Below are positions 1 through 64,000 of a DNA stretch of 64,000 nt, piece by piece. The notes beneath the pieces are model-generated. The model searched no databases and was not told where the DNA came from. It saw nothing but the letters and a program-made list of their open reading frames with translations. Made by a program: the position numbers and the translations under genes. Source of the DNA: Tricharina praecox (taxonomy: Eukaryota); assembly GCF_024521635.1 (NCBI RefSeq), contig NW_026250429.1, positions 248,001 to 312,000 on the forward strand, read 5' to 3'. How positions within the stretch are numbered: the first letter of the stretch is position 1; each line of letters starts with the position of its first letter.

Positions 1-3000
1 TAATCCGTATTCTCCCCTTCCGCCCCCAACATGCTGTCAGTCGTCCCGACCTTATGGCTCCTTTTTTCGGCGAAACAGTAAGGCGATCTGTGCGCCCCTG
101 AGACAGTCAGGCAGATGTGGGGATGGGGGAGGGAGGAGGGGGCACGATGTTGCCGCTGAAAAAATCTTCAGGAAATAAAATGAAAAATAAAATGGGAAAA
201 CGGGTGGAGTTGCGATAGCCATGAGATATCACTCGGGCGTTTCTTTTCTTTTTTTTCCAGCCACCAGTCTCACCGGCTGATGGATGGGGGATGGGGGATG
301 GGCGGAGATACAAGGATACCTACCTACCTAGCTCACCGTCTCGGAACCTCGAATTGGGACTCACTACTACTGCTAGTACATAGGCCTGGGAAGTTGCGAT
401 GGGATATTTTGGGCCCTGATGATTCACGATCACTCTAGGTACCTTTACTAGGAGACATGCTCGTGCGCGCTGGGGAGCACTGGGGCAGCTTGCTTCCTTG
501 CTGGATCGCAGCAGTCGGACCAGTGTAACCGTACACAACACCGTAATCGCTACTCTATCTCGGACGGACGAACTACTCAGTCACTGGTCCACATCGATCG
601 GCCGCTCGCCGGTCGGCCCATTGACTAGGGAATAAGTAAGAAATATTATTGGCCAAGACTCTCGTGAGTGAGTGAACGAGAGAGAATGCGAGACAAAAAG
701 CAAAAGGAAAAGGAAAAAAAGCAACTGGTCGAGACTCGAGAGGAAGACGAAATCGACAAGATACTCTTGCGCTGTCTACTTCTGGGGCGCAAAGGAACGA
801 ACGACCTGCTTCGGGATTAGCTAGGGCTGGAAATTGCTGGCCGGCGGCGGCGGCGGCGGAGGCGGAGGTTTAACCAAGCAACCAAGCAAGCTTGTGCTGT
901 GCGACGCTTCCAGGTTGCTTGTTCAGACTGCATAGATGGAATATCTTCATAACTGCAATATGTACTGCTTGCTACTTGCCGCCTCGAGACCTCTCATAGC
1001 AAAACACCTACAAATACTACTACCTCCTAGTATGGCTGGGTATTCAAGGCTAACCCGCCGTGCGCAGTGCTGTGGTGCCCTCCATACATCGGCGCAACGG
1101 TTAGTTACGGTTGAGAATCTCTCACTTCCTCTTTCTACCGCTGCTGCTGCTGCCTGCCCAATGCCTGCACGGGCGCCGGTAGGAATTGGATGTACAATAC
1201 ATGTAGATATATCCACTGATCACGTCAAGAGTGAGGAGTGCGTATTTTATTTACGCACTGCCGCGCCGCACCGCGCCCGCAAGTTGCAACAGCTCATCGC
1301 TAATCCCCGGCAAAATAACGGGCAATCATACGTACTTTTAGGTAGTGAGTGACGCGCAATATGTAGATAGGCAGAACGGCTTCATCCGGGCGGCGGGGGC
1401 TCTTCCAAGTGCCTACCTCCTCCTCCCAAGTATAGCAACCCGATCCTCGGGGCTCTCGGCGTATATGCTCCCGCAATGTTTTTTGTCCGAGAGCGGCGTG
1501 CCCTCGTGATGAAAAAGATAATGTTGGTTCCTCCTCCTCCTTTACTCCCCCTCCCTCCCTTCCTCCTTCTCCTCCTCCACATCCACACCCTCCTCATCCC
1601 TCATTCCTCATCCTTCCCTTCCTCTTGACTTCTCGATAACGGATTCTTCACGCCATGCCAAATCGGGGGCGTGCTGAAACCAATGCGCCCTCCTGAGTCC
1701 TCAACCTCAAGTTCAGAACACTCCGCCTCGAAAGCGGATGTCCGCGTGTCTACATATCATATCAGCGTACACCTGCCCTGAAAGTGATCTCCAGCGTGGA
1801 TTTGGGACGGTGCGATCGGAGTTTCCTTGCCACCGTAGGTACATACCTACACCGTCCACCGATCCACTCGGTTTTCCGCATCGTCAGCGACGACAGTGGC
1901 GGCCCGGTTCCACTCCGTCTGTCCCTGTCCCCCACTAAAAATGGTGGTCGTTCGCAGTCATGTATGTAGGTACATACACAGCATGGAAGGATAATGCCTG
2001 TGTCCGCAGCCGCGGCGGCACATGTACGAGGGATGAGACATATTGACACCACCACCACCGCACCACCACTACCACTACCACCACCACTACCATCATGCAC
2101 GCACCGGGTATGGAGTGGCTGACGGGTATGGTTATGTACATACTCTATGTGCCTTCGTTATATTACTGATCCGGTGTGATGGTAGAGTATCCATCAAGCA
2201 ATCCCGGGAGCGGGCAATGACACTGGCGGCGGACGTGATCCATGGCTGTGGAAACAGCATCAGCATGAGCTCGAGTTTCCACTGCTGGGTGGATTCTGGA
2301 GGTACCTAGAGTACGCGGAAAACGCGCGCGCGCGCTCGAAATAAAAATAACTGTGGTATGGATGGGAATCCATTATCCTACCCTTGAGTACCTACATACG
2401 GGACTGGACGGCGGAGTCTGGAGAGATCCAGCGGCCCTGGAGGGTGACGACATTCGGTACGGAATCCGCCTCCACTATCCTAACTCCGCACGCACGCATC
2501 CACCCTCCACCACATGGCCAATCCATCCACGTGTTGCCCGTTCAAATACAGGAATTACGGTTTACCCAGATCAACTACATCCTCGTTAGGGTAGATTGAC
2601 TGTCGGGCCCGCGCAAAAAAGAAAACAAAAAGAAAGAAACAAGACATCCGTAACACGGAGGGAAGCACTGCAGTACTACACCGACCGTACTATAGGTAGT
2701 ACATAGGACAACCCCACAAAAGCAAACACATTGTTAGCCGGATATCGATCTATACGGGACGGTATGATGTACACTACTCTACGATGTGTATGTATGTCCT
2801 CAGCTATGTATGTGTATTCCCCAGCAGCTGTGTAGCCTGGACCGACCGATGAATCGATGATAAGAAACTGGATATGCAGCGCTATAGTTAATAGTTTCAA
2901 AGGTGAGACATTCTTTCTGCAGTCGGCACTTGTTCTCTTGCATAACTGCATAAGGAAGGGAACCACATCCTTAGGTAGTTATGCAGAACGCACCACCATA

Positions 3001-5727
3001 TCATGATATCCGTTTGGCTGGCTGGCTGGCTGGCTGCTGATGACGCCCGACGCCCGGCCCCCGACGCCTCCGCGCTCGCACCTCCTCTGAGTCCTCTCTC
3101 TATCTTTCTCGGAGTCTTCCTTCTCCGCCTTAACGGCCGATCGATAGAAACCGTCCTAGACTCTTAGTAAAATCTGAACATGATCCTCATCCTGAACCTG
3201 AACCTGAACCCGGACCCGCACCTGGACCTGGCTCAAGCGTTAGTTAGCCTTTCCGCTTCCCAGCCCCAGTCACAGCCCCAACCCCAGCCCCAGCCCCAGC
3301 GCAGTTGTTACGGCGCCGCGAGTGATACCACCCAAGTAACTACCACTACCAGACGGCACCCCCCGCCCCCTCCCCCTCCCCATCCCCCTTCCCCGCCTCG
3401 GGACCACCCACTAGATCCTGGCTCGTTGGATCCATCAGGCAGGCAGCTGTACTATAGTACCTACCATACATACCATACTATACATGCGCACGTACTCGTA
3501 CATACAAACAGCTACCTACCTGCCTACCTACCTACCTACTACCAACCCGCAGCAAATTTCCCAGTCGTACCGTATGTACCGACTCAGCTCATGATCCCTC
3601 TCCGGGTATATATACCATGCAGATCGGGGGGTCGGGGAGGGGGGATGCATGCACTCAAGTCAAGTCAAGTCGAAGTCCAGTCATGTCGGAATCCTCCCAG
3701 TGAGTAAGTAAGTGAGTAAGGCTGACGCCCCGGAGGCCGAACCATGGACGGACGGTGGTTCCGTGGGTGGTTTGTACGATACCATGATGGTAGTTATAGC
3801 AGAGGAATTTATGATAGCGGAGGAACTTATACCTACTATACATACCTACACAGACCCCATTCCCTACGCCACACATGCGCACACCACTACCACTTCCAAC
3901 AATACCAGTACATACCAGTACCACCTTCACCTCGGCCTCCACCTCCACCTCCGCCGTCGCCCTCCACACCCACCGTACGGTTGAGTCTCGACTGGCCGCG
4001 CGGGGGCTAAACGCGATCACAGATAAGCCAAGCACGCTTCGTCACTCGGTATCGGCAGCCGAAGCCGCGGGGCCGCCTGTAGGCTGCTGGGAAAGCAGAA
4101 AAGGAGGAGATGATTGATCGACAGGACCCATGGCTCACATCTCGGCCTGTCTCTCCGTTTTGCTCATAGATATATGTACATGTGTAGTCTCAAGAGTACA
4201 TGTTTGTATGTATGAGACAACCTTCTTTCTCGCAATCTGATACAGGAATATGAATCCCAAACGTCGCGACTCGCCACCCCTTGCGACCCCGGGTAGGTCG
4301 ATATAACCAAGTAGGGCCCAATATCTCCATGCAAACAGAAAGAAAGAAAGAAAGAAAGCCAGACGAAAACCCTACATACCAAGTAACTACTACCCCGCTC
4401 CCGGGGATACGTACGCATTCGGGCATATCGGCCGTGTTGGGTAAGCAACACCGGAACGCGGTGCAGGTTGTCACCATGATCACCGTTCCAGGTTGACCGC
4501 AGCTCGCCCGTTTGGTCGTTGTTGGTGGTACATACATATACTGATACGTCTCTTTCGTGTTGTGTGGTCCCGAGTCCCGACAGCAGTTGTATGTAGGTGC
4601 GGGGATACGAAACCTACATACTAGGTATACGGTATACCTTACCGTATGATCGTGCGGGGGTAGAGCGGGATGGGATCCTCCGCGACTACGGTGTGGCGAT
4701 GGCGATGGCAGGTGTCGACTTTTCGGAAACTTCAAACTTGTGATGGTTGTAGATTTATGTTGGTTTGGCAGCCAGAGTAGATTATTACGAGGGATGTCCG
4801 AGTCATTGTGCTGACGGCAGACTGGCAGTTTTTTTGCTTCTGTCTGTACGAACGAAGGGCTCTCAGACTATCTAGGATACCGGTAGTGGTCCGGTGGCGT
4901 GTTATCCTGCTCATATTCCCATAGTAGAAACTATATACCATAGGCGCCATAAGAAAGAAAGGAGGAAGTAGTGAATAGGATTATGTACTCGTGTGGGCCA
5001 GCACTGAGCAAGCGCGCGCCGTTAATAAAGAAAGGATCTTGATTGGCGGCGGTCAGCAATCGCCATACCATAGGGACTCGGGACCGGAACCCCGGGTTCA
5101 TCACCATCAACCACGGTCTTCCCTGTGCATCACTATGTAAGAGTCCGATTCTGGCGGCGTTCATCCTGGTTCGAGTGGTGGGATTCACCCGGTTGGTGGA
5201 AGAAACGGCGGTGAGAATCAATTGCGTTCGTCACGGAAGCCTTGCTAGCAAGTCACCGGGCCTCATTCGGATCGAACCACAATGTCAATGGCAATTCGGC
5301 CCAGCCGCCAAAAAAGGGGCCCCCATATGTAGGAAAGGTCTGACCGGCCGAAGCGGGAACATGGTAATTCTGGTCTAGCAGGGCTTTGCCACGATCTCCC
5401 AGGAAATCGAATGGTGGTTCGATTACTTTGCCGTCGTAAGCGATAGGTGTCGGAGATTCGGAGTACGCGTGTGGCTAACAGAGGACCAATAACCACACGA
5501 ACAAGCATCGAAAGTATCAGACGGCAGCCGTTGAATCCCGATGTGATTCCGAGAACCGGCTTTTGTTCTGTCCAGAGGCACTATGGGCACCGTCGGCCGC
5601 GGCAATCCCCGCACCACCACCGTCGTCACCGCCATCACCATCACCCAAGAATTGTTCCAGCAAAGCCAACCGTCGGTATTCTGTACATACAACCCCCATT
5701 CCTTCTCCCTCTCCTTCCAAATCCACC

Positions 5728-6305
5728 CTATATCTTGTGCCCAGCACCGTGGAATGGCGAGAAAACACCACGCACACTCGCGTTCGCACTGAAAACAGGC
5801 TTCGTCACTCTGCGCAACTTCAGTCCCGACGAGTTCCGCAGCAGCTCCGCCTTAGCCAGCACCTGGTTGTGTTCCAGATTGCGTACGCAGATGACCTTCT
5901 CACGGCCGTTGACTATAGTAGGTACGCATATGTCTCAGTGTTCTGGCGGGGCGAGGCGGGGAGGGAGGTGGAGATATGGGGGACGTACTGTACTCGCCGC
6001 GGATGATCGGGTGCTTATGTGGCCGCGGCGACACGGTGATCTCGATCGCGGGGTTCGCCTTCGCAAAGGCCGGCAGGTGGTGCTTCAGGAAAGCGCTATT
6101 GGTCGGCCGCCGCCAATCTGTCAGTCAAGCTTCCTTCCTCCCCGCCAATTCTCTTTCCCGACACGGGGGGTGGGGGGGCTCACTTCATCCCGCGACTGCT
6201 ACCCGCCCAGTCGCAGTAGTTGAACTCGAGACGTTTGCATTGGAGCACGAACGCGCCGACTCCGTTCTGCGATTTCGAGATGAGGCGTAGCGGTGTTACA
6301 GGCAT
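5728..6305 (-). CDS. MRPL51: Mitochondrial large-subunit ribosomal protein L51 (mL43/L43 family), 137 aa, 3 exons; not in ORF track
   Basis: Exons 6305-6184, 6095-5989 and 5912-5728, with donors GTGAGC and GTACGT and TAG acceptors, join in frame to [89 protein letters not shown]...[16 protein letters not shown]. NGVGAFxLQCK, YCDWxGSSRGM, HPxIxGxYxNGR and SVRGxxSPFH are recognisable mL43 motifs. Confidence 0.93.
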
Positions 6306-6892
6306 CGTTGTGGTGTTCCGGGAGTGCGGAGGTCGAGCGGCGCGGCGGTGAGGTTACTTACTTCTTACGTGTGTGGGTGGGACTTTTTCGCGCTAGTTAA
6401 TGGGTGCTGCTGCGGCTCTGCGGATGACGCTCTGCTATGGGCACGGTTACTCGGTCATGAAACTCACTCGAACGGATGGTTACGTGGGCACGCGAAAATT
6501 GGGAGTTTTGGAACTTGTATGACAGCCTACAGCGAATAGTAAATAGAGCTTCTCTATCAGTTCAGCGCTTCGTGAAGGCGCCATTGAATCCAGCAGAATT
6601 CGCGTTCGATCCGAGATCTCCCATTTGTGGAGTGGTGGTGCTTCTGGGACGGGTGTGTTTCGAGCTGTGTATATCTCGTTAAAGTGACATCTCCTCGCAG
6701 TGACTCGTGGAATAAAGTGTCCTGGTTGGATTGGAGCTGACTATCGCCGATGTCCCCGCCCTCGACCGCAGTTGACAGTTGACGAAGCTCACGGGCGGAG
6801 ATTTATTAATTATCACACCGCGCTGAATGAAAACCTGCAAGCTGCTATTCAGAGAAGTGGCTTCAGATGTGTATTTGAAACGTAGATATGAT

Positions 6893-6944
6893 CAGTGCAG
6901 GTAACAGCCCAGCCCATGGGCTTTTTGGGCTGTTGCCTGCACTG
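6893..6944. mobile_element. 52-bp MITE / internally deleted hAT-like element
   Basis: 19-bp terminal inverted repeats (CAGTGCAGGTAACAGCCCA and TGGGCTGTTGCCTGCACTG, one mismatch), flanked by a perfect 8-bp direct repeat GATATGAT (6885-6892 and 6945-6952). An 8-bp TSD and CAGTG termini match the hAT superfamily. Confidence 0.75.
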
Positions 6945-8744
6945 GATATGATACAGAGAATCACTCGGCTCTCACCCCATTCACAAGGTCGCAATTGGGC
7001 CTGTGTCTAGAGTACTCCCGCCCCGCATTCACCCTTCCGCCTCTTTCTTTTCCTCCCTTATATATCCGCTAGGCAGATCGAGTACAACGAACCCGTCCAA
7101 TCAATTATCAATGTAGTTTTCTCGTCTTCCCGAGAATCTACCCAGCCGCAGCCGCAGCCGCCGTCTCGCCGTACAGGCACCCTGAGCTCCTGCGATGTAT
7201 TTACCGGCCGATCATTTCGCTGGTGACGACATGGAAAGGCGCCGACGGAGATGGAGTCCACCACCCATCACCATCACCGAGGAAGCAGGCACCGGTGCCG
7301 ATGGGATGGCGACGATAACCACCTACATACAGTATATCTACTCTAGCTATCTATAATCAAGATTCAAGAGAGCCTATGAACCACCAGCCATGGACGAGCC
7401 GTCGACTCCACATTTTCACCGTACCGTACCGCATCCTCGTAATGTAGAAATATTCAGTAGTAGTCTCCATCGCTTCCGGCTACAGACTTCCAGTCTTCCA
7501 GTCTTTGGCTTGCGGCCAGGATGCCCCAGCTAGTTACCCCTTCAGTCACTCCACGTGCAGCTTGCTTTGTCCAGCCACCACCATGGCACCATCTAGTGTT
7601 TCCGTTGCTTCCTACCTAGTCGCGGACTCGCCGTATATATCCACCCTTCGTCAAGAGTCTAGACTCAAGCAAAGACGGACCCGCAGCGGCACAGGAGATC
7701 GTACTCCATACCATCTCCTCCATACCACCGCCGAGGGTACGAGGGAACGAGGAGAAGTCTCCACCGAAGCCTGACGCCAACTTTCAGCTTTCCTTTTTGC
7801 TTCTAGGCTTCTAGGCTTCTCCATCGGTGCTCTGGGCGCCGTATGTACATACGAGGGGCGGATTGAAACGGGCTCCTCTTTGCGTCTGATAATTAGTGCC
7901 CTTTTTCTCTTTGTATGTATCCTAGGGGCGGTGCACTCTGCACTGTGCCCCAGATGCACTCTGCACCTGCGATTCTGCGAACAAGAACAAGAACTACCGC
8001 TTCACCCTTCCGACTTCGTCAGCGAGACAAGCCACATCTCTCATGGAGGGCGAGGGTCTGTCCGACTCTGCATCTATCTATTAGTACTAGTAGACGATAA
8101 TGTGCTTTACTCCAGCTGCTCAAGCTGCTCGAGCTGCTCCATCTGCTTGGGCACCATGTATCACTCGACGAAAAACTCATGCATCCGTGCTTGTGAGGTT
8201 GATTTGGTTCTTTAGTTTGACCAAGATCTGTCTGGCCTCTGGACTCTGCTCTGGGAAAGCGAGGCATGTAACATGTTGATTGTTTCCCCCCGTCTCCGCA
8301 GAGCAAGCCTCAAGCAGCTGTGTCTGTGAGTGTTGGGCAGTGGGCACGGCACGGCGATTTGCAAGTTCGCAAAGGCAGATGTGACCGCAGATCCATCATC
8401 CCCTCAAGGCTCAAACTGGTAGGTAGGAAGCCCGTAGGCTATATACCATTATTACCATCAAGTATCCGCAACCATCTTCCCAAGTATCCGCAGCCATCAT
8501 CCCAGGAGCAAGCAAGCAAGCACAAAGTTCAAGCGCATACCATTGCAACAAACCAGATATCACCTACAAACCCTACAAACCCTACAAACCCACCGCATCC
8601 CAAACTAAACCAGTTACCAAATCACAAGAACAAGCAGCAAGATCAAGCGGCCAGTAACAGCAAACGGCCGATCCGTCAAATCAAATCAAATCAAAGCAAA
8701 GCAAAGAAAAAACTAGCGCCTACACAATATCTCAAGCCAGCCCA

Positions 8745-10272
8745 TTACAACGCCCTCCTCTTATTCCCCCTCCTCTCGCTCCCATCCTTCCCTGCATCGT
8801 CCACGCCCACATCCTCCTGCTCACCGCCCTCACGCTCCTCCAGCATCTCGTCCCACTCCCTAGCGCGTTTCCAATGCGTAGTGCCCGGCTTGACAAAGTC
8901 GCCCACGCGCTCACTCGCATCGGGCAAGGGCCTGCCGGGCAGGGCATGGGACATGATATCGCCATTGATGGACCTCAGGGACCAGGCAAAGACAGCGACC
9001 TGTCTGATGGAGTCCATAAAGTCCGTCTGTGCGGCGGCGGACGGCAGGGGTTTTGCCGGAGCCGCGGCGCGCGGGGGGAGCGCCCACGGCGCGGCCGAGA
9101 CTAGTGGTCCCTCTGCGCGCGCCTTGCGCAGGATCACAACGAGGCCGTCCGAAGTGCAGGAGACGACCGCTTCGACTTCTGTAGTTTCGTTTGCGACGGG
9201 GGCGGGGGGCGCGGGTGGCGCGGGGCCGGCAGAGCCAGAGATGGACGATTGCGGGGTCGAGCCGCGGCGGCTTTCGAGCGAGCCGTCTTCGCTACCCTCG
9301 CCCTCGCTGGTTCCCTGGTCGGAGCCGGAGCTGGGGCCTTCGCGGACGTCGTCTCCCTCGTCGTCGTCGTCGTCGGGGGCAGGGGTGGCGCCGTCCTCCT
9401 CGTCCTCGCCTTCCTCGCCGTCACGTCGACGCGGGTCCCGCCAGCGGAAGCGGAGGTACGCGATCGAGTCGTTTTCCTTCGCGCGCTCGACGGCGTCGAT
9501 GCAGTCGACGAGGCAGTCCTCGGCAATACAGTGGTAGAAGCTCCGTCCGACGGCATCTTCCGCCTGGATGCCCAGGAGCTCGCCGAGTGCGTGCGTCGCA
9601 TACATGATGCTCAATGTGCGGGTAAAGCGGTTCAGGATCAGTGCGGCGCGCGGCTCGTGATCGTTCACTGACTGCCCCGGTGGCCGTCGGGGTGTCGTGA
9701 ATTTCGGCGATAGGTGCGCTAACATCTGATATCTAGGATCCCGCTCGGGTGTGGAGAAGGCGCGGCGGATGGCAGGGGCGACAGCAGCACGGCCTATATT
9801 CGTCCCCACATCAGCTATCGCTCGGTAGTGGGGTGGAATGCGTGGAGGGGGGCAGAGGCCATACCCTGGCTTTTTTCAGTGTACCTGTACAGGGACGTAC
9901 AAGCCACAATAACAGAGTAGACGACGGTGAAGACGCATTCGCAGCGGACGTAGACGCCATCGGTCCGTTTCAAATTGCAGTAGGAAAGCATTGCGGCGCG
10001 GTCAAGGTGCACTCCGCGGCCGTGAACGGCCTTGGCGAACGGCGTTTCGTCCGGGTGGAAGTATTCGAAGCAAGACTTGCCAACTACCTCTCGTGGCTGG
10101 TAGCCGAGTACGTCGCCGATTGAGTCGGAGGCGTAGAGCACCCGCGCGTCTGGCATACCCCGTCTAGGTCAGCTCGCCCACCTACACATGATTACGGACG
10201 GCCCAAGGGATAGACGGGTGGATGGAAGGTACCGGGCGTCAGGTCGTGCATCGTGATGAAGGTGATATCCAT
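8745..10272 (-). CDS. Conserved fungal PAS-domain protein (N-terminal PAS plus second PAS-like domain), about 457 aa
   Basis: Exons 10272-10233, 10149-9865 and 9793-8745 join in frame: MDITFITMHDLTPDARVLYASDSIGDVLGYQPREVVGKSCFEYFHPDE (PAS motif) ... EPRAALILNRFTRTLSIMYAT...GRSFYHCI...SIAYLRFRWRDP...EVEAVVSCTSDGLVVILR. Branch sites GCTGAC and GCTGAT. Confidence 0.88.
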
Positions 10273-10440
10273 GGTGGCGACGGCGGTGGCGGCGGAGGAC
10301 GGAGCTGTGGTGTGGAGAAGGTGAATAGAGTGGATGTGGGGAAAGGTATAGGTACGGGGAAGGGATGGATCGTAGTCTCGGTGGCAACTAGCGGCCGTTG
10401 CAAGCTACAGATGTCAGTGGGGACGGTCCCGAACACCCTC

Positions 10441-10449
10441 TTTATATAA
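10441..10449 (-). promoter_or_regulatory. Putative TATA box of the PAS gene
   Basis: Minus strand TTATATAAA about 170 nt upstream of the ATG, followed by a pyrimidine-rich leader. Confidence 0.5.
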
Positions 10450-13400
10450 CGGCCCCAGCTGGTGAAACTGGAACGTTTAGCTCAAGCCTTTTCGAGCAGG
10501 GATGCGAGGCAAGACGTGGGGAAGGACGAGGATCTATGCAGGATGTCTGTAGCGCACCTACATGGGATTGAGGAAGAAGCTCGCAAGAAAAAGAGGGTGA
10601 GGAGAGGATGGAAGGGAGCCGGTGATGGCGATCTAGGTAGGTAGGTGAGTAAGTACCAACCTGTGGAGGTATTTAGGCAGGAAGCCGGGAGCCCCGGGAG
10701 AGGATATGATCTGTAGAGTATGGTTTGGCCGTAGGATAGAGTGCCTAAGGTAGGTATGTGCAATTGATGGCCGCCTTTCACCACACACACACAACGTTCA
10801 CCAGCAGCGAACCAAGCAATCCCAGTGGATGGTATGTGGAGTACTCTACAGTAGGTACATCCACTTCACTTCGGGGATTATTGGGAGCCGCGTCTGTCTC
10901 TTCAACTATCATGAATGCTGCCTGTTTTCCCGCATGTGCAGGTGCAAAAGAGGGCGGCGACGCAGGGAGAGCAATTCAATTGTGCGTTTCCTTCGGTTCC
11001 GTCCTCCAGTGAGCAAGTATGTAACTTGGCTCGCTGCGGCCGGCGATAGGGATGGGTGTATTTAAGTCAGCACTCTGAGTCTCCGACTCTCAGACGATGG
11101 CGGGGGAGTGGAAGTGGGAGCTTGCGGACATGCGGCAGGTAAGAAGTAAGCACTCGACTCGGTTCTGTCCGTTTTTTCCCCTTCCTTTCGACGGCCGAGC
11201 AAAAACAGGAACGTTCCCACTTCTCGTTTCGTGCGCACCACTCCAGCACTGATATCGCAGTGCCCTTGGACGAGAAGAAGTGGTAGACGGATGGAAAGAG
11301 TCAATTAGATACTACAACTACTACTATAACCAACAAGTACAGAGCTCAAAGCACAAAGCACACGCCCGTCCATCCGTCTGCCTGTCCTCCCATCTGCTAT
11401 GCATAGCTGCATGTGCATAAGAAGTCTGTACTCACTCGATCATTGACGTGAGGACGCCTCTGCTGCCGCCGTCGTCGTTATGTGGGCATCCTGTTGTTCC
11501 TTCTCTTTGAATCTTTGATATGTCTAAGGCTGTCAGTACAGCACTGAGAGTCTGAGCCCGAGACACCACCAAGCACAGTAATCTCGTGAACCCGAGTGTC
11601 TCTGATTTCCGAGGGTTTCTATGAAGCCGACTGGCTGCGTACATGCGTGTAGGCGCCAACATCGCCATGTCGTCGGGATAAGCTACTAGTTATAGTACAT
11701 AGTGGAGAGCGGGCCCGCAATCATGGCGCCTACACACTGTTCCTACATACTTACTCTACCTCCACGGCTCTAACCGGATGCACGACAATGCACAGTCACT
11801 CGCGGAGGAAAGTTCCAGCTGGCCCCGTAGGCCGTGGGTCGTGGGATCCACGCCGAGAAGTCGGTGATATCGATGATCTTTCTTTCTTGTCCGCTGCGTG
11901 ATAGTTATCCTCCAACGTTTGCAGCAATTGTGGGGGGACGTTTGCAGCAGTGCCCTAGCCACACGGAAGGCCCAAGGGGGGATCACAGTTAACGTTTGCA
12001 GGAAGTCATGGACGTCATCGTGGTGTTGTTCACGGGAGTAGGTACCTGGTAGAGTACTGTGTGTACGGGTGTACCACAAATAATCCCTAACGAAGATGGC
12101 GGAGGAGGATCAATCATCAATGCATGCGGTGATGAGTGCGGGTGGCCATTGGTCGAAGATAGGCCATGAAATGTCCCTTACCTATCCCATCGCTTTGTCA
12201 GGATTTGAAGGAGGAGGGGGGACACTGATGCTTGATCGATCACTCGATCACTTGCTTCTATGTACTCTATGTAGGCTCTGGCCTGGGTGGCCAAGAGGAG
12301 AATTAGTCATGTTTACTACAGACTACAGTTGAGCAGCGAGCTTGTGGTCGTGGGCTCAGTGGCTGTATGCATGTCCTAGGGTAGGGGCCTGCTTCAGGGA
12401 AGACATGTATGTAGGAATATGTACGTTCTATTTCCGTTTCCATTTCCACTGCAATGGCCACTGGCTGGATCGCCGAACAGCTCGCAATTCCTGGCTGCAA
12501 CATTGGGTTTGACGTTGCGGATTTCACTTGGCTCGGGGCTGGCAGTCATTGGATCATATATCACTCTCATGCTGTGGATGTTTTGATTGTTGATGTCATT
12601 TTTTTATCGATTTCATCCATCCATCCATCCATCCTCGAGAGCTGTAGCGGCGTAGGCACGGTACGGTATTCAACCGTCTAAACGGCTACCTAGAGGATTC
12701 TGCCTCGCCATTTGCTGCCTCATTCTCTCTCTCGGTCTGCTGCAGCCTGCAGAATTTATTTGCTTTTCTCACGGTCGATCTTCGATTTGGTACTCTACCG
12801 TCGGCTATGGCTTGACTGGTCGAGACTCGTGGACCGGGTTGCGAGAGATACAGAAAAGAAGAACGAACGAACGAGAATGGCCAAGGCTAAACGTCGGGTC
12901 GATGTCGCTGGAACTGAACATAAACCCTAGTCACACATATGCGGGAGGGGAGGGGAGGGGTGAAGGGAGGGTTGGAAAACCAGCCAGCAGCTCGGCGGGG
13001 TGCACTGGCGGTCGACATTGGACAATCCCACCAGCACCGCTCCGCTGGACACTGAGTCGGTATAGACGTAGTTATGGACAGTGGTACATTCTGTGATGAC
13101 TCTGCCATGGGTAGCCTGTAGGTAGTCAATAAATCCAATGACTCGAGTCAATGGAGTCAATGGAGGCTACCGTAGGTTATGTCAACCCACCCTGCCCAGA
13201 AGCCCAAAAGCCCATACATACCTCCTACCCATCGTCGTTCAGAGTTCTTGACAATGTCCGAAACCCCGCGGATAATCCTCCTACGGCATCTACCTACCCA
13301 CCCACATACTTCCTACCTACTCCATCAACCAGGAAATCCCGCGGCAAAGGCCGACATCCTGCCGATCCATCATCCTTCGAGTTCTAACTTCTTGCATTAG

Positions 13401-14495
13401 TTTGGCGGGCATGCAGATAGGCACATATGAGGTAGATACCTGCAGTTGAATGTTTGTGGAGAGGAGGGGGATTTCCAACGAAGACTCAAGAGCAATTCCA
13501 CTTTGAGGCTATTTACGCGTAGACTGTAGGCTGAACTTCGAACTTTGAACTTTGAAGACGTCAGTTACTAGTCCCCACGGGCCATGGCCAACTATCTAAC
13601 CGGATGGGGCGGTGGTCGAGTATTCAGAGTATCTGGAGTATATAGAGTACGGTATGTACGGTATGTAGACTCGAGAGTGGGATGGCGACTCGGCGAGATG
13701 CGCCTGCGAACTGACTAGGTGCTGAAGACTTGCAGACTTGCAGGAATCACGGGCGTGGAGACACCTCCGTAACTCCGTTTCGACGATCAGCTACCTAGCT
13801 CCCTGACGACACAGTAGTTAACTATCTCGGAATTCCCAAGGTAGCGGAGAATTTGAGCGAAGCTTATGGAGCACGAATAGGAGTTAGTAGTTGCTGGGAA
13901 CTGCTATCTGTACCATCTTCCTGCTGCTGTAGCTGTAGAAAGAGAACACTGCTGAGGTTAGAGCTCGTCGGACAAGCCACAGCATGTCGGGTGAGCCACA
14001 GGTGTTGAAGCGGAGTAACTAGATATAGTTTAGTGTCGACTCTAGTTTTGACTCGAAGCTCGAAGCGGTAGCGCGGGGCCATGTCGCGTTGGTAGCCCGT
14101 ACAGGGAAACAGTCAACATGCAACCGCAGCGATGCTGCACTTCAGCAACCAACATCCAGTTGCACATCACATCGAATTGCCAACTGCTCCCCGTTCACCC
14201 CCAGCAGCGCAGCTCACAAATACCAACAGATCCCAGAAAGTGGTCCTACAAAAGAAGGAAAAGAAAAACATCGGACCGCATCCAATTCCCTTCCAACAGC
14301 TACTCCCGAGTTCTGCACTCTCGTTACCGGCCCTGCAGCTCGACTGCAGCTCCCCGCAATCAACCAACCCACTCAGAGTCCACAGAAGCCATCGGAGGAC
14401 TCTCCGGTACATACATAAGTCTACTGAGAACTTGCGCACACAGCAGCACCAGTCGTCCCCCTCTCCCCCTCCCCCACCTTCTATATCGAAACCGG

Positions 14496-16682
14496 ATGCA
14501 GTCTACTCAAGACGTCGAAGCCTGGAAGTTCCCAGCTATCAAGACCATTGTGAGCGTTGCCACAACTCCAAAGGTTTGTAAACCTGCCGGCAACCTCCTT
14601 CTGTTGTCTGGCACACACCTACGCGTGTTATCTTCTCCCCTCTCCACGAACATGCAGCTGACCGTTAATCCAGACATTCAAAGCCACCCAGACGCAGGAG
14701 GAAAGTGTGTATCCTCAACCGCAGCCTTGCGTTGCCCCCTCCCACTTCCCGGACGCATGCAAATTCAACATCTGCATCGACCGATTGCCCGCTCCCCCGC
14801 CCCCTCGAACGTCGCTTTCGTTCTTTCAATGCTCATTAGTGGTCCTCTGTCTACACAGGAATCTACTATGGCGTATACTTCTATCCCTACACCAGACCAG
14901 GGGACGATCCCGTATTCGCGGTCGTCGGCGGCACAGAGGTATCCTTCCCCCCTCCATCTTTCTATTCATCACATTTTCTCTATTCAGGTACTCATTGAGC
15001 GGTCAAGTCCCGATGTTTCTGACATTTGCATTTCGCTGTCACGTAGGTGTTGATCATTCGCCCGAATGATATGAACGGCTTCGAGATAATAATGGCTTTT
15101 CAAGACGATGTGGTAGCTACACCTGGCCGAGTACTTGAATTCACAAACTAGAATCGCTTTACTAACCCCGGGTGATTTTGATATGTACCAGAGCAACCTA
15201 CTACACCCCCACCCCCTGTCGGCTGAGGGCTCCCTGCTGAGCTAATGTTAGGGATTCGGCGGCGGCGGTGGACTCAGTGCTGGGTGCTGGACTGTAGACA
15301 AGCATACGGGTGCCCCATTATTGGCCGTTGGCGGCTCGGGATCCGTCGTCAAGATTCTCGATATTTGGCAGGGTGAATGTGTCCAGGTGAGTCCGCATTC
15401 GGGCTGTTTTTGGTGGAGTTTGGTGTGACAATAGATACTGATCTGGGTTTGAACAGACATTGACCGGACACGGTGAGGTTAGTTGGTGTACCAAAGTGGT
15501 GTATACGGCGAGATGCTGAATCTCGCTGCAGGAACTTATGGACCTCGTGACGTCCCCTATTGACCAAAGCATCATCGTTACCACCGGTGCTGACACGACC
15601 ATCAGATTTTGGTCGTTGGATCCGGCGCATCAGAAGCAGCCATGCTCCATAATATGTGCCGGCGAAGACCATCGGGAAACGGTCCTCACGATAGTCAGTA
15701 CCGAGTGTCCGTGGTGGGAGGCATGAGGTCAGAGGCACTCGACTGACTGCTGGGAAAAGGCGTTCCACCACACAGGTCGTTACCTTCTTTCCGGAGGCAT
15801 GGATCACTCTGTAAATCTGGTAGGCCGCTCGAGATCTGCCACTACATGATATCGATCCAGCCTCCGCTAACCTTTCACCCAGTGGGTAATACCGGAGGAT
15901 GCAGGTGAGATGGCCGGGACCGACAAGCCCAAGCGGATAATGTACCCGCACTTCTCGACTGCCATGATCCACACCAACTACGTCGACTGGTATGCACTTC
16001 CCCCTGCCACACATCCCGTTCCGTCAACAGGGTTGGAGCGATCACCCCACACTGCACACACGTCCCTCTAACCTCCGGTGGCTGCAGTGTCGCGTTCCAC
16101 GGCGACTACATCCTCTCTCGCGCCGCTGACGAGAACATCATCGTCCTCTGGGCGATCCAAAACTTCAGTTCTAAGGACCCACCTCCCGGGCCCGAGCTCG
16201 CGCCCACCACGCACGAGTACCGCGACACGCGCTCCGCCTTCGGCGGCAGCTTCGAGCGGCTCCTGCAGTTCCAAGCTAACGACACGATCCCGTTCTACAT
16301 GCACTTCAACCTGTTCGCCTCGCCCGGGCACCACCCGCTGCTCGCCATGGGCGCCACCACCGGCCGCGTCTACCTCTGGGACCTCTACATGATCGAGCAG
16401 TACGGCCGCGGCGCCGGCATCGGCGACGACGTTGCCTCCTCTGTCCCCCCCGCTCGTGAATCTAGCTGCAGCGTTACGCCGGGCGCGGGAACTCCTGCCC
16501 CTGGCAAGGTCCATGTCAAGAGAGACGATATCAGTGAGCTCTTTGGAAAGGTCCGCCCGCATGCTACCCTTGAGTTTAAGCAGGCAAAGGGCGGCGTTAG
16601 ACACATTGCTTTCTCGAACGATGGGAGGTACATGGTGGCCGTGGGACATATGAGCCAGATCAATATTTGTAAGAGGTGGTAG
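14496..16682 (+). CDS. EED: WD40-repeat Polycomb protein EED/ESC (PRC2 subunit), about 443 aa, 10 exons
   Basis: Exons 14496-14573, 14674-14704, 14859-14938, 15047-15109, 15252-15386, 15457-15477, 15532-15693, 15760-15819, 15883-15989 and 16088-16682 give 1332 nt in frame. Motifs: FYPY..DPVFAVVG, CWTVDKHTGAPLLAVGG, TLTGHGE, IRFWSL, ICAGEDHRETVLTIAFHHTGRYLLSGGMDHSVNLW, YPHFSTAMIHTNYVDCVAFHGDYILSRA, IVLW, PFYMHF. The two 5' exons are less certain. Confidence 0.88.
15110..15251 (+). other. Probable [D3,4] spliceosomal twin intron (stwintron) in EED
   Basis: Inner intron 15113-15191 (GTAGCT..TACTAAC..CAG). Its excision joins GTG (15110-15112) to AGC (15192-15194), making a GTGAGC donor for an outer intron ending at GCTAATGTTAG (15251). 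Confidence 0.65.
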
Positions 16683-17631
16683 CCTAGTAGGGTGTGGCTT
16701 AGGGTGGGGTCGGGAGGTACATTATGCAGTTTGATTCTTCTTGACAATACCAATACAAAAAGTCTCTACTATCTGGTGTAGGGGATAAGAGGTGCATACA
16801 TTCTATATAGGCGTGTGTAGATGAGCCAACACGAGACCCCATAGTTATTAGGATGACAATGAAGCGCTAAAAACATAATCCTATCTATTTAGCAGAGCCC
16901 AATCAAGACAAAACTCGTAACCCCCCGCGAGCAGACAGGCGATACTCGAGTGATATATTGTGACTTCGATCAGATGGAGAAAGTTGTACGTATCGTCCGG
17001 CCTCCTCTGCCTCTTCTATCCCTAGAGGCTAGGTACACGGGCCGAATACAAGTGTAGGTGGGAACATCCGCCACAACCACCACGGCTGCCACCACCTACC
17101 CATCTTGTCCGTTTATGGAGGCGACTCCAGAGCTGAGAGATGTAGGTAGTAGGCATTGTGTGTGTGTTGCATACTAGGCGGGTAGGTTGGAAGCTGTTAT
17201 CGACATCCCCCAACCCCCCATGTTGTACATTTATCGAGGCAACGCAGATGCAGGTAGTAAGCATTGTGTGTGTTATGTTGATGGGTAGTTACAGTGGATT
17301 GTAGGCGGTTCAGTTGTGTTCTGGTTCTGCGGGTTTTGCGGGTTCTGGGGATTGCGGATTCTGCGGTTTCCGGCCCGGCTGGCGGATTTTCGAGTTGGAA
17401 GTTGTTGCAGTGCCAGTGGTGCAGTTTTCTCATGATCTTGGAGCCGGGCACGAAGTTGAAACGTGAGCTGAGCCGTCGAGTTGTTTGACTTTTGAACTGG
17501 GCAGGTTCGCTGAGTCTTGGGTCTGAAGCTGAGTCAATTGCTGGTGTTGGCTCAGTGCAGGTGGTGAAGTTAGAGCAGTTTGCTCACGATCTTTGAGACT
17601 TTGGACCCCGTTGGAACTTGAGTGGTCAAGC

Positions 17632-18307
17632 TGTTTGACTCTGCTCTGGTAGGTTCGCAGACCTAGGATCTCGAGTCTTGAGTCTTGAGTCTTGAGTGAC
17701 GAGTCTGGAATCTGGATGTGGTCAACTGCAGCTGGGTCATTTGGTGCAGTGCAGCGCCGTTTCGGCCTGAAGCTGATTGTCCCAGTTCCAAGTTCCAACA
17801 GTAGTCTGCTGGGATTCTGACCCTTTCGCGCATCGTGGGTCGGACCCGGTGGTATAGTGTCGATGGTATACTAGGTAGGCAGTGTAATCTTCGAAGTCCG
17901 CACCACTAAATACCCACCACCAAACCTAACGCTCCGGTAGTGCAGAGTGTCAAGATTAGACGTCCGGAAGGCTTTTGACTTTGCACTGGGCAGTGGGCAG
18001 GTTCGCTGATCTGGTGTCTCGAGTCTTAAGTCTTGAGTCTTGAGTGACGAGTCTGGATGTGGTTAACTGCAGCTGGCTCATTTGGTGCAGTGCAGCGCCG
18101 TTTCGGCCTGAAGCTGATTGTCCCAGTTCCAAGTTCCAACTGTAGTCTGCTGGGCCTCTGATCCTTTCGCGCATCGTGGGTCGGTGGTGTAGATTCGATG
18201 GTATACTATAGGTAGGCAGTGTAATCTTCGAGGTCCGCGGCGCTAGATACCCACCAAACCTAACGCTCCTGCAGTGCAGAGTGTCAAGATTAGACTTCCG
18301 GAAGGCT
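17632..18307. repeat. Tandem duplication of a ~340-bp unit (2 copies, plus a short partial copy near 17484-17520)
   Basis: Long shared blocks, e.g. CATTTGGTGCAGTGCAGCGCCGTTTCGGCCTGAAGCTGATTGTCCCAGTTCCAAGTTCCAAC at ~17738 and ~18079, and AGTGCAGAGTGTCAAGATTAGAC at ~17939 and ~18273. Confidence 0.9.
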
Positions 18308-19318
18308 CTATGTAGAAGATCCACGATCCGGAAGGTTCCACCTGATGACGCGGACGCGGACCGTGCTCGTCTCACTCTTCAGAAGCCGAAGGATTTGAGT
18401 ATCTCCTGCGTAAGAGTACTCTGCCTTGGACAAGACGAACGTGTATATAGAGGGCCGAGCTGGCCCGACGAGAAGTAGATAATCGGCCGAACATTGTCTG
18501 TCTATCTATCCATTCCTATCTCTATCCTCCATATTCTTGACACAGAGAACGACGCTTGGTCCCGACTCCCGCCCGGAGCACTGTAAAACTGTCTAGAGTG
18601 GACGTAAACCCCGTGGTGTGTGTGCATGCTGGTTGGTGGGATAAGGCAGTCACTGTCTTAAGGCGCAGATGGGTACTGGTTACGACCTAGGTCCCAGGTA
18701 GTGAAGCGGGATTGATTGTGGTTGAAGGTGATCGAGATGTATGATATATGCCGCCAAGGGTTGAGCTGGTGGCTGTATCTGTCGTTGTATCTGTGGTTAT
18801 ATTTGTAGTTGTACTTGTATCTGTGTTCGTAGTTGTAGTTGTATTTGTGGTTATATTTGTGTTCGTGGTTTTGGTTGTGTTGTGTTGTGTGAAGGAGGGA
18901 AAGAAGGGATCGGAGAAGGGGGGGTACATATACAATTGGGGCTGTGACATGGAATCTTCTGGAGTCGTCTATTAGACTTACTTGCTTGCTACATATGCTG
19001 AGAGACCCACGGGTAGGTGGTCCACGTCGTCTTCTAGGGCAAAGAGCTCACTGGAAGCCGCCGGTCTAACAGCGGCTTCCAGGCTGCGATGTGGTGGATA
19101 GGTCTCCGCCTGCCCTACGACTGCCCAGTTTGAGTGACATATTGTTGTCTCGGACCCACTTTGCAGATAATGAGTCACACAATCAATTAGTTGTTAATTA
19201 GCGAGTGACATCTCATGTTCCAACCTGTAATTTTGATGGTACAAGAGAAAAACCGCAAATCCCAGAAAGCGACAAACCAAGTACTCCATGCCCCAACAAT
19301 GAGTGACGAACCAGTGAC

Positions 19319-20371
19319 CTACTCGTCATCATCATCCACAGATACGACGGTCTCCCTCCTGCTCTTTTTCCTTCTCGCCCCGCCCCGCTCATTCTTGACT
19401 TTTGAACGCGTCGGCTGTTCGTCCTCCTCCTCCTCCTCTTCCTCTTCGTCGGCACCACGATTATCCCTCGCAATATCCCTCTCGCGCTTCCGCCTCTCCT
19501 CAGTCGCGCGATGCCTCGCCAGCTTCATCATGATGAACTTATTCGGCTCCAGGTCCCTGCGGGCAAAGTTCTGACTGCAGCCATTCGCGGGACAAGTCAT
19601 ATTCGCATGATTCCCTAGCAGCTGGATGATCGCATCTTTCTCGAACGTATGGCCACATTTCGGGGCGCGCACAGGATCCGTAAACTCCCGCTGCGTGAGC
19701 GGACACTTGTAGCTCTCGGTTTGCCGCGCGATCTGGAGATCGTCCTCGTCCTCGTCCTCGTCCTCGTCGTCCGCGGCGCCGACACGGAACCACTCTCTCG
19801 CCGACTGCGGGGGGATATCCGGGTTGCGGGCGTCCCAGTACGTCCGCCGGAACAGCTCGTAGTCCTTGTGGTTGGCGTACTTCTCGAACTCAGACAGGGC
19901 CTCCCAGCGCTCGCGGCGCGCCTTGACCCCGTCCGAGAACCGTCCCCACACGCCCTCCTCAACGCGCACAACCGTGAGCTCCCCCGCCGGCGGCGGCGTC
20001 ACCTCTCGCGCCCGTATCTCCTCTTCCTCGACAATCTGCACGATCACGTCCTTGCAGTCCGTCACGCTGCGGCGGTAGTCGACGAGCCGCTTCGCACTGC
20101 TGTCGAGCCCCTCCAGGAGCTGCACCATCGAATCCTTCTCCTCGCCGACGGCGAAGAGGCTGCGCTGTCCGAGATCGCTGGCTGACGACGCGAGGAGCAC
20201 TCGTGCCCGCCGGAGGAGCTCACTGTCTTTCTTCGTGTTCTCGAGGAAGTCTTGTGTCAGCTGTGGAATGGCGCGAGGGTGCAGCGGGAGGATTGGCGGT
20301 TCGTAGGCGGGGAGCCGCGATTGGCTTTGACTGGGCGGGGATTCGGAGCGTCTATAGGTATAACGCGACAT
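19319..20371 (-). CDS. NSE2: Smc5/6 complex SUMO E3 ligase Nse2/Mms21 (SP-RING), about 350 aa
   Basis: Intronless ORF from ACC-ATG at 20371. Contains YANHKDYELFRRTYWD, acidic DEDDLQI, and SP-RING CPLTQREFTDPVRAPKCGHTFEKDAIIQLL...CPANGC. Confidence 0.88.
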   Translation of the reverse strand: MSRYTYRRSESPPSQSQSRLPAYEPPILPLHPRAIPQLTQDFLENTKKDSELLRRARVLLASSASDLGQRSLFAVGEEKDSMVQLLEGLDSSAKRLVDYRRSVTDCKDVIVQIVEEEEIRAREVTPPPAGELTVVRVEEGVWGRFSDGVKARRERWEALSEFEKYANHKDYELFRRTYWDARNPDIPPQSAREWFRVGAADDEDEDEDEDDLQIARQTESYKCPLTQREFTDPVRAPKCGHTFEKDAIIQLLGNHANMTCPANGCSQNFARRDLEPNKFIMMKLARHRATEERRKRERDIARDNRGADEEEEEEEEDEQPTRSKVKNERGGARRKKSRRETVVSVDDDDE

Positions 20372-20523
20372 GGTGATGGTGGGGGAGGCTGTTGTGGTGA
20401 AGGTGGTAGTAGTGGTAGTGGTGGTGGTGGTGGTGGTGGGATAGTTATGGTGGGGCGGCGCAGATATCACCGAGCGTAACGAGCACCAGTAACTTTATCA
20501 CGATGCTCGCGGCCTCGCCCAAA

Positions 20524-20570
20524 CCGCGTCTGCGGCTCCATCAAACCCAGCAGTATTCAACGCGTCGCGT
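20524..20570. promoter_or_regulatory. MCB-like (ACGCGT/CGCG) elements in the Nse2-Rad55 bidirectional promoter
   Basis: ACGCGT at 20560-20565 overlapping TCGCGT at 20565-20570, and CCGCGT at 20524-20529, all within a 238-bp divergent intergenic gap. Confidence 0.55.
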
Positions 20571-20609
20571 CAGCCAGCCGGTAACCTCCGTCCTCCACCT
20601 TCCGCAACA

Positions 20610-21907
20610 ATGAGCAGTACACCGACACGCACGCCAACATCCACCCCACCACGTGTGTCCCCTCCCCCGTCGCTCCCCCTCCCTACCCCCCTCCGACCAC
20701 AAGCCGCGCTAACCCCCCAGACCGCCTGCAAACCATCTCCCTCACGCAAGCGCTCTCGCAGCAATCCTCGCAGCACACGCGGCTGTCCACGGGGTCTCAC
20801 GCGGTCGACTCGCTTTTGCACGGGGGGCTTCCGCGCGCACAAGTGACAGAGATTTGCGGGCCGCCTGGGTCGGGGAAGACGCAATTCCTGCTATCACTGC
20901 TGACACAATTCCTGCCGTCAAGCGCGCAGACAGCACAGACAGCGGTATGGATATCGTGCACGACTTCGCCGGCGCAGCTGCCGGAGGGAGGGGGGCGGGT
21001 ACGACACTTTGTGGCGCCGACGCTGGCGCACCTGCTCGCGCTGCTGCCGCGGGTGGCCGCCATGGACGGCGTGGGCTGTGTGCTCGTCGACGACGTGTCG
21101 GATCCGTTTACCACCGCGTTTCCGCCGGGCCTGGGCGGTGAGGCGAAGCGCCGCCCCGCGCTGCTGACCGCGGTCATGGCGGAGCTGGGGAGGATCGCCG
21201 CGACGAAACATGCGGTTGTCGCTGTCGCTGTGCAGATGGGCACGAGAGTTGTGAGGGGTGTGGGTGGTGTCCTGCAGAGCTCGCTGGGGGCTGCGCAGTG
21301 GACTGGTGGGCTTGCGGTGAGGATGGTGGTGCTTAGGACTGGGGATGGTGGGCGGGAGGTCAGGGTGCTGAAGATGGGGGGGAGGGAGGCGGGGGAGGAG
21401 GGGCTGGCCAGGGCGAGGGTGGAGGTGGGCGGGGATGGGTGGGCGGATGTGGAGGGCTGGCAGGAGGAGGAGGAGGACGGGATGGAGGCCCTTAGGGAGG
21501 CCGAGTCACAGCAGTCCCAGAGACCGAAGGTGTCGCTCCGGCTCACGCCGAAGAAGGCACCGCCGCTACCGCCGTCTACGTCCACAGGGAAACGGAAACG
21601 GTCGGAGACGGGCATTGCGGCAGGGGTGATACCTGATAGCGATGACGAGGGCGACGATACAGAGCTCGAGGAGGGCGTGGGGGAAGACGAGTTTGGCTGG
21701 GGCGACGATGGGATATTTGAGATTGGGGAGAAAGGGATTCAGGAGGCGGCGGAGTTAGAGCCTGCGGGAGAGGGCGAGGCGGCAGAGTCTGGCGGGTTCG
21801 AGACCGCTGCTGCTGATGATGGTGATGCTGATGAACATCCTGATGGAGTAGAGGATACTACTGGCTCTCCATCGCCAGTGGTCATACGGAACGACGATAC
21901 TACGTGA
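20610..21907 (+). CDS. RAD55: RecA/RAD51-paralog DNA repair protein, Rad55/Rhp55-like, about 409 aa
   Basis: Exon 20610-20652, intron GTGTGT..GCTAAC..CAG, exon 20721-21907. HRLQTISLTQAL...LSTGSHAVDSLLHGGLPRAQVTEICGPPGSGKT (Walker A), HFVAPTLAHLLALL, VLVDD (Walker B), and a C-terminal VIPDSDDE. Paralog identity (Rad55 rather than another paralog) is inferred. Confidence 0.78.
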
Positions 21908-22555
21908 TACCACGGGTTGTATTTTGCATATTATTCTCCTGCCGACATCTTGAGCTGGTAGTAACTTTTAATCCATCGAGTTATCCACAACAGAGTAAAG
22001 AGCCGAGTGCTCTGATGTGTCCGGCTCGGAGGATGTGACACCCATGAGATTAGGCTATCACAAACTCTATTAACTTTACATACGAGCGTGTTCTGGACCG
22101 GCACGACTAGTCAGCCGCCAACGATAAGACGAACGGTGACATTCACGGACGATGCAGACATGGCGCTGAATAAGCTTCACCACGGTACCTACGCTCCTCC
22201 GGCGACATCTGGCACGCCGAGTCGCCGCTGCTCGAAGTGACCGTACATACTTCATACAAAGCAGCCGACTGGTATATATCTCCACATCCTCCGGAAATAT
22301 GAAAACATCGCCTACCACACATATCTAGCGTCCCAGCGTACCTGTCTATCGCGCCAGCCCTGTTGCAAGGGTTCAAAAAAAAGTGCCAAACTAGTTCGTT
22401 AGTTACTGCAGGGCCCACTTCAATTCACCTCTCCGGCCTCCGGAGTTCCAACTTCTCATCCTTCAAAAACAAAACAGTACTCCGGGCTCTCCCTCCCCCA
22501 CAGTCTCTATCGTCCCCACAGCGCCCACGGCCTCTATCGTCCCATCCCCAGCAAC

Positions 22556-23771
22556 ATGGACCTAGAAACCCTCCCCCTCCCGGGCCTATTCCTGACCGCG
22601 CTGATCGCCAGCGGGCTGCTGTACCTCTTCTCGTTCTCGTCCCCGCCCTCCTCCACCTCCACCACCACCACCACCACCGAGGCAACAATAAACAGCAGCA
22701 CCACCTCCACCACCCCCACCACCACCGCCGCCTCCACCGACGAAACACCCCACGTCGCCGCGCTCTGGATCTACCCGATCAAGTCATGCCGCGGAATCTC
22801 CGTACACAGCGCGCAGGTCGTGGCGACGGGGCTGCAGCACGATCGGCAGTTTACTTTTGCCGTGCGCCCGGCGGGGGGTGAGGAGGGGGAGTGGACGTTC
22901 ATCACGCAGCGGCAGTACCCGCTGCTGTCGCGGGTTTCGACGGGGATCGCGGGGGAGGAGCTGTGTGTCCGCTGGCCTGCTGGTCGGCGGTCGTGGTGGG
23001 GGTGGGGCGGGGATAGGACAGCTGGGTTCAGTGTAGGACTCGCCCCACCCGCACCCTCCGAGCAGACGCTGACGCTGCGAGTCCGCGTGTGGAAAGACAC
23101 TGTATGCGCGTACCGCGCCCCGATGCCCACCTCGGCGCTGTCAGCACTACACTCCTTCCTCGACATTCCCCACGGACAGGAGCTGGCACTCTGTCGTGTC
23201 AGCGAAGTGCGCGAAGTATTCCGCTGCGCGCCCCGCAAGGAAACGCTGGGCTGGCAGGTTGTTACGGGGTTCGCTGATACGGTTCGTCCCCCGCCCTCTT
23301 CCCCCACCCCGCTCCCCCCTCCCCACTCAAGCTAACGGGAAATAAAAACAACAGTATCCAATCCACCTCCTCTCCCTCTCCTCGATCGCCTCCCTCGGCT
23401 CCCTTCCCGCCATCTCCTCCACGCTCGGCCCCCTCTCCCCGACCCGCTTCCGCGCGAACCTGCACATCGCCGGCGCCGCAGCATTCGACGAGGACGGCTG
23501 GAAGCGCTTCTCGCTGGGCGGATCCATGTATACCGCCGCCTGCCGCACTGTGCGCTGCCGCATGCCGAACGTGGATCCCGAGACGGGGGTCAAGCACCCG
23601 ATTGAGCCGGATCGCACGATGAGGGAAACTAGGTGTGTGGATGAGGGCGCAAAGGGGAGCGCCTGTTTGGGGCTGCAGGTGCTGTGTGAACAGCGGGAGG
23701 GGGCGACGGTCAAAGTGGGGGATCGCCTGGTGGTCACGGAGAGGGGGGCGCATAGGTATATCAAGCAGTAA
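22556..23771 (+). CDS. MOSC-domain (mARC-like) protein with N-terminal membrane anchor, about 380 aa
   Basis: Exons 22556-23281 and 23355-23771 (GTTCGT..GCTAAC..CAG). Motifs LWIYPIKSCRG, GLQHDRQF, FITQRQYP, GFADTYPIHLL, RFRANL, EDGW, RTVRCRMPNVDPETG, TVKVGD. Confidence 0.9.
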
Positions 23772-24808
23772 CATGAGCGGGTGTCGGTGGGGAGTTTGGG
23801 CTGGCGTAGAGGTTACATAGAAGGTTGTTTTTGTTTGGCCGTGAGGGCCGACTGCAGCGTAGATATCATAGACATAGAATAGAATACCCAAGTAAATAGA
23901 AAGCAATATGTTTCACGACTCCTCACTCGTATTTAGTGGCCACCGTCATGACTCAACAACGTAATCCAACGTAAAACTGCAGCATTACACGGCTGAAGAG
24001 TATCATATGTAGAATAGAATACCTAGAATACCCCATAGGTATTGAGCAGTGTACTAAAGTCGAAAGCATTAAGTATGTAGGCCTTACATAATCCTAAGAA
24101 ATAAAAACAACACCCGTATAAGCCAGCCAGCCATAAGCACGCCGAACTCAAAAGGCCTCCGTATTTAAGGGTTATTTCAAAATAAGGCTAGTTAATTGTC
24201 TCGTTTCCCTAAAATTCTCGTAACTCATGCATAGAGTAATGCCTATGCAGCGAAAACCACCACCACCACCACCACCACCACCACCACCACCACATAAACC
24301 GGCCTTCTCACTTTGTAAGCCTCATACATAGCTTTCGTCAGGCCTAGGTATATCGTCATTGTTTCAGTGCACTGCACTACACTGCCGTACAGTAATCACT
24401 GGGAAACTGGGAAACTGGCAGGTTGGGTGAAGCATTATGGGATGTATCAGCCCGGGACAGAAAACCCAGTATGATGTAAGCGTTCAATGAGCCTTATTCG
24501 AACTTTGGGTTCTACATATCAGTCTTATGAGTTAGCAGCTCACACCTATGCGAAAATCAGACTGCGTGACACGGAAATTCTTATATCGGCCTTGTGTTCA
24601 TCTAGCACTGGCACTCCGAGCAGGAGATGTCGTGCCCAGCGCACGCCGCACTGCACTGGGTGCGGGATCGAGAGGAGCTCAAGGTAGCAGTCACTACAGA
24701 GGAGAGAGCTGGGATGGGGGGGTTGATTGTCTGTTCTGTTCTGTAGATGATGGTGAGAGAGACAGTGAGAGAGGCAGCTCCGACAGCTCATCCTCTTGCC
24801 CACAGGAG

Positions 24809-24915
24809 TCCATCGGCTTCAATAAAACCCGCCAGATATGTAATGTCCTAACGCGTTATTAGGCGCAGAAGGTTTTGAAGACAGATCTGATGAAGGTTGT
24901 TTTGCAGTTAAAAGT
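24809..24915 (-). pseudogene. LAGLIDADG homing-endonuclease fragment, probable NUMT
   Basis: Minus strand 24838-24809 encodes YLAGFIEADG. The adjacent upstream frame reads ...SSKPSAPNNALGHY; removing a 4-nt ACAT insertion gives NNALGHYLAGFIEADG. Confidence 0.5.
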
Positions 24916-24934
24916 TAAAATCCCTAGAGCTCAC

Positions 24935-25185
24935 TGCTCCTCCTCCTCCTCTCGCCGACATCTTTTCCTCATCTTTCTAACAGCTCCTCCTCTCGCCCAC
25001 AGCTCCCCCATCACTTTCCCTTCTCGCTGACATGTCCTCCTAGGTCTTCCATCACTTCATCGCCCCGCTGACAGCTCCCCCATCACCAGGCCTGGGAACC
25101 GTCCATCCAGTCCCCGATAGGTCCTCCATAACTTCGTCGTCTCGCCGACAGCTCCTGCATTACTTCCTCCACTTCTTCCCTCGAT
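24935..25185 (-). repeat. Degenerate ~30-bp repeat, possibly the remnant of a coding repeat
   Basis: Recurring CTCGCCGACAGCTCC..CATCACTTC variants. On the minus strand the units translate as EVMQELSAR, EVMEDLSGT, VMGELSAG and VMGELWAR in shifting frames. Confidence 0.5.
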
Positions 25186-26572
25186 GCCCGCAAGTTATCC
25201 ACAACGAGGAGCAGTAGGGGGACACACTATGGCGAGCGGGAGTCGGTATGAGAATGGGAATGGTGGCGGGCTGACTGGGGAGCGGGGAAGGAGAGTGGTT
25301 TAGGTATATAAGGGTACATAATGGAACAAGTGATACCTAGTCATCATCAAGTGAAGAGCATCGATAGGTAAGTGATAAGTGATAAGAATTACAAGAGGTG
25401 AGGCTTGTCACAGACGAAGTCATTAAGGAATCCTTTTGAGCGTATATAGTATACCATACCAACCCTTATTTCCCAAAATTCCCTACAGAGCCCATATGGA
25501 ACCCTTATGGAATCTCTCATTATGAGCTTCTAAGGCAGTCCGGCCAGTAGGCGTTTCAGAGGACTGATTTCCACTGCACTGCACTGCACTGCACTCAGTC
25601 TCAATCTTGAGCACGCCATATTCAACATATTCAACAACCAGAGCTAGAATTCGAAAACCCTGCCTATATAAGCCTTATTTTACAAGAGTATCATGTCCAA
25701 ATCGCCCTCATACCTACATGACAGCTGGCTGCCATAATGCTTTTGACTTTAGTATAGTACATGGCTCAATATCGGGGGCCGGGGCCTGTGGAGAAATGTG
25801 CCTCACGCATGATTACTCACTTGTCCTCGTCCCTGAGGGGACGGCCATCACTCGTCCTTGGAGGCCACCCACCACGATTATCACGACGTAATCCATAGTA
25901 ACCCAAAATTAACCCCCATTCGATTCAATTCAACCAAGAAGTATGCTCTACCTACTCAGTATCTACTCGTACCTACTGCCAACCCTCCCTCTTTTGTCCC
26001 GCTACCATCACTACTACCACCTAGCCGCCTTATATCACCGCACCGCACCGCAAAATTACAAAATTACAAAGCACAGTACAGAAACTAAACTCACCCGCAA
26101 CTCACCCGCAACTCACCCGCAACCATGATATTAATATTCCAAGCAGCAGGAGTATTCCAAGCAGCAGTATTCCAAGCAGTATTCGAACATGGTATCCGAA
26201 CATGGTAGTAGAATCAGTAGTATTCGCACAGGGTAGTAGTAGAACAGGGGAATCCAAAACCTCAAAAACCTCAAAACCATCCAAACCACAAAACAGTAGC
26301 CAAAATAAGGTAAGTAAGTGAGTAAGTAATATCAATTCAATGCAGCGGGAATGCAAAAAAAGGGCCGACAAAAAATGTGGGGGTAGTAGTAACCAACAGA
26401 GCGAACCAGCAGGACCAATAGCAAGAAGACAGAAAAGAAGAAGAAAGTCGAACATTACACCTGCGACGCCCACGCCCACGACACCAACCAGCCCACGACA
26501 GCAACCAACCGCTCATCCCCATCCACCCCATCCCCTCCCTTCCTTCCCTACCCCCCCCCCTCCCCCCCCTCC

Positions 26573-26640
26573 CCATCCCCTCCCCATCCCCTCCCATCCC
26601 ATCCCATCCCATCCCATCCCATCCCATCCCATCCCATCCC
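26573..26640 (+). repeat. (CCCAT)n microsatellite
   Basis: Run of CCCAT/CCCATC units. Confidence 0.9.
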
Positions 26641-27087
26641 AAAGATCTAGCCATAGCCACAGAGTAGATGACAAAACAACAAAACAAAATTAGCAAGTCT
26701 TGCATTTTCAGCAAGCCTGCCCAAAAGAAACAATCACAAAACAATCACAATCACAACAAACCAAGAAACAATCACAAAATACAAACCAAGAAACAAGCCA
26801 ACAAAAAACCAAGCAACCCCCACATGTCCAATGGATCTCTCCCCGCACCGCACCGCATTTGTTGCCACATGTTACCTTACCCAATGAGAAAGTTCAAAAA
26901 GAAAAGAGAAAAGAAGAAAAAAATTAACACCCGGAAAATGAAAATCGGAAAAAAGGTCCAAGAAAGAAAAAAAAGGGCCCTCCTACTTACCGCCGTAAGT
27001 AGGGCCGCCAATCGCTGTACTGGTTTCGTTGTGTAGTTTTGGTTTTGTAATGTTCATTGTGCAGTTTTCGTTGTGATTTTGTGTAGT

Positions 27088-29630
27088 CTAGAGCGCCGCC
27101 GCAGTTTCTGGGACCGCTGGGGTGGTGGTGGTAGTAGTAGCTGGGGTCGCCGCCGCCGCCTCGGCAGCCTTAGATTTCTCCTCGACACCCTCGCCACGAC
27201 ATAGCGGGCACGAATTGCGTCCAGTGGTCAACCACTAGTCCACAGTTAGCACACACATCCCATATCATTCCCGGAAGGAGATCCCACCTCGTCGATGCAC
27301 TCCTTGTGGAAGATGTGATTGCACTTCACAATCTGTCGACACTCGGCGCCCGTCTCGTAGTCCGACAAGCAGATGAGACACCGCTCGGCATTTCCAGGTC
27401 CGTACTGCGTCGCACTGCCCTCGCCAAACGTAAACACGCCTCCGGCCGAGTCGAGGTCCTCCTTGGCCGCTACAGGCAGCTTAGCCGGACCGAGCAGCGA
27501 AGAAAGTAACGTCATATCCTCGTAAGTAGGTTCCTGCTGTCCCTATTAGCCACCATCCAACTCTCTCCAAAAACAACTGCGGATACTTACATCTGTAAAC
27601 AGACTCGGCGTGGTGAGGATCGGGTGGTTTTCGGGGTAGGATCCACCAAGAACATATATGATCCAGCTCCTGGTGCCCTCCGGAGCGGTGGGACGGTTCG
27701 GTGTGCCTGTAGTGTTGCTCCGTTCCCGAGTGGTTGTTCCGCTCTCGCTGGTTGCAGCCGGCGTTGCCTGTGGAGGTCTGTACGGATTAGCCAAGTCCAA
27801 GAAGCCGGACGGCGTGAGCCCCATACGACGGAGCGGGTCCCTCCTTGCACCAAAGCCCTCGCCTCGGTACGGAGGATTCACGACCCTCGAAGGAATCGCA
27901 CCGTTCCGCCAGAATGCCGCGGGGGGAAAGAAATCTGAATCTGAATCTGAAACGTACTCTGTAGCCGCATCGTTGCTTGAAAGTGGCCTTGAAGGGGCGA
28001 TGGGTGAACCCATAGACGCCGGACGAGGTCTTGTCCCGCTGCTGCCGCCAGCACCCGCACTTCCCAATCTCGACCTCCTATGAACGCTCGGAATGCTCAG
28101 GTTTGCTAGTGCGTCAAAGAACGGCGCAGGTCTCGGGCCATCGCCGTCCGTCGATTCCCGTGGCGACACGGATCTTATTCCGACGATGATCACAGGAACC
28201 ATGCGGCTTCCCTGACCGCCCTCCTCCCCATCCTCGCCCCCTCCGCTGTTGCCCGGTGTGCTTCCGAAACGGAACATCCTGAAGAAGTTCAAGGACAGGA
28301 CTCCGTTCTCAGCATTCGGATCAGCAGCATTTCCCCCACCCATCTCGTTGCCGCCATTCCTCAGTGCCGCCTCCAACCTTCCGTTCCGCAGGGCCCGCAA
28401 GAATGACTCGAAACTTCCATCCCCTCCATTGTCCCCACCCACATCTTGAGCCTGCGTGATCGCCTCCTCGGCATCCCCAACCAACGACGCCGCAGTAGCT
28501 GCAGCGGCCACCGACAACAACCTCGACAGCATCGCAGCCTGGTCCTCGCCCGGTCGGATACGGCCAGGATTTCCCAGTCCATCAAGGATGCCCTGAGGAT
28601 CCCGTGGCCCAGATCCAAAAATCGACGTTCCGCCCTGTATACTTGGTTCCTCGGCAGCTGGCGGGAATATCGAATCCGTGTCCCGCGCCGGTGCCTCCGT
28701 CCCGGGCGATTCACGGTGAGTGCCATTCAGGGCGTCGAGAGCGCCAGCACGGGTTTCCGACGGCCGTCGGGAGCCCGGACGATTGAGCATCGAATTCAGC
28801 TCCGAAGACATAAGGTTGATTGAGTCTCGAACGCGCGACATGCGTGATCTCCGTGAAGGCGTAGCTGAAGCTCCCACGTCGGCGGCAGCAGAGGCCCTGG
28901 GCTGAGGAGTAACCGTCGAGACCGGTGAGATATCCATCATGTCGCCCAAAACGGGATCCGTAGCTCTCCTAGCGGACGACACAGTTGGACGTGGCAGAGG
29001 CGGTGTGCGGCGTCGTATTGCACCCGACGCTGTCGACCCCCCTCGTCTGGGTGGCGAAGGAGAACGCGACCGTGCACTGCCAGACAATCGATTACTCCGC
29101 GCCCGAAACCTCAGGCCCGGCACGCGACCTCGAATAGTTGATGGGTTTGACGACGACGACGGGCCCGATGACGATGACGACGATGGCGTTGCTGCTGCCG
29201 CTGTTGTTGCCGACGATGATGGCATGAGCCGATTCCCCAGACGCGTAAAGTGTTCTATGTGGTTCCGTATCCTCCTACTCCTCCTCAACCTCGCCGCAGC
29301 CGCCGCCCTCTCAGGGTCGACCCCAGCCACACCCTGCTGTAGCGTCCCATTTCCCGCCTCCCGTTCGTGATTCCTAGAACTGGTGTTGTTTGACTCATCG
29401 CGGGGTGTCGAGGCACCCTGACCCATTGGATCCGAGTTCAGCAGGTATGGTGGCAGATACGACGATGTGGTGGGAGGCGGACTCTGACTATCGTAGTGAA
29501 GACCGTGTTCGTAGCTTTCGTCCGGGTGCAGGTCGCCAAATGTGATGGATCTCTGGTCGATATCGATCGGTTCTCCCGAAGTAGCGTGCGTATTGTTTCT
29601 ACGGTTCGGGTAGCTGGAACCTGGCTGCAT
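27088..29630 (-). CDS. Large disordered protein with C-terminal RING-H2 finger (putative E3 ubiquitin ligase)
   Basis: Exons 29630 (or 29426, MGQGAS)-27591, 27533-27288 and 27234-27088. Conserved-looking blocks QAAMLSRLLSVAAAATAASLVG, LNFFRMFRF, MVPVIIVGIRSV and RSWIIYVLGGSYPENHPILTTPSLFTDEPTYEDMTLLSSLLGPAK, then RING [39 protein letters not shown]. Start codon uncertain. Confidence 0.88.
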
Positions 29631-32520
29631 GTCAACGTCAGCGAGGGCCAACCGCGATATTGGCGGGGACGCTCGGAAGACTCGGTCTTTCGACTGAGGA
29701 TATGGGTATGTGATGTGAGGTGGGGTGGGGTGGGGGGTGGGGGGGCGTGGGGGGGAGGGGGGTATAGGGTAAAAGAGAAGGTGACGTGGAGGTTGAGGTT
29801 GAGGTTGAGGTGGAGGTTGGGGTATGGGGTATAGGGTGGTGGTGGAGGTGGGTTCGGTGGGTGGAGGAAGAGGGGTGTAGGTTGTGGTGGCAGCAGTGGT
29901 AGCGGTCGCGGGTTATGGTTCAAGACTGATTTCAAAGAGGGCAAGAGCCGGGGGGTAGGTGAAGTAGTGTCCAGTCAGATGTCGTTCAAGGGGGGCAAGG
30001 TATTCCGGACGAGATTAGGCAGCTTTTTCTATGGAGGAAATAGGAAGACGAAAGGGCAGGAGGGCGAATACAGAGATGGAGAGAAAGAAAGAAGGTTGTA
30101 TTCACCAGTCTTGGGGAGTGTAAGTGGTTGATGCAGGGCCTGGGCGGCAACGTTGTTCACGGTCTACGGAAGGGTTGGGGGGGATAGCGGGTTGAGGGTT
30201 GGGGATAGCGGGTCGATGATGATGATAGCTGGTGGTTGTGGTGGTGGGAGCTGCTGCTGCTGGTGATGATGATGATGATAATGATAGCGGCGGATGGATG
30301 AGTGGAGTGGATAAGCCGCCTGTAGCCAGGAGGCAACGGGCTGAGGAGCTTGCTTGGAGGGCGCGCGGGCGTAAAGGTGGTTTGGGAAGGAGGAGGAGGA
30401 GGATGAGGAGGGAGGGAAGTGTGGCTTGCAGCACTCTCTACGTGTGTGTGAGTGTGGCGGGGTGGCAAGTGGGATGTGGCAATAGGGTTGTGAGTTGGTT
30501 GGGGAAAGCGGACGAGGAGTTTAACGGAGGTGGGATGGGAGAGAAAGAGAGGGTGGAGTGGAGGGTGGACGAGTTCGACGAGAGCTCTGAGTCCATCAGA
30601 TCAGTTGGTTGTTGTCACTCTGCGGCACCGGCGGCGGCTGCAGTCAGTCAGTCGCTCGGAGCTGTGCTGCGCTGTATGATTTCGCGGTAGGCAAGTAAGG
30701 TAAGGACTTGCCTGGTAGTGTGCGAGTGCTGTGGCAGAGCAAAATTAAAGGGGTGCGCTCAACCTGAGGGGGAGGACCGTCTCCCGTTCTGCGGCCAATC
30801 ACGGCCCCACCCCGGTGCTTAGTAAGGGGCCTCCTCAATCGTGAGGAAGACAGCTCACAGCGAGCACTATCAACCTTCATAGTACCCAGAGTACTCTGTA
30901 AACCCCCATCGTTCACACGGAGCGGTGCGTCTTCAACCCGGGTCCACCGACCACGCAAGACGAAGAAAACCATGAAGAAAAAAAGAAAGAAAAAACCCAA
31001 AGCCACCTATGTCGAGTACGTAGAGTACGTAGAGTAAAGTAAAGTAGCGAATGCCTGTGCCCAGTCTCCACCGCCTGCCCAGTACCCACAGTCCACTGCC
31101 CCTCGCTCCGCAAGCCCGCATGCAAACGAAAAAAAAGATCCATTAATATATGCCGTCACCTCGACTCAGTGCTCACTGCTCACTACTCACCCACTCGAAC
31201 CGACCGATAAGGGCGCTGGGTGATCAATCTCGCGGTCCCGGGTCCGCAGCAGTATTCAATTTCGACATCGATCTCAGGATCCCGAACCCAGAGTACCCTA
31301 CGTACTAGTAGTGTAGGTATATTGACGACCCCACTGCTATGTATAGTGGAGTATGGACGGACTGAAGGATCTGAAGGATCTGACCGCGAACCGGCGGGAA
31401 CTGCACTGGAATTGAAACTGCACTGGATCAGAATTGGAATTGGAATTGAAATTACATTGGAATTGGAATTGGAATTATATTGGAATTGGCACTGGAATTG
31501 GAACCGACGGATGCATGGTGCACATGCCGCGCGCATAGCATAGCATAGCATAGCATAACATAAGGACTGCATTCCCCCTCCTTCCACTTCCCTTCCACAT
31601 CATATCCACATCCTTTCCACATATACAGCTACACCCAACGATGGCACCAAGATTCTCAATCCTCAATCCAGCACTCGCATTCTCCATCCCCTGCCCCACG
31701 CTGCCACACTGCCAGAGGAAGGTGGGAATGCTGCATACTTCTGGAATGGAAATAGTATTTAACTAGCGAGATCGTGGAATGGCTCATGTAACCTAAGATG
31801 TGTGTAAGTTTCAAGTTTTGAATTCCGAATTCCGAATCCCGATGTCGATGTCAAATTTTCAATCGAGAGTTCGAGAGAGTTCGAGAGTTTGGGGGGGCGT
31901 CTATTCTGGTAAAGTAAGAATCGTGAGTGAGCTTGTCGCCGCCGGCTTGCTCGAGTCGTCCCTTCATATAAGAAGTAACATACCTACTTCCTGAGCCCTC
32001 GTCCGGAGTCTTCAGTCCGGACTTATTTGTTTCCCCCATTGCCCATAAAACATATTGCATGCGACCCGACCCGACCCATCTACCCCTCCATGGAGTAGAG
32101 CACCTACATATAGGACCGTAGAGTACCGGTAGTAGTACATATCTCGTGACAACAGTCTCCGGGAGTCCTGCCCGCCGTCTGCCACTCTGGAACTCTGAAC
32201 AACCAGCCCAGCCGGAAGCGGCGACCCACTTCAGAGTTCCCCCCTCTCCCCCTCCCTCCGCCTGTGCACCCGCGCTTCACCGTTACCGTTACGCCGACCC
32301 CTCGCCTAAACTCTAGACGCAGACGCGAAGAGAATGACCATGCGAACGGGAAAGCTATGCGAAGTTCCACCACCACCACCACCACCACCACCACCACTAC
32401 TGGGCGAGTGATTTTGGCGAGTGATTCTGCGTGCACAGAGTCATGTAACTACTACTATGTATTACCCCGCCAGCCCGCCTGGGGGTACGTCTGGACTCCT
32501 GGAGTAGGCATACATGATAC

Positions 32521-32996
32521 GCTGTGACACGGAATGATCGATATATGTACGGTACCCCGCCTCAGTGCCTCAGTGCCTCAGTGCCTCACGGGTTGTCTAC
32601 ATAGGCAGGCATAGGCACTCACTCATACAATGGCAGAATTTGCCCCCGCTGTGACATGGAAGGAAGGATGGAAGGATGGAAGGAAGGAAGGAAGGATGGA
32701 AGGAAGGATGGAAGGAAGGATGGAAGAATGGATGGATATTCTACATACAGTATCTACCCCACCAATCCGTCAATCCGCCTCAGTGCCTCACGGGCTGTCT
32801 ATGTTGTCTACTCTGCACAGGCACTCACTCATACGGCGACAGAATTTACCCCCGCTGTGACACGGAAGGAAGGAAGGAATGAAGGATGAATGGATATACA
32901 GACGGTACCCGGCCTCAGTGCCTCACAGGTTGTCTACTCTACATAGAGTCACTCATATCTACCACGGCACGGCGTAATTCACCCCCGTTGTAACAC
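32521..32996. repeat. Three degenerate tandem copies of a composite ~130-220-bp unit with internal microsatellite expansions
   Basis: GCCTCAGTGCCTCAC..GTCTAC..CACTCATA..AATT..CCCCGYTGTRACAY recurs at ~32551, ~32776 and ~32904, with GGAA/GGAT expansions between copies. Confidence 0.8.
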
Positions 32997-34202
32997 CCGC
33001 ACCCGGGCTCACGGCGGCTGTGCTAAACCCGCTCACCCGCCGCCCGCCACCCCCCCCCTCTCCCCACGGCTCCACTTACTCCGAACTCGTGGTTACTTAT
33101 GTATCAGCATCTAATCTCCAAGACACGATATCCCAACTCCCTATTCCATATGCATTCATTCGCTGATGATCCAGCTACCACCTACTTGGTAGTAACTCGA
33201 ACGGTGGGTAAGTACAGACACATTCCCTCCTCTCTGCCAGTCCATCTCTTCCGGTCCACAATGCTTCCATTCCATGCTTTAACCCCATGCTTCAACCCCA
33301 TGCACAATATCATGATCTCTTGAAGAGCCAGAGCCAGAGCCAGAGCCAGAACCAGAACCGGATGAATCAACGGGGAGAGAGGGTTCACAGAGCCGTATCC
33401 AGAAACGAAGAAGTATGTATGTAACATATGTTTGTTGTTTGTTGTCTACTCTCTCCTCTCTCTCCCCATGCCCTTCTCCCCATACCCTTCTTCACCCCCT
33501 TCATCCCCATACCCTTCTTCACCCCCTTCATCCCCATCTTCATCACCCCCCCCCCCCCCTCCATGCCCTCCTCGAAAAGCAAACAAAAAAAACAAAAAAC
33601 AATAATTCCGTTTTCGCCATAACCCAGTGCAGTGCAGTGCCAAAAGCCAAACAAACCAACCCTAAGAGATCCCATAGAAGCGAAGATAAGTAGAAAGAAG
33701 AATCAGAAGAAACAAAAAACGACGAAAAGATGACAATGTTCAGATTCAACAACCCTCATAAGCGGGGCAAGGCAAAGCAAACAACATCAAGATGAACCAG
33801 AAACAATGTGTGCAGTTTGAAGAGGCCAAAAAATATTCACAGTGCGGGTGCGGGAGATAAACCGGTAATGGATCGACAATGACGATGCTGCGAGCGTGCG
33901 GTATAACCTGGAAGTGAAGTAACTTTTGGGATTCCCGTCTGTCTGCCTGTCTGTCGTTTTCTTTTCCTTTTAGTGATTGCTGGGTGCATGGCGTTGTAAT
34001 AGTGGAAGTGGTGGTGGAAGTGGTGGAAGTGGTGGTGGTGGTAGTTATATCGGCCGGTGCGGGTGCGGGTACGGTATGACGTTCGCTCCGTTCCGGTGAT
34101 GTACGGTACGGGTACAGAAAACCACAAAAAAACCGACACTTCAACACTCCCCCTTCAACACTCCCCACCCCACTCCCACTGCAACACCCCTTCCGCATGG
34201 AT

Positions 34203-34761
34203 TTATAGCGACATGCGATCCAGCGACAAGCGATCATAAGATCTATGCCGTCTCCTGCGCACGTGTCAGTCACTCGGCCCAAGCCACCCAGAAACGGGAA
34301 ACCTACACCGGCTGCAACCTATAAAACCTCTCCTGGCCATCCGAGTTCCTGCCACCGATCCACCACTTCTCGCCACTAGGCGGCTCCACAAACCCCTCGG
34401 TGGAGCTACTGGAGCTTCTCCGGCCGCGGGCAGAGGTGAACGTCGGCTGCTGCTGCTGCTGGGCATTCTGGCTGTTCCCCGAACTATTACCCGAGTTGTT
34501 CGTATTACCCGAGGGAGTGTTGATAGGCGAGCTCTGTGCGGCGGCGGCGCTGGCGGCGACGGCGACGACGGCTTGTGTTGTTGTTGTTGTTGCTGCTGTT
34601 GTTGCTGCTGTTGTGGTGGTGGTTGTGGTCTTTGCGGCCGCGCTGGCGGACTTCGATGGTGTGCTGTTCGTGTTCTGCTGTGTTGATGGCTGGCTCGCGT
34701 TCGCGCTGTGCGCGCGGAAGGCCAGCAGGAGGTTTGCGAGGAAGGGCCGGTTGGTTGGCAT
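34203..34761 (-). CDS. Small conserved fungal hypothetical protein, 168 aa
   Basis: Exons 34761-34307 and 34254-34203 (GTAGGT..CTGAC..CAG). MPTNRPFLANLLLAFRA, low-complexity middle, then RGRRSSSSS..GF..EKWWIGGRNSDGQERFYRLQPVRRHRSYDRLSLDRMSL*. Both termini resemble a conserved Pezizomycotina family recalled from memory. Confidence 0.75.
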
Positions 34762-36660
34762 CGTGGGTGGGTGTGGGTATGGATGGGGTATGAGGATGAG
34801 GGGAGGGGGCGATGGCCGATGGAGGATGCGCTGTGGGCGTAAGCGGATGTGTGCGTAGCCGTACGGGCGAAGGGGGGTTGCTGGTGCTGGCTGTGGTGTG
34901 GTGGTGATGTGGGATGGGGATAGGAGCGGAGATGTAGGTGCACGGGAATTGGCTCTTCGTCACGGTGGCGTGGTGGTGGTGGTGGTGGTGGTGGTGGTCG
35001 CTGGCGATGAGGGGAGGTTCACCTGAAGGGCGGATGTGGATGGATGGAGTCGTAGCCGAAAGCTGGGGGGGACAGGCTTCCTTGTAGCTGGATCTGATTG
35101 ACTGTGCTGCGTGCTTGCTTGGCCCGAGTTGGTCGTATGTACACGGCGGAGTTATAGTAGTGCGGCGTAGGTAGCGGTGTGTGTGGTGGAGGAGGGTGGT
35201 GGAGGCGGTGGTGGTGGTGGTGGTGGAGGTGGTGGTGGGTATGGTTTTTGCGGAGTAACTTCTTGGGTTACATAAAAAAAAAGCTGGGGACGGTGAGCGT
35301 GAACTTTGGAGCAGTACCTAGTAATAGGCTGGCTGTCTTGTCGGGCAATACCGTAACGGGGGGTGGGAGGTGTGGAGTCTCGGCCAGGTGTCGAGTCTGG
35401 GATACCTACTACTTTGTTTGGTGGAAAAGGCCGTAAGCCGCTGCAATTTCTTCCTTTTTGATTTGCGCGAGCTTCTGTTTCTCCTTCTTCCTTGCTGCTG
35501 GTCTCTGCAAGTTCGTGTCTTTCGTCTGGAGAGAAAAGTATTTATGGCCGCGCATGTCGATCGCGAGTAGAGTGCGGTATGGCGGTTTCTGGCTGACAGC
35601 TGTTGGAGGGCGAATGGCGCGGATCAAGGGAAAGCAAGCAAGCAAGCGGCAGGCAAGCTAACAGCATCATAGGGCCAGACAATAGCCAGAGACTCCGGGC
35701 TAGAGCACAAAGGTACTTCAAGTACCCAAGATATCTACAGCGAGACACAGTCCGACACAACTCACGTCGCAGCTCCTCCACCGAGCACGGGTGGATTGCC
35801 GCACTCCTATGTTTATGGCAATGTTTGACGAGCTTCAAGATCACTCTGAGGGGCTGGTGGCGGAGGAGGAGAAGTACGATGATGATGATTCTTCAGAGGC
35901 GGGGAAAGGCACTCTCCTGTTTCGCGAACACTGCAGGCGGCTTGATGGAGATGCTTCAAGCTGTCGAGCTTCCCCCCATTCAGTGCAAGCTTCAAGAAAC
36001 ACCGAGACGAATTTAAATAGCCGGGAGCGACGTCTTTTGCTGTTGCGTGCTTGGTGTGTGCGTGCAGGACAGGACAGCCCACTGAAACTACTGCCGCCGC
36101 CGCCTGCAACCCCCGCCGAGTAATTCAGCAGAAACTGCGGCCGCGTGATTGGCTGCGGTGGGGAAGTGGTGGTGGTGGGGATACATACAGCGATCTGCAT
36201 CTCCCAGGTCAGAAGTGCACATGTAAGTAGGACGGAGAGCGAGAAGAGAGAGAAACGGGGACGGAGAGCGAGAAGAGAGAGAAACGGGGACGAAGAGAGA
36301 ACGATATCCAATTAGGCCACGATGGTGATAGCGCGGCTTCGTCCGTGGTGTCGAAATCGAAGCGATTCGGAGACAAGTGCGGGAGGGAGGAGCCCTGGTC
36401 GGACGACGGTGTGTGTGTGGGAGAGCTGAGTAATTAATTGTGGCGCTTGAGCCTCAACCCACGCCACGCCTCCCGCGCCACGGCTCTCGGGCAACGGTGA
36501 AAGCCGGATCGTTGCTACTAGTAGCGCTGGTTCTGCTCCGATCGAATCGATTGACATCCCGCCGCTCCAACTCTCACTCAACCACAACCACCACAACCAC
36601 TCCTCCACATCGACATCGACATCTGTTGACACTCCCATTCAACTACACACATCACACACA

Positions 36661-37243
36661 ATGGTGAGGCCCCTCCTGCCGAGTGCACGCAGAGACCCAA
36701 CCGCTAACGAACCCTTAGGCCGGCTACACTTCTCCCTACGGACCCAAGTAGGCGATCCCGCCCCCCTCCTCGGCCCTGCGGCGACAACATCGGCTACATA
36801 CACGTATACTGACCGACTTGTAGGATGCGACCGCAGTTCAACGTGGCAGGCCTGCCGCTCAAGAACCTGATCCCGACGTAACCACCCCCGTCCCGACCCG
36901 ACCCCGCACTCTCCCATCACGATGCTGACCAGCGGGTAGTGGCATGACCGCCGCGGTCTTTGGCGGCGCCGCGCTCGTGGCTGTGATCTTCCTCGGCGAG
37001 GGAATTCCCCGCATGCAGGATGATGTCCTCAAGGTTCGTTGTTGCGAACTCACGGTCTGCACCGATCACCACTGACACTACTACAGAGAATCCCGCTCGT
37101 CAACCAGTACTACCTCTCCAAGAAGCCCACCCCGGCCTCCGACAACGTATGCACCCACCCTACCTACCCTACCAGCCCGTGCTTGCAAGCCCCGAGACCC
37201 AGGATTCTTGCTGACAAGGTGATTACTATTACAGCCTTTCTAG
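36661..37243 (+). CDS. QCR10: Cytochrome bc1 (complex III) subunit 10, 82 aa, 6 short exons; not in ORF track
   Basis: Exons 36661-36663 (ATG only), 36719-36747, 36824-36877, 36940-37033, 37087-37146 and 37235-37243. All five introns are GT..CTRAC..AG. Product MAGYTSPYGPKMRPQFNVAGLPLKNLIPTGMTAAVFGGAALVAVIFLGEGIPRMQDDVLKRIPLVNQYYLSKKPTPASDNPF has a single TM segment plus the IPR..DVL..IP and PASDNPF motifs. Confidence 0.92.
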
Positions 37244-38473
37244 ATCATCAGCGATTGCGTTGGTTGGGTCGTCAATGTTCGTTCATTGTTCAATGCGAAT
37301 CAGCGGGCACGGCACGGATACCCATGTGAATGGTTGGAGCAGCAGCAGGAGCGGGAGCAGGAGTTGCGGATTTGTTTGGTAGACCAGCAATGTATTGTAC
37401 AAAAGATATCTGTGCGACGGATCTAGAATATAAATCTGGTGTTTATGGTTAGTCGAGCGGACGGAGGTTGTGTATATGGATGGCCACACGTGTCGGGTTA
37501 CATAAGGGCCTTCTTCTTCATGCCACCGAGGTTTAGTTGCTCCTGTCCTGGCCGAGTACTCGGTGTCCTATACATATGCCTCCAAGATCTCGCTGTGCTA
37601 TCGCCCGACTAACCCTCAATCTGCCCCACATTCGTATGACTCCTCGGCGGCTCGCCTAGGTAGAGTGTTACTCTACCTTACCTGACGAGCTGACGAAGGC
37701 CGGCCGTTCTTTGCATCCACAGCCTCAACCCCACCGAGCAGGTAGGGTACCTATCCCCTCGTATATAGGTGAGGTGAGGAGCGGGTACCCGGGCCGCAAT
37801 GTTCTTGACATGCCATCCCCACAGCAGTCATCCTCGCCCGTTTAAAGATGAACATCTCATACATAGATCTGCTGGATCATCAGCTGTCACTCCAACCTCC
37901 AGCCTGCGGTCCGACCTGCCTGGCTGCCTGGCATGCAGAATGGGTGTTCAGCGATTCCTTACATATAAAAGGCTTCGCACTGCACTGTGGTGCGCCAATT
38001 GAGGCGCGTGGGCAGTTGCATATGCAATCGTCTTGCGGCGCCGGAGTCCGGAGCTGATCACGATCACGATCTCAAATTCACTACCCAACCCAACCCAATC
38101 CCCGAGCTGGCAGCTGCTGGTGGAATCCCCCATTCATTCCCGGTTACGATTCTGCTGGAGCTGGAGCTGGAGCTGGAGCTGGAGTATCCAGCACCATGCT
38201 ACGGTAGATATGATAGATGCCTAAGCGAAGAAACTGGGGCCATCGTCAGCTCTCATCATACGTACCACCCAACATCCGTGAGTACAACAGTCGAGAGGAT
38301 CGACTGTTCCCCCGGCCATAGTTATCCTTGCCCCTCAGCCCCCCATTGAAACCGCGCACTCTACTCTATCTACCTCTACATACTCCTTTACCCTACATAC
38401 ATACACGCAAAAAATAGAAATGGTGCGAGCAGCGGAATCATCCATGATCCGCCTGATCTGATCGTGACAAGAC

Positions 38474-38516
38474 CTTCTTCTTCTTCTTCTTCTTCTTCTT
38501 CTTCTTCTTCTTCTTC
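38474..38516 (+). repeat. (CTT)n microsatellite
   Basis: About 14 CTT units. Confidence 0.95.
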
Positions 38517-38981
38517 CACGGACCAGTGTCCAGTGTCCACAGCTCATTGCCCGCCTGTCCGCCAAGCCTCGGCACGTAACCCAGAGAGCAATTCACAGTG
38601 TGAGTGCACACGCCCACATCCATCGTCAAACCCAAAACCAAAAACAAGGTTAGGTTAACTTCTCCGTGTCAGTGTCAGTGTGTCACAGCACCATACATAG
38701 AGCACCATAGTACCATAGAGTACCGTACAACAGGTCCACAGGTCCACCGGTACTCCAGACTCCAGAACTCTAGAGTAGAGTATTTTAACGACACGACACG
38801 ACAGCTTGTAGATTCCTTCCCTCCCCCCTCGCCCGTCCCTTTCCCCCCTTCCCTTCCCCCACTCCCCGCACTCACACCCACACACACCCACACACACCAA
38901 CACACACCCATCCAGCGAGCGCGGAGTTTCCTTCCTTCGGAGAAAATAATCCCACAAAGGCCACACAGCCAGCCATGCACC

Positions 38982-40905
38982 ATGCTGCTGAGCATCCTCA
39001 CCCGCTCCAAGTCTGCGTCACGTAGTGGCGATGCGGAACAGCAACAGCAACACGATGAACACGACTTACATGCGCACGAACACGCGCGCGACGATGCAGC
39101 AGACGAAGAAGCAGAAGCAGGAGAAGCAGAAGCAGAAGCAGGAGAAGCAGAGCCCGAGCCCGAGCCGCAGACCACGCACCTGAACCGCTCCCTCGAGACT
39201 TTGTGCGAGGTGTTCCCGGGCGGCGACATCGAGGACATACGGCGGCTGCTGGCGACAACGGAGGAGGAGAGCCGGCTGTATGTCGTCACGGAGATGCTGC
39301 TGAAGAAGCGCACGGTCAGCTCGGCGGCGGATACGGCGAGACGCGGGAATGGGAAGACACGGTTGCAGCCGTGGGAGAAGTTTAGGACTGAGGCGTATCG
39401 GGGCGCGGTTCAGAAAGCATTGTGAGATACTGGTCGCCCCTGGCTGGGTAGCGGAGGAGGAGGAGCGAGGGATGTAGTTACTGATGGTGCTCGTGCTCAG
39501 GAGTAAGGAGTTTCGCGGCCTCTCGAAATCTGCGATCCAGGCGGTCCTGGCGGAACATAACTTTCAGTATGGCCGGTCCCGCGAGACGCTTGCTACGATA
39601 GCAGCACGATCATGGCGCGTCTCGTTCTCGAACTTCTTCCGGCGGTCACCACGCAGCTCCGCGTCGCCGCTAGATCCGCACATCGCCTCGACGGGCAGCA
39701 AAGAGCTCGACGCCGAGATCTTCGAGCTGGGGCGGCCGGCGCGCGAAGCGCAAGTGCTATCGGACCGCAACGTCGCCGTCCGCATCAACGAGGAAGAGCA
39801 CGCTGCCGCGCAGGCGCTGCTCGAGTGCGAGTGCTGTTTCGGCGACTATGCGTGGGAGGAAACCGTCGCGTGCATGGCCGGCCACTTCTTCTGCCACACG
39901 TGTCTGCGCCGCTCCGTGCAGGAGAGCGTCTTCGGCCAGGGAAAGAGCCTGGTCCCGGAGAAGAACTCGGTCCGGTGTCTGTCGTCCACCGCGCTGCCGC
40001 CGTGCGACGAGTTCGTGCCCGCAGATATCCTCCGCGCCGTCCTGCCAGAGGATGTCTACCACTCCCTCGAGGACCGCACCGCCTCCGCCTCCATCGAGAA
40101 ATCCGGGCTGAAGCTCATCCGGTGCCCGTTCTGCGGATACGCAGAAGCCGACGAGCTGCCTCCGCACCGCGTCAAAGCCAGCGCGATCCTCCTCCTCTTC
40201 CTCGTCGCCTCACTAGTACTCACTCTACTCTCACGCCTCCCCGCAAGCCTCTCACTGCTCCTGCTGATCACGCTCACCTCGCCGCTGCACACCTTCCCCG
40301 CCGCAGTGCGCGCGCGCCTCGACGCGGCGCTGCGCGCGGTCGCCCTCCGCCGCCGCGGCACGCTGTTCAAATGCGCTAACTCCGCGCGGTGCGCCCGCGA
40401 GAGCTGCATCGTCTGCGCCAAGGAATGGCAGCCGTTCCACAAATGCTACGAGAAGGAGGAGGACGCCGCGCGCATATACGTCGAGCGCGCCATGGCGGAC
40501 GCCGTAAAGCGCACTTGCCCCCTCTGCAACGTCTCCTTTGTCAAGTCCGACGGCTGCAATAAACTCGCCTGTCCCTGCGGATACGTTATGTGCTACATCT
40601 GCCGCGCCGACATCCGCACCGTCGGGTATAAGCACTTCTGCCAGCACTTCCGACAAGTCCCGGGCACCGCCTGCGGCGACTGCAACGACTGCGACCTATA
40701 TGCCAATGAGGACGAGGCGCTCATTATTCATCGCGCTGCCAAGACCGCCGAGCTGGAGTATTTGGAGCTCACTGGGAGGAGCTGGAGTGGTACTGTCGCA
40801 GAGACGAGGGTGCTGGGCTGGGGTTATGGCAGTTGTGCGCGCTGCGTGGAGTGGTGGGAGTGGGTCGTTGAGGGGGTCGTGGAGGGGGGGGTTGAGTGGG
40901 TTTAG
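38982..40905 (+). CDS. RBR (RING-IBR-RING) E3 ubiquitin ligase, TRIAD3/RNF216-like, about 614 aa
   Basis: Exons 38982-39421 and 39501-40905. CUE-like LCEVFPGGDIEDIRRLL; RING1 ECECCFGD..C..GHFFCHTC; IBR CPFCGY...FKC..C..ESCIVC..W..FHKC; RING2 KRTCPLCNVSFVKSDGCNKLACPCGYVMCYICR. Confidence 0.88.
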
Positions 40906-41200
40906 TGTGGGGATGGGGATGGGAAGGGGAGCGGGAAGGGAAGGGGTTGGGCGGGGCGGGGGGGGGGTGTATGGCGTTTTTGTGTTTGGTTTGGTTTTTG
41001 GGAAGGGGAGAGGGCGGAGGAGATGGGGAGATGGCAGAGGCATATTTTGTGGGTTTGCCTACTTGCTTAACATAGGATGGGTGAGGTGAGGTATGTCGAT
41101 GGGGTTTGTGTGTTTGTTTTGATCATTGACCTACTACTCTAGTTAGTAGCTAAGTAGACTGTGGCAATATTACACTCCTATCCTGTCTACATACAGTCGA

Positions 41201-41310
41201 TCCGTATGTACAGTCCGTATGTACAGTCCGTGTGTACACTCCGTATGTACAGTCCGTATGTACAGTCCGTATGTGCAGTCCGTATGTACAGTCCGTATGT
41301 GCAGTCCGTA
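41201..41310 (+). repeat. 13-bp minisatellite (TCCGTATGTACAG) x ~8.5
   Basis: Eight full units with few substitutions, lying between the convergent 3' ends of the RBR and ENA genes. Confidence 0.95.
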
Positions 41311-42025
41311 CCTTCCATCAGTAGATATAGTAGGCGGAGTGAATCTTCAATCAACAGATCCTCTCTTTCTTTCGCCTACCTACTCTACAGTACCAGAACC
41401 GGGTGATATTTGCGTGATCTGCTGGGTAGATTAAGTCGGCCGCCATAGCATAAAGACCCCACAGGACAGGATACTACCGCTCCTTCGAGTTGCTGACTTC
41501 GTCTATGTAGAGTAGAGTGGATAGCTAGTGGCCGACTTGGTGAGTAACCGCCATGGTGGTTGAGTGCACTACATATATTTCCCTTAGATATTGTTGGGGG
41601 CCATCCGTCGAGCACCATCGGCCATCGCATCTCACAGAACCCATTCATACGAACATAGGCAGAGCCAGTACAGTGCATTCCCAGCCCGTATGTAAAATGG
41701 AAGGTGTATATAATAGTAGTAGTAACAGACGCCACCATCACTGCTGCTGCTGCGTCGTGGTATTCACACGAGATCACTCGCTCCCAGATCCTAAATCCCA
41801 TATGGCAGATGGCAGAAACATTACGACTTCACAGGCCATCACAAGATAGACGGCATTCACTCAAGCTCAAGGGTCAACGCAGTATAGTAGAAAGGCAGTT
41901 TATTAACGATAGAAACGAGCAAAGACAATTCCACTCCCTCCTCTGCCGCAGCAACTAAACTTTTCCCCTCTCCCCCCCTCCGTCTTTCCCATTGCTCCTC
42001 ACCACGCACACTTCCACTTACAGCA

Positions 42026-45000
42026 CTACTGCTTCTCCACATCCCCTCCCTCGGCACCGCCATCCCCACTAGCCAACGACGTCGAAAAGCTCGCATACCT
42101 CGAGAACGTTGCGCCGCCGAGCTCCCTCTCCGGATTATGCGCGTTCTCGCCATATCTCCTAAAGTAGACCCTCTTCCCAAACTTCCAGAGCTCAATACCG
42201 GCCACAAACAGGGCGCTACCAATGAACACGATCCCCCACTCCCAGGAGATAGGGCGGTGCTTGAACACGACAGTGTTGAGGCCGGGAATGTATATGATGG
42301 GGAACACGGTGACGAAGCCGGCGATGACGGACCAAAACAGGAACTTGTTGCGCCAGACGTTGCGGGCCCACAGGGTCCAGGGGTGCTTTGGCTTGCCCTC
42401 CATGCGGAAGAACGAGCGCCGCATGTGTACCATTTCCCACGCGAGGATCAGCGCGAACCAGGTTAGCGAGACGAAGGTGGTGGAGCGCGCCCGGAATACC
42501 AGCTCGCAGTCCGCGCTGTACCGGTCGTTGCAGTCGTTGCCGAGCTGGCCGTCGCCGAAGCCGAAGACGACGAGCGTGAAGGACGCAAGGCACAGCGCTG
42601 ACATGTACAGCCCGTACACGGTCAGGTCGATCAGCACCTCGGGAGTGAAGATGCCGACTTTGACGTCGTGCGGCGGGCGCGTCATGATATCGTCGGAGGC
42701 GACCTCCATGCCGAGGCCCATTGCGGGGAAGCCGGAGGTGATGATGATGATCCAGAGGATCTCGATGGGGGCGAGCGGGAACACAGAGAGCCCCGTGTTG
42801 TCCTTGAAGGCGAGGCCGATGAGCAGCGTGCACGCCTGCGCGATGTTCTCGGCCAGCAGGTGCAGCACGAACTTCTTGATGTTGTCGAACGTGCGCCGGC
42901 CCTCCTCGATCGCGTTGAGGATACTGGCGAAGTTATCGTCGGTGAGAACGATGTCTGAGGCGGCCTTGGCGACGTCAGAGCCAGCCATGCCCATGCCGAT
43001 GCCGACGTCAGAGCGCTTGAGCGCAGGGCTGTCGTTGACTCCGTCGCCGGTCATGGCTACGAACTTCTTGCGTCTATGCAGAGCCTCGACCATGCGGACC
43101 TTGGAGCTGGGCGCACACCGCGCAATAACCAGGGGAAGAACCGGCAGGTCGTCGATCTCGCGGTCGGTGAGCTTGTCGAACTGAGAGGCGGTCATGACCA
43201 TGGAAGAGATGACATCCGGCGCGAACGAGTCGATGTTCTTCGGGATGATACCCACGTCGACCGCGATAGAGCGCGCCGTCTGAGGGTGATCTCCAGTCAA
43301 CATGTGGACGTTGATACCGGCCTTGTGGCACTCCCTGACAGCACCGGCGGTCTCGGGACGAGGCGGATCGTAGAGTCCAACCAAGCCGTAGAGCGTCATT
43401 TCCCGTTCGACATCGGCACGGGGGTGCTGGCTCCATTCCTCAACGTGGTCGATCCACTCCCTCGAGGCGAACGCGAGCACACGAAGACCTTGAGAAGCCA
43501 GGGCCTCCATGTTCTTGAGCGTGGTGCGAGTCCATTCTTCGTCGAGCGGAACCCGCGAGTCCTTCAGTTGGATGTGGGTGCAAGCATCCAACACCCTCTC
43601 GACGGCACCCTTCATGAAAGCCCAGTCGCGGTAGCCCTTCTCGGCGTTGCCGTTGCGCTCACGGTAGACGACGGCCATGCGCTTGACATCGGAGTCGAAA
43701 GGATACTCGGCGATCTGGGACCAGTCGGGGTCCTCAGAGTGCGTGAACTTGCGGCGGTTCCAATCGAAGCGGCTGGTAAACACCTGAATGGCGATTTCCG
43801 TGGGGTCGCCTCGAGCATCCCATCCATCTCCGTCCTTCTGACGGGCGACAGTAGCGATGTTGCAGAAGGTTGCGATGTTCAGGTAGTGCTGGACGTAGCC
43901 GCTCTCGATAAAGTCGACAGCGTTCCTCCACGGCGACTCGGCCTCCTGTTGGGCTTTGGTCTTGGGGACCTTGGCCAGCTCGTGGGGCATCGACTTGTCG
44001 AGGCTGACCTGGGCGGCATGGGGGTCGAGCGGGGTGTTGGTCTCGCCAACCGCGAACGTGCCCTCGGCGGCAACCCAGGCCTTCCTGACGATCATCTTTC
44101 CCTGCGTCAAGGTACCGGTCTTGTCGGAGCAGATGTTGGTCACGGCACCGAGGGCTTCCAGAGAGTCCAGTTTTCTGACGATGACATTGCGGGACACCAT
44201 GATTTTGGTGCCGACAGCCATGGTAATCGTCAAGACGACAACCAGACTGGCGGGAATCATGGATAGTCCGGTGCCGACGGCATACAGGATGACAGCCTGC
44301 TCGTTCTTGAACGAGTTGGCGGCCATGCAGATGATGGCGAAGACGACCGCAATGCCGAACAGGAAGATGGCCAACCAAGACAGCTTGCGCTGCAGAGGGG
44401 TTCCAACATTGACACCAAGGAACTTTCCGACCTGAGCCATGAACGTCAAGGCACCGGCTTCGAGGTAGTAGTGGAATTTGGCGTGGCCATCTTCGTTCCG
44501 GCGGACCTTTCGGACCTTGCTGTCACCACCGCGAAGAGACTGCGCGATCTTTCCAATCTCCGTGTTCATACCCGTCAGCACAGCGACACCCTTGGCGCGG
44601 CCCTTGGTGACGGAGCTGCTGGAGAACGCCATGTTGAGCTGGTCGCCGACACCGACATCCTGGTCGGGAGAGAATGTAGCGTCCGCCTTCTTCGCAACGG
44701 GGACCGATTCTCCGGTTAGGAGTGCCTCGTCGGCTTCGAAGTCTGAACGCGAGTATCGTCAGTCATGTACGTCATACCGCACTAACCGGATTGTGTGACT
44801 TACTCATCGCCTCAATCAATCGTAGATCCGCGGGGATGGTATCTCCAGTCTTGACTTCGACAATGTCGCCGGGAGCGATATCTGCCGAGCGGACCGTGAC
44901 CGTGTGACCATTGCGGATAACCGTGGCGGTGGGGGTAGATAAGGAACGCAAGGAGTCCATGGTCTTCTCGGCACTGTACTCTTGAAAGAATCCGACGACG

Positions 45001-45432
45001 ATATTGATAACGACGACCGCTGTGACAACACCAGCTTCGATCCACGACTTGATCGCAAACGATACCACCATTCCCATGATCAAGACCTACAACAACACAG
45101 GACGATAAGCACGCGTACTCTCATCGCAACCCCAATCACCGGAGTGAGGGAGCGCAGCTTACCAAGACCATGGCGTTGAAGATCTGCCCAGCCAGAATCC
45201 TGAGAGGGCTCACGCCTCCGCCGCCCGCCAATTCATTTGGGCCAGCAGTCTGGACGCGGGCCCTCGCCTCTTCTTCTGTCAATCCGTTATCGGGATCGAC
45301 GTTCAGCCCCCGAAGGACCTCGGCTGCGGACAGGAGGTACGCAGGAGTTTGGAGCTGGGTGTCTGAGCCTGGGCCTGGGTGCACGGGTCCTTGACCACTT
45401 CGGGGGTGAATATCTTGGCCACCATCTTGCAT
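42026..45432 (-). CDS. ENA1: ENA-type (P2D) Na+/K+-exporting P-type ATPase, about 1089 aa
   Basis: Exons 45432-45163, 45086-44804 and 44742-42026. Motifs DEALLTGES, MIPASLVVVLTITMAVG (P2D signature), CSDKTGTLTQGKM, GDPTEIA, EYPFDSDVKRM, KGAVE, MLTGDH, MTGDGVNDSP, LHLLAENI. Confidence 0.95.
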
Positions 45433-45727
45433 ACGCTGGGTCGGGTTGATGACTGGTTGAGAAATCGTGAAGGTGTTTTCTCAAAATCGCTGCGGTACTG
45501 TAGGCAGTGTCTGCGTACAGTCCCGTGGAATCGGGGCGGAGGGTGGTTCTGTTATGCGGAGGGGGATTGGGGTCGCCAAAAGAGGACGAGAGAGGTTGCC
45601 TGTTGGAGAGAATAAACGTTGGATGCTAAGAGAATCGGGCTCGGGTTATTGGGCGAGCATTGGAAATGATGTTGGTGTTGTGTATAAGATATAGGTTGAT
45701 TGACACATGGGTGGGAAGGGCTCCTAC

Positions 45728-45734
45728 TTTTATA
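45728..45734 (-). promoter_or_regulatory. Putative TATA box of ENA
   Basis: Minus strand TATAAAA about 300 nt upstream of the ATG. Confidence 0.55.
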
Positions 45735-45762
45735 AGCACAGGCACTAATATTGTCGTCAATC

Positions 45763-46124
45763 GCCAAGATCATGATCTGCGGGAAGGCCATGCATCACTA
45801 CCACCACAACCAAAGCTGTCCCTTGAGTTCCCGTATCTTCCCCTACTTGCCTGCTGGAGATACCTTACTGATCCCAAGCTCTGCCCATCTTCTCTACTCT
45901 AGCTACATCCACCGCGTCCGCGAACTTCTACAAGCGGTCGTCGTCACACGAATTTCACCATTTTTTCGCATCGCGTCGTCTCGCTCTAACGGATTTTTTT
46001 TGTCTGCCTTGTTCGAATGCCAAGAGCCTTGGCTCGCCGGAATGTCGCCCCTCAAGGGCCAAGAGTAGTACAGCCCATGGCGGATCGGTGTCTTGGGATA
46101 TCAAAGACAGCAGCTGTGGCCAGG
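45763..46124. promoter_or_regulatory. Cluster of PacC/Rim101 consensus sites (GCCARG) upstream of ENA
   Basis: GCCAAG at 45763, 46019 and 46058; CTTGGC at 46028; GCCAGG at 46119. Confidence 0.6.
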
Positions 46125-49100
46125 GCTTGCGGGCTTCTCCGCTTGATGGATCCATTGATAGCCGCGTGAAGAAAACGCTAATCCCACGACCAGCCATTTG
46201 TATATGTGTGTTGTATATGGGGGATATCCGTGCCTCATGCTACATACGATGTGCGAAGTGCTTGCTCGTGTTCACTCATCAAGATCACGGCTCTGGAGCT
46301 GTTGCCTCTGGAGCTGTCATGTTCTTCTACCGCTGATCTTCAGTGGTATACCTAGACTTCTAGAGCGTGCAAAGCTACCTCCTTGGATAGGTACTATTCC
46401 AGAATCGAGATGGACTTTGCATCTCAGCTGGTGCAGGAGTTCATGGGTTGGACCCTGGACGGCGGGAAACACCTGCACGGAACACCACGAGGACCCGAAA
46501 GTAGGAGGAGGACACGTGGGCAGGTGGAAGCTCGCGGGAACCATGGAAGACAAACTCCGGTTGAGGCGGTGTTCTTTTGCTGCCGACCCGAGCTCTGCTC
46601 GAGATGAGCTGGAGCACGATGAGCAGAGGTTAGAGGTACCTACCTCTAGCTCAGCAAGCTCTTCCCGGAGTAGTCCCACGGGTATTCTGTTACTTAACTG
46701 TGCCTGCCGAATCATGGCTCAGATATGCAGCACGGGTTGCATAGAGAAAGTCCATCGACGCCCGGAATCACCCGTTGGAAGCTCGTCTGGCTGGATTCCG
46801 GCTGGCGTGACGGAGCCATTTGCGTTCCCCGCTATTTTTGCTGGGCTATCTCGACAAGTACCGTCGCATGTAGGTACTCGTACATACATATCTCCATACA
46901 GACCGACCGACACCGGGACACCCCACTCCAACCCCCGCGCTTGTGCTAAGACGCTAGTCGACAGCCTGAAAATTTCTACCTGAATATTTAGACGAGCCGG
47001 CGCACGATTATTGATTGTCGAATCGCACCGCGTCTTGAGAGCACATGTCTGATAGCTTGTTATTTCTCTGCTTCCAATTTTTCTTCTGCGGCGGGGCTAG
47101 TCCAAGAGGACTCTTGGGCCCCTACTTTTTCTGCAATTTCGACGTCAGATGTGACAGCCAAGGCGTTCGACGGCTTGGCCATGGAAGGCACTGCTGCCTT
47201 CCCCGCCTGTCCTAGATCACCAATTCGATCCTTCTTCTTCTCTTCAAACGGAACATCACCATCAGGTCTTCCGTTGACGCCTTTGGGTGCCGTCACCCTG
47301 CGAGACCCTGAGTCTCGGTATGTACGGTATCCTGCCTCGCCACTTCCTCACGTCGTCAGGGTGTCTCACTTGAGTCTTACGCCCATCTCACGCTCTCGCC
47401 GGTCATTCGTAACCGAACATGCCATGCCGCCTGCACTCCACGAACCCACTTTCAACATCATTCAGAGCGTTGGGTAGTACCGGGAGGGCACGATGGTTAC
47501 CTCAGTGTCTCTCATTTCATTCTCCGCATTCTTCCATCTATATATCCACCAGTCATTTTTTGACCAAAAGTTTCACCGCGTTTGCATGCCGGATCATGGT
47601 CGTGTGCTTTCCTGCCCTCTGTGGCCGTAGCCAGTCGAACTGCACCTGCGGCTTCCCGCGGGCCGCAATATGTTGCCCACTGCCCACGTGTTTGCTCGGG
47701 CTATATGGACGAGTGATGTCCTGTGGCTTCTACGGATTCTCCCGTGCTTCCACCCCCACCCTAGGTACCGTACATATGCGTGAGAGAACGCTATCTACCT
47801 ATCTACGGTATCGTCGCACTGCAACTTGTGTCGCCCGGTCAAACTGAGCTGAAGCTCGTGTTCGTCCCGTTTCCGCGGTTCCACTTGTTTGTTGTTGCCT
47901 AGAGTACGGCAGGTACATACATGCACATAGCGCGGTATCTTTGCATGTATCTATGCAGAGTACATACAACTAAAGTACGGTATGATACACAGGGCCCTCA
48001 AAGCTCAGCATCGCCCGTATGTATGTAAACCCAAACTCACGCAGCACCGCCGCAAACTGGCTGCAGTGCGTACATGACCTCATCTGCCTCTCCCTCCCCC
48101 CACAAAACAATTTAGGTGGCGGACATCATCGACGCCTGCGGTGAAATCCCACCTACGGGTGTTTACATACCCCCATCCTCCATTGCCATAGCGATGACGT
48201 AACCATGCGACAGATCTTCGCTCCGTCTCGGGTGCTGTTTGTCTCGACGACGACCCTACATGCTGCTGCGCCGGGTAAGCAAGCAGCCAACGGCGGGCTT
48301 CGCTCCGTCTCTGTTGGCTTCCATCCAGCTCCATCTAGCTCCAGCCATCCAGCTCTAGCGAGCTGCTTCGCTTTTTCGCCGGCCGCCGGCCCCCCCGGGC
48401 GGATGATTGATTGGCACAGCTAACGAAGGGTTATGTATGCATCTATGCATGCAGGAATCATGCAATCCTCCCTACATGTATGTAGACGGAGATGCTACCG
48501 CACTGCACTGCGGGCTGCCCGAATACTAGTAAAGGAAACAAACCAAACACTGGCCGATGCAGCCGCGGTCTTGGGCAGGCTTTGGCAGGAATGCCATGGC
48601 ATGGCATGGCCGATGCCGACAGTCTCCAGGACTCAGGAGCCGCTTCGGGCTCGACTGTACACACCAATCTCCCTTAAGTTCCTGATGGTGCGATCGGGCG
48701 ATCGGGCGTGCGATCGGGCGTGCTGCGCGATCATGGCCCCGAGCATGCACGACTCCTTCCTCAAACCCACCACAAAAACTTTCACCCTCCCTGTCATGGA
48801 GGTTCTCGTCGAAGGGGCACATGTGGGCCGAGAAGTCTAGGATCGGCACCGGCGTTTTTCATAATTTCACTGCCGCTACGATGCCGGCGCCGGCTGTGTA
48901 CAGTATCCGTATGCCGAGTCCTAGGTTTGGCGAGGAAGAATGACGGGCATGCGATTGAACTTGTGGAAAATGTGGGCGTTGGTCTGAAGATTGTGGAGAT
49001 TGCCAACGAGTGTTTTCTCAGGGTGAAGGAGAGGTTCTAGATGGATGGCCCATGGGGGTTTGCCGGCATACCTATGTTGTTTCCATTCGATGCTGCGGAG

Positions 49101-49884
49101 TGGTACGTATATTGATATTGCGATTGGATCTCTGGTATCGTGACTCGTGAGGCAGAACTTGGGAAAGTGGACTGAAGTTTGATAAGACGGAGTACCTACA
49201 TAGGTAGGCATGGACGCCGGCGGACGTTGCAGTTAGTCGCTAATAATGGCCGCATGTACAGATTGTGCGTATCACTGAACAATGATGATCATGATCTGCC
49301 ACTCAATTTGCACTCCACCTGTGATGTTCCCTTTCCCTTTCGTTTGTGGATGGATGGGATTCCAGCCAACCCATTCCCGCTCAGCTCACAGTCGGGGTTC
49401 GGTACTGGTAGATAACAAAAACCTTAAGTACGGCCTGCCTCTGCATATATTCTTCGTATTCGATTCAGCTCTGTTGCATAGATCGTTGTCCGAGTCCCCC
49501 TCGACATCCAGGGCATTCCTCGTCTCGAGAGTCGAGAACCCACCCCCGACGACCTTCGACCGGTGATATCTCAGCCCAGCCTGGCCATTGGGATGATTTC
49601 CCTGACAAACACCTCTATTCCTACTTACGTGTAACTACTCCAATCACAATGTTCGCCCTATATCTTTCACTTCCCCTCAGCTTTCTCCCCAGCCAATTGC
49701 TCCTCGTGCACCACCTCCATAGCTTCACATGCGCAGCACGGCAAAACCAAACACCCTTTGCCCAATCCCATCACTTCAAAGCACATCCCGTCAAATCCTA
49801 CCTCACACTCGTTGAGGGTCTTAATCTTATTGACAAATAGCGGAGAGCATCGCTGCATCCCAAACAAACCCTCATCCGCTCATC

Positions 49885-49988
49885 CCCTCATCCGCTCATC
49901 CCCTCATCCTCTATGTAGTTCTCTCATACCCCCATACCCTCATCCGCTCATCCCCTCATCCTCTATGTAGTTCTCTCATACCCCCATA
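49885..49988 (+). repeat. 52-bp direct tandem repeat x2
   Basis: CCCTCATCCGCTCATCCCCTCATCCTCTATGTAGTTCTCTCATACCCCCATA at 49885 and 49937. Confidence 0.9.
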
Positions 49989-51162
49989 CCCTCATCCTCA
50001 CCATGATCCATCAGCCAAAAAAATACAGATCTACATAACTACAGGCTACACAGTTTCGTTTGTTTGTTTGATCATGGATGGCATGATCATGGCGATACAT
50101 ACCCCCCTCATCCCGTCTGCAGCATGGAAGGGCCTCCGTGCCGTGCCCCGCTCTGCCCCAGGCTACAAAGTTTCGTATCCCGAAAACGGTAGAAGGGTGA
50201 GTGATGGAGCGTGCGAACGGTACATAAACCCTCTACATAGGTATGTACCTCCGATCGCTCCAAAGTACTTTAGAGCCAGTGGTATTAAGCACATACATGC
50301 GGTCAACGGTGAAGGGACGGTGAGAGTCTGAGAGATAGGTATCGGTATGTTCCTATGCCCCAACTACGTCAATAGTCCCGGCTTCTGTGCATACTGCTCT
50401 TGAGCTCCTACATATGTAAAAGCTCCGTGTTGCGGGTACCGTCACTTACATACCGGATGACCGACGAAGGGATGGCCGAGACCACGTACGGGTAACTTGG
50501 ATGCACGGAGTTTGGCCCCAAGCTACTAGAATACTCTAGTGTTCCTTCCTTTCTTCTCCAGCGGCAACCAATCCCGCGCATATGTAGAGTAGATAGCTCG
50601 AATCGACTCCCACCCGCGCACCCCTCGGCCAGCGCGCACCCCTCGGCCCGAATCCGACGCTACACTATGTCACCATCCATCCAAAGCTCCGGCCGTCCGT
50701 ACGTAAACCAAAGCGGTCTGTGCACGGTTCATTCTCCAGATCACAGAGGAATCCGGGACATCCGGACGGCTCGGATAGCTGTCCTCTAACTATCCGGACC
50801 CAGAGTACCGATGTTCTCACTACTCTAAATACTATAGATACTCGTTACGTATACAAGCTCTTGGTGAAGCGTTAAATAAGCGCTCACGCGTGCGCGCGAT
50901 GGTTAGTTAGCGGAAGTAGAGCATGTGGATGCGAATGACATCTGGGAATCGTCATGGATTGTCACTCGTCCCCTACACGCAGGGCCGCGTTGACTCTAGG
51001 CGAATCCGGGAGTCGGGCGTTGGATGGCAGGAATAGTGCGCTCGAGGGCTGGGACGTGTATGAGCGCACCTATGTACCACTCACAAGGGTAAAGAGACAG
51101 AGTAGCGGCGTATGAGGATTTTGATAATGAATGAAGCTCGTAAGGATGAATCGACCTGGCAA

Positions 51163-51650
51163 GAATGAGTGAGACTTCCGGGAACGACTAAAGCCTGAAA
51201 GTGTGAATAGAGCTGGGAGGTTCAGCGGGGTCCGGGAGAGAGAATGAGACTTTGGGAAAGAATGAGGCTCGGAAGAGTAAGTAGAGTTGGGAGGTTGCGT
51301 GGGGCTCGGGAGAGTGAATAGAGCTGAGAAGTGTGAATGAGACTTTTAATAGTGAATGGAACCTGAAAGAGTGAACGGATCTAGGAAGTTGAGTGAAGCC
51401 TACGAAGGTGCATGAGGCGAGGGTTGGTTGGTATAGCTTCAGAAGCGTCGTTACAGCCTGTGAAAGCGAATGTGAACTATCTAGGAGAGTAAATAAGAGT
51501 TGGTAAGTTGAGCGGGGATGGAAGAGTGAATGAGTCTTTTGATGACGAATGAAGCCGAAAAAAATAGTGAATAGAGCTGGGAGGTCGAGTGGAGCCTGGA
51601 AGTGTGAATAGAGCCGAGCAGAATGATTGAGACTTTTGGGAACGAATGAC
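51163..51650. repeat. Degenerate purine-rich minisatellite of ~18-19-bp monomers with higher-order periodicity
   Basis: Variants of GTGAATAGAGCTGGGAGG and GAATGAGACTTT recur about every 75-95 bp. Confidence 0.7.
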
Positions 51651-51842
51651 ACTCATCTAGTCGCCGCAGTCAATCAGGCAGATGGCCAAGAAACCCACCC
51701 GGAAAGTTATCCTCCATGTAGTGAGTGATAAATTATGAACCGGCAACCACAGCCACACGGACTGCTTCTTTCTTCCTTTCTATGATACTCACAACCAGAA
51801 CACCAAACAATCTCAGCCCTCCATCTGTAGCAGATTTGGACC

Positions 51843-51862
51843 ACAACAACAACAACAACAAT

Positions 51863-51924
<62 letters not shown>
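51843..51924 (+). repeat. (AAC)n microsatellite
   Basis: About 27 AAC units with one AAT interruption. Confidence 0.95.
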
Positions 51925-51926
<2 letters not shown>

Positions 51927-54900
51927 GAACTGTATTCTCTTCCGATGAAGTGATCAATGGTCATAAAGGAAGATCGATGCGGATTGATATCGATTCATCT
52001 TCATCGTCCTTTTTTTCTTTTAGAAATTAGAACAAATGGTCATCCATTTAGGAGACTGTGGTGTTAGACGTCTAACGAGTTGGCATGACGGGCTTTGCTA
52101 ATACATACATGTATACCTCCTATCTGCTTCCGTCGACCAAGAGAGCATCGAGAGCGTAGCTTCGTGGCGAGGCACTATCATCGTAGCACGACCGAGCTAG
52201 CCTTACGGACAAGAGGAAGTGTCAATCAAGTACCTAACTCGTATACTTGTGAATGTTTGATTGATATTTCTGGCAGGTCTGTAATCCCATCTGACCTCGA
52301 CGTAACGGAGAAGCCGGTGCGTACGTTCAGCATCACGCCACTGTTGCTGTCGGTGATCCTACCATGTCCTCGGGCTCGGTCTCGGACGTGGGCTCGAACT
52401 CGATTTTGCAGGTGAGCAACAGCCGAGTGACCACCTAGGTAGATGCTCACGGACAGTTGGTTTGCATACCTATCTCGCAGCGCAACGGCCTCTCGTACGT
52501 TCGGATCGATGGAGATGAAGTGGGGAATCGGCAACACCAAAACTGATGGAGCCAGTGATAGGCTGTCTTCCTCTTCCTCCTTTCCCAAACAAAATTTTAC
52601 ATTTTTGGCTTTTAGCTGATGTTTCTATTGTGGCTGTACATGGTAAGACTCAGGGCTACGGACCTACGGTACAGTTTTCCTATCATAGGTTCGCAGCGAG
52701 ACCAGCATGCTCCTCGAGTGCGAGCTAGTGATGAAGACGCACACCAACAGCAAGCATCACACATGCCCTCCCTCCTTCCGTCCCGATGCACTTATTCCCA
52801 TCCCCTTGGCAACCGCACGTCCGGTGCCGTGGTTCGAGATGGGGTACATGCCTACGTCCCACATGACCTACGAATTCGGATTCGTCACGATCGGCCCATG
52901 CTGTTGGCATGGAGTGTCTCGGTCTCTGCAGTCGGATGGGAAGATATCTCCCCCGCTACACATGCACCACAGCGTCGGGATTTCAACGCTGTCCGTGGGA
53001 TTCGCGATGACCGATGACCGATGTGACAGCAGTACGATATGTAGCTGCAGCATCCGTCGTCCCGATGCGGCCTGGGCTCTTCCACTCGAGCGATCGCACT
53101 CTGGCGGAGCCACGTGAGTACCGAAAATACCTATGGCGATGTGAAACGGTGCTTCGGCGGTGACGAGGTAGGTATTTCAGGGGCGTGCATGGGATGCGTC
53201 CATGCACATCTGATGGGCGTGGGATCATGGAACCGTCGGACTTACACGGTGAATCACACGAGAGCACTCGGGCTGTGCCTGGCGGCGGTGGGGACTGCCC
53301 TGCGTGATAACTGGGGTTTCCATCGTATATCTGAGCCGTATGGGCCGTCTCTCCTTGTAACTGTCTCTCTTCGTGAGGCTCTCGCAGCCGTAGGGAGGAT
53401 CGCGGTGTGAGGTCGTGTGTGTTGTCCTCGGCGCTGAGCCACGATGTAGATCTCGGCTCAGCCCTGCATGGGTTTTAGCCACTGGCACCCGCAACCCGCA
53501 TCTCGGCTGATGATCTCATGACCGGCCATATGTATGCAGATATGTAGCCCGGTTCTTCTTTTTTTCCGCCACGGCTGGCTCGGGTAGTATGCATGGCGTA
53601 TGCAACATACGAACGATCCCACACTTAAGCTTATGCACACATACCTACATTCCTACCTGGGTACATATTCTACACACTGGGGGAGGGGCGGGGTGTGGCG
53701 GGCGGAGCGACGTCCCTGGACTCCCGGATTCCCGATTCCCCGCAAAGACTACACGTACATACGTGTTCCAGCCCGGTGCAGACGCGATAAGATCGAATCT
53801 GCTTCTACGATCATCAGGGACGGACCCGGGACCGGAACGACCAGATCCAGAATTCCAGACGTTCTAACTTCTCACCGGGGGGGCGGGGGGGGAAACGAAA
53901 AAGAAAGGATCGTGTGTGCGGTGTTTAATCTTCAGAACCACATCTTCGATCGCATCTGTGGACGCAAGATAACGGGAGGGGGACGCCTGAGGGGCTGCTG
54001 CTACTTAGAGTACTGCTTCCAAACGCCAACGGGTGGTGGGTGGTGGGCAAACAGACAAACGAACAGCGTCCGGACACGCAGTATCACTCAACCGCCCTAC
54101 CCGCAGGGGGGGGACAACCCCCGCTTCGCCCCGCGTCTTCCGCCACGCCCGCTCGCTGCACGCCACAGCTCGCGCCCCCCGCCCGGATCGCAATCAACCA
54201 ACGCACCCCCCTTTTTCGCTCCCGGGCACATTTCCATTACCTATCTTCCGTACCGAAAGGGTTTGGCGGGGGGGGGCTCACGCCACATCACCCAGCGTCT
54301 CCGGACGCATAACGTATTATCAGCATCCGTTGTTTTTTTTCTTTTCTTCAATAGGCGATGTTATTTATGTTTGGTGACGTTTATTCCCAATCTAGTTTTT
54401 TTTTCTTTCGTTTTTTTCCTTCTTACCTAGCTGCGAGCGCGCCACATCATCAACCTCATCGGAAAAACGTACCTCCATCTCCGCCATGCAAGATCGTCCC
54501 CACATGTTGAGATCCGCGCGGGCAGGAGCGAAAGCGTGGCATTTATCTGCGTGCGCTGTGTGTGTGGTGTGTGTGTGGGGGGGAGGAGGGGCGCTTCCGT
54601 ACGGGGGTGACGCTCGAGTGAACGTTTTGGCTCGCAACTTATCGGGCCAATGGGAAGGGGCGGGGGTGGTAGTGGTGGTGGTGGTGGTGGTGGTGCTGGT
54701 GGTGGTGGGGGTGGGGGGAGAAGAACGGAGGAAAAAAAGGGACGTGGTGCTCCAAGCAATGCGGAAACAGACAATCTGCAGCCCCGGATGGTACAGTGGG
54801 GAAGAGAGATCTTGGAATTTGCGGTGCGATCTTGCATGAGCTCGATGAGGATCACTTCCGACGTTTGATATCGGGCGGAGGGGGGTGTTGACTCGCTGTG

Positions 54901-57900
54901 TCGCTCACGAGAAGTCACTCGGTCCAGGAACTGCCGACAGATTGAGATAGGTACGAAAGTGAGCGAATCAACGAGAGGGGCTGGTAGCCACTACTAACTA
55001 CTACTACCACTGCTACTACTGCTACTACTACCTACTACCACTGCCTAAGTGTGTAGGTGGATAAAATACGTACCCGGATCACTCTATCTATGGCTTCATC
55101 TATCGAGAGCTGTCGTCGATCGCACGTCCCCCACCACCCCACCCCAAGGAACAGGCACACTTCTGAAGAGCTGCCGCACACATACGAGTATCTAGTTACA
55201 GGCTGCATGAGGAGAATACGGAGGCGAGGTGTGGAACCGCGTGGGCTATCTTTATACCGGCTGCCAACTACCTACCCAGAGGGAGCTATCGGTGCAGTAG
55301 GTATGTATGTAGGTACGGATAGTTATCTAGACAGCATGGATGGATACCGTAGCTGCCATGTACGGTGGTACATTCACTGGCAGTGGGTACCGACCCAGTC
55401 AGCATACCTGCCCTACCCACACACAGGTAGGTCCATACATACGACCGGGGGACATGTGGATTACGGTAGGTATTGCGAGAGAATACGACGGAAGTCGGAA
55501 TACTACTGCTATCATACTATCATACTATCAGATCTGTAGTGGAAACATCGCAAGGTAGGTATGTAAAAGTATGACCTGCGTCCGACGTCGTCGTCCGTCG
55601 GAGGCTTTCGTTCGGATCTATTCCTAGTATGTAGGATGTTGACATCTCCCTCACACCACCACACAACCGGCGTCCAGCGACCCAGGAGCAAACCTGGTTG
55701 GTGGGTTATAGTATGTAGATTTGTTGGATTGAGTTTTTTTTCTTTCTTTCAATTCTGCCGCACTTCCGCCGCCGTCTGGGTAGATGTCCGCATCGAGGGA
55801 ATATATGCGGGGGAGGGGGGGAGAGATATATGAACTCGCGCAAGTAAGGCTGATTGACTATTCGATTTACAGCCACAGATACGCAATCTTCACGGAATCA
55901 CGGTGGAAGACGGCAGGTCTGCATGGTGGTTGCACTATACTACTGGCAAAGAGTAGAGTACCTAAATCCACATGTCCGTAGGTAGGTAAGTAGTCGGTAG
56001 GTTGGTTGGGTATGTAGGCATAAACCACGCCGTCCGTGGTACGACATAACTGTGGATAGGCATGTACCGTAGGTCCGTAGCAGGTTGTGGGTCGTTACAA
56101 CTGAGGAAGCCCACGCCCCCGCCTCCCCCTCTCAACCAAAATCCAGACGCCGGGCTGTTCCGCGAGTCGATACCAACCTCGGCCGGCGCACTCTTCCAAC
56201 AGTGGGCGGCTATCTGGCCGATGGCTGACTGACTGACTGGGTGTAGCTGTGGCGCAAGTGAGACTGTGAGAGTACCAGGTGAATTTATCCAGCCGTAGTA
56301 TGTACTGTACATACCCAGGTAGGTAGTGGGGTACCTGCCTAAACCGCCTACCTATCCGCGATTGGATTTGGATTCGGTTCCCCCACCGATTTTGCTTCTG
56401 GCCTGATAACGGGTTCCGAGGTGGGATGGTGACGGATGCGGGTGTAACTATGATACCTACGGAAGAAGTTGTGGGGTGCGAGGTGGGTAGAGTACATATC
56501 TACATACATACATGGTAACATAGCAAGCATGTGAGTGCAAAGGCTGCATAGTTCTGTAGGTAACACTACTTGTCGGTACCTATTCCCTCGTGCAAGGCTG
56601 GGTACTACCGAGCCATATGAAAGCCTCGGTGTGTTTTATTTTTGCGGAAGCGGATTGCCATGCCATCGCCGACGCGGGAGAAACTTTTATCCAGGCCGAG
56701 GCGTGGCAAAGAGCCTGATACGATATCTACCTATGTGAGGTTGTGGTTGCCGTAGTGATGATGCACGGAGGATACAGTAAGAAGTACTTAACTTGTACCA
56801 CACACTCTAGATTGCATAGAATATCCGAATCTGGGGATAATTGTTCCACCGCTGCCCGTGGACGCGAGCTACATACATATGTGCATTATATGGATGATTA
56901 GCCTGCCAACTACGGATATGCACGGAACATGTTTTGAAACAGACCTCTCCGGAAGTTGTCCGTCCCCTTCACTCTACTAACTTTACGAATAATGTAAATA
57001 CTGCCCATCCAGTTCCAGTTGAAATCGGTATCTCGCGTCGATGACCGGGCGTATAGGACCCCCTCGATCTCCTTACTTACAATTAATCTTTCCCTTAACT
57101 ACCTAGGCAGCGGCCGTAGATGAAGTCGATGTGGATGTGGAGTTTACCCGCGGCGCACGTGTGTATGTATGTAGATATCTACATGCGTGCGAGTACATAC
57201 TGTACACACATTACCTATTGCGAAAGCAGGCAGTATAGGTACGTATACAGTACTAACCATATATTTGACTTGACGTGGCGGGACGGACGGACGTCGGACG
57301 CTGGCTTCTCCATGATATGATATGATGCCTTGAACCTTCCATGTTGTAGATCAACGAACGACAGTTCCGTACATACATACGACGGGCCGCGGGCCTTTCC
57401 CCACGCGCAGCGTACGTACGTTACTCTAGGTACTCCACATACGTCGCCTGCAACCGCACGCGCTCGATATTGCCTTGCCTTGCCCCCTCACCCCCCGCGA
57501 TGTATGTAGTTACAGATGAGTCGCACATAAGTACTTTCTTCAGATAGATTGCGGTGGTGTCGTCGTCGCCGCTGGCCGCATCTGTCAGTACGGTAGGTGC
57601 CGGTATGGAGTATGTATGGAGTATGTATGTGCATATGTGGTTGCGGGTAAAAAATGCCGGATCTTTCCTCACCTGTTTTTTTTCTTTCTTTTTCCTTTGC
57701 ATTTGCCTTTTTCCTTACCTTTCCGTTCCCATGAGGTGATGTCGTCCCGACAAACTCGATACACAACTACCTCATGCGATACGCTCGGGATACTACCTAC
57801 TAGTAGGTGGGTAATTACCTCCTGCTGCTCTGCATCGGAACTGGAGTCTGGAGGTAGGTATCAGGAGCTAAGGTTGTGCGGACGGCTCTGCGGATATCGA

Positions 57901-60900
57901 TCCCTCCCCCTCCGCGGCCCTCCTCCGCTTTCCCCAGATCTGCGTGGACGAAACTTGCTGAAGCCAAGTTGTTGCATACCCGAGACATATTGCGCACGTA
58001 GATACGTACTGTACCAAGATGGACGATCGAATCCGAGTCTTCAATGATGTAACGTTGACGGTCGCGATGGCCGCGGTCTCTATTATCGGTATACCTACTA
58101 CAAAGTCTAGGCAACCTATTACATACCGGTGATGCGATGCGATGTGCGGTTTTTTTCTTCTTTTCTTCATGCAGGTACAGACGGAGAACCTTGCTTTTCT
58201 TTTTCTTTTCCTTCTTTCTTTCTTTCACATACATATAATTTTAGGTTGACGAGCATGAGAAGCGGAGGGAGATCACCGCCGACACTAATTAACCACCTAC
58301 GTCGACAAGGCTCGAACCGAGACTCAACTGCCGCTGCCGCAAAGAAAGCAGGCAAGCAAGCAAACATCTGATACATATCGGGAGATGCAAGATGGGGAAT
58401 ATGGGATGACGTCGGGCGAATTCGGACACAAGGGAGTAACGAGCCGAAGCTCCCGTCGTGTGTGTGTGTGTGAGCGGGATCGTCCCCTTCCTCCTCCTGC
58501 TCCTGTACTGCATGTACTTGCTCTACACGGAAGGATGGCCAGTCATCAGCTCACCCACCCTCCTGAAGCTGGGGAAGAGAGAGACCGAGATCGCTGGGGG
58601 CGTGGGGCGTGGGGCGTGGGGTAGGGGAAGGAGCTCGGCTCTGGCAGTCCGTTCACCCGGGCCAAGCTCCGCGAAACATGCGGAGAGGTGCTCCTCCCAA
58701 CAAACCGACATCTTATGCCTCGCACGAGCACGAGCACGAGCACAAGCACGCGCTGTACATAGCACGAGCTGCTGCAACCACGGACGTTTCAACGGAGCGT
58801 GGAAATCTTCCGGCGCTTTCCGGGCTTTTGGATCGCGACGAACGCGGAGAACCCTCCCTCCCCCGGCCCCAGCCCAGCCCAGCCCTGGCCCTGGCCATGA
58901 CGGATGTCTGCTGTTGTGATCGTCACCTTCAGGGCCCACCACCACCAAGTGCCACTACTTGGCTAGCTATGTAACTAAACAAACTTACCCCAGCATTCTT
59001 GATCGTGCTCCGAAAAGCTAATCGATAGCGGCCACGTCGGTGTCTCTCGGTCCACGGGAAGAGGCAGACAGGCGAATTGCGGCCCCGCGATACCTGGCTG
59101 GCTGGCGCGCGCGCACGCGGATGTAAATGTTGATATGTATGGATATCGGCGTAGCGCACCAGCAGCCAGCTACCTACCCATAGAATAACAATACCTACGA
59201 TAGGTATGTAGGTATGCAAGTATCCGAACTTACCCCAGATTCCAAATTCTCTTTCCGTTCTTTTCGTTTTCGTGGTGATGGTGGTGTTTCATTCTGGGGG
59301 TGGGTTGTCCCCGGATCTTCAGCCCTGGTCCGGGAAGGAAGTAGATATGTGTCTGGATAGAGGTGTGCCCCGGTGTGCAAGTACCCAAGTACCCAAGTAC
59401 CTTGGTATCTCATACCTGTCTGTAACCCCCCACATTTTCGACTTCCCCACCACCAGTGCCACCAACAGGTAGTAAATCGAATGCGGATCCGATCTTCATC
59501 AAACACAAACACATCCGGGGTAACCCCATAGTATGATGTATGCATGCACTACGGACTATACTCGGCGATGCATCAGGTATGTCGGAAGCTAGGTATCTAC
59601 ATACATGAATAGATATATATGGTTTCCTGGAATACACGCAACTACGGTAGACCCAGTACTAGTACCTACCTACATATTTCCGGCCGTGGATGGATGGATG
59701 TAAATGTTTGCCGGAAAGTTGCTTGTTACTTGTGGTGTTGGCCACGTCCTCCACGCCCTACCTATGGATATACATACAAGAATATTCGAGGAGATGGATA
59801 GGTAGCTAGGACTCGTGGGGGTTACCAAGCAACTAGTGTATCGAATACACATCCCCCCCGTGGGCATTCTCCCTTTCGTGCGAGCGCGCTCGCTCGGGTA
59901 TATTCCGCCCGCCAGCCAGGCAGCCAGGCAGCCAGGCTCCAGTCCGCCCGGCCGCCTCCACTCAACTGCAAATCAAAGCTCCGGTGGGATACGGTACCGG
60001 GTAGTTAGGTAGTAGAGTACAGGTACATATATCACAGCAGTGATGTAGGCAAATAGGGTTTTCGGTATGGACAGCACTATTAGCCACAGACACGGCCACG
60101 GCCACGGCTATAGATTGCGATTGATTACGATTGATTTTATCATTTCATCGAGCAGGCTTGGATTGCGCAGTCACGGACCCCCTCCGCAGTACGGTAGGTA
60201 CGCATGCTGCAGAGGCTCGGAGAGGCGCCGTCGGATCCCCGTACCGCCGTTCGCAGGGTAGTGGTTACTGGAGATATGTGCTGGAGATGGTGAAATCTGC
60301 CTGCCAATCAACCAGCCAGTCTGCCAACCAGCCGATCTCAAGGATCTTTGCCCACGTCCCCCGTGCTTTGGACAGGATGGTGACTCGGCCACCCCATACA
60401 TAGCCCCATAGCTCCATATGTAGCGTCTACATAGCAAGGCGTTGAAGTGTCGAAGCGTTTCAACGCAGGGACTGGAGATGAGAGAGAGGCGCCTTGAGTC
60501 GCGCTGGCAGGAAACGTTTAGTCCCTGGAGGCTGGGCAGGCTCGCGGCTCGTCCGCCTCGCCTCAGCAATCGTTTAAAATGCGAAGGGACCGCCACGTAT
60601 GTGCGTACGTAGATAGTACGTACGGTCAAATGTGGGGGAATTGGCAGTGGTGGAAAACACCGCTATGGAATTGCCTGTGTAGGTATGTAGGTATGTAGCT
60701 TGTATGTACATACCGACGGGAACATGGTGGGTGTTTCCTCCTGGGAGTCTGGGACTTCCCCCTTGCGTGATCCTTGGGTGCAAACTTCATGTATTCTAAT
60801 ACCGACATACCTACAATCCTACTCTGGGCAAATACCTTCTCTGGGCACTGCCGAACATGTTTTCTTCCTTTCCTGCTTTCTTGGATTGAGTTGGTTGGGA

Positions 60901-63900
60901 ACACTGCACTGCACTCTGACTGCACGGGGGATCCTCTGCCGCTCAGCGGGAACGGGGACCGTCTGTCTGCCTGCCTTCCTGCCGACTCGTTATCCGGTTC
61001 AATGGATCGGTATCTATCTGTATCAGTGAGCGGCGCGGTCGTGGGGGCGGCAAGACAGGGCCACACGTGGGGGGAAGGGGGAAGGAGGGGGGGCCAGACC
61101 TTTTCAACCAGCCGGCCCGTCACGGCCGTAAAAACAAAACAAAAATACATAAAGGGAAAGGGAAAGGGACTTTGCTCGCTGAGCCGAGCTCCTGACGACG
61201 CCCGAATCGAAATCGAAACAATCGACATTGGGTCGGAACCGATTACCTAGTATCTACCTCCCTATGCATAGGAGAAGGAGAAGAAGAACAACAAGAAGCG
61301 AACTTCGGCACTCGCAAAGTTGCAACACCGACTCCAGAGTCCACCAGTTACAACTGCCATAGGTACTCTGGGTAGGTACCTAGCACCACCAGCCCTCCCT
61401 CGGCTATAGCACATGTATGTAGCAGGAAATGTCTGAAATCAGCATACATACACGTCTCCGAAACAGCTCATCTCATCTCCTGCCATGCTACCTACCTATG
61501 ACCGTCTATTGTTTGATTGGGGGCGGCGGCAAGTTGTACTCTACTCTATGGTTATGCGCCCCCGTCCCACCCCCGTACCTACTGTGCTTTTGTGGAGCGC
61601 AGGATCCGGGGGCGCATGCGGACCTTCCCCCCCCTCGGATCATCGACAACCTCGACGTCGACGTCGTCGTCGTCAACTCGTCGGCCGGAACATTACTGTC
61701 CGTAACCGATGAGGTGATTTGCTTTTTGCGCCGGCGCCGATTCTCGCGAGTCCGTCAGTCCACATCATCCCAAACAGATGTGCGAAAAAGATGGAAGGGA
61801 AGGGAAAAGGCAGGCAGGCAAGCAAGGACTCCGACCGCCCCCCTGCGCGCGCCACCCGGGAATAGAGATAGGCACGCACGGCGGGACTAACCACAGGGCA
61901 TGGTATAGAGATATGGGGAAGTACATTCATCCGGCGCTGGTATCCCGTTTGGGGTTGCTGGCCAGGCGGCCTGGCCTTCGTCCCGCTGGTGCATAGCGCA
62001 TCACCTGGGTTTGTAGCATAGATATGTAGCTAGTCGAGGTGGAGGTGGATGTGGGGTACTACCCTATCTAGAGTACGGGAGTGTAGAGGATAGTTATCAT
62101 CCGTCACATCATCATCGTCATCATCGTCGTTGTCGTCGAGTATGTATGTAGATAGATAGATAGATATGTAGATAGGTGGGAGTAGGTGTCGGTCCATGGG
62201 GGCTTCAGCGCTATCCAGGCGATTGACCGGTTGGCTGTTGGCTGCTGGCGGTTGCTTGCGCCTGGTGAAGGGTCCCTTCCGCCCCCTCCTTCCACCTTCC
62301 ACCTTCCACCAAGGTACATACTGTACTTTATCCTGACCCTGACGACCGACCGACCAACCGACCGACGACCGATCGACCGACGACCGATCGACCGACCGCC
62401 GAGCTTCCCTTCCTTCTTCCTTCCCTCGTTACATATACCCTCCTATGCAGTACTCTGTGGGCAATCGACAGGGGCCGTGCAACGGTGCAAGTGCGGGTGC
62501 GGGTGCGGGTGCGAGAGGGGAGCAACCGTGGTTACAGACTCCGGATGATTGTTTCGAGGATATTTAACTGTCTGCCTGCATGCCGGATTGAATTTCTTCC
62601 CCTGATTCCCTGAGGGTGTACATACAGGGTGATTTTATCCTCCCGTAACTACCATGATGTGTGGAGTGTGGAGTGGCTGCATGTGAATATGTACTGTATG
62701 TATTGAATGAGGACCTCCGTATGTAACATTGTAGGGTATAGAATAGAGTGCTATAGAGTGGAGAATGTAGATAGATAGATGATAGATACCGCAGAGCCGC
62801 TATGGCAGAAAAAGGCAGAAAACGTCATCTTTTTCGGATGTGGGCTGGCCACGGCCATAATGCTGAAATGTGTGTGTGTGTGGCATAGGTAGTATCGGGG
62901 TAAGGTGGTCGGGGGGAACGGGGAGGGAGGGAGGGCTTTTTTTTGCACTGTGCCCCCCCAAAAAATCCCCGTCGTGGATAACTTTGCTAGTACCCAGCTG
63001 AGATGCCTCGGGCAATCTCGGATTGATGGAAGAACGAGCAGCGACGACGACGAGATAAGTCGAGTTCCTTCCTAGCTCCTACCCTAGGCCTAGGTACCTC
63101 CGGTATGTATGTAGGTAAGCTGGAGCCTGGAAGTATGATGCTACTTCAGCCTTCGGGCTAGGAGTTATCAATTCCAACGGCGCTGGCGATGGGGGAAAAG
63201 TGCCTACATATCGGCCACGGTGTCTACCGCCTGCCGCCGTCTTCGCCGTCGTCCGTTTCGCCGCATCAGAGATACACAGAAACAAGGCTTCCCTTTCCTT
63301 TCCAGACCAGGCTAACCATCCGTCCGGACGGATCACTGTCGGCCCCTCGGGATATTATCATATGTAGGCAATTCGGCCTCGCAGGATGCGAGTGGCGTGG
63401 CGTAAGCCTCCCCTTCTACCTCCCTTCCCTTCCCCTTCCCCACAGGCGCCTTCATCTGCAAGTTGCAAGCCGTGCAGAGAATAATGTCGGAGTCGGATAT
63501 GTATCGAGCACCAGCCCAGCCCAGTCCAGCGGCCAGCCCATCCCGCTCAGGGGGGAGGAGGAAACACCGCGCCGCACCCCACCTTGCACCTCCACCTGGC
63601 ACCTCCACCACCTCCACCTCCACCTCCCACTCCGCCATTCCCCCAGTCAAAAAGGGCATGGTTCCGTTCGGTTTGGTGCCTGGCACATGGTGTGGAGTAA
63701 AGTGCTCTACCCAGGTTCCCTTCCCAGCCAACAGCCAACAGCCAACAGCCTGGCCTAGCTGGTTCGGAAAAACTTGTTAGCCCTTGGGCTTGTGGCTGGG
63801 GCCGGGGGGGACAGGCTATGTAAACTTTCGGGCTCGGAAAAACTTGTGCGAGCTGGCCCGGCGACTAGACTCTAGTTAGTTGAGTATATAGAGTAGAGTG

Positions 63901-64000
63901 GAACCAGAGCGTCGCAGGGGTGCGTGGGTGACTGCGTGGGTGAGGAGCTCGAATTCGTTCTTTTTCTTTTACCCGTGATCTCGATTCGACGGGAAGCAGC

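Follow-up and report, generated by a model that had tools for sequence, protein, structure and literature searches.

A probable [D3,4] stwintron at a conserved position in the Polycomb EED gene of Tricharina praecox

Stwintrons with an interrupted donor

The clearest natural evidence for intron definition in the pairing of fungal splice sites comes from stwintrons, which also serve as models for the origin, shift and loss of introns. Experimentally, a stwintron is defined by a splicing intermediate from which the internal intron alone is missing, and RT-PCR with cDNA sequencing has been applied to all the demonstrated cases. The authors who defined stwintrons regard an architecture shared at one gene position across orthologues as comparative verification.

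Donor splits have been demonstrated for the [D1,2], [D2,3], [D4,5], [D5,6], [D6,7] and [D7,8] types, and an acceptor split for the [A2,3] type (PMC5639578, PMC7138796, PMC9024468, PMC12403724). None of the demonstrated types described in the available portions of these reports has its donor split after nucleotide 3, and a [D3,4] stwintron would fill that gap. In the bioDA [D2,3] stwintron of Sordariomycetes and the [D4,5] stwintron of the Lipomyces lipofer reticulon-like gene, one U2 intron interrupts the six-nucleotide donor of another, external U2 intron. Excision of the inner intron creates a canonical donor, removal takes two consecutive standard reactions, and the elements are position-conserved across related species (PMC5639578, PMC7138796).

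We describe here an intervening sequence in the EED gene of Tricharina praecox, at positions 15110-15251, which is probably a position-conserved, donor-disrupted stwintron of the same general design. In contrast with the bioDA and L. lipofer elements, its outer donor would be split after the third nucleotide. The intermediates of those two stwintrons have been sequenced, whereas the T. praecox case is known from its architecture, its orthologues and its mature junction.

The EED gene and its mature junction

The gene lies in the window, i.e. the whole 64-kb stretch of DNA that was analysed. Judging from its sequence, it is the T. praecox orthologue of EED, the EED/ESC subunit of PRC2, in agreement with the preliminary description, which had called it Polycomb EED. 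The best solved relative of its product is the Polycomb protein EED (5bjs_A, E 2e-81, residues 6-353). The best 25 solved-structure matches are all EED entries, with E values of ~2e-33 from the second match on, and 'polycomb protein EED' is the JGI name of two relatives. The exon chain deduced from contig joints translates exactly into P0001 (443 aa, Tricharina praecox). The gene features needed here are the following.

14496..16682, + strand: EED (PRC2 WD40 subunit) coding region, 10 exons and 9 introns, from contig joints
15047..15109, + strand: exon 4, ending ...AFQDD; joints 14936/15045 (GT..AG at 14939-15046) and 15109/15252 in X1 and X2, and translation
15252..15386, + strand: exon 5, starting GFGGGGGLSAG...; contig joints and translation

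Other introns of the gene measure 100, 154, 108 and 98 nt. Downstream of the EED gene there are short tandem-repeat arrays only, which are unrelated to the stwintron finding.

The RNA evidence consists of assembled contigs, which are prone to losing rare forms and whose coverage does not include positions 15124-15225. They come from two public runs of two studies (X1 and X2), labelled 'RNA?', which we treated as transcript-derived on the sole ground that their contigs are devoid of all nine introns. Two soil metatranscriptome runs (X3 and X4) yielded no contig matching the locus. One contig each in X1 and X2 joins 15109 to 15252, skipping 142 nt bounded by GT..AG, with 65 letters on the shorter side, and this is the only joint at this intervening sequence in the contigs of both runs. 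It corresponds to the mature mRNA predicted for a stwintron in the preliminary description, and not to the DDV/GF form that had been named there as its refutation. Both joins are in frame, the 15109/15252 join giving DD/GF and the 15112/15252 join giving DDV/GF; translation thus bears out that a single 15113-15251 splice would add one Val.

The 15109/15252 joint has no intervening letters, which rules out a micro-exon model with two introns flanking a short exon. It also rules out the single 15113-15251 splice (DDV/GF) as the assembled T. praecox form, and DDV/GF may be a minor isoform in this species. Since the mature joint is at 15109, the exon ends three bases upstream of the better of two overlapping donors.

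Contigs of both X1 and X2 also join across a frameshifting alternative 59-nt intron (15547-15605, donor CTC/GTGACG). Unproductive splicing therefore occurs in the EED gene. This intron is located inside a WD40-coding exon, and four versions of the gene maintain its splice signals at synonymous positions.

Architecture and conservation of the intervening sequence

All the motifs named in the preliminary description were recovered at the positions given for them, and the intervening sequence is organized as follows.

15110..15251, + strand: whole intervening sequence, 142 nt; absent from mature mRNA (15109/15252 joint)
15110..15112, + strand: GTG, first three nucleotides of the putative split outer donor; not in mature mRNA; GTR in 4/4 orthologous versions (GTG, GTG, GTG, GTA)
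15113..15191, + strand: proposed inner U2 intron, 79 nt; donor, branch site and acceptor all present
15113..15118, + strand: inner donor GTAGCT, with G at -1, weak (C at +5); GURWGY 4/6; orthologues GTACCT, GTACCT and GTACGT, the GTA being invariant
15160..15166, + strand: inner branch-site candidate TACTAAC; A 15165 is 26 nt before G 15191; 22-nt spacer to CAG
15177..15182, + strand: second inner branch-site candidate TTTGAT; 8-nt spacer to CAG; kept in L006 and L007, not in L010
15189..15191, + strand: inner acceptor CAG, the first AG downstream of TACTAAC
15192..15194, + strand: AGC, last three nucleotides of the putative split outer donor; AGY in 4/4 versions (AGC, AGC, AGT, AGC); fused donor GTGAGC
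15237..15246, + strand: outer branch-site region, GCTGAG overlapping GCTAAT; candidates A 15240 and A 15245, respectively 11 and 6 nt before the intron end
15249..15251, + strand: outer acceptor TAG, used in mature mRNA

The inner unit of 79 nt exceeds the minimum of ~42 nt and has its own branch-site element and acceptor. By intron definition, the inner donor GTAGCT (15113) would pair with the nearest 3' end, CAG at 15191, with TACTAAC or TTTGAT as the branch site. Removal of these 79 nt would join GTG (15110-15112) to AGC (15192-15194) and thereby create the canonical donor GTGAGC. In the second step, the outer intron of 63 nt, which starts with this fused donor, would be excised to TAG 15251, the acceptor used in the mRNA, so that ...AFQDD is joined to GFGG.... 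It is from this arrangement that we infer both a 15112/15192 intermediate and the succession of the two reactions.

Two further statements of the preliminary description concern the part between the two 3' ends. It had reported a single GT in 15192-15251, at 15218 (GTCGGC, 15218-15223). There are in fact two, at 15218 and 15247, but the latter is irrelevant, being 5 nt from the end. The in-frame TAA that it placed in the once-spliced form is present at 15243-15245, that form translating into ...AFQDDVSNLLHPHPLSAEGSLLS followed by the stop, although such a stop is trivial for an intron.

Other ways to divide the sequence were considered and rejected. A [D1,2] route needs GGT at the start, and the sequence starts with GTG. 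A recursive site needs GT after CAG 15191, where the next bases are AG. An inner acceptor at AG 15193 would give GTGCAA, and inner donors at 15131, 15172 or 15185 would leave the outer donor unrepaired.

A scan of metagenomes provided 20 loci, 11 of which (L001-L011) are EED orthologues by tblastn. The gene models of these orthologues include five of the nine junctions per locus (introns 3, 4, 7, 8 and 9); the other four (introns 1, 2, 5 and 6) are not included, as tblastn hits cross them or the exons are too short. An intervening sequence is found at the EED position in six of the 11 orthologous loci (L006-L011), which represent three further distinct versions. There are thus four distinct intron-bearing versions, namely those of the window, of L006, of the identical L007, L008 and L009, and of the identical L010 and L011. 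The five Tuber-like loci (L001-L005) have no intron at this position. From these sequences, the element appears to be single-copy and position-conserved in the recovered Tricharina/Trichophaea-like loci and to be absent from Tuber-like EED loci.

All four versions read GAT/GTR/GTA…DYTRAY…CAG/AGY…YAG, with the inner unit at the equivalent place in L006 (2358-2453), L007 (4254-4358) and L010 (4226-4288). The split GTR/AGY donor, the internal branch site and the CAG are hence kept in all three further versions, as an alignment of orthologues proposed in the preliminary description was meant to reveal. The inner branch-site column reads ACTAAC, GCTGAC, GCTGAT and ACTGAC in the four versions, every substitution remaining within DYTRAY, and the longest stretch without variation inside the intron alignment is CAGAG. 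The outer branch-site column reads ACTGAG, GCTCAG and GCTGAT in the orthologues, L010 having the canonical GCTGAT with an 8-nt spacer.

The introns of T. praecox, L006 and L007 are still 64-78% identical to one another, and therefore these three are not independent witnesses. In contrast, identity between T. praecox and the Trichophaea-like L010 is 0.52-0.57, against 0.47-0.52 for shuffles, i.e. near-random and saturated, and both retain the full architecture. The RNA evidence for the mature junction covers T. praecox alone, the orthologue versions being genomic sequence. At the protein level, a Val follows DD in one of the 21 junction-covering rows, that of the Trichophaea hybrida model; the Pyronema omphalodes protein reads DDGFGGKGL, with no extra residue. 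In the public T. hybrida EED model, this Val is probably an artefact of the gene caller, which would have joined the canonical inner donor to the distal acceptor.

Donor strength was scored as the fit to GURWGY for 21 entries, i.e. the nine RNA-confirmed EED donors and three candidates in each of the four versions. The one-step donor GTRGTA (GAT/GTGGTA in T. praecox) scores 3/6, the lowest value among the 21, and the minimum for the RNA-confirmed donors of the gene (n=9) is 4/6. This low score is indirect evidence that the outer donor may be unusable until the inner intron has gone. The T. praecox inner donor GTAGCT scores 4/6, against 6/6 for the fused donor GTGAGC. The four fused donors (GTGAGC, GTGAGC, GTGAGT and GTAAGC) all score 6/6 and all figure on a published list of 24 donors. 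GTACCT, the inner donor of L006 and L007, scores 4/6, and GTACGT of L010 is a member of the published list.

The inner donor had been described as weak owing to its C at +5. This holds for T. praecox and likewise for L006 and L007, whereas the Trichophaea-like orthologue has the canonical GTACGT. In the three versions whose inner donor is devoid of G at +5, the stwintron hypothesis thus swaps one weak donor for another. In addition, T. praecox contigs join poor donors elsewhere, GAG/GTATCC in intron 3 and CTC/GTGACG in the alternative 59-nt intron, the latter having neither G at -1 nor G at +5. As the EED gene uses such donors, strength alone does not decide against one-step use of GTGGTA.

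To estimate the probability of a fortuitous [D3,4] architecture, we left the first 9 nt and the last 25 nt unchanged and made 20000 dinucleotide shuffles of the sequence between them. A shuffle was counted when it had DYTRAY, a spacer of 4-25 nt, HAG, a fused donor belonging to a set of 24 canonical hexamers, and two units of at least 42 nt each. The architecture arose in 334/20000 shuffles of the T. praecox sequence and 408/20000 of L010, and the chance per sequence is 1.7–4.1%. L010 represents the unbiased replicate, since the T. praecox sequence was picked for its pattern. Among 21 control introns of four genes, of which only seven are at least 84 nt long and able to hold two units, none has a [D1,2] to [D5,6] architecture.

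The published motif model A, once adapted to [D3,4], accepts L010/L011 as the only match in 268,530 nt on both strands (GTACGT, ACTGAC, 15-nt spacer, CAG, fused GTAAGC, GCTGAT, 8-nt spacer, CAG). The T. praecox version departs from the published model in three respects, namely the inner donor, the inner spacer and the outer spacer. Its inner donor is not of the required GTNNGN type. The spacer between TACTAAC and CAG is 22 nt, compared with 4-20 in the model, and that of TTTGAT, 8 nt, fits. The outer branch site is not ideal, as GCTAAT is 2 nt before TAG, compared with a minimum of 4, and the alternative GCTGAG ends in G.

Alternative readings and comparison with known systems

An ordinary single intron of 142 nt is the foremost alternative, and we consider it rather unlikely. 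GAT/GTGGTA would be used directly, with a branch near 15240-15245 and TAG 15251 as the acceptor, and the internal TACTAAC..CAG/AGC would be ignored, being there by chance or descent. This reading predicts the mature 15109/15252 junction equally well, and a length of 142 nt is not unusual beside those of the other introns. It is also favoured by the RNA-confirmed use of GTATCC and GTGACG in the same gene, and there is no 15112/15192 joint among contigs whose coverage omits 15124-15225. Moreover, stwintrons are rare, and those reported by the authors who defined them are mostly of [D1,2] types (PMC12403724). However, the lowest-scoring donor of the 21 would have to persist in four versions, and the spliceosome would have to pass over a perfect TACTAAC together with the first AG after it. 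A single intron also leaves unexplained why the exon does not extend to the better donor three bases downstream, and why the branch site, CAG and AGY persist amid saturated intron sequence. The low chance of the architecture per sequence and the lack of a background match to the strict model in the 268,530 nt further argue against it.

The internal 3' splice site might instead be an alternative, unproductive acceptor. Splicing from the 15110 donor to 15192 would give ...DD/SNLLHPHPLSAEGSLLS and a stop, lowering EED, and the productive mRNA would be made in one step. The conserved internal branch site and CAG would be accounted for, and the 15547-15605 splice sets a precedent for frameshifting in the same gene and in both runs. 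Nevertheless, this is very improbable. It does not predict that AGY follows CAG in all four versions and always completes a 6/6 donor; three bases after CAG complete a listed donor by chance in 6/64 cases with GTG and 14/64 with GTA. In addition, the productive form still needs a 3/6 donor, and no 15109/15192 joint was found among the X1 and X2 contigs, which lose rare forms.

Equally slight is the probability that both routes operate, the sequence being removed sometimes in two steps and sometimes in one, with pairing of the inner donor and the distal acceptor generating a minor isoform with the additional Val. The [D6,7] element of Lipomyces starkeyi, which this scheme resembles, is spliced either way (PMC7138796). 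The product with the Val is in frame and is found in the public T. hybrida protein model, but 15109/15252 is the sole joint in both runs.

The two-step excision of a [D3,4] stwintron is thus the reading we favour. Selection for this route need not be strong, because the distal mis-splice only adds one Val. Being in frame, this mis-splice offers a natural route to a three-nucleotide shift of an intron boundary and to a one-codon protein polymorphism. The element keeps its position in lineages whose introns have otherwise diverged to saturation, and its host belongs to the early-diverging class Pezizomycetes.

The link to Polycomb regulation, including the earlier suggestion that a stalled second step tunes EED levels via nonsense-mediated decay, is speculative. 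It seems distinctly improbable that splicing sets the dosage of EED in these cup fungi, with two conserved devices, the [D3,4] stwintron with its stop-bearing intermediate and the frameshifting 59-nt intron, diverting some transcripts to nonsense-mediated decay. Should this be the case, PRC2 would be under post-transcriptional dosage control, and the EED element would also be the first stwintron with an in-frame distal mis-splice, allowing an isoform with the additional Val.

In the recursive (zero-length-exon) splicing of long animal introns, removal is also stepwise and a splice site is regenerated at the junction. The donor is rebuilt there from the end of the upstream exon and a GT after the internal AG. 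In contrast, the base after CAG 15191 is an A in the EED element, and the donor would be rebuilt from the intronic GTG and AGC.

The EED element would resemble the [D1,2] stwintrons known from Hypoxylaceae and Xylariaceae, among them the propagating 'sister' stwintrons, in having nested U2 introns and a split donor (PMC9024468, PMC12403724). A known mis-splice of [D1,2] stwintrons pairs the inner donor with the outer acceptor (PMC9024468, PMC12403724). It leaves one G and shifts the frame, whereas the corresponding EED mis-splice would leave GTG and add only a Val. Unlike 'sister' [D1,2] stwintrons, which have near-terminal inverted repeats and copies of similar sequence elsewhere among the genes, the EED element is devoid of terminal inverted repeats (no pairs in 15100-15260), and the 64-kb window contains no second copy of its first 28 nt with up to three mismatches. 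It thus appears to occur only once, at a conserved position, and not to propagate.

Finally, the L. starkeyi [D6,7] element, a stwintron sensu lato, also has two close donors, and a switch from one to the other alters the mRNA by a multiple of three nucleotides; both one-step and two-step excision are possible (PMC7138796). In that element, the donors abut, each is complete, and the external donor is uninterrupted. In contrast, the outer donor of the EED element would exist only after excision of the inner intron.

Gene identity and the mature junction

The C-terminal exon matched a 100% identical T. praecox protein of 443 aa (P0001), whose best solved relative is the Polycomb protein EED (5bjs_A, E 2e-81), in agreement with the preliminary description. 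A run search identified two public sequencing runs from two studies, X1 and X2, in which the sampled words were present at fractions of 0.49 and 0.44. Nine GT..AG segments are missing from their contigs between 13900 and 16950, and the exon chain derived from the contig joints corresponds exactly to P0001; we therefore treated these contigs as transcript-derived.

One contig per run joins 15109 to 15252, skipping 142 nt, with 65 letters on the shorter side; assembled contigs drop rare forms, none spans the interior of the intervening sequence, and this joint fits excision in one step or two. The mature DDV/GF joint, which the preliminary description had set against its own reading, did not occur as an assembled form. 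Direct joining of 15109 to 15252 in both runs excludes it as the assembled T. praecox form, and also excludes a micro-exon within 15110-15251. The relevant features are as follows.

15109, + strand: end of exon 4 (...AFQDD)
15110-15251, + strand: intervening sequence of 142 nt, starting GTG GTAGCT
15160-15166, + strand: candidate inner branch site TACTAAC
15189-15191, + strand: proposed inner acceptor CAG, the first AG 3' of TACTAAC
15192-15194, + strand: AGC, directly after CAG
15241-15251, + strand: 3' end GCTAAT GT TAG
15252, + strand: start of exon 5 (GFGG)

Excising 15113-15191 (79 nt) leaves a 63-nt remainder that begins with GTGAGC, and this once-spliced form would carry an in-frame TAA (15243-15245). 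The exon ends, TACTAAC, CAG, AGC, GCTAAT, TAG and TAA were thus all present as initially described; the claim of only one GT in the downstream half was incorrect, as there are two, at 15218 and 15247.

The spliced contigs also confirm two very short EED exons on the + strand, 14674-14704 (31 nt) and 15457-15477 (21 nt). At the latter, automatic contig placement gave a TT..AG joint with 14 letters between, but direct reading of the sequence shows an intron with canonical ends, GTTAGT..CAG, at 15478-15531. A lone T>C at 14360 in the 5' untranslated region, found in X1 only, suggests that X1 comes from another strain or allele than the assembly.

Orthologous loci

When metagenomes were scanned with a five-protein EED alignment, 20 loci were obtained, of which 11 are EED orthologues (L001-L011). 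The intron at 15110-15251 is absent from the Tuber-like loci L001-L005 (YFLDDLKFNESLC). In these, a single uninterrupted tblastn hit of 1284-1302 nt matches residues 33-442; hence, they have no detectable intron across these residues, versus nine in the T. praecox gene.

An intron is found at the orthologous position in L006 (146 nt), L007 (154 nt) and L010 (114 nt). L008 and L009 are identical to L007 in the intron stretch, and the L011 intervening sequence is identical to that of L010, whose last exon is 95% identical to that of Trichophaea hybrida. The four versions (window, L006, L007 and L010) have a common plan: GAT, GTR, GTA..., an inner DYTRAY, CAG followed by AGY, a second branch-like element, and YAG followed by GGRTTCGG. 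The inner DYTRAY elements are ACTAAC, GCTGAC, GCTGAT and ACTGAC, and the fused donors, GTGAGC, GTGAGC, GTGAGT and GTAAGC, each match GURWGY at 6/6 positions. Within the alignment interior, no invariant run is longer than CAGAG. The comparison suggested in the preliminary description thus found the split donor, internal branch site and CAG in all three further versions.

We aligned 22 orthologous proteins, 21 of which have residues at the junction. Among these 21, a Val immediately follows DD only in the T. hybrida model P0002 (DDVGFGGEGL); T. praecox and Pyronema omphalodes (DDGFGGKGL) are without it. In the near-identical locus L010 (4223-4336), the counterpart of this Val is a GTA codon lying before GTACGT, the canonical inner donor. 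The gene caller probably paired that donor with the distal acceptor; most likely, the Val reflects an artefact of the gene model or else a minor isoform.

An alternative 59-nt intron was observed at 15547-15605 on the + strand (CTC/GTGACG...GCTGAC...CAG), inside the exon for a WD40 blade (VTSPIDQSIIVTTGADTT). The X1 contig and one X2 contig lack this intron, and another X2 contig retains it; its removal causes a frameshift, with a stop 81 nt upstream of the last exon junction. All four intron-bearing versions, but not L001-L005, preserve its signals GTGACG, GCTGAY and AG at synonymous sites, and the codons used there are not the common ones in the EED gene (GTG 5/31, ACG 10/33, GCT 9/35, AGA 5/19). 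It may represent conserved unproductive splicing of EED. Downstream of the gene lie short tandem arrays with periods of 6-36 (17323-17370, 17669-17706, 18016-18054 and 18769-18888), and minus-strand stop-free frames in 17200-18400 contain repeated peptide motifs.

Excision in one step or two

T. praecox introns share 64-78% identity with the L006 and L007 introns, so these three are not independent. Their identity to the L010 introns is 0.52-0.57, where shuffled sequences give 0.47-0.52, indicating saturation. With 9 nt at the 5' end and 25 nt at the 3' end held constant and the interior shuffled 20000 times per version, a D3,4 architecture arose 334 (T. praecox), 705 (L006), 824 (L007) and 408 (L010) times. 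Because the T. praecox sequence was picked for its pattern, L010 is the unbiased replicate (about 2%), and its architecture sits at the exact orthologous site. Model A of PMC9024468 (Methods 2.1), a published motif model that we adapted to [D3,4] and ran on both strands of 268,530 nt, matched L010 and L011 alone (4223-4336); this strict model misses the T. praecox version, L006 and L007 because their inner donors have no G at +5. None of 21 control introns of the four genes, only 7 of them long enough for two units, has a D1,2 to D5,6 architecture.

Two-step excision of 15110-15251 is in our view the most likely route, and we hold it with reasonable confidence. The inner 79-nt intron would leave first, under intron definition, creating GTGAGC, and the 63-nt outer intron would leave second. 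The architecture, its conservation and the mature junction are established, while the intermediate and the sequence of the two reactions are inferred. One-step use of GTGGTA is unlikely, albeit a serious alternative. Weak donors do function in T. praecox EED, as GAG/GTATCC of intron 3 and CTC/GTGACG of the 59-nt intron, the latter without G at -1 and +5, are both joined in contigs, and this counts against the stwintron reading. The one-step donor GAT/GTGGTA (GTAGTA in L010) nevertheless matches GURWGY at 3/6 positions, the lowest of 21 donor entries in this small intron sample (nine RNA-confirmed donors and three candidates per version), compared with 4/6 for the inner donors and 5/6 for that of L010. 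Its use would mean cutting three bases upstream of a better donor and passing over a perfect TACTAAC-CAG 3' end. The T. praecox outer branch site is non-ideal, GCTAAT being 2 nt from TAG and GCTGAG having a terminal G; both models require this outer 3' end. Conservation of the internal acceptor as a poison site is very improbable, and we give equally little credence to mixed one- and two-step routes. The tuning of EED levels through nonsense-mediated decay, as proposed in the preliminary description, is conceivable, but a stop can be expected in almost any part of an intron that stays in the transcript.

The donor of intron 3 (the intron spanning 14939-15046, + strand), confirmed by contig joints, has no G at +5. 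This atypical donor (GTATYY) is conserved, with GAG/GTATTT in L006 (2186-2291), GTATCT in L007 (4079-4187) and GTATTT in L010 (4079-4159).

Comparison with known stwintrons

According to passages of five papers (PMC5639578, PMC9024468, PMC7138796, PMC12403724, PMC6616335), the demonstrated types of spliceosomal twin introns are [D1,2], [D2,3], [D4,5], [D5,6], [D6,7], [D7,8] and [A2,3], and their authors state that types besides [D1,2] are rarely met. Those passages do not mention [D3,4], a type label that cannot be searched for exactly. The T. praecox element lacks terminal inverted repeats and occurs only once in the 64-kb window, which places it outside the propagating kind known from Hypoxylaceae.
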